From the IMG/VR virus record IMGVR_UViG_3300025141_007995, positions 2,730-66,729 of that record: DNA of 64,000 nucleotides, one strand, 5' to 3'. This document shows, piece after piece, positions 1 through 64,000 of the stretch; the first letter of the stretch is position 1, and every line of letters starts with the position of its first letter. The notes under the pieces were generated by a model. The model was not told where the DNA came from, did not search any database, and was given only the letters and a program-made list of their open reading frames with translations. The stretch is from a virus. Made by a program: the position numbers and the translations under genes.

Positions 1-1
1 T

Positions 2-100
2 AGAAATGAATATATGTACGGATATATGGACGGTTGGAATAAAGCTCCAATAAAAATATGCCATAAAATAGGAGGTAGAGAATATAAATTTACAAAATGA
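2..100 (+). CDS. 3' end of a CDS truncated by the window edge
   Basis: Open frame ...RNEYMYGYMDGWNKAPIKICHKIGGREYKFTK; its TGA overlaps the ATG at 97 (ATGA). Confidence 0.55.
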   Translation, partial: RNEYMYGYMDGWNKAPIKICHKIGGREYKFTK

Positions 101-663
101 GAGTTTGCATCTATGCTCAACCTAGAACTGGCTCAACAGTTTTAAGTTCTTATATTTCTAATCAATTAGGTCTATTAAATGTAGTCGAACCTTATAATAT
201 TAAAAACCCTGCATACTACTCAGATGAGCAAGTTTGGCTAGACCCAAGTACTACAGTTAAATTCTTATTTGGTGAGTTAAGATCTGAACAAGAAACTTCT
301 TTACATCATTATTTTGATAAAGTAATAGTTTTAACAAGAGAAGATGATATATCAGGTGGTGAAAGTCATTTGATGGCATCAATTACCGGTAAATGGGAAC
401 CTTATAAGTATAACATAAGTAAATTTGATCGAGAAGAAAAGATTAAATTACAAGAAACTATTAAATTAAGAGCTGAGATTAGAAAGCAAATGAAAGCTTT
501 ACCTTATTTTCAAGTTACTTACGAAGAAATATTTTACAGAACAGTTGGAATTACGAATATAAATTCTTATCTTTGTATAAAGCAGGATAACTCGGATATA
601 GGTATGTTCAACTTAGAGCATAAGTATAGACGAGATCCTATAAATAAAAAGTCACTAATTTGA
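97..663 (+). CDS. Sulfotransferase-like P-loop protein
   Basis: N-terminal QPRTGST resembles the PAPS 5'-phosphosulfate loop; later VIVLTRED and VTYEEI motifs typical of the fold. Confidence 0.65.
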   Translation: MRVCIYAQPRTGSTVLSSYISNQLGLLNVVEPYNIKNPAYYSDEQVWLDPSTTVKFLFGELRSEQETSLHHYFDKVIVLTREDDISGGESHLMASITGKWEPYKYNISKFDREEKIKLQETIKLRAEIRKQMKALPYFQVTYEEIFYRTVGITNINSYLCIKQDNSDIGMFNLEHKYRRDPINKKSLI

Positions 664-1139
664 TAACTAAAGAAAAACTCCATAATCCTCCCTTAAGTAA
701 AGAGTGGATAATAAAGTACTTTAAAAAAGACTACTTAAAGAGATCGTATAATAGATTTCAATGGTGGAGAAGTTATTCACCTAAACGACCACCTTTAAAA
801 AGCTCAGCTTCTTTTAAGGATAAGATATATAACGGCGATTATGAGCACTCACCTCTTTTATTCGAAGCTTATTTAGCTGAATATAAGTTAAATGAACTAT
901 GGAATGAATGTAATCAAGATTATACTCAGTTCAGTGAACCTGCTTCTATCCATAAAATCAGGAGAAAGAGGTTATTAGAAGATTATACTAAGGATGAAAA
1001 TACTAGGTTAGAGGCTATACGCATTAATTTTATGAAGGAATTCAAGATAGATCGAGAGGTTTATTACAAAGAAGCTGAAAACTCTTCAAAAAATTTACAA
1101 AATTTCTATGACTATATGTCTAGAAAATATAAAACTTAA
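660..1139 (+). CDS. Hypothetical phage protein
   Basis: 159-aa ORF coupled to the upstream gene; no recognised motif. Confidence 0.7.
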   Translation: MITKEKLHNPPLSKEWIIKYFKKDYLKRSYNRFQWWRSYSPKRPPLKSSASFKDKIYNGDYEHSPLLFEAYLAEYKLNELWNECNQDYTQFSEPASIHKIRRKRLLEDYTKDENTRLEAIRINFMKEFKIDREVYYKEAENSSKNLQNFYDYMSRKYKT

Positions 1140-1167
1140 ATATTTATTAACATAACAAACATTAATT

Positions 1168-1467
1168 ATGAACACAATTTTCATTATTTTAGGAGTACTT
1201 GCAGTATGTGCAGGTGTCTATTTCTTTTTCTACTCTAAGGGAAAGATCAATGACAGAGACGGAGATTTTATCCCAGACGAAATCGAGGATAAGGTTGAAG
1301 ACGTAAAAGAAAAAGTTACTAACGTTAAAAAAGAAGTTAAACGTAGAGCTAAAGCTGTCAAAGAAGAAGTTGCTGATGTTAAAGCTGCAGGTAAGAAATT
1401 ATCTAGAGAGGCAAGAGACGTTGGTAGAGCTGTTAGAGGTAAAAGAGGAAGAAAACCTAAGAAATAA
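1168..1467 (+). CDS. Membrane-anchored coiled-coil protein
   Basis: N-terminal TM helix, DRDGDFIPDE acidic loop, K/E-rich helix, basic tail; TATTTAT motif upstream. Confidence 0.7.
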   Translation: MNTIFIILGVLAVCAGVYFFFYSKGKINDRDGDFIPDEIEDKVEDVKEKVTNVKKEVKRRAKAVKEEVADVKAAGKKLSREARDVGRAVRGKRGRKPKK

Positions 1468-1469
1468 AT

Positions 1470-1691
1470 ATGCAACAACAGGTAAATGTCGACATCAACC
1501 AAACAACAGGAGTTACATGCGATGAATGTGGAGGAATCTACTTCGAAAACGGACTCATTATCCGAGCAGCAAGTGGACTTCTCACCGGAACAGGTCAAAA
1601 GACTTACATCCCAATACCCGTCTTCAATTGTAAAAAATGCGGACACGTCAATAGTGAGTTCCAACCTAAGGAACTTGAGTCACTTGGCTAG
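1470..1691 (+). CDS. Zinc-ribbon protein
   Basis: CDECG and CKKCG pairs. Confidence 0.75.
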   Translation: MQQQVNVDINQTTGVTCDECGGIYFENGLIIRAASGLLTGTGQKTYIPIPVFNCKKCGHVNSEFQPKELESLG

Positions 1692-1794
1692 GTATTGTTA
1701 TTCCGGAATACAAGGACAAATTTATGGTGATTCCTCTAATGAGGAATATGATGGAGAGACTAGTTAGAGGGTAGGAGCTCTGCTAGTTAAAACT

Positions 1795-1818
1795 AGGGGC
1801 CTTCGGGCCTCTTTTTTT
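1795..1818 (+). terminator. Rho-independent terminator
   Basis: GGGGCC-TTCG-GGCCTC hairpin followed by T7. Confidence 0.85.
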
Positions 1819-1878
1819 GTTCTTTTAAATCTATTTATATGAAACCAAAACTAATAGGTTACTTTAAAACTGTTACAG

Positions 1879-2136
1879 ATGAAAAAAGTTAAAAAGATAT
1901 TTATGGATTTTAAAAATTTATTTAAAGACGATAACAATATAAACGAAAAGTCTATCGTTGGATTTATTGCATTTATAGTAATGATATTGTTTGCATTTGC
2001 AGACTTACTTACTGGTTATTTTGGAAAAGATTTAGTTATAAACGAATTTATATATGATTCATTTCTATGGATAGTGCTTGGTTGTTTCGGTATTGCTGAA
2101 GCAGGAAGAGCTATAAATCCTAATAACAAAAAATAA
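1879..2136 (+). CDS. Two-TM membrane protein, holin-like (true start may be at MDFKN)
   Basis: Two hydrophobic helices, basic termini. Confidence 0.55.
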   Translation: MKKVKKIFMDFKNLFKDDNNINEKSIVGFIAFIVMILFAFADLLTGYFGKDLVINEFIYDSFLWIVLGCFGIAEAGRAINPNNKK

Positions 2137-2140
2137 AAAC

Positions 2141-3337
2141 ATGAAAAAAATATTATTACTTACTCTTGCTTTATTAGTAGCAGTACCATCATTAGCACAA
2201 GAGGAAAAGAAAAAGAAAAACTTCTTTAAAGAATTATATACTGATTTTTTAAAGTACGGAACTTTATATGCAGCTGGTGATATAAAAAACTCGATAGAAG
2301 CTAAAGAATCAACTTTCTTTGTCAGACCACCAGAAGGTGGAGGTTTATATGACATCCCAGAAGTAGTTGATAACACCCCAATCTACCCATTCGATTACAG
2401 ATACGGATTTGGTATAAGAAAATTAGCTAGATTCGATTACGAAAGAAAACCAAAGAATTTTTACGATGGAACAGAAAGCCAATTAGCTTTTGTAGCTCCA
2501 TCTTCCGCTATCCAAGGTTTAGAATACCAATTACATTACGAAAGAGAAAGATTTAGAGGTGAAGAATTTGAAAACCATAGATACTTTCTTAAACACACAG
2601 GTAAATGGTGGATAGTAAAAGGAGAATCAAGAGAAGTAGGTAAAGTAAATCTTAAATACCAATCTGCTGAAGTAAGAGGTCGTATTCCGATAGGAAAAAA
2701 ACTTTCAATTTCTGCAGGTGCTATCTACAGAACCCACGAAAGACCTTACGGATACAATCCAGTTGAAATATGGTTAAATGAAACTGATGAAAATGGAAAT
2801 GCTGTAAATCCTTGGTATACATTAGGATTTGAGTATGGATATGACGATCATTACGTAACAACACAGTATAATGGAGAAACATTATATGATTGGTACTGGA
2901 CAGATCCAGATGGTAATATTGTAGCCAATACAGACTTAGAGTTTAGAGAGACTGTATTTACTCATTTAATGAACAGATATAACAATGAACAATGGGCCCT
3001 CTTAGATGCCTTTGGTGAGATTGCTCCTATCATTGGTGCAGATTTCTATCACTATAAAAACAAGTTCTGGTTACACGCTTACGCTAATTATATTTTACCT
3101 TATCACCACTATGTACAAGGAAATGAAGATTTTTCTTACTTACATAGAAATTCTTGGGGAGTAGGAGGACATAATGACGATTTAGATGGTGAACAATGGG
3201 AAGATTATTCAGCTGGTATTAATTTTGGTTGGAAAATTGGAAGAAATTTAGGAATATTTGCTGAAGGTGAATATACCAAAATGTGGGATACTAAATTCTA
3301 TAACTCAACTTTTGGAATAAACTATACATTTAGATAA
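2141..3337 (+). CDS. Secreted outer-membrane beta-barrel-like protein
   Basis: Sec signal (MKKILLLTLALLVAVPSLAQ), aromatic-rich alternating strands, C-terminal FGINYTF-type beta signal. Confidence 0.65.
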   Translation: MKKILLLTLALLVAVPSLAQEEKKKKNFFKELYTDFLKYGTLYAAGDIKNSIEAKESTFFVRPPEGGGLYDIPEVVDNTPIYPFDYRYGFGIRKLARFDYERKPKNFYDGTESQLAFVAPSSAIQGLEYQLHYERERFRGEEFENHRYFLKHTGKWWIVKGESREVGKVNLKYQSAEVRGRIPIGKKLSISAGAIYRTHERPYGYNPVEIWLNETDENGNAVNPWYTLGFEYGYDDHYVTTQYNGETLYDWYWTDPDGNIVANTDLEFRETVFTHLMNRYNNEQWALLDAFGEIAPIIGADFYHYKNKFWLHAYANYILPYHHYVQGNEDFSYLHRNSWGVGGHNDDLDGEQWEDYSAGINFGWKIGRNLGIFAEGEYTKMWDTKFYNSTFGINYTFR

Positions 3338-3339
3338 AG

Positions 3340-3627
3340 ATGGCAAAACAAATAGGCGAAGATACTAAAGTAACTTTAGATTTAAAAACAATTGGAATGA
3401 TAGCTGTAGGAATAGCATCGTTAGTAGGTATGTGGTTTGCAATACAAGCAGATATACAAGAAGCAAAAGAGCTACCACTCCCAGAAATAGACAGAATCGA
3501 ATATGATTTAAAAGATGAATTAATTCGATCAACAATAATGGATACCCAAGATGATGTTGAGGATATTAAAGAAACTTTAGATAAGATGGACGAAAGATTA
3601 TATGAAATGCAAAAAAACGGTAGATAA
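3340..3627 (+). CDS. Single-TM coiled-coil protein
   Basis: TM helix at residues ~18-35 followed by acidic heptads. Confidence 0.65.
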   Translation: MAKQIGEDTKVTLDLKTIGMIAVGIASLVGMWFAIQADIQEAKELPLPEIDRIEYDLKDELIRSTIMDTQDDVEDIKETLDKMDERLYEMQKNGR

Positions 3628-3630
3628 TCG

Positions 3631-4032
3631 ATGAAAAAGTTAGTTTTCTTAGTGTTATTTTTTCTACCTTTCTTATCTTTTTCACAAGAATATATTGACG
3701 ATAGTAATTTTGATGATAAAATAAGTGAACAGTCTGCTTTTGGAGATGACGAAAGTTCTATTGTAGTAGTAGAATTCTGGGCTAAATTCAATGAAGTTAA
3801 TGCATTTGCTGATTGGAATAAAGTAGAAGGGGTAAATTATTACAGAGTAGATATAGCAAAAGCTCCATCAGCTAAAAAAGAATACAGAGTCAGAATGGCT
3901 CCAACTATAATAATATTCAAAGACGGAATTAAAGAAGAATCTTTTAAAGCAGGACTAGATTTAGAATGCCCTGTTACATTAGATGAGTTAATAGAAGCGA
4001 TTGAAGAGGTCAAAACAGCAAATCAATTTTAA
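3631..4032 (+). CDS. Secreted thioredoxin-fold protein lacking CxxC
   Basis: Signal peptide; VVVEFWAKFN replaces VDFWAxWCxxC; YRVRMAPTIIIFKDG cis-Pro motif. Confidence 0.7.
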   Translation: MKKLVFLVLFFLPFLSFSQEYIDDSNFDDKISEQSAFGDDESSIVVVEFWAKFNEVNAFADWNKVEGVNYYRVDIAKAPSAKKEYRVRMAPTIIIFKDGIKEESFKAGLDLECPVTLDELIEAIEEVKTANQF

Positions 4033-4041
4033 TTAATAACA

Positions 4042-4599
4042 ATGAAAAAATTAGTATTATTCTTGGCAATGGTTTTACTGCTTAGTTGTAGTAAAGATGA
4101 ATTAGCTTTAGAGCCTATAATCGAAATGAGTCTTAATGGCGAATCTTTTGATCCTTATGAAAGGTACGCAAAAGTTAGAACTTTTGGTGGCACTAAATAC
4201 GCCGATGGTGTAGTTAAGAAAATCTTTATTTTATATCTTCAAATAGACGACGGCGAACCAAGACTAGACAGACAACATTTTGCTTTATATTGTTTGGATT
4301 CAGATGCAAACGATGATGGAGAATTATTAGATGTTGGAACATACACTTGGGAAAGTCCAGATGGTAAATATGCTGGTGTAGAAATACCAGGTAATGATGA
4401 ATATGTTGTCTGGAATGAGGTTATAGTACAAGATGCAGGTCAATTAGGTGGAGCACATAGCGGTTTGATATGTTTAACTGCTGAAGGGGAGTTTTTCAAC
4501 CCTTACATTCAAGCAAACATGACGGTAAACTTAAGATTAGAAAACTTTCCTATAGGAATAGATATTGACGCTACACCTTATGGATATTTGTTAGATTAA
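4042..4599 (+). CDS. Lipoprotein
   Basis: Lipobox LLLSC followed by SKDE, a Bacteroidota-style export signal. Confidence 0.7.
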   Translation: MKKLVLFLAMVLLLSCSKDELALEPIIEMSLNGESFDPYERYAKVRTFGGTKYADGVVKKIFILYLQIDDGEPRLDRQHFALYCLDSDANDDGELLDVGTYTWESPDGKYAGVEIPGNDEYVVWNEVIVQDAGQLGGAHSGLICLTAEGEFFNPYIQANMTVNLRLENFPIGIDIDATPYGYLLD

Positions 4600-4631
4600 A
4601 TTTAAATTAATAAGTTATATTTTAGTAGAAA

Positions 4632-4769
4632 ATGACAGAACAGCAAAACGGTAACACCCAGTTGAATGGTGTTAGAAACGAATTCAACGAAAGGTTAAGA
4701 AAGAAAAGTTTTTTAGGGAAAGCAAATAGAATTATCTGGACTAATCAAAGGAGGTATAGAACAATCTAA
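4632..4769 (+). CDS. Small basic hypothetical protein (45 aa, not in ORF track)
   Basis: MTEQQNGNTQLNGVRNEFNERLRKKSFLGKANRIIWTNQRRYRTI fills the gap. Confidence 0.5.
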   Translation: MTEQQNGNTQLNGVRNEFNERLRKKSFLGKANRIIWTNQRRYRTI

Positions 4770-4778
4770 ATAAAAGTT

Positions 4779-4985
4779 ATGATGCCTTTACCCTGTCCTT
4801 CTTGTGGACAGCCTTTAGGATTAAAGCTAGATTTTTTAGTTAAACATCCTGCTGTTCAATGCCCATACTGTAAATCCGTATTAAAATTTAATATAGATAA
4901 AGAATCCACAGCTAAAATGCAGAAGGGTTTAAAAGAACTACAAGACCTTAAAAAAAAGTACGAAAGCCTAGCAAAGTTTAGTTAA
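4779..4985 (+). CDS. Zinc-ribbon plus coiled-coil protein
   Basis: CPSCG and CPYCK pairs. Confidence 0.7.
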   Translation: MMPLPCPSCGQPLGLKLDFLVKHPAVQCPYCKSVLKFNIDKESTAKMQKGLKELQDLKKKYESLAKFS

Positions 4986-5075
4986 ATTATTTCTATTTAT
5001 TAATGTTATGCAGAATGGTTATGCTATCTGCATGCAAAATTAATTTTTTTATTAACCTTTTAACTTAATTTTAAA

Positions 5076-5669
5076 ATGGCAGCATCAATTGCACAAGATT
5101 TCGTAGGTTTACCGATTGAAGATCTTATAGTTTCTCCAATAGTTGGAATGGCTAAAGGTCAAGCGAAACTAAACAAAGTAACATGGGACTACATAAGTGA
5201 AGTAGCTTTTGTCACCGAAAATGGTAAGACAGTAGCTAGATCATTAGATGTAGAACTTAACAGAATAGCTGTAGACGGAGCAACAGGAGCACAAACTCCT
5301 GAAGTAGTCCACAGTAGAATTCCAATGTTACCTTTAGTTCCTTTACCTTCTTTAGCTATTACTAATGCTAACATTGACTTCACTATGGAAGTACAAACTC
5401 AAAACCAATCCTCAGATACAACTAAAGCTAGTGCTGGTACTACAGTAACTGGAGGATACAAAGGTTGGGGTTTCAATGTAGAAGCAACAGTAACAGGTAA
5501 AGTATCTACTACTAAGGAAAACATTAGAAAATCAGATAACACAGCTAAATATACTGTTAGTGTTACTGCAACTCAATTACCACCTACTGAAGGTATGCTT
5601 AAATTGTCAGATTACCTTACTAAAATGATGGAACCGAGTAATATTCCTCTACCGTCAGATAAAAACTAG
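5076..5669 (+). CDS. DUF2589-like protein A
   Basis: FxGLPIEDLIxxP..A..Q..L N-terminus, PMLPLVPLPSLAI segment, S/T-rich hairpin, PPTEGM C-terminal motif. Confidence 0.65.
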   Translation: MAASIAQDFVGLPIEDLIVSPIVGMAKGQAKLNKVTWDYISEVAFVTENGKTVARSLDVELNRIAVDGATGAQTPEVVHSRIPMLPLVPLPSLAITNANIDFTMEVQTQNQSSDTTKASAGTTVTGGYKGWGFNVEATVTGKVSTTKENIRKSDNTAKYTVSVTATQLPPTEGMLKLSDYLTKMMEPSNIPLPSDKN

Positions 5670-5726
5670 TAAAATAGTTGGTTTCTAATATAATTTTTAT
5701 TATATTATAAATAAAGGATTCTGTAA

Positions 5727-6212
5727 ATGGCAAAATTACAAATTGAAGAGCTAGTTAGCGGTCTTTTAGAGGCCGCTATAGTAGCTAAACAGATAAGCGA
5801 AAGGCAACATATTAATGCTTTAGCAAATTATTTCGATGATAAAGGAAATCCTATTTCTACTACGGTGCAAATAGGCGGTAAAAAAGTTACCGTTCCTTTC
5901 TATAGTATTGCAGATCATACTTCGATTGGATTAGATGAGATGGAAGTAGAGTTTGATGCTAGATTAGGTTTTGATACCTCATCTGAACCATCAAAACTTA
6001 AACAATCATTACTTGGTAAGTATAAAGGTAAGAAGAAATATAAAAGCTTAGTTAAGAATATAGAAGTAGATCATGCTCATAATCCTAACAATATAGCTTG
6101 CGCTAAGATTAGAGTTAAGTTTAAAAAAGATGAGACACCAGAAGCAGTGTCAAGAATGGTTGATGAATTTATAACCCAAATGGGTGAACCAACAACACCA
6201 GATAAAAAATAA
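5727..6212 (+). CDS. DUF2589-like protein B
   Basis: EELVSGLLEAA..ERQH..YF..GNP..VPFYSI..LDEMEVEF..TPEAVSR, matching the partner paralog pattern. Confidence 0.6.
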   Translation: MAKLQIEELVSGLLEAAIVAKQISERQHINALANYFDDKGNPISTTVQIGGKKVTVPFYSIADHTSIGLDEMEVEFDARLGFDTSSEPSKLKQSLLGKYKGKKKYKSLVKNIEVDHAHNPNNIACAKIRVKFKKDETPEAVSRMVDEFITQMGEPTTPDKK

Positions 6213-6215
6213 AAT

Positions 6216-6692
6216 ATGAAATTTGAAGTATTAAGATTCAGCTCTCAAAACGAATCCTCTTTAGGAGTACTTTTTGATGTTACTGAAGGAAGAAAATTTT
6301 TATGTTTCACTTTAGAAGATGAAGCAAGAAAAGTAAAAGTTTCAGGTGAAACTAGGATCCCAGCAGGTACCTATAATTTAGGTTTAAGAACTGTTGGAGG
6401 ATTTAATGAAAGATATGCAAGTAGATTTCCAGGTATACATAAAGGAATGATACATGTACTAAACGTTCCTAATTTTGAGTATATATTATGGCATTGTGGA
6501 AATGATGATGATGATACTATGGGATGTTTATTATTAGGAGATACTTCTCAACAAAATATATCTAAGCAAGGATTTATTGGAGCTTCTTCTGATGCTTATA
6601 AGAGAGTGTACCCTCACATAGCAGATGCATTAGCTAGTGGTCAAGAATGTGAAGTTACATATATTGATTATGATACTGCTATAGTACAATAA
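6216..6692 (+). CDS. DUF5675 / L,D-transpeptidase-like putative endolysin
   Basis: FLCFTLED, IPAGTY, VPNFEYILWHCGN..DTMGCLLLG (His/Cys catalytic pattern). Confidence 0.7.
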   Translation: MKFEVLRFSSQNESSLGVLFDVTEGRKFLCFTLEDEARKVKVSGETRIPAGTYNLGLRTVGGFNERYASRFPGIHKGMIHVLNVPNFEYILWHCGNDDDDTMGCLLLGDTSQQNISKQGFIGASSDAYKRVYPHIADALASGQECEVTYIDYDTAIVQ

Positions 6693-6693
6693 G

Positions 6694-7080
6694 ATGAAAA
6701 ATAAAGATATAAGAACTTACCTCTTCTGGGGCATACTTGGCATATTTGTTGGGTATGTTATTTTTGGTAGAGGAACTATTAAGGTTGATGTTAAAAAATA
6801 TGAAGCTAAAATAAATGCTTTAAATATAATTATTGACTCAGCTAGAACTAAGAATGTAGAACTACAAACTAAAATAAGTGATTTTGAATCAGTAGTGGCT
6901 GATGCTAATAATAAGATTAACAACCTTAATAAAAGAATTTATACAATTAAAAAAGAAACAGATGAAAAGATTAATAGTATTAATAATCTTAATAACGACG
7001 AGCTATACAAGTTTTTCGCAGACAGATACAGACAGTACCTCGATTCGATTGCAAGTCCCAATAGCAAAGTTAGTAATTAA
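6694..7080 (+). CDS. i-spanin-like protein
   Basis: N-terminal TM plus long coiled coil, directly after the endolysin candidate. Confidence 0.5.
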   Translation: MKNKDIRTYLFWGILGIFVGYVIFGRGTIKVDVKKYEAKINALNIIIDSARTKNVELQTKISDFESVVADANNKINNLNKRIYTIKKETDEKINSINNLNNDELYKFFADRYRQYLDSIASPNSKVSN

Positions 7081-7369
7081 AGACCTTCTTATTGGAGATG
7101 CAGCTAAAAGACAGCTTGTAGTTACTGATACTATTTTGCAGAAAAAAGATATTCAGCTTACAGCAAAAGATACTATAATATCTAATCTTAATCTACAAAT
7201 AGTTAACTTCAATAAAATTATATCTACTAAAGATAAACAGAAGCATATTCAAGAAAATCTTCAAAAAGACTTAGAAAAAGCTTTAAAAAAAGCTAAAAGG
7301 AGAGAATTCCTTTATAAAGTAGGTACGATTGCCGGCGGTGTATTTGCCGTACTTTTCTTAACCAAGTAA
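6962..7369 (+). CDS. Second spanin-like component (start reassigned to MKRLIVLII)
   Basis: Signal peptide, coiled coil, C-terminal hydrophobic anchor; overlaps the previous gene by 119 nt. Confidence 0.5.
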   Translation: MKRLIVLIILITTSYTSFSQTDTDSTSIRLQVPIAKLVIKDLLIGDAAKRQLVVTDTILQKKDIQLTAKDTIISNLNLQIVNFNKIISTKDKQKHIQENLQKDLEKALKKAKRREFLYKVGTIAGGVFAVLFLTK

Positions 7370-7396
7370 GTAAAACTATTTATACTAAAGAAAACT

Positions 7397-8623
7397 ATGC
7401 TTAATACATTTAGAAAAGGTTTTTTTCCTTTTATTATAGCTATCTCTGCTCTTTCCGTATCAGGATCAGCAGCTTTTTATTCAGTATACGGATTGAGTAA
7501 ACTATTTGCTGGAGCAGCTGTAGAGGTAATTATAATGGCTGGTTCTTTAGAAGTAGCTAAATTGGTTATAGCATCATTACTGTATCAATATTGGGATACA
7601 ATAAACAAAATTTTAAGAACTTATTTAACTATAGCAGCTACAATACTTGTACTTATAACCAGTATGGGTATATATGGATTCTTATCAGCTGCTTACCAAG
7701 AAACTTATCAAACGTTATTAGTTAATGAAAATAGAATTGAATTTTTAGATAATAAGGCAAAATTTTATGAAGACGATATTACAAGATATGATAAAGAGAT
7801 TGAACAAATACTGGACAATATTAGTACTCTTTCTAATGCCAAGTCTAGATCAATCCAAGTCAAGGATACCAGTGTGGCTGGAGGCATTCGAAATACGATT
7901 TCCACGGTTGACTTACGTCTTGCACAAGATAGACTCAGAGTTGAAGAAAATAACAGGAAAGATGTCTATCTAAGAAGATCTATAGCTGCAGATAGCTTAC
8001 AGAAGCATCAATTTGAAATATTAGAATTACAGAATAACTCAGATATAGCAGGTGAATTAGGACCATTAAAGTATTTAGCTGGACTAACCGGTACACCTAT
8101 GGATAAGATAATTAATATATTATTATTAGTTATCATATTTGTATTTGATCCATTAGCAATAGCATTAGTTGTAGCAGCAAATATGGCTTTTGCAACTGCT
8201 TTTCCAAGAAGAGAAGAAAATTTATATGGAGAAAAAGAAGAACCTATAACTACTTTATATGAAGAAAAAGATAGAGAAGAAGCTCCTGTTATACAGACTT
8301 TATTAACAGATGTAGAAGTATTAGATAATATGGAGAAGATGTTGAGTCCTACTCCTACAGCTACTGCAACACCTACACCTACCCCAGAAGCATCTCCTAC
8401 TCCTAAACCAAAATTAATTATAAAAGATGAACCTGTAGGTAATGTAAATGATCTTAAAACCAATCCTAATAATTTTAAAATAGTTAACAAAGATGGCTCA
8501 GTAGAATACTTAAATGAAGAACCTAGAATAGATATTAGAGGGACTAGAGCTTATGTTAATTTAAAAGACGGAAGAGAAGGTTGGATGGATAGAGATAATA
8601 GTGATAGAATTATCTATATGTAA
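7397..8623 (+). CDS. Multi-TM coiled-coil membrane protein with Pro/Thr linker
   Basis: Three N-terminal TMs, coiled coil, ELGPLKYL, FVFDPLA TM, PTPTATATPTP tract. Confidence 0.75.
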   Translation: MLNTFRKGFFPFIIAISALSVSGSAAFYSVYGLSKLFAGAAVEVIIMAGSLEVAKLVIASLLYQYWDTINKILRTYLTIAATILVLITSMGIYGFLSAAYQETYQTLLVNENRIEFLDNKAKFYEDDITRYDKEIEQILDNISTLSNAKSRSIQVKDTSVAGGIRNTISTVDLRLAQDRLRVEENNRKDVYLRRSIAADSLQKHQFEILELQNNSDIAGELGPLKYLAGLTGTPMDKIINILLLVIIFVFDPLAIALVVAANMAFATAFPRREENLYGEKEEPITTLYEEKDREEAPVIQTLLTDVEVLDNMEKMLSPTPTATATPTPTPEASPTPKPKLIIKDEPVGNVNDLKTNPNNFKIVNKDGSVEYLNEEPRIDIRGTRAYVNLKDGREGWMDRDNSDRIIYM

Positions 8624-8659
8624 AGTTGTTTATTCGATTAATTTTTACTATATTATATT

Positions 8660-8866
8660 ATGGACAAAAAAGTATACGACATGTTAAAGAAGAGTGCTGA
8701 AGCAGATAAAGCTAAAGCATTACTTTCATTTGAATTATTAACTAAGAATGCTGTTGGTGTAGGAGATCACACTACTGATGATTTCTATAAAAACTGTGAA
8801 CAAGCATTAAAGTTATTAGCTTCAGCAGAAGAAAGAATTGAAACTTTAGAGAAGTATTTTAATTAA
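8660..8866 (+). CDS. Hypothetical helical protein
   Basis: 68 aa with GVGDH motif, preceded by a GTTG..TATATT promoter motif. Confidence 0.7.
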   Translation: MDKKVYDMLKKSAEADKAKALLSFELLTKNAVGVGDHTTDDFYKNCEQALKLLASAEERIETLEKYFN

Positions 8867-8886
8867 AAATTATTAATAAAAGTTAT

Positions 8887-9228
8887 ATGAGTAAAAAAGC
8901 TATAGAAGTTTTAAAGAAGGAGTACCCTACTATTTACAGTGCATACAGAGAGATTCAAGAAGAGCAATTTGAACTCTTTGCTAAAAAACATCTCGACTAT
9001 GGAATGGGAAATGTATCAGCTGGAACTCAATTAGTAAATGAAGAAGAGGTTGATTTTGCGATGACAGGCCTTTGGTATAGATTATCTGATAAAATTAACA
9101 GATGGAAAAATATGATACTTACTAATCGTAAAACTCAGAATGAAACATTGATAGATACTTTCCAAGACATTACTAACTATGGAATTATAGCCCAGTTAGT
9201 ATTTAACGGTAAATGGAAAGATAATTAA
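8887..9228 (+). CDS. Nucleotide modification-associated domain 1 (DUF1599, all-alpha NTP-PPase-like)
   Basis: KKHLDYG..RLSDKINR..ETLIDTFQDITNY signature. Confidence 0.75.
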   Translation: MSKKAIEVLKKEYPTIYSAYREIQEEQFELFAKKHLDYGMGNVSAGTQLVNEEEVDFAMTGLWYRLSDKINRWKNMILTNRKTQNETLIDTFQDITNYGIIAQLVFNGKWKDN

Positions 9229-9229
9229 T

Positions 9230-10153
9230 ATGCCAAAAAAAATTCCAAAGCAAGTTAAACTTGTCAAGGATAGTTATATAAAGCAATCTAAGAGTAACAA
9301 ACATATCTCTTATAGCCAATTATTTACCTATCTAAGTTGTAAACGTAAATGGGAGTTACAGTATCTTCGTAAGATAGCTCCATATGACCCGTCGATACAT
9401 GCCGTATTCGGATCGGCATTTCACGAAACATTACAGAATTATTTAGACGTTATGTACTCTAATACTGCAAAAGCAGCAGATGAAATAGATACAAATGCTT
9501 ACCTTTACGAAAGAATGTCTAAAAATTATAAAAGACAAAAAATGCAGAATGGAGGAGAACATTTCTCTGATCCTAATGAAATGAATATGTTCTGGTTAGA
9601 TGGTAAACATATAATGGAATATATTAAAAAGAAAAGAGGAGGATACTTTTCTAAAAAGAATACTTATCTAGCTGGTATAGAGACTTTACTTTATCAAGAG
9701 ATTAGACCTGGAGTATTTTTTAAAGGTTATATAGATTTAGTATTCTATGATAAAGTATTAGATGAATATACCTTAGTTGATATAAAAACATCTACAAAAG
9801 GTTGGAATAAATTTGCAAAAGCTGATGATAAGAAAATATTTCAATTACTTTTATATAAAGAGTATTTTTCTAGACAGTTTAACGTTCCTATAGAGAAGGT
9901 AAACGTTGAGTATTTTATAGTTAAAAGAAGAGTACCTATAGAAGCAGATTTTGCTGCTATGCAAAGAAGAGTCCAAGAGTTTAGACCAACAGCAGGAAAG
10001 ATTAAAAGAGGTAAAGCTCTATCAGCTATGAATAACTTTATAGTGGACGTTTTAGATAGTAATAATGAATATATAGATAAAAGTTACCACTGTACTGGTG
10101 ATAGGAGTCCATGCTGGCATTGCAATGTTTACGATGGAGTTTTAGAAAAATAG
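9230..10153 (+). CDS. PD-(D/E)XK Cas4/RecB-like exonuclease
   Basis: ISYSQL..C..GSAFHETL, KGYIDL, VDIKTS, QLLLY; C-terminal C..CWHC Fe-S-type ligands. Confidence 0.85.
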   Translation: MPKKIPKQVKLVKDSYIKQSKSNKHISYSQLFTYLSCKRKWELQYLRKIAPYDPSIHAVFGSAFHETLQNYLDVMYSNTAKAADEIDTNAYLYERMSKNYKRQKMQNGGEHFSDPNEMNMFWLDGKHIMEYIKKKRGGYFSKKNTYLAGIETLLYQEIRPGVFFKGYIDLVFYDKVLDEYTLVDIKTSTKGWNKFAKADDKKIFQLLLYKEYFSRQFNVPIEKVNVEYFIVKRRVPIEADFAAMQRRVQEFRPTAGKIKRGKALSAMNNFIVDVLDSNNEYIDKSYHCTGDRSPCWHCNVYDGVLEK

Positions 10154-10202
10154 CCTATTTATATATAAATATATACTTATATATTGTTATAAAACATTAG
10201 TT

Positions 10203-10391
10203 ATGATTAAAGATGAAAAGTTAACATCCGTTAAAATTACACAGCCTCACTTCGATAAATTCAAAATGGCATGCTTACAAGATAATTTTTCTTTTAAAAA
10301 GCTTGCAGATCGGGCAATTTTTCTTTATATTACAGATAAAGAGTTTAAGAGATTAATTCACGAAACTATATCCATTAAATTGAAAAAATGA
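10203..10391 (+). CDS. Small ribbon-helix-helix-like DNA-binding protein
   Basis: LTSVKI strand followed by two helices. Confidence 0.5.
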   Translation: MIKDEKLTSVKITQPHFDKFKMACLQDNFSFKKLADRAIFLYITDKEFKRLIHETISIKLKK

Positions 10392-11821
10392 TAGAAGGTT
10401 ATATTCCAAAGAACGAAAGAAAGAAAATAATATTACTTTGCGATGATATTAGAATGCATTCAGGTATTGCTACTATGGCAAGAGAGTTTGTAGTACACTT
10501 ATCTCATAAGTATAATTGGTTTCAGTTAGGAGCAGCTTTAAAACATCCTGATCAAGGTAAAACCTTTGATATTAGTCAAGATGTAGGAAAGAGAAAAGGT
10601 ATTAATGATGCAGATGTAAAAGTAATGTCGTGGAATGGATACGGAGACGCAGGAGTTGTAAGAAACTTGATTGCAAAAGAACAAGCAGATGCTATTTTTA
10701 TATTTACTGATCCAAGATACTGGGTATGGTTATTTGAAATAGAAAGAGAAGTAAGAAGTAAAATTCCTATCTTTTGGTTAAATATATGGGACGATTATCC
10801 TGCTCCTATGTACAATAGATCTTATTACGAATCAGTAGATTTATTAATGGGTATATCAAAACAGACAGTTAATATTAATAAATTAGTATTAGAGGAAAAA
10901 GCTAAAGATAAAGTTATAGAATATGTACCTCATGGTATAGATGAAAAAGATTTCTTTCCTATTAGAGAAGGACACGAGCTTTATCCTAAATTATTAGAGT
11001 TTAAAAAACAAACTGTACCTGTTGATGCTGAGTTTATAGTATATTTTAATTCTAGAAATATACATAGAAAAAGACCAGGTGATACGTTAATGGCTTATAA
11101 GCATTTCTGTGATCAAATAGGAGAAGAAAAAGCTAAGAAGACTGCTTTAGTTATGCATACTCAACCCTCTGATAATAATGGTACAGATCTTCAAGCTATG
11201 AAAAATACTTTCTACCCAGAAGGTAATATTTTCTTTTCTAGCCAAAAAATATCTCCTCAACAAATGAACTTTATGTATAATATGGCTGATTTAACTGTCT
11301 TATTATCATCTAATGAAGGCTGGGGATTATCTTTAACCGAATCTATGATGTGTGGTACTATGATATCAGCTAACGTTACAGGAGGTATGCAAGATCAAAT
11401 GAGATTTGTAGATGATAAAGGTAAATGGATAGAGTTTGATAGTGAGTTTCCTTCTAATCATAGAGGTACATATAAAGAACATGGTGAATGGGTTATACCA
11501 GTCTTTCCATCTAATATATCATTTACAGGTTCTCCTATGACTCCTTATATATACGATGATAGATTAAGTCCTGAAGATGCATCTAAAGCAATATTAGAAG
11601 CTTATGAATTAGGAAAAGAAGAAAGAAATAAAAGAGGATTAAAAGGTCATGAGTGGGTTATGTCTGATGAAGCAGGAATGTGTTCTTCTAAGATGAGTAA
11701 GAAAATAGGAGAGTGTATGGAGAAAGCTTTTAAAAACTTTAAACCTAGACCTTCTTATAGTGTTGTAAAGATAGAAAAGTATAAACCTCTTACTGTTAAA
11801 CATAAAATTACAGGTTATTAA
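10388..11821 (+). CDS. GT-B glycosyltransferase (GT4-like)
   Basis: SGIATMARE, YVPHGID, NSRNIHRKR, SNEGWGLSLTESM. Confidence 0.85.
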   Translation: MIEGYIPKNERKKIILLCDDIRMHSGIATMAREFVVHLSHKYNWFQLGAALKHPDQGKTFDISQDVGKRKGINDADVKVMSWNGYGDAGVVRNLIAKEQADAIFIFTDPRYWVWLFEIEREVRSKIPIFWLNIWDDYPAPMYNRSYYESVDLLMGISKQTVNINKLVLEEKAKDKVIEYVPHGIDEKDFFPIREGHELYPKLLEFKKQTVPVDAEFIVYFNSRNIHRKRPGDTLMAYKHFCDQIGEEKAKKTALVMHTQPSDNNGTDLQAMKNTFYPEGNIFFSSQKISPQQMNFMYNMADLTVLLSSNEGWGLSLTESMMCGTMISANVTGGMQDQMRFVDDKGKWIEFDSEFPSNHRGTYKEHGEWVIPVFPSNISFTGSPMTPYIYDDRLSPEDASKAILEAYELGKEERNKRGLKGHEWVMSDEAGMCSSKMSKKIGECMEKAFKNFKPRPSYSVVKIEKYKPLTVKHKITGY

Positions 11822-11822
11822 T

Positions 11823-13088
11823 ATGGATAAGATTTCAGTAGTAGTTAGTTCACCAGTAGATACTTACTCAGGTTACGGAGCAAGATCAAGAGACTTTGTA
11901 AAAGCATTAATAGCTTTAGGAAAGTACGATGTAAAATTATTATCTCAAAGATGGGGTAATACTAGATTTGGATATTTAGAAGATCACGAAGAAGATGATT
12001 TATTAGTAAATATTATCCCTCAAATGACTAGTGCCCCTGATATATGGATACAGATTACAGTACCTAATGAATTTCAAAAAGTAGGTAAGTATAACATAGG
12101 AGTTACAGCAGGTATAGAAACTACATTATGTGATAAAACATGGATAGAAGGTATTAATAGAATGGATTTAGTACTAACTTCTTCTGTTCATTCTAAAAAT
12201 GTTCTTGAAGAGACTAAATGGGATATAAAAGATAATAGAACAGGTCAAATAGTTGAAACATCAAAATCAAATATACCAATTAAGGTATTATTTGAAGGAA
12301 TAGATAATACAAAATATGGAGTTAATCCTAATACTGAATTTGACTTATCTTCTGTAAAAGAAGATTTTTGTTTCCTATTTGTAGGACATTGGCTGCAAGG
12401 TAATTTTGGTCATGATAGAAAGAACGTAGGTTATATGATTAAATCGTTCTTAGAAACGTTTAAAAACAAATCAAAACAACCAGCTCTTTTACTTAAAACC
12501 TCTCATGTAGGTAGTTCTATAATCGATCAAGATAGGATACTTAAGAAGATAGGAGAAATAAGGCAAAGTGTAAAAGGTAAGTTACCTAACATATACCTTA
12601 TACATGGAGAAGTACATGATACAGATATAAATAACTTGTACAATAACCCTAAAGTTAAAGCGATGGTCTGTTTAACTAAAGGAGAAGGCTTTGGTAGACC
12701 TCTATTAGAGTTCAGTGTCGTTAAAAAACCTATACTTACAACAGGTTGGTCTGGACATATGGACTTTTTAAATAATAGAGAAGCTTTCCTTTGTGGTGGT
12801 GAGATACATAAGTTAGATAATTCATCAATACAGAAAGGAGTATTGCTTCCTGAAAGTGAATGGTTTCAACCTGATGATGGTCAAGTAGGAGCAGGATATA
12901 AAGAAATTTATAAAAATTATAAAAAATGGGTACCTTTAGCTAAACAGCTAGGATTTAGAAATTCAAAAGACTTTAGTTTTGAATCTATGACTAAACTATT
13001 AGGAGAGATATTAGACGAAAGCTTACCAGAATTTCCTAAGCAAGTAGAGTTGAATTTACCTAAATTAGATTTACCTAAATTAAAATAG
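11823..13088 (+). CDS. GT-B glycosyltransferase (GT4-like)
   Basis: SGYG, FLFVG..RKN, KGEGFGRPLLE, TGWSGHMDF. Confidence 0.85.
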   Translation: MDKISVVVSSPVDTYSGYGARSRDFVKALIALGKYDVKLLSQRWGNTRFGYLEDHEEDDLLVNIIPQMTSAPDIWIQITVPNEFQKVGKYNIGVTAGIETTLCDKTWIEGINRMDLVLTSSVHSKNVLEETKWDIKDNRTGQIVETSKSNIPIKVLFEGIDNTKYGVNPNTEFDLSSVKEDFCFLFVGHWLQGNFGHDRKNVGYMIKSFLETFKNKSKQPALLLKTSHVGSSIIDQDRILKKIGEIRQSVKGKLPNIYLIHGEVHDTDINNLYNNPKVKAMVCLTKGEGFGRPLLEFSVVKKPILTTGWSGHMDFLNNREAFLCGGEIHKLDNSSIQKGVLLPESEWFQPDDGQVGAGYKEIYKNYKKWVPLAKQLGFRNSKDFSFESMTKLLGEILDESLPEFPKQVELNLPKLDLPKLK

Positions 13089-13090
13089 TT

Positions 13091-13552
13091 ATGAAAAAAG
13101 ATAGATTAGTAAAAGGTCCTTTTGGTAGCGATGCTTGTTATGAACAAACGTTTACACAAGAAGGAGAGGAAGTTAAAACTTGGCTTTGTATGGGCAGCGG
13201 TTTTAGTACTTCTACTAAAATGGATAAAGATTCTAAGATAGTAAAAGATACATTAGAAACTTCTCCTGAATTATATAAAGATTTAATGCACATAGATGAA
13301 AATGATAGAGCATGGTTTCCTGCTACAATTACTCTTCCTGGTAAAGGAATGGTATTTGCAGATGGTACAGATAAGAAGAATTGGAGATGGGCAGCTATCA
13401 AAGCAAAAGTATTAACAGAAGAAGAAATTAAATCAGGTAAGTATCCAAAAGACCAAACACATAAAATGGATATGAAAAATATGTCACATTTTGACGCTAA
13501 TAAAGGATTTATGGACGCTTTAGAAATTATAGGATTTTATGAAGTCAATTAG
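13091..13552 (+). CDS. Hypothetical protein within the glycan cluster
   Basis: 153-aa ORF tightly coupled to its neighbours. Confidence 0.7.
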   Translation: MKKDRLVKGPFGSDACYEQTFTQEGEEVKTWLCMGSGFSTSTKMDKDSKIVKDTLETSPELYKDLMHIDENDRAWFPATITLPGKGMVFADGTDKKNWRWAAIKAKVLTEEEIKSGKYPKDQTHKMDMKNMSHFDANKGFMDALEIIGFYEVN

Positions 13553-14171
13553 TTACGCAATTACAGTATGTAATGAGTTTGTAGAAATACAAAATCTCGT
13601 TCCTTTTCTTTTACAGCATAAAAGAGATGAAGATCAAATAGTAGTTTTATACGATCAAAATAACGGTACCGAAGGAGTAGAAGACTTCTTAAGAGCTAAG
13701 AGTGTTAATAATGACTTTAGCTGGTACCCTGGTACATTTAATAGAGACTTTAGTGAGTGGAAAAATCTACTTACCAGTCACTGTAGAGGAGATTATATAT
13801 TTCAAATAGATGCTGACGAATTACCAGATGAAGCATTAATTAAAAATCTACCTAGACTATTAGAAGCTAATCCTGATAATGAAGTTTACCTTACTCCAAG
13901 AATAAACACAGTTAAAGGTTTAACTCAAGAACATATTGGAAGATGGCAATGGAGAGTAAATGAAAAAGGATGGGTTAACTGGCCTGACTATCAATGGAGA
14001 ATATGGCAAAATAAACCTGAAATAAAATGGGTAAATAAAGTTCATGAAAAGCTATCAGGCTATAAAACATTTGCTGCATTACCAGCCTCACCTAAATATG
14101 CTTTATATCATCCAAAAGATATTATTAGACAGGAAAGACAAAATGCATTTTATAACACTATAACAGATTAA
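13539..14171 (+). CDS. GT-A glycosyltransferase (GT2-like)
   Basis: ISYAITVCNE, DFS..KN, IFQIDADE (DxD), WPDYQWR, VHE. Confidence 0.85.
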   Translation: MKSISYAITVCNEFVEIQNLVPFLLQHKRDEDQIVVLYDQNNGTEGVEDFLRAKSVNNDFSWYPGTFNRDFSEWKNLLTSHCRGDYIFQIDADELPDEALIKNLPRLLEANPDNEVYLTPRINTVKGLTQEHIGRWQWRVNEKGWVNWPDYQWRIWQNKPEIKWVNKVHEKLSGYKTFAALPASPKYALYHPKDIIRQERQNAFYNTITD

Positions 14172-14173
14172 TT

Positions 14174-14590
14174 ATGGGAGCACCATTTATATTACAAGAA
14201 GATTCAATTAAAGATGTAGTTAACTCAGTAGGAGTAATAACTGATTATTTAAAAAAGTTTGAACAAAAAGATATTTCATTAGTTAAATTATTTGCTGATG
14301 ATGTAGAGCTTATAGATTGGAATATTCATAGGAAAGGTTTTGACGATGTAGTTAAAGCTTACGAAGATATATTCAAAGCAGTAAATACTTTTAAAATTAC
14401 TAGCCCCGGTATTGGAGATGTATCATCTACAGATTCAGTTCTACTCTACCCAGTCATTAAAGTAGATGCTCAAGCATTTTTATGTAGAATAGATATAACG
14501 ATTGATAATAAAGAACCTTTAAAAGTTATTGATATAATTACTCTAAACAGTAAAGGTTTAATTAGTAAAATTAACGCCTTTAAGCAATAA
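14174..14590 (+). CDS. SnoaL/NTF2-like protein
   Basis: Y..F..KD....LFADDV.L.DW and a C-terminal GLISKINAF strand. Confidence 0.7.
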   Translation: MGAPFILQEDSIKDVVNSVGVITDYLKKFEQKDISLVKLFADDVELIDWNIHRKGFDDVVKAYEDIFKAVNTFKITSPGIGDVSSTDSVLLYPVIKVDAQAFLCRIDITIDNKEPLKVIDIITLNSKGLISKINAFKQ

Positions 14591-15402
14591 TGAAAGTAGG
14601 TATTATAGGAAATGGTTTTGTAGGAGAAGCACAAGCATTTGCTTTTAGTCCTACGTACGAAATAAAAATTTATGATGTTGATCCTCTAAAGAGTTTAAAT
14701 ACTTTAGAAGAAGTACATAACTGTGGAGTAGTATTTGTTTGTGTACCATCTCCTATGAATGAAGATGGCTCTCAAAACTTATCATATATCGAAGAAGTTT
14801 TTGATAATGCTACACCTCGCCCAGTATATGTTATAAAATCAACAGTTATACCTGGTACGACACGTCTCTTACAAGAGAAATATAAAGATTTAAGTATAGT
14901 GTTTAGTCCTGAATTTTTAACTCAAAGAACCGCTAAATTAGATATGATGACTCAAGCAAGAATTATATTTGGAGGTGATGATATAACTACAAGAGCATTA
15001 GAAGATTTTTATTCTAAAAGATTTAAAAATAGAAACTATATCCATACTGATTCAACTACAGCAGAGTTAATTAAATATATGAATAATACTTTCTTTGCTA
15101 CTAAAGTATCATTTATGAATGAGTTTAAAATATTAGCTGATAAGTTAGGAGTAGATTGGAAAACAGCAATATGGGGATTTGCATCAGATCATAGATTAGG
15201 AGACAGTCATTTAGATGTTCCTGGTCCTGATGGTAAATTAGGTTTTGGAGGAACTTGCTTTCCAAAAGATATTAATGCTATCATAGATGTAGCAAATAAT
15301 AATAAAGTTGATATGAAAGTATTAAAAGCAGCCTGGAAAACTAATTTAGAAGTAAGACCTGAAAAGGATTGGGAAAAATTAAAAGGAAAAGCAGTAGTAT
15401 GA
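14590..15402 (+). CDS. Short UDP-glucose/GDP-mannose dehydrogenase family protein (no C-terminal domain)
   Basis: GNGFVG, VCVPSP, KSTVIPGTT, PEFL, AELIKY..N.F.ATK, GFGGTCFPKD. Confidence 0.88.
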   Translation: MKVGIIGNGFVGEAQAFAFSPTYEIKIYDVDPLKSLNTLEEVHNCGVVFVCVPSPMNEDGSQNLSYIEEVFDNATPRPVYVIKSTVIPGTTRLLQEKYKDLSIVFSPEFLTQRTAKLDMMTQARIIFGGDDITTRALEDFYSKRFKNRNYIHTDSTTAELIKYMNNTFFATKVSFMNEFKILADKLGVDWKTAIWGFASDHRLGDSHLDVPGPDGKLGFGGTCFPKDINAIIDVANNNKVDMKVLKAAWKTNLEVRPEKDWEKLKGKAVV

Positions 15403-16484
15403 AAACAAAGATACGTAAAAAGTCCGCTTTAGTTCTAGGTGGAGGAGGATTTATAGGAGGACATTTAGCTAAAAGATTAAAAGAAGAAGGGTTTTGGGTT
15501 AGAATAGTAGATATCAAACACAAACATGAATATTTTAATCATAACGATATATGTAACGATTATGTAGCAGGTGACTTAAGAGACCCTAAAGTAGTTGAAG
15601 CAGTATTTAGAATAGAAACAGATCCTAATCATAAGGATGTTATTTATAACTATAATTTCTATAAACAACCTTTTACTAACGTAGAAGCTTTTGATGAAGT
15701 TTATCAATTAGCTGCTGATATGGGAGGAGCTGGCTATATATTTACCGGAGATAATGATGCAAATGTTATGCATAACTCAGCATTAGTAAACTTAAATGTA
15801 GTAAACGAAGCTACTAAAACCGGAGTAGGTAGAATATTTTATTCTTCATCAGCTTGTATGTACCCAGAACATAATCAATTAGATCCTGATAACCCTAATT
15901 GTGAAGAGTCATCAGCTTACCCAGCAGATCCAGATAGTGAATACGGATGGGAAAAACTATTTAGTGAGAGATTATATTTTGCTTTTAATAGAAATTATAA
16001 TTTAGATGTAAGAGTAGCTCGTTATCATAATATTTTTGGTCCTGAAGGAACATACGATGGAGGTAGAGAGAAAGCTCCTGCTGCTATGTGCCGTAAAGCT
16101 GCTGAAGGAAAAGAAGAAATAGAAGTATGGGGAAGTGGTAATCAAACAAGATCATTTATGTATGTAGACGAATGTGTTGAAGCTACTTTAAGGTTAATGA
16201 GACAAGATAAGTTCTTAGGCCCTGTTAATATTGGATCAGAAGAAATGGTTACTATTAATGAATTAGCTCAAATAGCAATAGACCTTTCCGGAAATAATCT
16301 TTCTATAAAAAATATTGATGGTCAAGAGTTTATAGACAAATATGGCTTTCCTTGTCCGTTAGGAGTAAATGGTAGAAATTCTCATAATAAATTATATAGA
16401 CAAAAAATAGGATGGGAGTCTAAAGCTACTCTTAAAGAAGGAATGGCTAAAACTTTTAAATGGATTAAAAAACAAATAAAATGA
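15399..16484 (+). CDS. NAD-dependent epimerase, GDP-mannose 3,5-epimerase-like
   Basis: GGGGFIG, QLAADMGGAGYI, SSACMYP, YGWEK, GGREKAPAAMCRK; start moved to the ATG at 15399. Confidence 0.88.
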   Translation: MKTKIRKKSALVLGGGGFIGGHLAKRLKEEGFWVRIVDIKHKHEYFNHNDICNDYVAGDLRDPKVVEAVFRIETDPNHKDVIYNYNFYKQPFTNVEAFDEVYQLAADMGGAGYIFTGDNDANVMHNSALVNLNVVNEATKTGVGRIFYSSSACMYPEHNQLDPDNPNCEESSAYPADPDSEYGWEKLFSERLYFAFNRNYNLDVRVARYHNIFGPEGTYDGGREKAPAAMCRKAAEGKEEIEVWGSGNQTRSFMYVDECVEATLRLMRQDKFLGPVNIGSEEMVTINELAQIAIDLSGNNLSIKNIDGQEFIDKYGFPCPLGVNGRNSHNKLYRQKIGWESKATLKEGMAKTFKWIKKQIK

Positions 16485-16789
16485 TAAGTAAAAGAGCAAA
16501 AACATTTTTCGATTATAATAAAATATTATTTACTTTATCTAAAGTTATTGGAGCATGGGTGAATGGCAATACTGAACTGGTAGGAGTAAATAGTAATTAT
16601 GAAAAAAGAATAATAGACGTAGATACTGACTTTGTACCTGCTACTAAAGATAACGGTTGGAAGTTTTCTATAGTTCTATCGTACGATTTAAGTAATAACC
16701 TTAATAAAGAACAAGTAGCAACAACTCTTAATAGCTTAATATCAGATACAATCGACCCTTTACCTCGTAATAATAGAACTAGTGGATAA
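16481..16789 (+). CDS. Hypothetical protein
   Basis: 102-aa coupled ORF. Confidence 0.6.
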   Translation: MISKRAKTFFDYNKILFTLSKVIGAWVNGNTELVGVNSNYEKRIIDVDTDFVPATKDNGWKFSIVLSYDLSNNLNKEQVATTLNSLISDTIDPLPRNNRTSG

Positions 16790-17027
16790 AATAAGAAAAC
16801 TATTAGTTATGTTTGGTAACCTATTCGATCCAGGATGGTATGCTAATAAGATAAACGAAAAGTTAGGAGTTTATGAGTGGGCAAAGAAAAGTAAGTTTCG
16901 TAAATGGCAAGAAGGTTTAACAGGCTGGAAGTTTTGGGCTTGGCAGTTAGTAGGAGGTTTAACTTTTGTTATTGTTATAGAGTTCTTACTCAATAAAATA
17001 GGTATGACAATGTTACCTTGGAAATAA
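16782..17027 (+). CDS. Small Trp-rich membrane protein
   Basis: C-terminal TM helix, GTG start. Confidence 0.6.
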   Translation: MDKIRKLLVMFGNLFDPGWYANKINEKLGVYEWAKKSKFRKWQEGLTGWKFWAWQLVGGLTFVIVIEFLLNKIGMTMLPWK

Positions 17028-17031
17028 AAAA

Positions 17032-17823
17032 ATGAATAAAAAGATATTACTATTTACGACTATTGGTGAACTCTCTGAAGAGTCTCAAGCTCATGTTAAT
17101 GCTAGCTTTCAATCTTGGAAAGATTACGGTTTAGACATATTAGTATTTGGTGAAACTTTTCATAAGGATTTATGTAATAAGTTCGATGCTAAACTAGATA
17201 CATCAGTAGAGAAATCAGAATTTGGTATACCATTAGTTAGGAGTTTATTTTTAAAAGCGTTGGAATATGATGGATTTGATATGTTTTGTTATATTAATTC
17301 TGACATTATTTTTGACAAAGATCCTAGACGAGTACTTGAACTAATTGAGTTTAAATCGTTTATGGCTGTTGGACAAAGATTAGATGTATGGGATTGGCCT
17401 AATATAACCAAAAAGGAAGCTCATAATCCAGGAGGTATCGATTACTTCTTTATGACAAAAGACTTTAGAGACTGGAGCGATATGCCAGACTTTAGTGTAG
17501 CTAGAGGAAGATTCGATCATTGGATTATGGGCAAGGCCTTAGAAAGTGGCAAAGCAGTAGTAGACCTTACTAAAGTATTTTTACCAATTCATCCTGAACC
17601 TAAGAATAGGATATCAGCTAATCCTGATGTACAGTATGCTAATGGAATGGTTAAGTTAGGATATCAACAGTATAGAAATATGAATATATTTTTAGACTTA
17701 CAATGTCATGGACAAATTAATATGACACCTTTTATAATGACTAAAAAAGGATTAGAGAAAAGAACTGAAATACCCTTAAATGAGTTTAAACACCAATTCG
17801 AATACGACTATGAAAAATTTTGA
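17032..17823 (+). CDS. GT-A-like glycosyltransferase
   Basis: FGIPLV, CYINSDIIF (DxD-like), GQRLD, GIDYFF, FDHW. Confidence 0.65.
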   Translation: MNKKILLFTTIGELSEESQAHVNASFQSWKDYGLDILVFGETFHKDLCNKFDAKLDTSVEKSEFGIPLVRSLFLKALEYDGFDMFCYINSDIIFDKDPRRVLELIEFKSFMAVGQRLDVWDWPNITKKEAHNPGGIDYFFMTKDFRDWSDMPDFSVARGRFDHWIMGKALESGKAVVDLTKVFLPIHPEPKNRISANPDVQYANGMVKLGYQQYRNMNIFLDLQCHGQINMTPFIMTKKGLEKRTEIPLNEFKHQFEYDYEKF

Positions 17824-18184
17824 TTTATCTGAACCTAAAATTATAGTATTTGATTTAGACGGTACTTTGTTAAATGTTGATAAAAACCATTACGATAAAG
17901 CTACTCCTATCAAGCATAGAGTAAATATGGTTAATAAACTATACGATGAAGGTCATACGATTATAATAGAGACAGCTAGAGGATGCGTAAGTGGAAAAAA
18001 TTATTTCTTTTATACTTTAGAACAATGCAAAAAGTTTGGTTTAAAATTCCATACACTTCGTACAGGAGTTAAGTATGGAGCAGATCTATTTGTAGATGAT
18101 AAAGGAATGTTAGATAATGATTTCTTCAAAGATGATGGAGAAGGAAAAAAATTAGAACCTTGGCAGTATAAAGATCGTGATTAA
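17810..18184 (+). CDS. HAD phosphatase (capsule-biosynthesis type)
   Basis: FDLDGTL, ETARG, DLFVDDK. Confidence 0.85.
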   Translation: MKNFDLSEPKIIVFDLDGTLLNVDKNHYDKATPIKHRVNMVNKLYDEGHTIIIETARGCVSGKNYFFYTLEQCKKFGLKFHTLRTGVKYGADLFVDDKGMLDNDFFKDDGEGKKLEPWQYKDRD

Positions 18185-19512
18185 TGGCTAGTATAAGAAA
18201 GTTTATAAGCAAAAGTCCAAACATAGTAAAAAAGTTATATTATAAATTAGTTCCTTTCTATAAAAGATACGGATCAGAATTTAGAGATACTTATGACTTC
18301 TTACTCCATTCGATAGATTTTACCCCTTCCCAACTAAAGGAGTATCAGTTTTTTAAGTTAAGAGAAACTATCTCTAATGCTTATGAAAACATACCCTACT
18401 ATCATAAGTTGATGGTTGATTACGGTGTACCTAGATATATACACGATCCTTCTGATATTTCTAAGTTACCTATACTTACTAAACAATTAGTAAAAGATAA
18501 TTGGAAAGATTTAATCAATAAAAAATATAAAGGTGACATAATTACTTTCAAAACCTCAGGTTCAACTGGAGAGAAATTTAAGTTTTTAGGTAATGATAAT
18601 TTATATAAAAGAGAAGCTGCATTTGTATTAAGAGCATTTAATATGCATAATGCCTCCCTATATGATAAACCTTCTGTATGGGTTAGAAGATATGCTCCTA
18701 AAGTTGGAGAGCCAATATCATATACTGATCATGAATTAAATAGAGTATATCTATCACCTTTTAATTTATCTCCTACTACTATTGAAAGCTATGTTAGAGA
18801 AATAGATAGAACATCAGCTGAAACTTTAGTTACTTATCCATCATTAGCTAATTTTATGGCTAATTTAATGTATGATAAATGTTTAAGGTTTAAAAAAATT
18901 AAATCAATTCATGTAGCATCTGAAATGATACTTCCGGAATGGAGAAATAATGTAAGAGCTAAATTAGGAATTAATCTGTATGCTCATTACGGTATGATGG
19001 AGAAGGTATCTTTCTTTTCTAATTTTTTAGGTAGTGATAAGTATGCTGAAAGTTTAGAGTACGGCTTTACTGAGATAGTAAACGGTGATGTTATAGGTAC
19101 TGGCTTCTTAAATGATGTAATGCCTTTTATACGTTATTCTCCCGGTGATAGAGCTGTTAAAAACAGTGACATTGAGTACTTCAATGCATTACCGGTAAGT
19201 GTAGATGATTTTATAGGAAGATCTACAGATATGATTTTTACTAAAGATGGTAGAAAGTTATCTGGAGTCAATTTTTATACTATGATGTATAAAATACCTG
19301 GAGTTGAAATGTTTCAAATAACTCAAAAGTCTATTAATGAAATAATAGTTGATTATATACCTTCTGATAAATGGGGAAAAGATACAGAAAACTGTATTAT
19401 AGATGGTATGGAAGATAGAGTAGGTAAAGATATAAAATTAAAAGTTAATTCAGTTATAGAGTTAGAAAGAAGCTCTACTGGAAAATTTAAAACGATTAAA
19501 AATGAATGTTAA
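18184..19512 (+). CDS. Phenylacetate-CoA ligase / CapK-like adenylating enzyme
   Basis: LPILTK, TSGSTG, YPS, HYGMME, MPFIRY..GD, GRSTD, STGKFK. Confidence 0.85.
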   Translation: MASIRKFISKSPNIVKKLYYKLVPFYKRYGSEFRDTYDFLLHSIDFTPSQLKEYQFFKLRETISNAYENIPYYHKLMVDYGVPRYIHDPSDISKLPILTKQLVKDNWKDLINKKYKGDIITFKTSGSTGEKFKFLGNDNLYKREAAFVLRAFNMHNASLYDKPSVWVRRYAPKVGEPISYTDHELNRVYLSPFNLSPTTIESYVREIDRTSAETLVTYPSLANFMANLMYDKCLRFKKIKSIHVASEMILPEWRNNVRAKLGINLYAHYGMMEKVSFFSNFLGSDKYAESLEYGFTEIVNGDVIGTGFLNDVMPFIRYSPGDRAVKNSDIEYFNALPVSVDDFIGRSTDMIFTKDGRKLSGVNFYTMMYKIPGVEMFQITQKSINEIIVDYIPSDKWGKDTENCIIDGMEDRVGKDIKLKVNSVIELERSSTGKFKTIKNEC

Positions 19513-20497
19513 TTTAGATAATGTAAAACCTTACATATTATCAGATAGAGTAATATCATCTGATATGATTTATTTAGATTGGAATGAAGGCTCAGCTATA
19601 CCTGATAAGATGTTAAAAAGAATAAAAGATAAGTTGACTGACTTACACCATTATTCAGATCCTTCCAATAACGAATTAAAAGAAGCTTTAGAATCTCATA
19701 CTGGAGTTGATAAAACATTTATAGAAGTCTTTAACGGTTCAGATTCAGCTTTAGATTATACATTTCGAGTATTATTAAATAGTAACGATAAAGTATGCAT
19801 ACCTTATCCTAATTATACTCAAGTAAATCAAACTATTACTTCATTAGGTTGTAGAGTTCTTAACTGCGATATTAGTACCTTAGAAGAGAATATTAGATCG
19901 TTTAAACCTAAAGTAGTTTATTTATCTGTTCCTAATAATCCTTTAGGTTATGTTTACAATACGTTACCTTTAGCAGAAAAATATCCTGGTACTTTTTTTA
20001 TAGTTGATGAAGCTTATGCTGAATTTTTTCCTAAATGTTCTATATTTGATCAAGCATATAAGTATGCTAACGTTATAGTAACAAGAACTTTTTCAAAAGG
20101 TTTTGGATTAGCTGGGATAAGGCTTGGATATCTGACAACTAATTCTTATATTATGAATAAGATTAGGTCTATTAATAACTTTAAACAGGTTAATACTTTA
20201 GCAGCTATAGCAGGAGTAGAAGCTTTAAAAGACTTTAAAAGTATACAATCTAATATTAATTTAACTAATAGAGTTAAGAAAATGTTTATAGGTATGCTTA
20301 AAGATTATAGAATAAGAGATAGTCATGCTAATTTTGTATTATTAGAGCATACCAGAGCTAAGGAAATAATAAATGAATTGAAGAGTTTAGGTATTTTAGT
20401 TAGAGATAGAAGTAAGTTTATTAATAATACAATGAGAATAACTATGGGTAGTGGAGCTGATATGCATCAAATAGCTGAGATTATAAAAAAATACTAA
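19502..20497 (+). CDS. PLP-dependent HisC/CobD-like aminotransferase or decarboxylase
   Basis: LDWNE, NGSD, PNNPLG, VDEAYAEF, RTFSKGFGLAGIRLGY. Confidence 0.88.
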   Translation: MNVNLDNVKPYILSDRVISSDMIYLDWNEGSAIPDKMLKRIKDKLTDLHHYSDPSNNELKEALESHTGVDKTFIEVFNGSDSALDYTFRVLLNSNDKVCIPYPNYTQVNQTITSLGCRVLNCDISTLEENIRSFKPKVVYLSVPNNPLGYVYNTLPLAEKYPGTFFIVDEAYAEFFPKCSIFDQAYKYANVIVTRTFSKGFGLAGIRLGYLTTNSYIMNKIRSINNFKQVNTLAAIAGVEALKDFKSIQSNINLTNRVKKMFIGMLKDYRIRDSHANFVLLEHTRAKEIINELKSLGILVRDRSKFINNTMRITMGSGADMHQIAEIIKKY

Positions 20498-21777
20498 TGA
20501 AAAAAAATATATCATTTATAGGATTAGGTAAGCTAGGTTTACCTCTTGCTACTAATTTTGCTAAGAACGGACATAATGTATTAGCAATAGATAAAAATCA
20601 AAAATTAATAGAGTTTGTAAATGGAAGAGAAGCACCTTGGTACGAAGTAGGATTAGAAGATAATCTTTCTGCTGCAGAACCTTATATAAAATACTCTACT
20701 GGGTATAAAGGTTTAGGTAAAACAGATATAACTATTATACTAGTTAATACTCCTTCCGTAAAGAAAGATGGATCGTTTTCTAATTTATATATTGAACAAT
20801 CTATTTACTCTATTTGTGAGGAGTTAAATAATGTTGGAAAGAAAGAGCATCATATTATCTTATCTTCTACTGTTATGCCTGGTTCTATTAATAATGACTT
20901 TATTCCTTTAATAAAATCTTTAACTAATTGTAAGGTTAGTTTTAGTTATGTACCTGACTTTGTAGCTATAGGTCAAGTTATAAAAGACTTTGAGAACCCA
21001 GATTTTCTTCTAATAGGTAGCGATACAAAAAAGTCATCTACATTAACTAAAAAGTTATACAAGACTATAATTAAGTCTAAACCTCCTATTAAAGAATTAA
21101 CTTTAGCTGAAGCAGAACTATGTAAAGTTTCTTTAAACGCATACATTACTACTAAAATATCTTTTGCTAACTATTTAGGTACTTTAGCTAGTAAATTAGA
21201 TCCGAATATTAATGTAGATAATATTACTGATACAATAGGATTAGATGTTAGAATAGGAACTAAATACTTTAGATCAGGAGGTCCTTATGGAGGTACTTGT
21301 TTTCCTAGAGATACTTGGGCATTTGCAAAGGTATCTGAAAAGGTAGGTTTAAAATCTCATCAAATGTATGCTAATGAAGAAATTAATAATCAAACAGATA
21401 GAGAAATATACGATAAGATAATGGTAAGAAATTCTCCTACCATAGGATTAGTAGGACTAGGATTTAAACCTGGTACTCCAGTTATCACTGAAGGTATAGC
21501 TACTAAGTTTTTAAATAGAATTAAAAATTTTCAATGCCAAGTTTACTTATACGATAGATATTCAGATGCTATTGACGATATTATTAAAGAACATCCTGAT
21601 ATAGACTTTGTAGATTGTAGAGTAAATAATTATAAAATAGTTGATATTATTAGTGCTTGTGATTCTATAGCGTTCTGTAACGGAGATAAAGCTTACTTAG
21701 ATAAAGAGCATTTTGATGGTGTAGATATGTTTGAAATTAATACTAAAAATATAGTAGACCCCTGGAGAGTATTATGA
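20497..21777 (+). CDS. UDP-glucose/GDP-mannose dehydrogenase family protein (full length)
   Basis: GLGKLGLP, VNTPS, STVMPG, AELCK, YGGTCFPRD, GLGFKPGT. Confidence 0.9.
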   Translation: MKKNISFIGLGKLGLPLATNFAKNGHNVLAIDKNQKLIEFVNGREAPWYEVGLEDNLSAAEPYIKYSTGYKGLGKTDITIILVNTPSVKKDGSFSNLYIEQSIYSICEELNNVGKKEHHIILSSTVMPGSINNDFIPLIKSLTNCKVSFSYVPDFVAIGQVIKDFENPDFLLIGSDTKKSSTLTKKLYKTIIKSKPPIKELTLAEAELCKVSLNAYITTKISFANYLGTLASKLDPNINVDNITDTIGLDVRIGTKYFRSGGPYGGTCFPRDTWAFAKVSEKVGLKSHQMYANEEINNQTDREIYDKIMVRNSPTIGLVGLGFKPGTPVITEGIATKFLNRIKNFQCQVYLYDRYSDAIDDIIKEHPDIDFVDCRVNNYKIVDIISACDSIAFCNGDKAYLDKEHFDGVDMFEINTKNIVDPWRVL

Positions 21778-22814
21778 AGGTACTATTTGCAAAACAACAA
21801 CTAGATTTAGTAGGACCAAGACAATCATTTGCATATGCTGATGATCATGAGTTAGAAATACTAAGAGGGTTTCAAGGTAAGGTTTCTTTATGGGAAATGT
21901 TATGTGCTTTAAAAGCTGACTTTCTTATAACTCCTACCTTAGTACAAGCACCTTGGTTAAGTACTTTATTAGCTCAACCTGGGTATAAAGATACTATGCA
22001 AAAAACAACTTCGCAAGTTATTAATCCTAATGAATTTGATTTTGGAGCATACGATGTAGTTATTACTCATGATTCATTCTTAGGATTACAAATAGATGCA
22101 TTAAAAGCAAAGTTTCCTAAAACAGTTTTTGCATATCTATTAGCAGAACATTCTAGTTGGCAAATGCACAGGATAGGTTATAAGTATGATTTATATTTAG
22201 ACCATACTTTAGAATCAGTAGATGATGTTGTAAGATTACCTCAAGCAGTTAACTTTTTATTTCCTAGAATACCTGATAGAGTTAGAGAGTTATTCTATCA
22301 AGAAAGAACATCAGTATTTTTAGACTATAGGTCGTTAGGTTATTTTATAGGTAATGGTTCTAATAATTTTTTACTTACAGAAGATAAAGTTAATAAATTT
22401 TATGATAACCTTAAATTTAATTTACCATTAGAGAAAATTAGTAATGTATCTATGAAACCTTTTATGTTTGATGAGGTTTATAATAATGATTCAATAGAGT
22501 ACTATAGTAAATTATGTAGAACTAAATACTTTGTTTCTATTGCTAATAGAGTTGGTCAAGCAGCATTTGATGCAGCTTCTGCTAATTGTATAGTATTTGG
22601 TAATTCTAAATCTAAACTTCATAAACTTTTATGTCATCCTTTTACTTTAATGGATGAAGAAATAAAAATAGAACATATTAAAAATAAAATAGATACGTTA
22701 GAAAATGATCCAAAACTATGTATGGAGATATTAGATAAGCAGAATGAATATTTATTAAAGACATGCGTAGAACATCCTAAAAATGTATTTAAAAAATCTT
22801 TAGAATTAAAATGA
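21774..22814 (+). CDS. Putative glycosyltransferase-like protein
   Basis: Cluster context; C-terminal YYSKL..KYFV..GQAAFDAASA..IVFG resembles a GT-B donor region. Confidence 0.5.
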   Translation: MKVLFAKQQLDLVGPRQSFAYADDHELEILRGFQGKVSLWEMLCALKADFLITPTLVQAPWLSTLLAQPGYKDTMQKTTSQVINPNEFDFGAYDVVITHDSFLGLQIDALKAKFPKTVFAYLLAEHSSWQMHRIGYKYDLYLDHTLESVDDVVRLPQAVNFLFPRIPDRVRELFYQERTSVFLDYRSLGYFIGNGSNNFLLTEDKVNKFYDNLKFNLPLEKISNVSMKPFMFDEVYNNDSIEYYSKLCRTKYFVSIANRVGQAAFDAASANCIVFGNSKSKLHKLLCHPFTLMDEEIKIEHIKNKIDTLENDPKLCMEILDKQNEYLLKTCVEHPKNVFKKSLELK

Positions 22815-23239
22815 AAAAAGGAGTTATAGCAGGTAACTTTGATGTAATGCATCCAGGTTATATAAAAATGTTTAAAGAGTGTGCTGAGAATTGTGATTGT
22901 TTAATAGTACTTTTACATTCAGATCCTTCTATAGAAAGGCCTCATAAACTTAAACCTATTTTATCTACTAAAGAAAGAAGAGAGATGCTATCTGAGTTAA
23001 AATCTGTATGTGATGTATTTGAATATAATTATGAAGCTCAACTTTATGATTTACTTCAAGTAGGAGAGTTTGATATTAGATTTTTAGGTAGTGATTATAT
23101 TAATAAACCTTTTACTGGTGATGATTTAAAAATACCTATTCATTATTTAGATAGATCACATGGATGGTCTACTACTAGATTTAAAGAAGAAATAACTAGA
23201 CAGGTTTACGAACAAAATAAATTATCAAAATACTTATGA
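22811..23239 (+). CDS. TagD-like cytidylyltransferase
   Basis: GNFDVMHPGY, ERREML, GSDY, RSHGWSTT. Confidence 0.85.
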   Translation: MKKGVIAGNFDVMHPGYIKMFKECAENCDCLIVLLHSDPSIERPHKLKPILSTKERREMLSELKSVCDVFEYNYEAQLYDLLQVGEFDIRFLGSDYINKPFTGDDLKIPIHYLDRSHGWSTTRFKEEITRQVYEQNKLSKYL

Positions 23240-24087
23240 AAATATTAGTAACAGGAGGTGCCGGAGGAGTTGGTACTAACCTTATAGAGAAATTATTAGA
23301 ATTAGGTCACGAAGTAACCAGTTGGGATAACTACTCTGCTGGATTAGAATCTAATCATATAAAAGGAGCAACATATATTAACAGAGATACTAGAGAAATG
23401 TCTTACGGATCAGGTCCTGGGACTATAAAAGGATTTGATTTAGTATACCATTTAGGAGAGTATTCAAAAGTAGTTCCATCATTCGATATACCAGAATTAG
23501 CCTTTAGGTATAATTTAGATGGTAGTATGAGAGTTTTAGAATCTTGTAGACATGAAAACATACCAGTTGTATATGCAGGTTCTTCTACTAAACTATCTCA
23601 TCCTGGTGAGTTAGGATCACCTTATGCTTTATATAAGTCTACTGTAGCTAAATTATTTCAATGCTATGGTGACTGGTATGATTTAAAATATAATACCTGT
23701 TACTTCTATAATGTTTATGGTCCTAGAACCGAAACTTGGGCTAATGAATGGCAAACAGTTATTAATATATTTAGAGACCAAAAGAAAGCAGGAAAAAATT
23801 TAACTATTACAGGAGATGGAACTCAAAAAAGAGATTTTACTCATGTAGAAGATATAGTTCAAGGTTTAATATTAGCAGGAGAAAATATTAACAATGAAGA
23901 GTATCAGTTAGGAACAGGAGAAGAGTTTAGTATTTTAGAAATAGCTAAAGCATTTGATCATCCTCATGAATTTATAGATCCTAGACCGGGGGATAGACCC
24001 AACGGTTTAGCAGATATTAGTTCTACAAAAGAACGTTTAGGATATGAGCCTAAGCATAAAATAATGGATTATATAAAAAATATATGA
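23236..24087 (+). CDS. NAD-dependent sugar epimerase/dehydratase
   Basis: TGGAGGVG, YALYK, YNVYGP, GDGTQKRDFTHVED. Confidence 0.9.
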   Translation: MKILVTGGAGGVGTNLIEKLLELGHEVTSWDNYSAGLESNHIKGATYINRDTREMSYGSGPGTIKGFDLVYHLGEYSKVVPSFDIPELAFRYNLDGSMRVLESCRHENIPVVYAGSSTKLSHPGELGSPYALYKSTVAKLFQCYGDWYDLKYNTCYFYNVYGPRTETWANEWQTVINIFRDQKKAGKNLTITGDGTQKRDFTHVEDIVQGLILAGENINNEEYQLGTGEEFSILEIAKAFDHPHEFIDPRPGDRPNGLADISSTKERLGYEPKHKIMDYIKNI

Positions 24088-25031
24088 AAATAGCTTATAT
24101 AAGTGAAATGGGTAATAGAGGTCAAATATCTCGAGTAGGTAGAGATTTTGATATGATGAGAACTGAATGGTCTTGGCCTTGTGCATTAGAAGCTGATCTA
24201 TTTCCTTTTGATACAGAACCTCAGGGCATTATGTACGATTTAGGATTAGTAATACTTCCTAAACAACATTTACATTTATGGAGAAATAGTAACTTCTTTG
24301 ATAGAGCTAAAAAATTCTGTAAGAAGATAGCTATAATGCAAGAAGGTCCTCACTGGTGCTTCCAAGATTATAAACTTGAAGATCAGATTTGGTACTATAA
24401 TAGTTTAAAAAATGCAGATATATTATACGTACATAATAAATTAGATATAGAATATTATAGAGGAATTACAGACCATAAAGATATAAGAATACTTCCTTCT
24501 CTAATGGTAACAGATAGAGTAGAGAATTTACCTGAAGTAGAAAGAGACGGTGTAATGATAGGAGGTAATTTTGTAAGCTGGTATGGAGGATTTGATTCGT
24601 ATATGGTAGCTAAAAGTATAGATGAAACCATCTACTCTCCTCAGATGGGTAGAAGACAGGAAGGAGAAGAGCAGTTAGGAATTAATCAACTACCTTATAT
24701 GAGTTGGGTAGATTGGATTAAAGCTTTAAATAATAGAAAATATGGCATTCATTTAATGAGAACTCATGCAGCTGGAACATTTGCTCTTAATTGTGCATTT
24801 TTAGGTATACCTTGTATAGGGTATAGAGGATTAGACACTCAAGAAATATGTCATCCTCAATTATCGATTGAAATAGGAGAAATAGAAAAAGCTAAAGAAA
24901 TGCTTGGAAATCTGAAAAATAATTCGTATTTTTATAAAGAGTGTTCAGAGCAAGCAAAAGAGAATTATAAAAAATATTATCATGAAGATATCTTTAATAC
25001 AACCTTCAAGAAACAATTTAAAATATCTTAA
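24084..25031 (+). CDS. Putative GT-B glycosyltransferase
   Basis: AAGTFALNCAFLGIPCIG donor-site-like segment; cluster context. Confidence 0.6.
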   Translation: MKIAYISEMGNRGQISRVGRDFDMMRTEWSWPCALEADLFPFDTEPQGIMYDLGLVILPKQHLHLWRNSNFFDRAKKFCKKIAIMQEGPHWCFQDYKLEDQIWYYNSLKNADILYVHNKLDIEYYRGITDHKDIRILPSLMVTDRVENLPEVERDGVMIGGNFVSWYGGFDSYMVAKSIDETIYSPQMGRRQEGEEQLGINQLPYMSWVDWIKALNNRKYGIHLMRTHAAGTFALNCAFLGIPCIGYRGLDTQEICHPQLSIEIGEIEKAKEMLGNLKNNSYFYKECSEQAKENYKKYYHEDIFNTTFKKQFKIS

Positions 25032-26157
25032 ATGGTCTTACGATTCTATTAGAAAGAATCAAGGAGATCATGAGGTACAAATATGTGTAGCGGACGATGC
25101 TTCTTCTGATGGTACTTCTGAATGGTGTAAACAAATTGCAAAAGAAGATAAACTATTTAAATTTATTAGAAACGAAGGTCCTGAAAGGTTAGGTCATACA
25201 ATTCTATATGACACTTTGATTAATGAAGTAGCTACATTTGACATTGCTATGATTTATCATGCAGATATGTACTTATGTCCTGAAGCTTTAGATTATGTAG
25301 AAAAATTAATTGAACCTAAAGTTATAGTATCTTTAACAAGAATAGAACCTCCAATGCATCCTGATGGACCTGAAAAAGTACTATTAGCTTGTGGAGAAGA
25401 ACCAGAAAGATTTAGAGAGCAAGCAGTATTAAATTATGTATTTAAAAATACTGATAGAGATAAAGTAACAGAAGGTATATTTGCTCCATGGGCTTTTTAT
25501 AGGAAAGACTTCCAAGAGATAGGAGGACATGATCCTTTATATGCTCCTCAATCGAAAGAAGATACTGATATATTTAACAGATTTCAGTTAAATGGAGTTA
25601 AATTTAAACAAACATGGGGAGGTTTTGTATACCATATGACATGTAGAGGTAGTAGAAGAAATGTATTAGATGCTGCTAAAAATATACACGAAGATAGTCC
25701 TGAATGGTCAGCTCAGAATATGAGATCTACTCGTAACTTTATACGTAAATGGGGTCATTTTTGTAAACATGATACATTAATGAAGCCTATTATACCTCCT
25801 AAGTACAATATTAGATTTAATCTTACTAATACTACTTTGGATAAATTACATATGTTAGAACCTTGGTGTGATAACTTAGATACAGATATTTCCACAGAAG
25901 AATTAGACAGATATATAAAAGCAGAACAAAAAAATACTATAATTGATTTAAAGCCTAAGTTTAATTATAATAGAAATAGTGATATCACAGTTAATATAGA
26001 TTGTAATACTTTCACTAATGAAGACTTTATTAACTTATCTAGAATGTCTCAAATTATAAAAGATAGTGGAGCAGTAGGAGAGTTTAATTTAGGTAATCTA
26101 TTTATTAATATAGTAAGAGTTAAAGAATATACAGATAATTTAATTAAGTTAAAATGA
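24982..26157 (+). CDS. GT2-family glycosyltransferase
   Basis: ISLIQPSRN, VADDASSDGT, HADM, IGGHD..EDTD. Confidence 0.85.
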   Translation: MKISLIQPSRNNLKYLKWSYDSIRKNQGDHEVQICVADDASSDGTSEWCKQIAKEDKLFKFIRNEGPERLGHTILYDTLINEVATFDIAMIYHADMYLCPEALDYVEKLIEPKVIVSLTRIEPPMHPDGPEKVLLACGEEPERFREQAVLNYVFKNTDRDKVTEGIFAPWAFYRKDFQEIGGHDPLYAPQSKEDTDIFNRFQLNGVKFKQTWGGFVYHMTCRGSRRNVLDAAKNIHEDSPEWSAQNMRSTRNFIRKWGHFCKHDTLMKPIIPPKYNIRFNLTNTTLDKLHMLEPWCDNLDTDISTEELDRYIKAEQKNTIIDLKPKFNYNRNSDITVNIDCNTFTNEDFINLSRMSQIIKDSGAVGEFNLGNLFINIVRVKEYTDNLIKLK

Positions 26158-26339
26158 CAAAAAAGTATTTAGTAGAGTTTACTCATCAATCAGGACAAGT
26201 AGAACAAGTAGAGTTAGTTACTGACAAAATAGAGTGGTCAATTAACCAATGGTGTAGAAATAGAGCTATAGTTAAACATGAAATTGTAGCAACTATTAAT
26301 GAGTATACAAATAATGACAACAAAATGCTTTTTGGCTAA
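26154..26339 (+). CDS. Hypothetical protein
   Basis: 61-aa coupled ORF. Confidence 0.6.
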   Translation: MTKKYLVEFTHQSGQVEQVELVTDKIEWSINQWCRNRAIVKHEIVATINEYTNNDNKMLFG

Positions 26340-26351
26340 CTATTTATTAAT

Positions 26352-26726
26352 ATGAAACTAGAAAATTTAGTACAACAAATTACAGAAGCAGCTAAAATTA
26401 ACTTCGCTGGTCATCAATTTATTTTAAAAGTAGATACTAACGAAGATCCTCAAAAGAAAGGTGTTAAAGTACAGTTCATTCCTACCGAATTTGGTTCTAT
26501 CTCAGCAACTGAGCAAAATGATATTGCTATTGAATTAGAAGAAAGACTTGAACAAGGTCTATCAGAATATGATTTAAGAGTAGAAAGAGATAGAAACTTG
26601 AAAGATAAAACTATTATAGGATTCTTTATTTATATAGAGTACTTTGATAGAATTATTAGAAAGGCACTATCAGGCCAGAACCCAGATTTAGACGAACCAG
26701 TACAGGATATACCAGGAGATGAATAA
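26352..26726 (+). CDS. Hypothetical protein, possibly late/virion
   Basis: CTATTTAT motif upstream; MKLENLVQQITEA N-terminus. Confidence 0.65.
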   Translation: MKLENLVQQITEAAKINFAGHQFILKVDTNEDPQKKGVKVQFIPTEFGSISATEQNDIAIELEERLEQGLSEYDLRVERDRNLKDKTIIGFFIYIEYFDRIIRKALSGQNPDLDEPVQDIPGDE

Positions 26727-27120
26727 ACACAAAGCTTCACTTAGGCAGACATTATTTTCAATACATAAAGTTCCTTTTAGAATAAAGGAAAAACAACTTG
26801 ATAAAACCTCTGTTAATCAAAAGCTATTCTTTGACTTTTTACAGTCAATGCAAAGGATAGAAATAAGAAGAGAGAAGTTATTAGATATAGGATTAGACGT
26901 AACTGGGTATGAAGATATGTTCTTCCAGGTAATAGAAAGTCTACTTAATTTAACTTTCAATAAAAAACAACTACAATTACTTCATACTTATCTGTATGAA
27001 TTATCTCCAAATCCAGAATGGGACGGTACTATTAGTTTAAAAGTAGGAGAAAAAGAAGAAAAAACAGTAAACTTTAAAACTCCTAAAGAAGTATGGGATG
27101 TTTTGCAGAAACTAGGTTAA
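26719..27120 (+). CDS. Hypothetical protein
   Basis: 133-aa ORF. Confidence 0.65.
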   Translation: MNKHKASLRQTLFSIHKVPFRIKEKQLDKTSVNQKLFFDFLQSMQRIEIRREKLLDIGLDVTGYEDMFFQVIESLLNLTFNKKQLQLLHTYLYELSPNPEWDGTISLKVGEKEEKTVNFKTPKEVWDVLQKLG

Positions 27121-27180
27121 AAAGTTGCTATTCCGAGTTTTTCTTCTTATATTTATATCTAATTAAAACGGTTATACTAT

Positions 27181-27591
27181 ATGAAAAAATTAAAAATGAT
27201 TACCTGCCCTAGATGTGGCGAAAACTTCCCTGAACTTAGAAAAACTCAATACGGATACAATTTCTGTGTCAACTGCTCTGATGTAGAATCAGTTGTCGGT
27301 ATTACTACTGTAGAAGGTAGTGGTGACCATACTTATAATGATATTATTATTATGGATAGAAAAAAAGCTTTATCTATTGCTAGAAAAGAAGCAGAGCTAA
27401 AAGGTAAGAAGTTTGATCCCGGAGTAGAAGTACAAGATTTTGAAAAAGACGAAGGACCTGTAACTCAATCGTTGAAAGAAGGAATAAGTGCTTCTCTTAA
27501 TCCATCAGATGAAACTAATCTTAAGTTCCCAGAATATGATACTTATGATCCAAATGCTGAACCTGAAGGTATAGAAGGAATAGATTACTAA
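27181..27591 (+). CDS. C4 zinc-finger protein (DksA/TraR-like finger) with acidic tail
   Basis: CPRCG..PELR...YNFCVNC. Confidence 0.65.
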   Translation: MKKLKMITCPRCGENFPELRKTQYGYNFCVNCSDVESVVGITTVEGSGDHTYNDIIIMDRKKALSIARKEAELKGKKFDPGVEVQDFEKDEGPVTQSLKEGISASLNPSDETNLKFPEYDTYDPNAEPEGIEGIDY

Positions 27592-28220
27592 TGGCACGAC
27601 CAAGTAAAATACTTACCAAAGAAGATATACTAAGAGCACAAAAGATGACTAGGTCTAATTTTGCAGCTGCTAGATATTTACATGTCTCTTATAATCATTA
27701 TAAAAAGTACGCTAAAATGTACAAAGATGATGATGGTAATAGTTTACTTGTAGCTCATATGAATCAAGCTGGTAAAGGTATTCCTAAATTCTTATCTAAT
27801 AAAGGAAAAGAACCACCATTGATGGATCTTTTAGAAGGTAGGATACCTATAGAACATTTTGATGCTCAGAAAGTAAAGCAGAGAATTATTCAAGAATGTT
27901 TATTAGAAGAAAAATGTGCCAAATGTGACTTTATGGAAAGAAGAGTTCATGATACGAAAGTACCAATAGTCTTAACTCATAAAGATAGAAATAGAAAGAA
28001 CTGGAGATTAGATAATTTAGAATTTCTATGCTATAATTGTGCATTTTTATACTATGCTGATCCTATAACTGAACAACAAGTTCAGGCAATGGAAGATTAT
28101 GTAGATAAATCAAAAGAAGAATTCAACTGGGAGATGGATCAACATCATATAGACCACTTAAAAGAATTAGGACTATATGAAGAAGAGAAACCAGGTGATG
28201 AATTTATAGAAAGGTTATAA
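27591..28220 (+). CDS. HTH plus HNH-like nuclease domain protein
   Basis: AAARYLHVSY HTH-like; CAKC..HKDRNRKNWRLDNLEFLCYNC. Confidence 0.7.
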   Translation: MARPSKILTKEDILRAQKMTRSNFAAARYLHVSYNHYKKYAKMYKDDDGNSLLVAHMNQAGKGIPKFLSNKGKEPPLMDLLEGRIPIEHFDAQKVKQRIIQECLLEEKCAKCDFMERRVHDTKVPIVLTHKDRNRKNWRLDNLEFLCYNCAFLYYADPITEQQVQAMEDYVDKSKEEFNWEMDQHHIDHLKELGLYEEEKPGDEFIERL

Positions 28221-28232
28221 CTATTTATCAAT

Positions 28233-28382
28233 ATGAAAACTAATAAAAATAAAAAGTTTTCTACGTTTAAAAGACGTAAATCTCACGAAAGAAAAGTTGC
28301 TGACGACCTAGTAAAGCAACACGAGCGAAACGAAAAGTTACGTGAAAAAGAGATAGGAAAGAATTTTCTAGATCTCTTCTAA
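28233..28382 (+). CDS. Small basic protein (49 aa, not in ORF track)
   Basis: MKTNKNKKFSTFKRRKSHERK...; CTATTTAT immediately upstream. Confidence 0.6.
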   Translation: MKTNKNKKFSTFKRRKSHERKVADDLVKQHERNEKLREKEIGKNFLDLF

Positions 28383-28402
28383 GTTTAATTTAATTTTATT
28401 TT

Positions 28403-28996
28403 ATGAAAAAAATCTCAACAATAACTATGTTAGTATTTGCAGTTAGTATATTTTCATTATTTGCAAATTCAACTTTATATATTCCCTACACTAAATCAGT
28501 ATTAAATTCTTTAAAACCTTTACCTGTAGTTGAATTAGAAATAGAAATAGAAGAAGTAGAGGTAAAGATAGAAGTAAAAGATCATAAAGCATTTTTAGAT
28601 GCTATGGGGATGAGAGAATCATCTAATAATTATTTAGCGGTTAATTCATATGGATATATAGGTAGATACCAATTTGGTAAAGCTACTTTAAAATCGTTAA
28701 ATATTAAAACTACTCAAGCAGAGTTTCTTAGTAATCCAGAACTACAAGAGTTTGCTATGAATGAATTATTAACCGATAATAAAAAGAGGTTAAAAAAATA
28801 TATAAGAAATTACGAAGGAGAAACTGTACATGGAGTATATATTACAGAATCAGGTATACTTGCAGCTGCTCATTTAGCAGGAGTAGGAAACGTTCGTAAA
28901 TTTTTTAGAAAAGGTTATGAATTTAAAGATGGTTATGGTACTAAAATGACAACTTATATGAATAACTTCTCTGGGTATAATTTGGATATATTATAA
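28403..28996 (+). CDS. Lysozyme-like / lytic transglycosylase with N-terminal signal or anchor
   Basis: MRESSNNY..NSYGYIGRYQFG, LAAAHLAG.G. Confidence 0.75.
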   Translation: MKKISTITMLVFAVSIFSLFANSTLYIPYTKSVLNSLKPLPVVELEIEIEEVEVKIEVKDHKAFLDAMGMRESSNNYLAVNSYGYIGRYQFGKATLKSLNIKTTQAEFLSNPELQEFAMNELLTDNKKRLKKYIRNYEGETVHGVYITESGILAAAHLAGVGNVRKFFRKGYEFKDGYGTKMTTYMNNFSGYNLDIL

Positions 28997-29017
28997 ATTT
29001 TTACTATATTATAGTAT

Positions 29018-29314
29018 ATGATAAAGTTACATTTTGAAACTACTGTTGAGTTTGAAAAGTTATTTCGTTCTAAGACTAAAGAAATAACTGATGGTATGGT
29101 AAGTGGAATAGAAAGAGCTATGAATACGAATAAAAAGATAGCTTTTCTATTTGAAATCACCTTTACTAATGGAGATCATGCTTACGAAATTACTTTGTCA
29201 TCTCACTTATGGGCTGATGCTCTTGATAGCTGTTTAGCTTATTATCATGCCGAAGGACATTCTGATGAAGCTATAGATTGCTGGAAATTATTAGAATGTG
29301 CTAAAGTATGGTAA
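29018..29314 (+). CDS. Hypothetical protein
   Basis: 98-aa ORF after a promoter motif. Confidence 0.7.
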   Translation: MIKLHFETTVEFEKLFRSKTKEITDGMVSGIERAMNTNKKIAFLFEITFTNGDHAYEITLSSHLWADALDSCLAYYHAEGHSDEAIDCWKLLECAKVW

Positions 29315-29481
29315 ACCCTTTTGAGGAATTATTTGTAGAACCTAGAACATGGAAATTTAAATCCTCTAGTTCTAATAAAGAGTACACTGTAACAGAAGGA
29401 AGATGGTTATACTGTGATTGTTGGGGGTATATTGCTCATAGGAATTGTAAACATATAAAAGAAGTAAAAGAAAAGTTATGA
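29308..29481 (+). CDS. SWIM zinc-finger protein (57 aa, not in ORF track)
   Basis: SSSSNKEYTV..CDC....HRNCKH, matching the SWIM CxC..CKH pattern. Confidence 0.8.
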   Translation: MVNPFEELFVEPRTWKFKSSSSNKEYTVTEGRWLYCDCWGYIAHRNCKHIKEVKEKL

Positions 29482-29654
29482 GTTTAAATTTTAATGATGA
29501 TAGTTTTTGGGAGTTAGCACTTAACATCAGATGGCCTCACGAAGGTATAATATTAGGTTATGAGCTAATACCAGCTGATGATATATGTGATTATGTAACG
29601 ATTAAAGTACATTTATTGTTCGTTACTATCCTTATAGAATATGGAAATATTTAG
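29478..29654 (+). CDS. Small beta-rich protein (58 aa, not in ORF track)
   Basis: MSLNFNDDSFWELALNIRWPHEGIILGYELIPADDICDYVTIKVHLLFVTILIEYGNI; ATGA-coupled. Confidence 0.6.
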   Translation: MSLNFNDDSFWELALNIRWPHEGIILGYELIPADDICDYVTIKVHLLFVTILIEYGNI

Positions 29655-29663
29655 AAAATAACT

Positions 29664-29731
29664 GTGAAAACAGTTGGTAGTCTGAGATATTCTTCTTATA
29701 TTAAGGTATAATATTAAAAATAAAGGTTATG
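29664..29731 (+). promoter_or_regulatory. Early promoter-leader cassette (Bacteroidota-like -33 TTG / -7 TATATT)
   Basis: AGTTG-N20-TATATTAAGGTATA..AAATAAAGGTTATG, repeated at several loci. Confidence 0.75.
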
Positions 29732-30007
29732 TATAATGTGAGTTTCGAAGTTTGGCTTAAAGATGAAGTAAAAGATATCTTGAAAGCTAATTATGTAGAT
29801 AAATCCTTATCTACGGATGATTTTCTAAGATTAGTATTAGAAGTTAAAGAGTACTTAAGTGAGTGTGATTCTCCTGAGGAAGTAGAGATAGAAGAAGTAG
29901 TAAATTTTATCTTTGAATGTTCATCTTATAAAGATAAGATGTGGATAATTTATCCTGAAGAGCATAAGTATGCTGGCCAAGAAAGAAGTTTAACTCCTAA
30001 TTATTAA
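29729..30007 (+). CDS. Hypothetical acidic protein
   Basis: First gene after the cassette. Confidence 0.7.
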   Translation: MYNVSFEVWLKDEVKDILKANYVDKSLSTDDFLRLVLEVKEYLSECDSPEEVEIEEVVNFIFECSSYKDKMWIIYPEEHKYAGQERSLTPNY

Positions 30008-30009
30008 TT

Positions 30010-30297
30010 ATGACTAAAAAAGAAAAGCAAAGATCGTTAACTAAAGAGTTTCTAACTTGGGTAAAAGATATTTATCCTAAAGCAGAATTTGATGATTCTG
30101 AAGGATATGGATATACTGATATCTCTATTGACGGAGACTTTAAAGGAGATAATGTAATATCTTTTAGAAGACATCAGAATCAAGTTGACGCATATAACTG
30201 GGCTGAAGATCATGTATTGGAAGCTGAGAAAGTTATGGATAAAAAGTTAGATGAATTAAAAAATAAATATCAATTATATTATGGTAGAAGTAATTAA
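30010..30297 (+). CDS. Hypothetical protein
   Basis: 95-aa ORF. Confidence 0.7.
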   Translation: MTKKEKQRSLTKEFLTWVKDIYPKAEFDDSEGYGYTDISIDGDFKGDNVISFRRHQNQVDAYNWAEDHVLEAEKVMDKKLDELKNKYQLYYGRSN

Positions 30298-30451
30298 ACA
30301 TACGTTAGGGTTCTGTGGAGAGCATTGGCATCCTAATATTTGGACTGCTCTTGCTGGATCTCCTGTAATAGCATCTACGGTATATTACGTTAAATGTAAA
30401 TGCGGTGGATGGTTTAATCATAAAAAAGGCTGTGATCATGTTGGAATTTAA
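30281..30451 (+). CDS. Small Cys/His-rich protein (56 aa, not in ORF track)
   Basis: MVEVIKHTLGFCGEHWHPNIW...KCKCGGWFNHKKGCDHVGI. Confidence 0.55.
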   Translation: MVEVIKHTLGFCGEHWHPNIWTALAGSPVIASTVYYVKCKCGGWFNHKKGCDHVGI

Positions 30452-30607
30452 ACAAAAATTAACTATATTATAATATGGAAACTTTTGAAGATTATATGAA
30501 TAAAAAAAATAGAGATGATCTACTTAATGAGATTATAGAATTAAAGATGAAACACCCCTTATCTGAAAAAGATAAATTAAAGTTACAAAAACTGCAACAA
30601 AAATTAA

Positions 30608-31075
30608 ATGAAGAAAGAATTTAAAGTTATGTTAGTAAGTGGAGGGTTTGATCCTGTCCACAAAGGTCATATAGAAATGATTGAAGCAGCAGCTAAACAA
30701 GCTGAAGAAGTATGGGTAATACTTAATAATGATACTTGGTTGAGAGAGAAAAAAGGTAAAGCTTTTATGAAAGAGTCTGAAAGAGAGTATATTATGTCAA
30801 GAGTAAAAGGAGTCACTAGAACATTTGTTTGTAGACCTAGATCAGCTTCTGATAGAACAGTATGTGATGGAATTTATTCTGCAATAAACGCTTACCGAAG
30901 AGATATAGAAGGAGAACTTTCTATGGCATTTGGTAATGGAGGAGATAGAGTACCTGGTAATATTCCGGAAGCAGATTACTGTAACTCGATGGATGTTGAA
31001 ATGGTATGGAACTTAGGTAAAAAAGTTCAATCATCTTCTTGGTTGTTGGAAAAATATCAAAATGCAGCATTATAA
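30608..31075 (+). CDS. HIGH-motif cytidylyltransferase-like protein
   Basis: SGGFDPVHKGH, LNNDTWL..KKG, FGNGGDR, KVQSSSW. Confidence 0.85.
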   Translation: MKKEFKVMLVSGGFDPVHKGHIEMIEAAAKQAEEVWVILNNDTWLREKKGKAFMKESEREYIMSRVKGVTRTFVCRPRSASDRTVCDGIYSAINAYRRDIEGELSMAFGNGGDRVPGNIPEADYCNSMDVEMVWNLGKKVQSSSWLLEKYQNAAL

Positions 31076-31727
31076 GGAGTATTGCGCTAAGAAAAATATA
31101 TTCGATTGTGAATTTAAAGTCTATTATAATCCAGATCACGATGGAGGAGGACCTTTATTTATAGATTATATATTTTCTAAAAAAGAATTTTTAAATAATA
31201 ATAAAAACGTTAAAAGTATATTAGAGTTATGCTCAGGACCAGGTTTTATAGGGTGGTATCTTTTTCACCAACTCGAAGCAGAAACAGTTTCTTTTTCCGA
31301 CTTAAACCAAGAGGTTTCAGAAGGAATAAAGTTAACTAATAAAAGATATAATTACGATTTTAAGTTTCATCATAGTGATGGCTTTAATAATTATAATGGA
31401 GGAAAGGTAGATTTAATAGTTTGTAATCCTCCTTTTTTTGATAAAGAAGAACAGTTAAAAACCTTTATTGACTGGTATCAGATAAAAAATGAAAAGTTAG
31501 CGAGGTATATAGCTTTAGATAAAAACTATGAACTACATACTAGAATAATAAAAGAGTATGATAAGTATTTAAATAAGGGAGGTAAATTTGTACTGGTTAA
31601 CGATGTAAGGTATAACACACCAGAAAAGTTAATATCATTAGCTAAACCTGGGGTTAAATATAAAGTAGATCAGTATTACATCAAAGAGAAAAACCCTAAT
31701 TATTATACATTAACTTTTTATAAGTGA
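31062..31727 (+). CDS. SAM-dependent N-methyltransferase (HemK/PrmC-like)
   Basis: LELCSGPGFIG, DLIVCNPPFF, LNKGGKF. Confidence 0.8.
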   Translation: MQHYKEYCAKKNIFDCEFKVYYNPDHDGGGPLFIDYIFSKKEFLNNNKNVKSILELCSGPGFIGWYLFHQLEAETVSFSDLNQEVSEGIKLTNKRYNYDFKFHHSDGFNNYNGGKVDLIVCNPPFFDKEEQLKTFIDWYQIKNEKLARYIALDKNYELHTRIIKEYDKYLNKGGKFVLVNDVRYNTPEKLISLAKPGVKYKVDQYYIKEKNPNYYTLTFYK

Positions 31728-31748
31728 TATTTATATTAAAGAATTTTT

Positions 31749-34058
31749 ATGCAAGGAACATTATTTTCTTCTGATTACGTAATAGATGCTAACGGTAATG
31801 AAAGATTAATTGAAATCAATACTGATACTGCGTTTACAGACGACTTTATAGAGAACTATTTAAACTTAACTGACTTTATTAATATACTTTCTACTAATAG
31901 TATAGTAGAGGTAGTAATTATATATAAAGACTTCCATTATAATTTTGCAAATAAATTAGAAGAAGTATTAAGCACTCAGTTACCTTCTATTACATATACT
32001 AGACATTTAGAAGACATAAATTCTATCTATCCAGGTTCAGTTACAGACGCAGCTAATAAATTTATATTAAGACTTGCTTATAATGAAAACGCATTATTTG
32101 ATTCAACTTATGCTAAAAATAAATTAAACTTATTTGAATTATTTGTAGACAATAATAATACAACTGAAATAGCTGAATTTTACCATTCAGGATCTGACGG
32201 AATCACTAATACAATTACAGCTTCAACTAATGCATCAAACATTCCAGATTATATATCTAAACCAGCAGAAGTTCTTCACTCATCTTATAACCTATATAAA
32301 GGAGTTTCCGGTTCTAACGATCAAGAGAAATTAGATAATGTAATAGAAGAAGTAGAAGATATTGAAAGAGTTGATAAAATGATACAAAAGTATCATTATA
32401 ATAGTGGCCAAGTTGAAAGTGATAGAATTACATCTATTAGATTATTTTCTATAGTTTATGGTACTGATATTAAATTAGTACATTTAGGTATAGCTAAATC
32501 TTCAGCAATATTGACTATACCAACTTCAATTGAATATGATTACAGAGGAAAAGGAAGATTAAAACTACAGCATTACTACGAATTTGCTACTAATTTTCCT
32601 AAGATGAATCGTAAGCAAGGAGGATTTAGACCTACTGTAAAAGTATTAAAAACTGATAATACAGGAGTTGAATTAAGCTCAGTAAAAGTAAATGATGTAT
32701 TAGCTTCATATTATGTTTCTGGATCACCAGATACTGATAGCGGATCAGCATTAGTTGAATGGAGTGTACCAGGTGATACTATTCCTTCTGGTTCTTTTAG
32801 AACTAGTTCAGTAGTTTTTCAAGCTATGTCATCTTCAGCAGGTGATGCTACTTTAGGTAGATTAGTTACTAACGATGGATTTGAACTTCCAGTTACACCA
32901 TCAACAGTATTTTTAGTACACAATGCTTCTACTAATACAGTTACATATGAAACTATGCATAATATTAACTCAGGAGATAGTTTATTTGATCTTGATGGTA
33001 ATAAGTTTTTAGTTTCACAATCATTATTAGACGTTTATTCAGATGAAGATAATATAGTTCATGAATTAAACATGGAATCAACCGATATGTACATCCTTAG
33101 TGCTTCAGGTATATTAGTTCACAATGCTCCTTGTTTTATAGCTGGGACTATGATAGAATGTGAAGATCTAATTAAACCTATAGAGGAAGTTAATGAAGGA
33201 GATAGAGTAGCTACTTACAATCATGAAACTAACGAAATAGAATTTAAAACAGTCGAAGAAATTAGTATGTATGATAATAAACCTATTATTAAAGTTACTA
33301 TAGGTGATATAGATATTACTAGCACACATGATCATCCATACTATGTAGAAGGTAAAGGATATGCTTCTTATAATCCTATTCAAACTTTTGAAGATGCTGG
33401 TTTAGAAGTAGCTAAGTTAGAAGTAGGAGATAAAGTAATGGATTATTATAAAAGTTTTGTAGAGGTAGTAAGTATAGAAGAGTTAGAAGAAACTGAGACT
33501 GTTTTTAATCTTAAACACGTAAAGGATAATAATAACTTTTATGCTAATAACTTCTTAGTTCATAATAGATCTGGTTGCTTTGTAGCAGGAAGTGAAGTAG
33601 CTTTAGCTAATGGTGATCATAAAAATATAGAAGATGTTGTCATTGGAGATTTAGTATTAAGTTGGAATGAAGAAACTCAACTAATTGAAGTAGATGAAGT
33701 ATACGATACCGTTACTCCTGTTAATACCAGACTTTACGATTTAACTTTTACTGACTCTAAAATTACCTGTACTCATGATCATCCAGTTTATGTCAGAAAT
33801 GGAGAGGAAGCTTCTTCTTTTGAACTAAAATCTATGTCACCAGAACAAAGTAACGAAAAATATAATTTACCTCATAAAGTTACTGAACTACTGATAGGAG
33901 ATAATGCTATTAATATTCATAATTCTGGAAGTAAATTAGAAAAAGCTGAGTATCATAATAGATTAGTAGGATGGGCAGATCCTGTAGCAACCTATACTTT
34001 AAGAGTTAAAAATAATAATAACTTCTTTGTTAATGGAATATTAGTACACAATAAATAA
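31749..34058 (+). CDS. Circularly permuted ATP-grasp-like domain fused to three tandem Hint (intein-like) domains
   Basis: N-terminal DYVID..RLIEINTD, then SKP and IQKY; Hint units end in VHN at ~33125, ~33566 and ~34052; units 2 and 3 begin CFIAGT / CFVAGS and carry THDHP. Confidence 0.8.
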   Translation: MQGTLFSSDYVIDANGNERLIEINTDTAFTDDFIENYLNLTDFINILSTNSIVEVVIIYKDFHYNFANKLEEVLSTQLPSITYTRHLEDINSIYPGSVTDAANKFILRLAYNENALFDSTYAKNKLNLFELFVDNNNTTEIAEFYHSGSDGITNTITASTNASNIPDYISKPAEVLHSSYNLYKGVSGSNDQEKLDNVIEEVEDIERVDKMIQKYHYNSGQVESDRITSIRLFSIVYGTDIKLVHLGIAKSSAILTIPTSIEYDYRGKGRLKLQHYYEFATNFPKMNRKQGGFRPTVKVLKTDNTGVELSSVKVNDVLASYYVSGSPDTDSGSALVEWSVPGDTIPSGSFRTSSVVFQAMSSSAGDATLGRLVTNDGFELPVTPSTVFLVHNASTNTVTYETMHNINSGDSLFDLDGNKFLVSQSLLDVYSDEDNIVHELNMESTDMYILSASGILVHNAPCFIAGTMIECEDLIKPIEEVNEGDRVATYNHETNEIEFKTVEEISMYDNKPIIKVTIGDIDITSTHDHPYYVEGKGYASYNPIQTFEDAGLEVAKLEVGDKVMDYYKSFVEVVSIEELEETETVFNLKHVKDNNNFYANNFLVHNRSGCFVAGSEVALANGDHKNIEDVVIGDLVLSWNEETQLIEVDEVYDTVTPVNTRLYDLTFTDSKITCTHDHPVYVRNGEEASSFELKSMSPEQSNEKYNLPHKVTELLIGDNAINIHNSGSKLEKAEYHNRLVGWADPVATYTLRVKNNNNFFVNGILVHNK

Positions 34059-34061
34059 ATT

Positions 34062-34202
34062 ATGGCATCATCAATATATAAAACAGTATCATTTAGTGAA
34101 GTTAGAGAAGGAAAACTCAATGCAGCTTCTTCTGCTCAAGAAACTAATACTAAAGCAATTATAGGAAGATTTATAACTTACTTTAAAGCAAAACACTTAT
34201 AA
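34062..34202 (+). CDS. Small protein coupled to the Hint polyprotein (46 aa, not in ORF track)
   Basis: MASSIYKTVSFSEVREGKLNAASSAQETNTKAIIGRFITYFKAKHL, 3 nt after the upstream stop. Confidence 0.7.
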   Translation: MASSIYKTVSFSEVREGKLNAASSAQETNTKAIIGRFITYFKAKHL

Positions 34203-34251
34203 AAAAAGTTGCTTTTTCGAGTTATTTTACTTATATTATTATTTAAATGTT

Positions 34252-34446
34252 ATGATTATGAACCAGTTATTTTTTATTAAATCACACAAAGTTAACCACA
34301 AAACAATAGATTCAGTAATGGAAGGTTGCCATATTGAATTCGATGGTTATCGATTCGAGCAACTTAAGAAACGTCCTTTCGGTAGATCTATAGATAAGAG
34401 ATTGAGGAGTATAAATGAAGAAACTCAATTAGTTATCTATAAATAA
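34252..34446 (+). CDS. Hypothetical protein
   Basis: 64-aa ORF after a promoter motif at ~34207. Confidence 0.6.
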   Translation: MIMNQLFFIKSHKVNHKTIDSVMEGCHIEFDGYRFEQLKKRPFGRSIDKRLRSINEETQLVIYK

Positions 34447-34803
34447 ATGGAGAAGTTAAATTGGTATTATATTTTTCTTGGGTTTCTTGTTACCATTATT
34501 GCTCAAGTTGGAGCTTGGTTTCAACATAACCTTCAGTTTAAAAATCCTAAGTATGATGAAACCTGGTGGGGAATGTATGCTATGGCTATACCTCTTACTT
34601 ATGTTTTTATTTTAGCTACTAAATATAATGTAATAGGGTATGGAGGATCTATATGGGGAGCTAGATTTGTAGGATTTGCTTTAGGAATGTTTATATATGC
34701 TATTCTTATTCAGATCTACTTTAAAGAACCTTTTACACTTAAAATAGTAGTACAGTTATTACTTTGTTTTAGTATATTAGGAGTTCAAGCTTTTATGAAA
34801 TAA
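34447..34803 (+). CDS. Four-TM small membrane protein (DMT/SMR-like)
   Basis: Four hydrophobic helices, YFKEPFT before the last TM. Confidence 0.6.
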   Translation: MEKLNWYYIFLGFLVTIIAQVGAWFQHNLQFKNPKYDETWWGMYAMAIPLTYVFILATKYNVIGYGGSIWGARFVGFALGMFIYAILIQIYFKEPFTLKIVVQLLLCFSILGVQAFMK

Positions 34804-34806
34804 ATA

Positions 34807-35316
34807 ATGGAAATTAAAATTATTTACGGATCAGATACAGGTAATACAGAAGACGTAACTAATATGTTAGTTAATCTTTTAGATAATACTGAAGTAGTTA
34901 CAGTTGAAGACTTAGAACCTAAGGATTGGAAATCTCATGAATATTATTTATTAGGAATACCTACTTGGTATGATGGTGAACTTCAAAGTGATTGGGAAGA
35001 GTACTTTGATGAATTTAAAACTATAGATTTTACAGGAAAGACTATAGCATTATTTGGTTTAGGAGATCAGTATACTTATGCTACTTGGTTTTGTGATGGA
35101 GTAGGAATATTAGCTAAAGTAATAATGGAAAATGGAGGTAAGGTTATAGGTTATACTGAAAAAGATAGTTCATATGATTTTGAAACTACTCCTAAGGTTT
35201 TAGTAGATGATAAAACTTTTTATGGGCTTTGTATAGATCAAGATAATCAAGAAGAACTTACAGAAGATAGAGTTAATAAATGGGTAGAAAAGGTAAAGAA
35301 AGAGTTGGAATCCTGA
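34807..35316 (+). CDS. fldA: Long-chain flavodoxin
   Basis: YGSDTGNTE, GIPTWYDGELQSDW, ALFGLGDQ, GLCIDQDNQ. Confidence 0.93.
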   Translation: MEIKIIYGSDTGNTEDVTNMLVNLLDNTEVVTVEDLEPKDWKSHEYYLLGIPTWYDGELQSDWEEYFDEFKTIDFTGKTIALFGLGDQYTYATWFCDGVGILAKVIMENGGKVIGYTEKDSSYDFETTPKVLVDDKTFYGLCIDQDNQEELTEDRVNKWVEKVKKELES

Positions 35317-35352
35317 TGAATTCTTCTTATATTTATAGATAAAGGAAGTAAT

Positions 35353-35595
35353 ATGGCAGAAACAAACAGATACGTAGTAAAAATAGAAGCTTACGTTTAT
35401 GGTAAAGATGATTATCATGTAAGAATGAAAGCTCATAAAATGCTTGATAAAATCAATGCAGATAATTTAAACGCAGATGCTGAAATAAAAGAGCTTGGCT
35501 CTCAACCTTTCGGTACTATGCAATATAGAGAATTAGAGGACTTTAGTCGTCCTTCTAAATTAGATGAACCGGACGATAGTCCATTACCGTTCTAA
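35353..35595 (+). CDS. Hypothetical protein with acidic DDSPLPF tail
   Basis: The C-terminus resembles the SSB-type DDxPF motif. Confidence 0.65.
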   Translation: MAETNRYVVKIEAYVYGKDDYHVRMKAHKMLDKINADNLNADAEIKELGSQPFGTMQYRELEDFSRPSKLDEPDDSPLPF

Positions 35596-35821
35596 TATGT
35601 TTGAAGTAATACGATTTATTAGCGCTTATTTGGGTATAGGCTGTATTTGGATAATATGGTTTGAGTGGTTTTGTAATAACAATAAGATAGGAGGAGCATT
35701 TAGTAATAACGAAAGATATATTCAGATGCTATTGTGGCCTCTTAATTTAGGAGTATTTCTATATACTTGGGTACTTGAAGTTATAAATAATTTTAATAAT
35801 GGCGGACCTAGGAGTTATTAA
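35564..35821 (+). CDS. Small two-TM membrane protein (likely start MFEVIR)
   Basis: Hydrophobic helices with an LLWP motif. Confidence 0.55.
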   Translation: MNRTIVHYRSNMFEVIRFISAYLGIGCIWIIWFEWFCNNNKIGGAFSNNERYIQMLLWPLNLGVFLYTWVLEVINNFNNGGPRSY

Positions 35822-36512
35822 ATCAATAATAAAAGAAACTAAAAACGTATGGAGATTCAAAATAGAGTCTCCTTTGTTCGATACATTAAATTACAAATCA
35901 GGACAACTTATTAATTTATTTTTAAGAAGTCCAAATGAACCTCCTCATATCAGAAGTTATTCAATATCATCATGGCCTGATAATACTAATGAATTAGAAA
36001 TAATAGTAACAGATCAACCAGGAGGTAAGATGAGTGAGTTACTATTTAGAGAAGCTAAGGTTGGGACTGAATTAGAGTACCAAGGACCTATGGGTGTATT
36101 TACCCTTCCGGAAGAGATAGATAGAGATTTATATTTCGTATGTACTGGATCAGGTATTAGCCCTTTCAGATCCATGGTTAATTATGTGACTAAGAACAAT
36201 ATAAAAACGAAGAATATACATCTTATATATGGATGTAGAACTAAAGCAGATCTACTTTATTACGATGAGTTAAAGCAATTAGAAAAAGAGAATCCTAATT
36301 TTCATTATCATTGTACTCTATCGAGAGAAGAAGTAGAAGGTTTTCATCATGGATATGTTCACCCTATCTATTTAGATTTAGTTAAAGATACTAAAGAAAA
36401 ACCTCTATTTTACCTATGTGGTTGGAAACAAATGATTACAGATACTAGAACTAATCTTAGTAGTCTCGATTACAAAATGGGTAAAGATATCAGGATAGAA
36501 ATATTCGGTTAG
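35799..36512 (+). CDS. Ferredoxin/flavodoxin-NADP reductase family oxidoreductase
   Basis: GQ..RSYSISS, GGKMS, GPMGVF, TGSGISPF, YGCR, YLCG. Confidence 0.9.
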   Translation: MADLGVIKSIIKETKNVWRFKIESPLFDTLNYKSGQLINLFLRSPNEPPHIRSYSISSWPDNTNELEIIVTDQPGGKMSELLFREAKVGTELEYQGPMGVFTLPEEIDRDLYFVCTGSGISPFRSMVNYVTKNNIKTKNIHLIYGCRTKADLLYYDELKQLEKENPNFHYHCTLSREEVEGFHHGYVHPIYLDLVKDTKEKPLFYLCGWKQMITDTRTNLSSLDYKMGKDIRIEIFG

Positions 36513-37117
36513 TGAAAGATAAAGATCTTAATATTACAGATACCAGAATAGAGTTTAAAGATGATCCAAACTCTATTGTCATGGATATAGTTTCTAAAGA
36601 GTTAATGGAATTTTATTCCTCTATCGTAACTCAAAATAAAGGAAAAGTATTAGATGTTGGCTTTGGATTAGGTTATAGTGCTGATGCAATATATAACAAA
36701 TTAGGATCTTACTACTGTATAGAAGTTAATAAACAAGTATACGATAAAGCTAGAGTCTGGGCTGAAGGTAAATCAAACGTGCATATATATTATGGTGACT
36801 GGATAGATGTTATTCCAGACTTCTTAGTAGATGTTTGTAAAATTAAATTTGATGGCATATTTTTAGATACATATAAAGATATTAATTATCATAAGTTTGA
36901 GGATTATGCTAAATTGATTGCTAATGATAATTGTGTGCTTTCTATATTTAGTTATTTTACTTTAAGGAACATATCTGAATTACATTCGCATTATTTTAAA
37001 ATAGATTCTAAATATAGAAGTAACTACCCTAAAGACATAGAAGGAGGTCATACATGTCACTGGACTTATTTCTTAGATGGTGAGTTTAAAAAGAAAGTAG
37101 CAGAAACACCGTTTTAA
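36512..37117 (+). CDS. SAM-dependent methyltransferase, GAMT/Rmt2-like
   Basis: VLDVGFGLGYSA, CIEVN, GDWIDV, FDGIFLDTY. Confidence 0.75.
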   Translation: MKDKDLNITDTRIEFKDDPNSIVMDIVSKELMEFYSSIVTQNKGKVLDVGFGLGYSADAIYNKLGSYYCIEVNKQVYDKARVWAEGKSNVHIYYGDWIDVIPDFLVDVCKIKFDGIFLDTYKDINYHKFEDYAKLIANDNCVLSIFSYFTLRNISELHSHYFKIDSKYRSNYPKDIEGGHTCHWTYFLDGEFKKKVAETPF

Positions 37118-37130
37118 TAGGGAAATATAT

Positions 37131-37203
37131 GTGAAAATAGTTGCTTTTCTGGAAAATTATTCGTATATTAAGGTATATTAATAATTAAAAAATAAAGGTT
37201 ATG
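37131..37203 (+). promoter_or_regulatory. Early promoter-leader cassette
   Basis: AGTTG..CGTATATTAAGGTATA..AAATAAAGGTTATG. Confidence 0.75.
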
Positions 37204-37701
37204 TATAAAAATTCAACATCATTAATTTCTGGTACTGATAGCAAGAAAGCTAAAAGTGAAACAAAAGACTGTGTAGTAAAAGCTATTGCTTCTTCTACTA
37301 ACGTAGACTATGATACTGCTCATAGTTGGGTAAAAGAAAACTTCGAAAGAAAAGATAAAAAAGGAACTAGTAACTGGATGATTTCTAAAAGATTTAAGAA
37401 TCAAGATATGGAAATCGGAGGTAAAAAGTTTAAAGTAAAGAAGTGTAAGTCTTGGGAGATAACAAATACTTATAAGTTATACGGAGAGTCAATTGATCGT
37501 CAAAAGACTGTTAAATCTTTTAGAAAAGATAAGCAGAAAGGTACGTATATGGTATTAGTTAGTAAGCATGCTTTTACTCTTAAAGATGGTACGTTAATTG
37601 ATAACTATGGAGAAGAGTGGAGACCTACTAGAAAGGTATTAGGAGCTTTTAATATATCTCCAGTCGTAGAAGAAGTTCAACTTTCCCTAGATTTTTCTTA
37701 G
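37201..37701 (+). CDS. Hypothetical protein with Cys/His/Asp motifs (possible papain-like fold)
   Basis: DCVVKAIA..KHAF..DG..ID. Confidence 0.6.
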   Translation: MYKNSTSLISGTDSKKAKSETKDCVVKAIASSTNVDYDTAHSWVKENFERKDKKGTSNWMISKRFKNQDMEIGGKKFKVKKCKSWEITNTYKLYGESIDRQKTVKSFRKDKQKGTYMVLVSKHAFTLKDGTLIDNYGEEWRPTRKVLGAFNISPVVEEVQLSLDFS

Positions 37702-37772
37702 GGAACAGTTGGAAGTCTGAGATATTTTTCGTATATTTAAGTATATATAAATCAATAATAATAAAGGTTATG
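37701..37772 (+). promoter_or_regulatory. Early promoter-leader cassette
   Basis: CAGTTG..CTGAGATAT..CGTATATTTAAGTATA..TAAAGGTTATG. Confidence 0.75.
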
Positions 37773-38672
37773 GCAAATAAATTAATTTTTGAAACTCTTA
37801 AAGCTAAAGAGGATAAATTACAAGCTAAATTAGATAAATTAAATAAAAAAGATAGAGTAGTTAGAGATGCTAAAACTAAGGCTCTAAATGATACTTTAAG
37901 ATCTTATTTTGAAGGTACTGAAGGTATTGAAACTAACTTAGTAGATCTTAGGTATGAACCTACTTATGGTTCTTCTATGGAGATTACTGCTCAAGGTACT
38001 TCATATGAAAAAGATATATGGAATGAAGATAAGCAAGATTATGAAACTAAGACTTTATTTAGAAGAAATGAGATCTGTACTGTTCACGTAAAAGAAGTTA
38101 ATAGATATGATAATGATGACATTGGAGATTTTTATACCGAACTAGGAATTAGTACTTACTCTTCTTCTGATAAATACTCAGACTTTACTTTAGAAAGAAT
38201 GTTATTTACTGGTCAAGTTGGTATGATTATTAAAGACTTTAAAGATGATATCTTAGCTGATATGAATAAAGTTTATGAAAAGCATATTAAATTAACTGAT
38301 AAAGCTTGGGAAAAAGTAGCTGAGGTTAAAAAGCAGATTAACGATATAGAAGATCAAAGATCTAAATATAAAGAAGACGTCTTTATCGAAGATCTTAAGA
38401 ATGGTATTAAGTTACTAGAAGGTAAGACAGCTCATATCCAGGAGAGATACGATTACGGTACTGGTGGTGTTATAGCTGCTAAGATTACTAGAATGTCTTA
38501 CTCAGGTAAATCTGCTGACTTAGAAGTTCAAGTAACTGGTAGAAGATGGAATCAAGAAACTGAAGCTTACGAAGATACTGTTTGGAGTAAGGATCTTGAC
38601 AAGGTAAGAGTTAGTAACCTTAAAAATGCTTTCTTAACTGGATATAATAATATCACATGGGAGAGAGTATAA
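37770..38672 (+). CDS. Hypothetical coiled-coil protein
   Basis: 300-aa ORF after the cassette. Confidence 0.75.
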   Translation: MANKLIFETLKAKEDKLQAKLDKLNKKDRVVRDAKTKALNDTLRSYFEGTEGIETNLVDLRYEPTYGSSMEITAQGTSYEKDIWNEDKQDYETKTLFRRNEICTVHVKEVNRYDNDDIGDFYTELGISTYSSSDKYSDFTLERMLFTGQVGMIIKDFKDDILADMNKVYEKHIKLTDKAWEKVAEVKKQINDIEDQRSKYKEDVFIEDLKNGIKLLEGKTAHIQERYDYGTGGVIAAKITRMSYSGKSADLEVQVTGRRWNQETEAYEDTVWSKDLDKVRVSNLKNAFLTGYNNITWERV

Positions 38673-38887
38673 TTAATACAATTATTGATAAGACTGATTT
38701 GGTTATCATGAGCTGTAAAAGTCAAAAGCAGCTCAAGGTAGCCGCTCAGTATGCAGATCTAGCTGAGAATGCAATACTTAATGAGTTTGGATCTGATATG
38801 ACTGCTGAAGAAGCTGTTATTTATAGTGAATTTAAAGGATTTAATGGGCAGAAGTTAGCTGCTAGAAAAATAATGCTAAAAAAATAA
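38657..38887 (+). CDS. Hypothetical protein
   Basis: 76-aa ORF. Confidence 0.65.
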   Translation: MGESIINTIIDKTDLVIMSCKSQKQLKVAAQYADLAENAILNEFGSDMTAEEAVIYSEFKGFNGQKLAARKIMLKK

Positions 38888-39088
38888 ATGTTAAGAATAA
38901 AAATAGGTAAAAAAGAAAATATTAATCAAGCGATAAAACGTTTAAAAAGAAAAGTTAGAAATACTGGTCTAATTAAACAGATTAGAGAGAATAGATATTT
39001 CGAAAAACCTTCTGCTGTTAAAAGAAAAAGAAAGCAGAAAGCAGTATACCAGAAGAACTGGGAAATGAAAAACGGAATAGATATATAA
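38888..39088 (+). CDS. rpsU: Phage-encoded ribosomal protein bS21
   Basis: ENINQAIKRLKRK..TG..R..YFEKPSAVKR signature. Confidence 0.92.
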   Translation: MLRIKIGKKENINQAIKRLKRKVRNTGLIKQIRENRYFEKPSAVKRKRKQKAVYQKNWEMKNGIDI

Positions 39089-39099
39089 AAAAAGAAGAT

Positions 39100-47504: not shown

Positions 47505-48617
47505 ATGTTTTCTCCAAATTACTTACTACCAGAAGAATCATCATTACAGGGTACATTTGCAGCTAGAGTTGCTCACGTAGTTCTAGATGAATCAGATGAG
47601 ATGTATTCTGACTACGGTAAGCAAAACTCTATAGGGTGTATATTCTATATACCTATTGGAGTAGATTATGAAAAAAAGGATTTGAGAGACCTACCTTTTG
47701 CCAAACCTCTAGACAGCTCAGTAAGAAGGTACCCTCTAAATGACGAGATAGTATTAATTACATCAGCACCTAGTAGTATATTAACAGATAGAGATAAATC
47801 AGCATACTATACTAGAGTAGTTTCTATTTGGAATAACCCTAACCACAATGCTTTTCCTGCCGGCGACGACTTAGAGCTAGGATATAGCGTTGACGAGCAA
47901 AGAGTATCACCTTTACAGCCTTTTTATGGAGATGTAGTATTAGAAGGTAGATCGGGACAGACTGTAAGGTTCGGAGGAGAAAAACATCCAAAGAATATAT
48001 ATACTGATGATAGTAATAAAGGAAAACCTTTTATTATTATATCTAACGGCCAAGTACTTAAGAAGGACGGAAACGACTTTACCGAGGAAGACATAAACAA
48101 AGACGACTCAACCATCTTTATAACCTCAGATCATACTGTACCGTTAAAGCAGTCTAGATCTAAGTATAAAGCAGCCAATACAGAACCTACAGATGCAAGT
48201 AAATATAAAGGTAAACAGGTAATACTTAATAGCGGTAGACTTTATTTTAATAGTAAAGATGAAGATATATTATTTTCTGCAAAAGAATCATTTGGAGTAA
48301 CAGCTAAAGACATTAGCCTTGATGGTGATAAGTATGTAGCATTTGATGCTAAAAAAATATACCTAGGAGAAAAAGCAAGATTATATGAATCACAACCTGT
48401 AATACTAGGTGATAGTTTAGAATACTTATTAGATGATTTATTTAACTCATTAACCAGTTTAAGCAAAGCAATGGCTAAAGCACAGGCAGGAGGAAAACCA
48501 GTCACCTCTTTAATGAAGGAAGCACCTAAATTGAGAGGAATAGTAAGACAGTTAAAAAGAAGGATTAATCCAAGTGGTAAATCTGATCTTAAATCTAAAA
48601 AAACATTTACTGAATAA
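47505..48617 (+). CDS. Baseplate hub/spike protein (gp5/VgrG-like)
   Basis: OB-fold-like N-terminus (YPLNDEIV), GDVVLEGRSGQTVRF, beta-repeat region, QPVILGD. Confidence 0.65.
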   Translation: MFSPNYLLPEESSLQGTFAARVAHVVLDESDEMYSDYGKQNSIGCIFYIPIGVDYEKKDLRDLPFAKPLDSSVRRYPLNDEIVLITSAPSSILTDRDKSAYYTRVVSIWNNPNHNAFPAGDDLELGYSVDEQRVSPLQPFYGDVVLEGRSGQTVRFGGEKHPKNIYTDDSNKGKPFIIISNGQVLKKDGNDFTEEDINKDDSTIFITSDHTVPLKQSRSKYKAANTEPTDASKYKGKQVILNSGRLYFNSKDEDILFSAKESFGVTAKDISLDGDKYVAFDAKKIYLGEKARLYESQPVILGDSLEYLLDDLFNSLTSLSKAMAKAQAGGKPVTSLMKEAPKLRGIVRQLKRRINPSGKSDLKSKKTFTE

Positions 48618-49438
48618 TGCCACACGGACTATTAAAAGAATTTAAAAGCAACTTATCAGGTATAGTAGCCATGGCTCTAGGAAGACTAGAAGCTTATGCT
48701 ATAGTATATGCTACTAAAAAGATAAATGAAATAATAGACGAACTAAGAGACAAATGCCCTCCACCTGCTATATTAAACCAGTTAAGTAGGACGGTAAATA
48801 ATATTAAAAAAATAATAACTAAAGTAGATAGCAGAATAGATAAGTTTGCACAAATACCTAAAAAACTAGATATACCTATAAAAGGAGGTAAGGCTGCAGT
48901 ACAGATACTATCACATTTACCAGTACCATCAGCAATTGGTACACCACCAGGCCCTGCTGGAGGTTTAATAATAGCAGTAAAAACAGGAAAGATACAAACT
49001 CTATCAAGTCTATTAGTATGGACTAGAAAGCTGGTCGAAGTACTAGAAGACGATCAAAAAGCAATAAAAGCTTTGATAGCAGATAGCGGCACTATTTTTG
49101 ACCCAATTAAACAGAGGTTAGATATAATAGATAAATTATTGCAAAGATGTGCTGAGAATCCTGATCTTTCTCAGGATGATAGAGATAAGATACTTGAAGG
49201 TCTAAATGTACCAAGGAAGAGTAATTTAGAACCTACCTCATATAAAGGTCGAAACGGTAGAGTTTATAATATAGAGGTAATACAAGATGTAAACGCTCCA
49301 GCTATAGCTCCCAAAAGGCTCGCAGTAGCTAAAGACTTTAGGGGAATAGTAGTTTTAAGAGGTGAATCTTCTTTTGCTAGCGACCCTCAAGTACTAATCG
49401 ACGAATTAAAATTAAGAATTGACAACCAACTTCCATAA
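48617..49438 (+). CDS. Hypothetical virion/baseplate-associated protein
   Basis: Helical bundle plus small C-terminal domain, within the structural block. Confidence 0.6.
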   Translation: MPHGLLKEFKSNLSGIVAMALGRLEAYAIVYATKKINEIIDELRDKCPPPAILNQLSRTVNNIKKIITKVDSRIDKFAQIPKKLDIPIKGGKAAVQILSHLPVPSAIGTPPGPAGGLIIAVKTGKIQTLSSLLVWTRKLVEVLEDDQKAIKALIADSGTIFDPIKQRLDIIDKLLQRCAENPDLSQDDRDKILEGLNVPRKSNLEPTSYKGRNGRVYNIEVIQDVNAPAIAPKRLAVAKDFRGIVVLRGESSFASDPQVLIDELKLRIDNQLP

Positions 49439-49455
49439 CTTAACTATTTATTAAT

Positions 49456-49908
49456 ATGAAGACTAATGAACTTAGAAAACTTATAAGAGAAGAAGTAAAG
49501 AAAGCAGTTAAAGAAGAGTTACAAGATATGCTTAACGAAGCAGTAAAATTTGCTAGTACTCCGAATAAGACTGGTGTAGGTAATTCCTACAGACCAATTA
49601 CTCAAAAAGACATAAAGAGAACCTGGTCTACTGGCCCTCTTAACCCTGGAACTATTCCTTTAGAAGAAATGCTCCAGCAAACTAAAAAATCAATGACAGG
49701 CGAAGACTACAACAACGTAGTATCTTCAGACTCTTCTATGGTTAGAAAGCCTAACTTCGCAAGCGGTATGGCAGCTAATATGGGAATGACTGAAAACTCA
49801 GGCCCAACAACTGGTATAGATATAAGCAAATTAAATTTTGTAAAAAATGCAAAAGCAGTATATGATATGTCTATAAAGAAAGATAAACAAAAAGGCGGAA
49901 TGATATAA
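49456..49908 (+). CDS. Hypothetical late protein
   Basis: MKTNELRKLIREEVKKAVKEE; CTATTTAT upstream. Confidence 0.65.
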   Translation: MKTNELRKLIREEVKKAVKEELQDMLNEAVKFASTPNKTGVGNSYRPITQKDIKRTWSTGPLNPGTIPLEEMLQQTKKSMTGEDYNNVVSSDSSMVRKPNFASGMAANMGMTENSGPTTGIDISKLNFVKNAKAVYDMSIKKDKQKGGMI

Positions 49909-49910
49909 TT

Positions 49911-50321
49911 ATGGCGTTTGAGATAAAAAAAATTAATCCATTAGACTTAACTCCTAGTAAAGGAGTAGGAGTATCTTTACCATTTTCCGGTAGGGCTGTA
50001 TTTAATACAACCTTTGAAACTAAAGATGCTATAAAAGCTAATTTAATTAATTATTTTTTAACAGCTAAAGGTGAACGTTACTTTAACCCTTCTTTTGGAG
50101 CAGGTTTAAGAAACCTTTTATTTGACAATATAGATGAATCAGCTTTAGATGAAATAAGAATAAATATCTTGGATGATTTAGAAAAATTCTTTCCTAGAGT
50201 AGAGGTTACAAGTTTAGAGTTAATACCAGAAACTGACAGAAATACTATAGTTTTTAGTATGAGATACGCAATAGCTGATTCTAACATATCTGATGAAGTA
50301 GTAATAAATTTTAACAAGTAA
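49911..50321 (+). CDS. Baseplate wedge protein, gp25/GpW-like
   Basis: IKANL...LTAKGERYFNPSFGAGL..LLF, FPRV. Confidence 0.88.
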   Translation: MAFEIKKINPLDLTPSKGVGVSLPFSGRAVFNTTFETKDAIKANLINYFLTAKGERYFNPSFGAGLRNLLFDNIDESALDEIRINILDDLEKFFPRVEVTSLELIPETDRNTIVFSMRYAIADSNISDEVVINFNK

Positions 50322-52129
50322 TGGCACAAGAAAGAATAGTAAAATATATTAATAAGAATTTTGATGACTTTAGGTCTCAACTTGTAGAGTATGCTAAAAG
50401 CTACTTTCCTGATACTTATAATGACTTTGATGCTACCTCTCCCGGTATGATGTTTATTGAAATGGCATCGTACGTTGGAGATGTATTATCATTCTACCAA
50501 GATACACAGCTACAAGAAACTTTTTTAACTTATGCAAAAGATCCTAAAAATCTTTTTAATTTAGCATATATGATGGGGTATACTCCAAAAGTAACTGGAG
50601 TATCTGAAGTAGATATAACTATAACTCAAACAGTAAACGCTAACGGTTCCTACTTACCTACCTGGACTGCAGCAGCAGCACTACCAGCTAATTCAGTAGT
50701 TAAAGCATCAGATGCATCAGCTACTAATTTTATTATACCAGACCCGGTAGATTTTCAATTTAGCAGCTCTTATAACCCTACTATAGTTGAAATAGCTACT
50801 TTAGACGGAACCAATAACCCTGCAACCTTTAAATTAACTAAAACAGTTAAAGCGTTTTCCGGTAAAGTAAAAAGTAAAACGTTTTCTGTAAGTAATGCAG
50901 AGAAATTTAAAACACTAACCATATCTGATGATAATATAGTTCAGGTATTAGAAGCAACAGGTAGTAGTACTGGTGATAGTTATTTTGAGGTTCCTTTCTT
51001 AGGACAAGATACCATCTTTGATGATGTATCAAACAGCAGCTCAGACTCAAATAACGTTCCTTATGTTCTATCACTTAAAAAAGTACCTAAAAGATTTGTA
51101 GCTAGATTTAGATCTAATGGTAATCTAGACCTTCAATTCGGAGCTGGAACATCAGATAGCGATGATTCTGTTATTTTACCAGACCCTACCAACGTCGGTA
51201 GTGGTACTAATCAGGGTATAAATAGAATAGACTACGCTTATGACCCCTCTAACTTTACATACAGTAAAGCTTACGGCGTCGCTTTAAATGAAGGAGTTAC
51301 AGTAAAGTACCTAGTAGGAGGAGGAGCAAGCTCTAACGTACCAGCAGGAACTATTACTAATAAGAGCTCTATAGTTCCTACTCGAGGAACATTAGCCTCT
51401 TTATCCTTTACAAACGAAAAACCAGCAGCAGGTGGAAGAGACGGAGATTCAGTAGAGGAATTAAGAGAAAACTCTCTTAGATCGTTTAACGAACAAAGTA
51501 GAGCTGTAACACTACAAGACTATACCGTTAGAGCTTTATCGCTTCCTTCTAAATTTGGAAGCATGGCTAAGGTATATGCTACTCAAGACGAACTAACAAA
51601 TACTAATACAACAGACGCTATAGTTGATAATAATCCATTAGCACTTTCACTTTATGTATTAGCCTACGATAACGATAAAAAACTTACCACAGCAACATCA
51701 ACCTTAAAATCTAATCTTAAAACCTATCTAGCTGAATATATGATGATATCAGATAGTTTAAACTTTAAGGATGCTTTTGTTGTTAATATAGGAATAAATT
51801 ACGATATTATAGTAAGACCTAATTTTGCAGGTCGAGATGTTCTTTTAAACTGTAACTTAGCACTACAGGATTATTTTAATATCGATAAAAGAAATATTAA
51901 CCAAACTATTAATATATCAGAATTATATCTTATATTAGATAAAGTAAAAGGAGTACAGACAGTACAAAATATAGAAATTATAAATCTAAATGGCGGTAAC
52001 TATTCACAATATGGGTACGATATCGAAGGTGCAACTAGAAATAGTATAGTTTATCCTTCATATGATCCATGTATATTTGAAGTAAAGTTTCCTAATGCAG
52101 ATATAAAAGGAAGAGTAATAACAAGATAA
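50321..52129 (+). CDS. Baseplate wedge protein, T4 gp6 / baseplate J-like
   Basis: DFDATSPGMMFIE..SYVGDVLSFY, FGAG, GGRDGDSVEELR, RAVTLQDY. Confidence 0.88.
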   Translation: MAQERIVKYINKNFDDFRSQLVEYAKSYFPDTYNDFDATSPGMMFIEMASYVGDVLSFYQDTQLQETFLTYAKDPKNLFNLAYMMGYTPKVTGVSEVDITITQTVNANGSYLPTWTAAAALPANSVVKASDASATNFIIPDPVDFQFSSSYNPTIVEIATLDGTNNPATFKLTKTVKAFSGKVKSKTFSVSNAEKFKTLTISDDNIVQVLEATGSSTGDSYFEVPFLGQDTIFDDVSNSSSDSNNVPYVLSLKKVPKRFVARFRSNGNLDLQFGAGTSDSDDSVILPDPTNVGSGTNQGINRIDYAYDPSNFTYSKAYGVALNEGVTVKYLVGGGASSNVPAGTITNKSSIVPTRGTLASLSFTNEKPAAGGRDGDSVEELRENSLRSFNEQSRAVTLQDYTVRALSLPSKFGSMAKVYATQDELTNTNTTDAIVDNNPLALSLYVLAYDNDKKLTTATSTLKSNLKTYLAEYMMISDSLNFKDAFVVNIGINYDIIVRPNFAGRDVLLNCNLALQDYFNIDKRNINQTINISELYLILDKVKGVQTVQNIEIINLNGGNYSQYGYDIEGATRNSIVYPSYDPCIFEVKFPNADIKGRVITR

Positions 52130-52130
52130 A

Positions 52131-53261
52131 ATGGCAGTATATAAAATATTTCCCGAACAAGATACTTTTATCTATACTCAAGTAGTAACCGGTAATGCTG
52201 GATACGATGAGATATTAGAAATAGGTGGTTATAATATACAAAACATTGGACAATCCTCAAGAGCATTAATACAGTTTAAAACATCTGAAATAGTTAATAC
52301 TGTTAATAGAACTATAGCAACTGGGTCTTGGAGTGCTAGTTTAGATTTATCGCTAGCTTATGGATACGAAAACCCCGCAACACAGTCTGTATACGTCTAC
52401 CCCTTAGCTCAGCAATGGGAAGGAGGATTAGGTAAATTTGGAGATGAACTAGGATCTTCTTTAACTTCTCAAAGTGCTGATAAGTCTGGTTGTTCTTGGA
52501 GATATAGAAAAGCAGAAGAAACTGACGCATGGACATTATCTAGCTTTCCTACCGACGTGACTGGCTCATATAACGCTACTTACCCTGGAGGAGGTAGCTG
52601 GTTTTCAGCTTCAAGCGGAACTAATTTAGAAGCTACTCAAAGCTTTAGCCTAAACGATCAGCTTGATTTAAGTGTAGATGTTACTACAGCTGCAAAATTA
52701 CATTACTCAGGTACTTTAAACAACTATGGTTATATAGTTAAACTTCAAGATAGTTTAGAATTTAATTTATCATCCTCACTACTTAATAAATACTATAGCA
52801 GTAACACCAATACTATATACCCTCCATCACTAACACTTAAATGGGACGATAGCGCATACGATACAGGGAGTTTAACACTACTATCCTCATCCGAAGCTAT
52901 ATGCCAGGTATCTAATAATAGAGGAGAATATGCCGATATAGGTAAAACTAGATTTAGATTATTAGCTAGACCGATAGCACCTCCTAGAATATATACTACT
53001 GGGTCTATATACAAAACTAATTATGCACTACCTTCTGGTTCATTTTACGGACTACAAGATGCATATACAGAAGAAATGGAAATACCTTTTGATACCGCCT
53101 TTACTAAGGTAAGCTGTGACTCTACAGGTCCTTATTTTGACGTATTTATGAGCGGATTACAACCAGAAAGGTATTATAAAATATTAATTAAAAGTACACT
53201 AGATGGTACTACATCAATATTTGATGATGATAATATATTTAAGGTAGTTAGAAATGGCTAA
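52131..53261 (+). CDS. Virion structural protein (beta-sandwich)
   Basis: DTFIY..SRALIQF..W.GG.G..YPPSL..WDD; located in the baseplate block. Confidence 0.6.
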   Translation: MAVYKIFPEQDTFIYTQVVTGNAGYDEILEIGGYNIQNIGQSSRALIQFKTSEIVNTVNRTIATGSWSASLDLSLAYGYENPATQSVYVYPLAQQWEGGLGKFGDELGSSLTSQSADKSGCSWRYRKAEETDAWTLSSFPTDVTGSYNATYPGGGSWFSASSGTNLEATQSFSLNDQLDLSVDVTTAAKLHYSGTLNNYGYIVKLQDSLEFNLSSSLLNKYYSSNTNTIYPPSLTLKWDDSAYDTGSLTLLSSSEAICQVSNNRGEYADIGKTRFRLLARPIAPPRIYTTGSIYKTNYALPSGSFYGLQDAYTEEMEIPFDTAFTKVSCDSTGPYFDVFMSGLQPERYYKILIKSTLDGTTSIFDDDNIFKVVRNG

Positions 53262-53616
53262 GAAGTACGATATAAGGATACAAAAAACAGTCTTAAATAA
53301 AGATCAATTTGATAAAGCAGTTGATACTACATTTAAAACGTTTGTCACAACCCCTGATGAATCAGATGAAATAACTTTACCTGAATTTTTTAACTTATAT
53401 GAAAAACTTTACTACGATATACCGGTTGAAGGAGAAGTTAATTCACATGAATTTCTAGTTGTTGAAAGCGGTAAATTAGTAAACTTAGAGCAAGACACAA
53501 CAGAAATACAGCCATTATTAGATGAGATAACTACTTTGAGAGAAAGAATATTAGATCTAAATAACGATATAATAGAGTTACAAACAGAGAATTTGACCAA
53601 CGATGCCACAGACTAA
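53254..53616 (+). CDS. Structural-block protein with C-terminal coiled coil
   Basis: EFFNLYEKLYYDIP..SH..L, then heptads. Confidence 0.6.
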   Translation: MAKKYDIRIQKTVLNKDQFDKAVDTTFKTFVTTPDESDEITLPEFFNLYEKLYYDIPVEGEVNSHEFLVVESGKLVNLEQDTTEIQPLLDEITTLRERILDLNNDIIELQTENLTNDATD

Positions 53617-56608
53617 TTATACAGTTAATTTTATTGACCCTGAAGGACTAGAAACGTTCTCTGTTAAAGATATAGATATAGTAGATTCTTTTACTATCAA
53701 CTCTGAATTTAAAGCTTTTGAAAATAAGATCGAATACCACGTATATAGTCTTGATGGAGTACTTTTAACATCAGATTTTGGTTATAATCGTCAAAGCTAC
53801 TTAGGATCAAGTCAACAAGACCCTGACGGTAAGATTCTTGAAATGACTATAGATCCTGTTGAGGATATAAAAAGATATGGTTTTTCTTCCGGTGATGTAA
53901 AGGTAGTTTATAACTTTATTGATGACCTTTACACAGAGAATAAAGTACCTGTTCAGTTCTTTATAGAAGAGATATCAGAAGACAGAACAGAATTAAGATT
54001 ACTTACTAATCAAATACCCGATTCAAAAGTAGTTGAGACTACTAATACGATAAAAGAAGATCTTGCATCAACCTCTTATTTAAACGACTTTAGAGTAAAT
54101 CCTGGTAATAACGATCTACTTATAGGAATAAATATAGATATACAACCTTATAGAGATTATAGCTCTGTAGTAGTAAAGCTATATGAACCTCTTCCTGAAC
54201 AGTACGAAATAAAACAATCACTTACTATAGATAGAATAGTATCTGACTCGTTAGGGTATGAGATATTGGGTGAGACTATTCCTGATGAAATTAAAATACC
54301 GTACTTAAAAGGACCAAACTACAACGTAGAAGATATCAAAGGTACCACAGTACCTACTCCTTACTTTAATTATAACGAATTATTTTCTTTTCCTACTAAT
54401 CAAACCTATAGACAATTAAACTCTCTATTCGCTGAAAAAAGTATTGAGTTGAGTGCTGACTATACTGACTTTGCTAACTACATACAGTTTAGTTCTGCAA
54501 AAGAAAGGATAGAAAACTTTCAATATAAATTAAACCTAGTCACATCTTATCAAACCTCATACTCAGCTTCATTAAACGCTAATAATAATGCAGCCGGAGT
54601 AACAGGAAGTTTAGACTACTTTAAGACAAGGATAGATAACATACTTAAGAACTTTGATCATTTTGACAGACATCTATATTATGGAACAGGATCATACTCT
54701 TGGCCTAAACAGGCACCGTATAACGAGCCTTATATAGTTGCTACAGGATCTGCAACAGCTTCTGTATCTAACCTAGTAGAGAGTGCAAGCTTATATGATG
54801 ATACTAATAACTCAAGACTAGTAAATACTGTACCTGAATTTTTAAAAGAAGACAGCGACAATGCTAAATATCTTTTATTTACAGATATGATCGGCCAGCA
54901 CTTTGATAATTTATGGGTATACACCAAAGCATTGTCGGATAAGTACGATAACGATAATAGACCTAATAGAGGTGTACCAAAAGGATTAGTAGAAGAGGTA
55001 CTGAGAAACTTTGGTGTAAAACTATACTCTAGTAATAAATCAATAGAAAATCTATTTGCTAACTATACAGGAGAGTTTTATCAAACAGGCTCAGAAAGCT
55101 TAAAAGCAACCGGATCGTGGGGACAAGGTACTTACCTTATAAGTGCTTCTAATTCCCCTATATCAGAAGATTTATACAGAAAAGAAATATATAAACGTAT
55201 TTACCACAACTTACCGTTACTTCTTAAATCTAAGGGTACCGAACGAGGAGTACGAGCACTAATAAATACTTTCGGTATACCTTCGTTAAACACAAGCGGT
55301 TCCATGGGAGGCTTGTTGGTAAGGAGCTATGGAGGTAATAGTACCACAGCAAGTGTTAACTTAGGTTTAGATTTTGCTAATACATCATCAATAGGAAAAA
55401 TAAAATTAGACAATACAGGTAGTACAACTACTGGTAATACTCTATCTCAATATTCTTCTATAGTTCAAAGAGACGGTATATACGATAAGTACAGTGACGA
55501 TATCCATACAGTAGATATAGGATACTCTCCTATAGACGTTATAAATGATAAAATATTTGATTTTTATACCAAAAGCGGAAGCTTTAATATAGATAACTTT
55601 ATAGGTGATCCTAATGCTGCTTACTCAAGTAGTTATTATAATTTAGATTCAGCTTCATTTCAAGCAATGAGTCATATTATTACACATCCTACAGGAAGTG
55701 ATGATTATGGAGACTTTGTAAGAATATTAAAGTTTTTTGATAACGTATTATTTAAAAGCATAAAAGACTTTATACCTGCAAGATCTAACATTAATACGGG
55801 TATAATAATTAAACCTCATGTACTTAATAGAAGTAAAATAAAACAAGTACAAGCTACTAGTAATCAACCTAAGACAGGAGTTAGCTCTAACTATGGAGAT
55901 AATATGCAAATTACTGGTTCGATAGAAATATCACAACTAACTGGTAGTTCTGGAGGTTCTTTTGGAAATATAGATTTAGAGCAGGTAATTCCTTTAACTG
56001 CTAGCTATACCGAAAGCGTAATGACACCAGACGGATTAAGGTCTAAAACCTATCACGACCATGAAGAAGCTAGATACGATGGAGAATTGTCTGGTTCACA
56101 TATAAAAAACACTGGTGAGTTAAATGATGAAAACATCTTTAAATATGAAAATCCTAACGTAATTCAATACAAAGTTATTGATTTTGACGATATGTTAGTA
56201 CCGCCTACTCCTACACCTACTCCTACAGCCACCCTAACACCTACTCCTACACCAACAGTGCCAGCAGTAACCCCAACAGCTACTCCTACTGTGACACCAT
56301 CATCATCTGATCTTGGATTAGAAAGTTGTTGGAGAATAGAAAGATGTTCTGATGCTGCTGTATTCTATGCACCAAAAGATAGAGGGTGTATTAACGATGC
56401 TGCTGCAATATTAAGTCATAACTTCCACGCTGGTGATTACGTACAATTCTTTAATTTCTCTGTAGGAGCTGAAGCTTGTCCTGGAGGAGCAACCTACTGT
56501 GGAAATATAATTAGCGCAGCTACACAAGCTCCTACAGCATTAATATCAGTAGATGATCAAATGTCCGGAGCTGATCCATGTAACGATGATGCAAGATGTA
56601 CAGAATAA
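53603..56608 (+). CDS. Large baseplate protein (gp7/GpI-like core) with Pro/Thr linker and Cys-rich C-terminal domain
   Basis: MIGQHFD, RIYHNLPLLLKSKGTERG....FGIP, PT tract, GDYVQF..TYCG..CTE. Confidence 0.7.
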   Translation: MPQTNYTVNFIDPEGLETFSVKDIDIVDSFTINSEFKAFENKIEYHVYSLDGVLLTSDFGYNRQSYLGSSQQDPDGKILEMTIDPVEDIKRYGFSSGDVKVVYNFIDDLYTENKVPVQFFIEEISEDRTELRLLTNQIPDSKVVETTNTIKEDLASTSYLNDFRVNPGNNDLLIGINIDIQPYRDYSSVVVKLYEPLPEQYEIKQSLTIDRIVSDSLGYEILGETIPDEIKIPYLKGPNYNVEDIKGTTVPTPYFNYNELFSFPTNQTYRQLNSLFAEKSIELSADYTDFANYIQFSSAKERIENFQYKLNLVTSYQTSYSASLNANNNAAGVTGSLDYFKTRIDNILKNFDHFDRHLYYGTGSYSWPKQAPYNEPYIVATGSATASVSNLVESASLYDDTNNSRLVNTVPEFLKEDSDNAKYLLFTDMIGQHFDNLWVYTKALSDKYDNDNRPNRGVPKGLVEEVLRNFGVKLYSSNKSIENLFANYTGEFYQTGSESLKATGSWGQGTYLISASNSPISEDLYRKEIYKRIYHNLPLLLKSKGTERGVRALINTFGIPSLNTSGSMGGLLVRSYGGNSTTASVNLGLDFANTSSIGKIKLDNTGSTTTGNTLSQYSSIVQRDGIYDKYSDDIHTVDIGYSPIDVINDKIFDFYTKSGSFNIDNFIGDPNAAYSSSYYNLDSASFQAMSHIITHPTGSDDYGDFVRILKFFDNVLFKSIKDFIPARSNINTGIIIKPHVLNRSKIKQVQATSNQPKTGVSSNYGDNMQITGSIEISQLTGSSGGSFGNIDLEQVIPLTASYTESVMTPDGLRSKTYHDHEEARYDGELSGSHIKNTGELNDENIFKYENPNVIQYKVIDFDDMLVPPTPTPTPTATLTPTPTPTVPAVTPTATPTVTPSSSDLGLESCWRIERCSDAAVFYAPKDRGCINDAAAILSHNFHAGDYVQFFNFSVGAEACPGGATYCGNIISAATQAPTALISVDDQMSGADPCNDDARCTE

Positions 56609-56620
56609 TAATAATATAAT

Positions 56621-57820
56621 ATGGCAGGAACAACAACAGACAATTTTATTATTACTAATCCGGGATTAGCCGGAGTTAGGCTTTTATTTGGTACAAGTAG
56701 TAACCAGGGTAAAGTACAGGGTATAGTAGCAAGCACCACAGACTGTAATCAAAATAATTATGCTGCTGAATTTGAATCTTTAGAAGTATTTAATATATTC
56801 AGCACACCTTTTCCTATAGCAAGCAGACAGGTTCAAACTAGCCACTATTATTTTGAAATACATCCGCCTGTTGCATTCGATACAGGTTCAACTACTACAC
56901 CAACTGTTTGTATAGACACAACGTTTGTACCTTCTACTGAAGTTGATTTTACTAATAATGTTTATAACGTAACATTTAATAGTGATCAAGAGTTAAGATC
57001 TTCTCAATTTCAATTTGTAGTCGATAGTAATAATTCTGGTTCAAGCACTAGACCAGCTAATATACAGGCTATATTAGCAAATACCGCAGTAACAGCATCA
57101 GTACAGGATTCAAACTATTCTTCACTAGCAGTTATAAGAGGAAGGTATGAAGGAGCAGAAACTGGTGTATCTGATTACGGTATACTACCTGCAATAGCTG
57201 CTGAATTAAAAAGAGGAGCTATATATGATTCTAGTATTTCTTCAAGCTACATTTGTACTCAAACCTCCTCTACTGACATAAGGCCTATTAAAGACTTTTT
57301 CTTAGTTCCTACACAAGATTCAGCAACTAAAGTAGACTCAGGATCTACTAGTTATAGTAATCCTAACTATAGATACATAACTCTTGTTAAAGGTAATAGT
57401 ATAACTCAAACTGCTAGAACAACAGGTACTGAGTTATACCTTAGTTTTAATACCGCATCAGCAGGAGTAGCTATAGGAGATTATCTTCAATTATTCGGAA
57501 CTACCGCTGGCGGCGGTCCGACATATTATAATAGAGGAATAGAGTTTGTAAAAGTAGCAAGCTTAAAACAGCATAACTCTTCAGTAGTTTCTGCTTCTGT
57601 AGAAAGAAATGCAATAAAGGATCAATTTGATAGTGTAGTTGATTATGGTGATAATACAGGTTTCCATGTAAGACATGTAAAAGGAGACCAAATTTATCAA
57701 GCTGAAGGAAATAAACTATTCAAAGTAGCAGATAAAAAATTATATAACTACGATACAGAAGAAGTCTTTTTTGTAGGTGAAGAAGGGTATATTTTATATC
57801 CTTTCGGTAGTTGTAACTAA
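56621..57820 (+). CDS. Ser/Thr-rich virion structural protein
   Basis: ASVQDSNY...RYEG motif, structural context. Confidence 0.6.
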   Translation: MAGTTTDNFIITNPGLAGVRLLFGTSSNQGKVQGIVASTTDCNQNNYAAEFESLEVFNIFSTPFPIASRQVQTSHYYFEIHPPVAFDTGSTTTPTVCIDTTFVPSTEVDFTNNVYNVTFNSDQELRSSQFQFVVDSNNSGSSTRPANIQAILANTAVTASVQDSNYSSLAVIRGRYEGAETGVSDYGILPAIAAELKRGAIYDSSISSSYICTQTSSTDIRPIKDFFLVPTQDSATKVDSGSTSYSNPNYRYITLVKGNSITQTARTTGTELYLSFNTASAGVAIGDYLQLFGTTAGGGPTYYNRGIEFVKVASLKQHNSSVVSASVERNAIKDQFDSVVDYGDNTGFHVRHVKGDQIYQAEGNKLFKVADKKLYNYDTEEVFFVGEEGYILYPFGSCN

Positions 57821-57864
57821 TAAAAGTTTAAATTAATATATTTATATAAAAGAATAAAACAAAA

Positions 57865-58524
57865 ATGGGATACTTAAATAATGGCGTTGTAACCGTTGAC
57901 GCAATATTAACGAAGAAAGGAAGAGAACTACTAGCAAGAGGCGATGGTTCTTTTAAGATTACTCAATTTGCTTTATCCGATGATGAAATAGATTATACAT
58001 TATATAATCCTTCTCACCCATCAGGATCTCAGTATTATGGGCAAGCTATAGAAAATATGCCTCTATTAGAAGCTTTTCCTGATGAAACTAAATCATTAAA
58101 ATATAAACTAGCAACTCTGCCTAGAGGTACTTCAAAACTACCATTACTAGAAGCTGGATATGCTAGTATAGTACTTAAACAAGGAGCTTCATTAGCAATA
58201 ACTCCTCAAACATTAAACTATCTAGGAGCTACTTCTACTTTTGAAAGTGGAGGATATACTGCTACTATAGCTGATGTAAGGGTACTTTCAAGCTTTACAG
58301 GTGTTGGAATAAACACAGAAGAAGCTGAGACATTAAATTCAACACAAACGATTGGAACTAATGTATCTAAGACTGTAATAGGAACTTCTATTAATTTAAG
58401 AGCTACTACAGTGAATACTTTATTTGGAACCAGAACTAAACTTCAGACTACTATTCAAATTATAGGTAGAGATTCAGGAGCAAGAGTTACTATTCCTATT
58501 ACTATTAACAAGGTAAATAACTAA
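57865..58524 (+). CDS. Tail-collar/fibre-attachment-like protein (DUF3751 N-part-like)
   Basis: DAILTKKGRELLA..FKITQFALSDDEIDY. Confidence 0.6.
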   Translation: MGYLNNGVVTVDAILTKKGRELLARGDGSFKITQFALSDDEIDYTLYNPSHPSGSQYYGQAIENMPLLEAFPDETKSLKYKLATLPRGTSKLPLLEAGYASIVLKQGASLAITPQTLNYLGATSTFESGGYTATIADVRVLSSFTGVGINTEEAETLNSTQTIGTNVSKTVIGTSINLRATTVNTLFGTRTKLQTTIQIIGRDSGARVTIPITINKVNN

Positions 58525-58528
58525 TAAG

Positions 58529-64000: not shown

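What the first reader, a model, noticed from the sequence alone, without database searches (positions are those of the whole stretch)
31749..34202. ATP-grasp-like ligase fused to three tandem Hint domains that bracket only 2-3-residue peptides
Seen: residues ~1-290 have D..LIEINTD at the very N-terminus, followed by SKP and IQKY, which is the motif order of circularly permuted ATP-grasp amide ligases. Then come Hint1 (~292-459; Gly in place of Cys1, no TxxH His, ends VHN), linker AP, Hint2 (C462FIAGT..THDHP..VHN), linker RSG, Hint3 (C610FVAGS..THDHP..VHN) and a final K. No +1 residue is C/S/T and there is no homing endonuclease. Established: such BIL/Hedgehog-type Hints cleave or transfer their N-flank rather than splice canonically. 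Inference: a self-processing polyprotein in which Asn cyclisation frees AP-Hint2 and RSG-Hint3, whose thioesters could donate micro-peptides, while the ligase stays tied to Hint1. A 46-aa ORF 3 nt downstream is a candidate substrate or partner, and an NPPF methyltransferase lies upstream. This is my best candidate for an undescribed peptide-tagging/modification system.
Basis: partly seen in the sequence, partly recalled or inferred. Interest (0 to 1): 0.92.

Follow-up and report, generated by a model that had tools for sequence, protein, structure and literature searches.

The report
Phage ATP-grasp ligase with Hint tail
An uncultured marine phage encodes an ATP-using bond-forming enzyme fused to three self-cutting (Hint) domains and always paired with a tiny partner protein, a widespread virus-only design whose product is still unknown.

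Summary
ORF 31749-34058 (769 aa) is a circularly permuted ATP-grasp ligase (residues 1-290). Its confident model matches YjfC/YgiC, glutathionylspermidine synthetase and eukaryotic glutathione synthetase. It is followed by Hint1, which has no Cys1 and no TxxH but ends in HN. Then come AP, Hint2, RSG, Hint3 and a final K.

The 46-aa ORF lies directly downstream in 19 of 19 loci. It is predicted to bind the ATP-grasp and Hint1 domains as a subunit rather than as a substrate.

New here: the ligase, Hint1 and the partner are the constant core of a large virus-only superfamily. What follows Hint1's HN varies:
- short tails with a Lys at or near the end;
- Cys-rich peptides of 27-70 aa, most ending in Lys plus a hydrophobic residue;
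- in this branch, one to three complete BIL-type Hints.

Hint1 therefore looks like a release device for a variable cargo. The inter-Hint peptides vary from 0 to 15 aa and are not conserved products, so the "micro-peptide donor" idea is only weakly supported. The NPPF methyltransferase is not a conserved neighbour.

The substrate and the processing itself are untested. I found no paper on this design. The scan has noted the same family before on other DNA (e.g. e1-6027141, e1-5982532, e1-5770648).

The parts
31728..31748 (+).
   Evidence: Sequence. The sigma-70-type scan gives no more sites than shuffles do (27 found, 27.3 expected), so promoter function is not shown.
31749..34058 (+). Whole ORF, 769 aa: ATP-grasp, Hint1, AP, Hint2, RSG, Hint3, K
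   Evidence: Full-length relatives (241 clusters; 18 full-length viral loci).
31749..32618 (+). Residues 1-290: circularly permuted ATP-grasp ligase domain. D9, E22, N24, R108, D118, D167, R231 and H275 are invariant; K171 and K184 are kept in at least 90%.
   Evidence: AF2 model pLDDT 92.0, pTM 0.87. Foldseek: YjfC 7uk6 E 2.3e-7, human GS 2hgs, YgiC 7uk8, GspS 2io8. VIA-align: Z 10.1-8.6 over model residues 1..285 for the permuted enzymes, but Z 5-7.3 over 51..286 only for unpermuted ones. Conservation.
32619..33125 (+). Residues 291-459: Hint1. Gly292 replaces Cys1, there is no TxxH, a conserved insert (SGSPD..W..G..PSGS..TSS) is present, and the domain ends H458-N459.
   Evidence: hhalign; model and Foldseek. 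HN ends Hint1 in 117 of 120 homologues.
33126..33131 (+). Linker Ala460-Pro461
   Evidence: AP in 90, SP in 12, none in 9, A in 5, NP in 2 and other in 2 of 120.
33132..33566 (+). Residues 462-606: Hint2, a complete A-type BIL-like Hint (C462, T526..H529, H605-N606)
   Evidence: Pfam. phmmer against PDB: 2lwy E 8.8e-12. Invariant residues.
33567..33575 (+). Linker Arg607-Ser-Gly609
   Evidence: Linkers between Cys-Hints are 1-15 aa, and most begin with R or K.
33576..34052 (+). Residues 610-768: Hint3, a complete A-type BIL-like Hint (C610, THDHP, H767-N768)
   Evidence: Pfam. phmmer against PDB: BIL2 6tmm E 4.8e-9. Hint2 against Hint3 by hhalign: E 2.6e-53.
34053..34058 (+). Terminal Lys769 and the stop codon
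   Evidence: After the last Cys-Hint the protein ends in K alone in 97 of 120 and in KL/KA/KV/KI in 11 more.
34062..34202 (+). 46-aa partner protein: invariant Tyr6 and a C-terminal amphipathic helix ending K-A-K-H-L
   Evidence: Directly downstream (1-22 nt) in 19 of 19 loci; alignment A3. Predicted complex: ipSAE 0.81 in three runs, best control 0.00.

Best explanation
The two genes form the core of a virus-only module.

(1) Residues 1-290 are a small, circularly permuted ATP-grasp ligase. It belongs structurally with the group that phosphorylates the C-terminal carboxylate of a peptide and joins it to an amine: glutathione synthetase, glutathionylspermidine synthetase, and the peptide-spermidine ligases YgiC/YjfC. 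Its metal and ATP residues are intact, so it is probably active.

(2) Hint1 has lost the N-terminal nucleophile and the block-B His but keeps the invariant His-Asn. It can therefore only cut at its own C-terminal end, by Asn cyclisation. That cut releases whatever follows and exposes a new alpha-amine.

(3) What follows is a variable cargo. In relatives it is a short tail with a Lys at or near the end, or a Cys-rich peptide of 27-70 aa. In this branch it is two complete A-type BIL-like Hints (Cys1, TxxH, HN). Each of these can form an N-terminal thioester and cut at its C-end. They cannot splice in the canonical way. AP, RSG and K are junction residues rather than defined products.

(4) The 46-aa protein is a structural subunit. 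It covers the back of the ATP-grasp sheet and bridges to Hint1.

Shown: folds, motifs, conservation, gene pairing, cargo variation, and a predicted complex.
Inferred: ligase activity, Asn cyclisation at N459/N606/N768, and thioester formation at C462/C610.
Unknown: the ligase's substrates. My best guess is a peptide or protein C-terminal carboxylate.
For: ATP-grasp domain. The model has pLDDT 92.0. Foldseek gives 35 PDB matches at E<=0.001, led by YjfC 7uk6 (2.3e-7), human GS, YgiC and GspS. VIA-align gives Z 10.1 (5oeu_A, rmsd 5.1, 226 aligned), 9.7 (GspS 2io7_A, rmsd 4.3, 211) and 9.6 (YgiC 7uka_A, rmsd 4.3, 205), all spanning model residues 1..285. Unpermuted ArgX, RimK and Ddl align only from about residue 51, at Z 7.3-5.2. 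D9, E22, N24, R108, D118, D167 and R231 are invariant in 51 sequences. The same D/E/N, two Lys, Arg and HN are invariant in the Cys-cargo branch. YgiC/YjfC are cited as peptide-spermidine ligases in PMC12568646 (passages read).

Hint1. HN ends it in 117 of 120.

Cys-Hints. All 235 of 235 start with Cys and 233 of 235 end in HN. The closest solved sequences are 2lwy (8.8e-12) and BIL2 6tmm (4.8e-9).

Architecture. Of 120 listed homologues, 100 have 2 Cys-Hints, 12 have 1, 7 have 3, and 1 is a fragment. Shorter proteins found were almost all fragments from short contigs (21 hits).

Cargo variation. phmmer with the N-domain finds 228 clusters, and in nearly all of the 150 listed the match starts at residue 1. 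In 26 of 113 representatives of at least 430 aa, Hint1 is followed by no Cys-Hint. Instead there are tails such as PAPPPKL, KVKIEPPK or K, or Cys-rich peptides; P0339 adds a Peptidase_S74 domain (29.1 bits, cut-off 22). IMG/VR holds 319 relatives of the Cys-cargo branch.

Partner. It lies downstream in 19 of 19 loci. In the Cys-cargo branch 78 of 80 loci have a small downstream ORF, and in 60 of them it ends ..H[LSTMI]. Predicted complex: score 0.81, best of 3 controls 0.00; that mark was reached by 58 of 80 solved complexes and 2 of 110 mismatched pairs. The runs agree in at least 90% of contacts and the partner's pLDDT is at least 84. The contacts are residues 8/10/12, 228-236 (even numbers), 241-255 and Hint1 367-432. 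They alternate with the invariant D9 and R231, which places them on the opposite face of the sheet.
Against: - No Pfam or PHROG family matches residues 1-460. The ATP-grasp assignment therefore rests on a predicted structure and on motif logic. VIA-align's own note says Z of 7-8 is common for unrelated folds; here Z reaches 10.
- The roles I give to K171, K184 and D9/E22/N24 follow recalled ATP-grasp motifs, not a residue-level superposition.
- No processing has been observed.
- Pro at -1 of Hint2 (AP/SP/NP in 104 of 120) is, from recalled intein engineering practice, unfavourable for N-S acyl shift. Hint2's N-junction may be deliberately inert.
- A review states that A-type BILs cleave but cannot ligate (PMC7765530, passage read). 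BIL2, however, forms a Lys isopeptide (PMC8616854, section 2.4 passages). So I cannot tell whether these Hints only cut or also join.
- The complex prediction is the model's own confidence and used my own alignments.
- Why a phage should keep Hints as cargo is unexplained.
Confidence: 0.55

Rival explanations
1. The Cys-Hints excise themselves by BIL-type splicing. After Asn cyclisation, the freed amine, or the epsilon-amine of the +1 Lys, attacks the upstream thioester. The mature protein then carries only a short tail (AP+RSG+K), like the short-tail relatives. On this view Hint2 and Hint3 are removable inserts in the tail, either parasitic or a timing device, and not cargo with a job of their own.
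For: Concatenated non-Hint residues are 4-18 aa. They start A/S-P, contain R/K and end in K. This resembles the tails of Hint1-only relatives (PAPPPKL, KPKQPKK, KVKIEPPK, K). Some Cys-Hint proteins end RGIPKL/RGIPKI, like the ..GPIPKL ends of Cys-rich cargo. The number of Cys-Hints varies from 0 to 3. BIL2, one of the closest solved relatives, joins its N-flank to a Lys amine without ATP (PMC8616854). Unrelated phage proteins also end in a single Hint plus HNK (L041, L057, L061, L069).
Against: +1 is Arg at most internal junctions, and Arg is a poor nucleophile. A review says A-type BILs cannot ligate (PMC7765530). Hint2 and Hint3 are only about 35% identical and align position by position across a family at 33-41% identity, so they are old, retained parts rather than recent invaders. 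A free-standing 166-aa Hint gene lies near the main gene in L004, which suggests the Hint itself is wanted.
Confidence: 0.2
2. Asn cyclisation frees AP-Hint2 and RSG-Hint3, and their thioesters donate the micro-peptides AP and RSG to acceptors. This would be a peptide-tagging system. A chemical variant is that free Ala-Pro-thioester closes to the diketopiperazine cyclo(Ala-Pro).
For: Every linker has HN upstream and Cys downstream. X-Pro is kept at linker 1 in 104 of 120. From recalled chemistry, X-Pro thioesters cyclise readily.
Against: Linker 1 is absent in 9 of 120 and is a single Ala in 5. Linker 2 ranges from R alone to 15 residues, with no shared sequence beyond the first R/K. Pro at -1 usually hinders thioester formation in studied inteins (recalled). 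Neighbour content does not track linker length across 19 loci.
Confidence: 0.1
3. The Hints are chemically dead structural or binding modules, for example a multivalent docking platform, and the protein stays whole.
For: Hint1 has already lost half of its catalytic set. Pfam's AXH family, a non-catalytic module, scores best on Hint2 (E 1.1e-20).
Against: Cys1 is kept in 235 of 235, HN in 233 of 235, and T526/H529 are invariant. Such retention of catalytic residues is not expected for a purely structural role.
Confidence: 0.07
4. They are ordinary selfish inteins that splice out cleanly from a host enzyme.
For: The Hint fold, mini-intein size, and Cys1/TxxH/HN.
Against: There is no C/S/T at any +1 position and no homing endonuclease. 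The Hints sit at the C-terminal end rather than inside a conserved host motif, and nothing but 1-3 residues follows them.
Confidence: 0.03

Closest known systems
E. coli YgiC/YjfC (peptide-spermidine ligases), the synthetase domain of glutathionylspermidine synthetase, and eukaryotic glutathione/homoglutathione synthetase (the circularly permuted ATP-grasp group)
   Same: Same fold and same permuted strand order. The model aligns from residue 1 to about 285 with these enzymes, and the D-x12-E-x-N metal motif sits at the N-terminus. All of them activate the C-terminal carboxylate of a peptide (YgiC/YjfC per PMC12568646; the others recalled).
   Different: About 290 aa instead of 370-600. No Pfam hit. 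Sequence identity is 8-16%. It is fused to Hints, needs a 46-aa partner that is predicted to cover the back of the sheet, is found in viruses only, and its substrate is unknown.
A-type bacterial intein-like (BIL) domains: C. thermocellum BIL (PDB 2lwy) and BIL2 of the Tetrahymena thermophila BUBL1 polyubiquitin-like locus (PDB 6y75/6tmm)
   Same: Best sequence and structure matches for Hint2, Hint3 and Hint1. Cys1, TxxH, C-terminal HN, no +1 C/S/T, no endonuclease. In BUBL loci, BILs also stand in series within one polyprotein (recalled: Dassa et al. 2004, listed as a reference).
   Different: In BUBL each BIL is flanked by ubiquitin-like domains, which it transfers. Here the Hints are separated by only 0-15 residues, follow a Cys-less Hint, and are fused to an ATP-using ligase, whereas BIL2's reaction is ATP-independent (PMC8616854).
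Hedgehog/Hog and Vint autoprocessing proteins
   Same: A functional N-terminal domain followed by a Hint that processes its own protein. 1at0 is among the structural matches.
   Different: Hint1 lacks the Cys that Hedgehog uses and keeps the Asn that Hedgehog lacks, so it cuts on the other side. There is no sterol-recognition region.
Enzyme-fused peptide precursors (for example borosin/omphalotin-type methyltransferase-core fusions; recalled, not searched)
   Same: In relatives, a modifying enzyme carries a Cys-rich peptide at its own C-terminus, among radical SAM, 2OG-Fe(II) oxygenase and SET-like genes.
   Different: Release would be by a built-in Hint (and in P0339 also a Peptidase_S74 domain) rather than by a separate protease. 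In this window no peptide of any length remains.

Membership tests
ATP-grasp superfamily, circularly permuted GS/GspS group | ATP-grasp fold | tested here: met
   Model pLDDT 92. Foldseek probability 1.00 to YjfC, GS, YgiC and GspS. VIA-align Z up to 10.1.
ATP-grasp superfamily, circularly permuted GS/GspS group | Permuted order: the Mg-binding strands come first | tested here: met
   Permuted enzymes align over model residues 1..285. Unpermuted ArgX, RimK, Ddl and TTLL align over about 51..286 only.
ATP-grasp superfamily, circularly permuted GS/GspS group | Conserved metal and ATP ligands (D, E-x-N, two Lys, Arg) | tested here: met
   D9, E22, N24 and R231 are invariant and K171 and K184 are kept in at least 90% of 51 sequences. 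The same set is invariant in the Cys-cargo branch. Assigning roles to these residues rests on recalled motifs.
ATP-grasp superfamily, circularly permuted GS/GspS group | Match to a curated family model (GSP_synth, GSH_synth_ATP, CP_ATPgrasp) | tested here: not met
   No Pfam family at E<=1 on residues 1-460 and no PHROG with a function.
ATP-grasp superfamily, circularly permuted GS/GspS group | ATP-dependent carboxylate-amine ligation | not testable with these tools
   Needs an enzyme assay.
A-type BIL domain (Hint2, Hint3) | Hint fold or family model above cut-off | tested here: met
   Intein_splicing, Hint, Hint_2 and PT-HINT are all above their cut-offs. 2lwy E 8.8e-12.
A-type BIL domain (Hint2, Hint3) | N-terminal Cys, block-B TxxH, C-terminal His-Asn | tested here: met
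   C462/C610, THDHP in both, HN606/HN768. Cys1 in 235 of 235 and HN in 233 of 235.
A-type BIL domain (Hint2, Hint3) | No obligatory +1 nucleophile; located in a variable region of a non-housekeeping protein | tested here: met
   +1 is R607 and K769. The number of Hints and the cargo vary among relatives.
A-type BIL domain (Hint2, Hint3) | Autocleavage at the N- and/or C-end | not testable with these tools
   Needs expression and mass spectrometry.
Canonical intein | C/S/T at +1, allowing transesterification and seamless splicing | tested here: not met
   +1 residues are A460, R607 and K769.
Canonical intein | Insertion within a conserved site of a host protein that is restored by splicing | tested here: not met
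   The Hints are terminal, and only 2, 3 and 1 residues lie between or after them.
Hedgehog/Hog Hint | Cys1-driven release of the N-terminal domain, no C-terminal Asn, sterol-recognition region | tested here: not met
   Hint1, which follows the N-domain, has Gly at position 1 and ends in HN. The structural match to 1at0 is at fold level only.
RiPP graspetide-type ATP-grasp with a precursor peptide | The adjacent small ORF is the substrate (a core with Thr/Ser/Lys and Asp/Glu crosslink sites) and the ATP-grasp belongs to the RiPP clade | tested here: inconclusive
   The RiPP ATP-grasp 7mgv scores only Z 4.8, against about 10 for the GS-like enzymes. The small protein keeps Tyr6 and an amphipathic helix and is predicted to bind away from the active-site face.

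The most novel reading that the evidence does not exclude
The module is an ATP-driven system for joining protein and peptide ends.

Hint1's cut unmasks an alpha-amine held next to the ligase. The ligase activates C-terminal carboxylates. These could be the cargo's own Lys/Lys-Leu end, which would give head-to-tail closure. They could also be the K-x-[LI]-[IL] tails that many unrelated co-encoded enzymes carry in related phages.

In this branch the thing attached or released is a thioester-forming Hint. Each Hint would then be a single-use cartridge that can pass its N-flank to a further amine, as BIL2 does with ubiquitin-like domains. That would be viral protein tagging without E1, E2 or E3.
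Probability: 0.1. Interest if true: 0.95.

Novelty: new variant of a known kind. Interest (0 to 1): 0.72.

Why it matters
Both halves are known chemistry, but I found their union described nowhere. One half is an ATP-driven amide ligase of the glutathione/peptide-polyamine type. The other is a set of Hint domains that make or break peptide bonds without ATP.

The union is common in uncultured aquatic phages. There are 241 clusters at 90% identity for this branch and 228 clusters at 50% identity for the ligase. IMG/VR yielded 136 relatives in one scan and 319 in another.

A Hint that has been stripped down to cut only at its C-end and is welded to a ligase would be a natural, self-timed release device. 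It would be useful to protein engineers, who already build C-cleaving inteins by mutation.

If the cargo peptides of relatives are natural products, this is an undescribed viral route to modified peptides. If the ligase acts on the shared C-terminal tails of neighbouring enzymes, it is a new kind of protein tagging.

Either way the module gives a concrete, expressible two-protein system for testing what phages do with the swarms of 2OG-Fe(II) oxygenases and other "auxiliary" enzymes beside it.

Tried and rejected
- Cultured relatives. tblastn against 50,697 phage records gave 4 records, and all matched only the Hint part (query 432-564). Megablast of 12 kb around the gene gave nothing.
- Cellular genomes. 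One scan of 185,579 species genomes found a single relative, on a 2.8-kb contig binned with a Cyanobium MAG. The family is virus-only as far as that scan sees.
- Stand-alone or split forms of the ligase. The "shorter" search gave 21 hits. Nineteen are on contigs under 3 kb, so they are probably fragments; P0190 (76-kb contig) and P0195 (5.8-kb contig) are the exceptions.
- Conserved neighbours other than the small ORF. The cytidylyltransferase-like gene recurs in 3 of 18 loci, the NPPF methyltransferase in 1, and the flavodoxin in 1. I rejected them as parts of the module.
- The idea that the small protein is fused to the N-terminus in the second subfamily. hhalign gives probability 0.5%. Rejected.
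- A second C-terminal tag (G-[ND]-x-F-[KRV]) that seemed to co-vary with the second subfamily. All its bearers are paralogous P4H-like oxygenases, so it is the family's own C-terminus and not a tag. Rejected.
- Correlation between linker length and the number of tagged neighbours. None in 19 loci.
- The promoter/terminator scan around the gene gives no more sites than shuffles do.
- The ESM Atlas gave only viral "hypothetical" clusters at scores of 0.79-0.81, below the level that counts.
- Literature. I searched "Hint domain"+"ATP-grasp"+"phage" (2 papers; I read passages of one, PMC3417536, where the terms are unrelated; the other I saw only in the listing). I also searched "circularly permuted ATP-grasp" (3 papers, judged unrelated from titles and abstract starts), "bacterial intein-like"+"tandem"+"C-terminal cleavage" (0) and "intein-like"+"glutathionylspermidine" (0). 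The Iyer et al. 2009 amidoligase paper is not held, so I could not check whether it mentions such fusions. Supplements were not consulted.
- My attempt to find a source for the effect of Pro at -1 failed, so that point stays recalled.


Full report
**What the window is**
The window is most of a 66.7-kb IMG/VR viral contig (CheckV completeness 40%). GC is about 30% and nearly all genes are on the + strand. It encodes Baseplate_J, an ATP-dependent DNA ligase, glycosyltransferases, a flavodoxin and an FNR-like reductase. No cultured phage in the held collection is close. Megablast finds nothing, and tblastn finds only four weak hits to the Hint part.

**The observation**
ORF 31749..34058 (769 aa) and ORF 34062..34202 (46 aa) are as described. 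Pfam sees Hint-type families above their cut-offs on 461-606 and from 606 on, nothing on 1-460, and no endonuclease.

Hint1 (291-459) is invisible to Pfam but is a real Hint:
- Profile-profile comparison with Hint2 and Hint3 gives probability 90% and 95% (E 1.4e-6 and 4.1e-8) over the whole domain. The N-domain control gives 0.2%.
- Its AF2 model (pLDDT 91.1) matches BIL2 of Tetrahymena (6y75, E 6.6e-9, TMt 0.84), the C. thermocellum BIL (2lwy, TMt 0.89), Hedgehog 1at0 and many inteins.
- The alignment places the nearly invariant Gly292 at the position of Cys1. No His aligns with the TxxH His.
- H458-N459 are invariant.

**The N-domain**
With an alignment of 51 sequences, AF2 gives a confident model (pLDDT 92.0, pTM 0.87).
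- Foldseek's best PDB matches are E. coli YjfC (E 2.3e-7), human glutathione synthetase, YgiC, homoglutathione synthetase and glutathionylspermidine synthetase. Thirty-five matches have E<=0.001.
- VIA-align against 48,161 representatives gives Z 10.1 to 8.6 for this same group, aligned over model residues 1..285. Unpermuted ATP-grasp enzymes (ArgX/LysX, RimK, TTLLs, Ddl) reach Z 7.3-5.2 and align only from about residue 51. That difference is what a circular permutation predicts.
- The tool's own caveat is that Z of 7-8 is common by chance. Z of 10 together with Foldseek probability 1.00 is above that level, but it is not overwhelming.
- D9, E22, N24, R108, D118, D167, R231 and H275 are invariant, and K171 and K184 are nearly so. 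The D-x12-E-x-N spacing is that of the ATP-grasp metal ligands (recalled).
- YgiC/YjfC are cited as peptide-spermidine ligases in PMC12568646 (passages read).

**The family**
A search of 5.8 billion proteins gave 241 clusters with E<=0.001. The best 120 align mostly over the full length at 33-41% identity, and all carry Hint families in Pfam. None has an informative name. My HMM count on those 120 gives 100 with two Cys-Hints, 12 with one, 7 with three, and 1 fragment.

| Feature | Count |
|---|---|
| Cys-Hints that start with Cys | 235 of 235 |
| Cys-Hints that end in HN | 233 of 235 |
| Hint1 domains that end in HN | 117 of 120 |
| Linker 1 | AP 90, SP 12, none 9, A 5, NP 2, other 2 |
| Linkers between Cys-Hints | 1 to 15 residues; most begin with R or K and are otherwise unlike |
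| After the last Hint | K alone in 97 of 120 |

Joined together, the non-Hint residues make 4-18-residue strings with no common sequence beyond A/S-P, a basic residue and the final K. I therefore read AP, RSG and K as junction residues and not as conserved products. One clade does keep a 12-15-residue Tyr-rich linker.

**The partner**
In the window and in all 18 full-length IMG/VR loci, a 43-50-aa ORF starts 1-22 nt after the stop (19 of 19). It has an invariant Tyr, an N-R/K motif, and a C-terminal amphipathic helix ending K-x-K-H-[LST].

The complex prediction of the full protein with this ORF scored 0.81 in three runs. The best of three controls scored 0.00. That mark was reached by 58 of 80 solved complexes and 2 of 110 mismatched pairs. 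The runs agree in at least 90% of contacts, and the partner's pLDDT is at least 84. This supports binding but does not show it.

The contact list (8, 10, 12, 17-18, 20, 228-236 at even numbers, 241-255, helix 128-140, and Hint1 367-432) alternates with the invariant D9 and R231. From this I infer that the partner lies on the face of the sheet opposite the active site and bridges to Hint1. That makes it a subunit rather than a substrate.

**The wider superfamily**
In nearly all of the 150 listed the match starts at residue 1 of the protein. Among 113 representatives of at least 430 aa, the counts are as follows.

| Architecture after the ligase | Representatives |
|---|---|
| Hint1 + one Cys-Hint | 44 |
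| Hint1 + two Cys-Hints | 30 |
| Hint1 + three Cys-Hints | 1 |
| Hint1 and no Cys-Hint | 26 |
| No Hint1 seen by my HMM | 12 |

In the Hint1-only group the HN is followed by one of two things:
- short tails such as PAPPPKL, YKLKPQF, ILAGKV, KVKIEPPK, KPKQPKK, AKSY or K;
- Cys-rich peptides of about 30-115 aa.

In P0339 the Cys-rich stretch is followed by a Peptidase_S74 self-cleaving chaperone domain (29.1 bits, cut-off 22). P0332, P0285 and P0314 give weaker hits below the cut-off.

A scan of IMG/VR with this branch found 319 relatives. In the 80 loci kept:
- The cargo is typically a 27-30-aa peptide with six Cys and many Trp/Tyr, most often ending in Lys plus Leu, Ile or Val.
- A small ORF follows in 78 of 80. 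It ends ..H[LSTMI] in 60, and 23 hit the HMM of this window's partner.

The constant core is therefore ligase + Hint1 + partner, and the cargo behind Hint1's HN is interchangeable. Some Cys-Hint proteins end RGIPKL/RGIPKI, like the ..GPIPKL ends of Cys-rich cargo. This suggests that the final K here is a remnant of the same tail.

Two more divergent subfamilies exist. They keep Hint1 (hhalign probability 98.6%) and have only a weak ATP-grasp match (probability 32%). They lack the small ORF, and in one of them the last Hint has lost HN.

**Neighbours**
Related loci carry swarms of 2OG-Fe(II) oxygenases, radical SAM, SET-like and other genes.

| Set of loci | + strand ORFs of at least 90 aa ending K-x-[LIF]-[ILF] |
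|---|---|
| 18 loci of this branch | 65 of 351 |
| Cys-cargo loci | 290 of 1050 |
| Second subfamily | 0 of 153 |
| Third subfamily | 0 of 26 |
| Other Hint-only phage loci | 2 of 475 |

The tail sits on unrelated families. In this window it is rare: 1 of 71 ORFs (97..663, ending KKSLI), and 0 of 21 within 7 kb of the gene. The link between tag and module is real in relatives, but it says little about this contig. The number of tagged neighbours does not follow linker length.

**How it most likely works**
*Shown:* the folds, the motifs, the pairing, the cargo variation and the predicted complex.

*Inferred:*
- Hint1, a natural "Cys1-less" Hint, cuts only after N459 by Asn cyclisation. This frees the cargo and a new alpha-amine.
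- Hint2 and Hint3, with full catalytic sets but R and K at +1, form thioesters and cut at both ends, or join by aminolysis as BIL2 does with a Lys (PMC8616854, section 2.4, passages read).
- They cannot splice canonically.
- The ligase, by analogy with its structural relatives, activates a peptide's C-terminal carboxylate.

I cannot tell whether the Hints only cut or also join. One review says A-type BILs cannot ligate (PMC7765530, passage read). Pro at -1 of Hint2 may even block its N-junction (recalled).

**Comparison and novelty**
The parts belong to known kinds: the permuted ATP-grasp ligases and the A-type BIL Hints. The closest analogues at system level are BUBL polyproteins and Hedgehog-type autoprocessing proteins.

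The differences are the fusion of an ATP-using ligase to a C-cleaving-only Hint, the obligatory small subunit, the interchangeable cargo, and here Hints as the cargo itself. My four literature searches found no description. One key paper is not held.

The scan has met this family repeatedly on other genomes, and those follow-ups reached similar verdicts. I rate it a new variant of a known kind, with a real chance that the system as a whole does something categorically new.

Noticed in passing
window 97-663; L004-L018, L033, L081-L166: Unrelated enzyme families beside the ligase-Hint gene in relatives end in K-x-[LI]-[IL]. These are 2OG-Fe(II) oxygenases, radical SAM, SET-like, GDSL-like and several families of unknown function. 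Counts: 65 of 351 and 290 of 1050 ORFs, against 2 of 475 in other Hint-bearing phage loci. In this window only the 188-aa ORF 97..663 (no Pfam hit) carries the strict form.
   Followed up: partly
L087-L166 (e.g. L162 6001-7485), P0302-P0340: Relatives carry Cys-rich, Trp/Tyr-rich peptides of 27-70 aa directly after Hint1's HN, most ending in Lys-Leu/Ile/Val. In P0339 (weaker hits in P0332, P0285 and P0314) the peptide is also followed by a Peptidase_S74 self-cleaving domain, so it is bracketed by two autoproteolytic modules.
   Followed up: partly
L020-L034, L042, L045: Divergent ligase-Hint subfamilies without the small downstream ORF. They have a conserved 146-165-aa gene directly upstream (MYYKIDLSNYEP...). 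In one subfamily the last Hint ends ..VSDESDTE instead of HNK. Arrays of P4H-like oxygenases lie downstream.
   Followed up: partly
L004 14724-15224; L041, L057, L061, L069: A free-standing 166-aa Hint gene (14-residue leader, Cys1, ends VHNKNL) lies about 2.4 kb from the main gene in L004. Unrelated phage proteins end in Gly-rich linker + Cys-Hint + HNK, so Hint+HNK is a portable C-terminal cassette in phages.
   Followed up: no
window 34203-34255: Right after the small ORF there is AGTTG, about 20 nt, then TATATT, ahead of the next gene. The ligase-Hint gene and its partner therefore look like a two-gene unit of their own.
   Followed up: no
window 34807-36512: A flavodoxin (PF00258, E 3.1e-22) and an FNR-like FAD/NAD-binding reductase (PF00175/PF00970) lie 0.7-2 kb downstream. 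The reductase recurs in 2 of 18 related loci and the flavodoxin in 1.
   Followed up: partly
L086 (CAYNGR010000277.1, 2.8 kb): The only hit in 185,579 species genomes is a short contig binned with an uncultured Cyanobium MAG. It is probably phage DNA, and a hint that some members infect picocyanobacteria.
   Followed up: no
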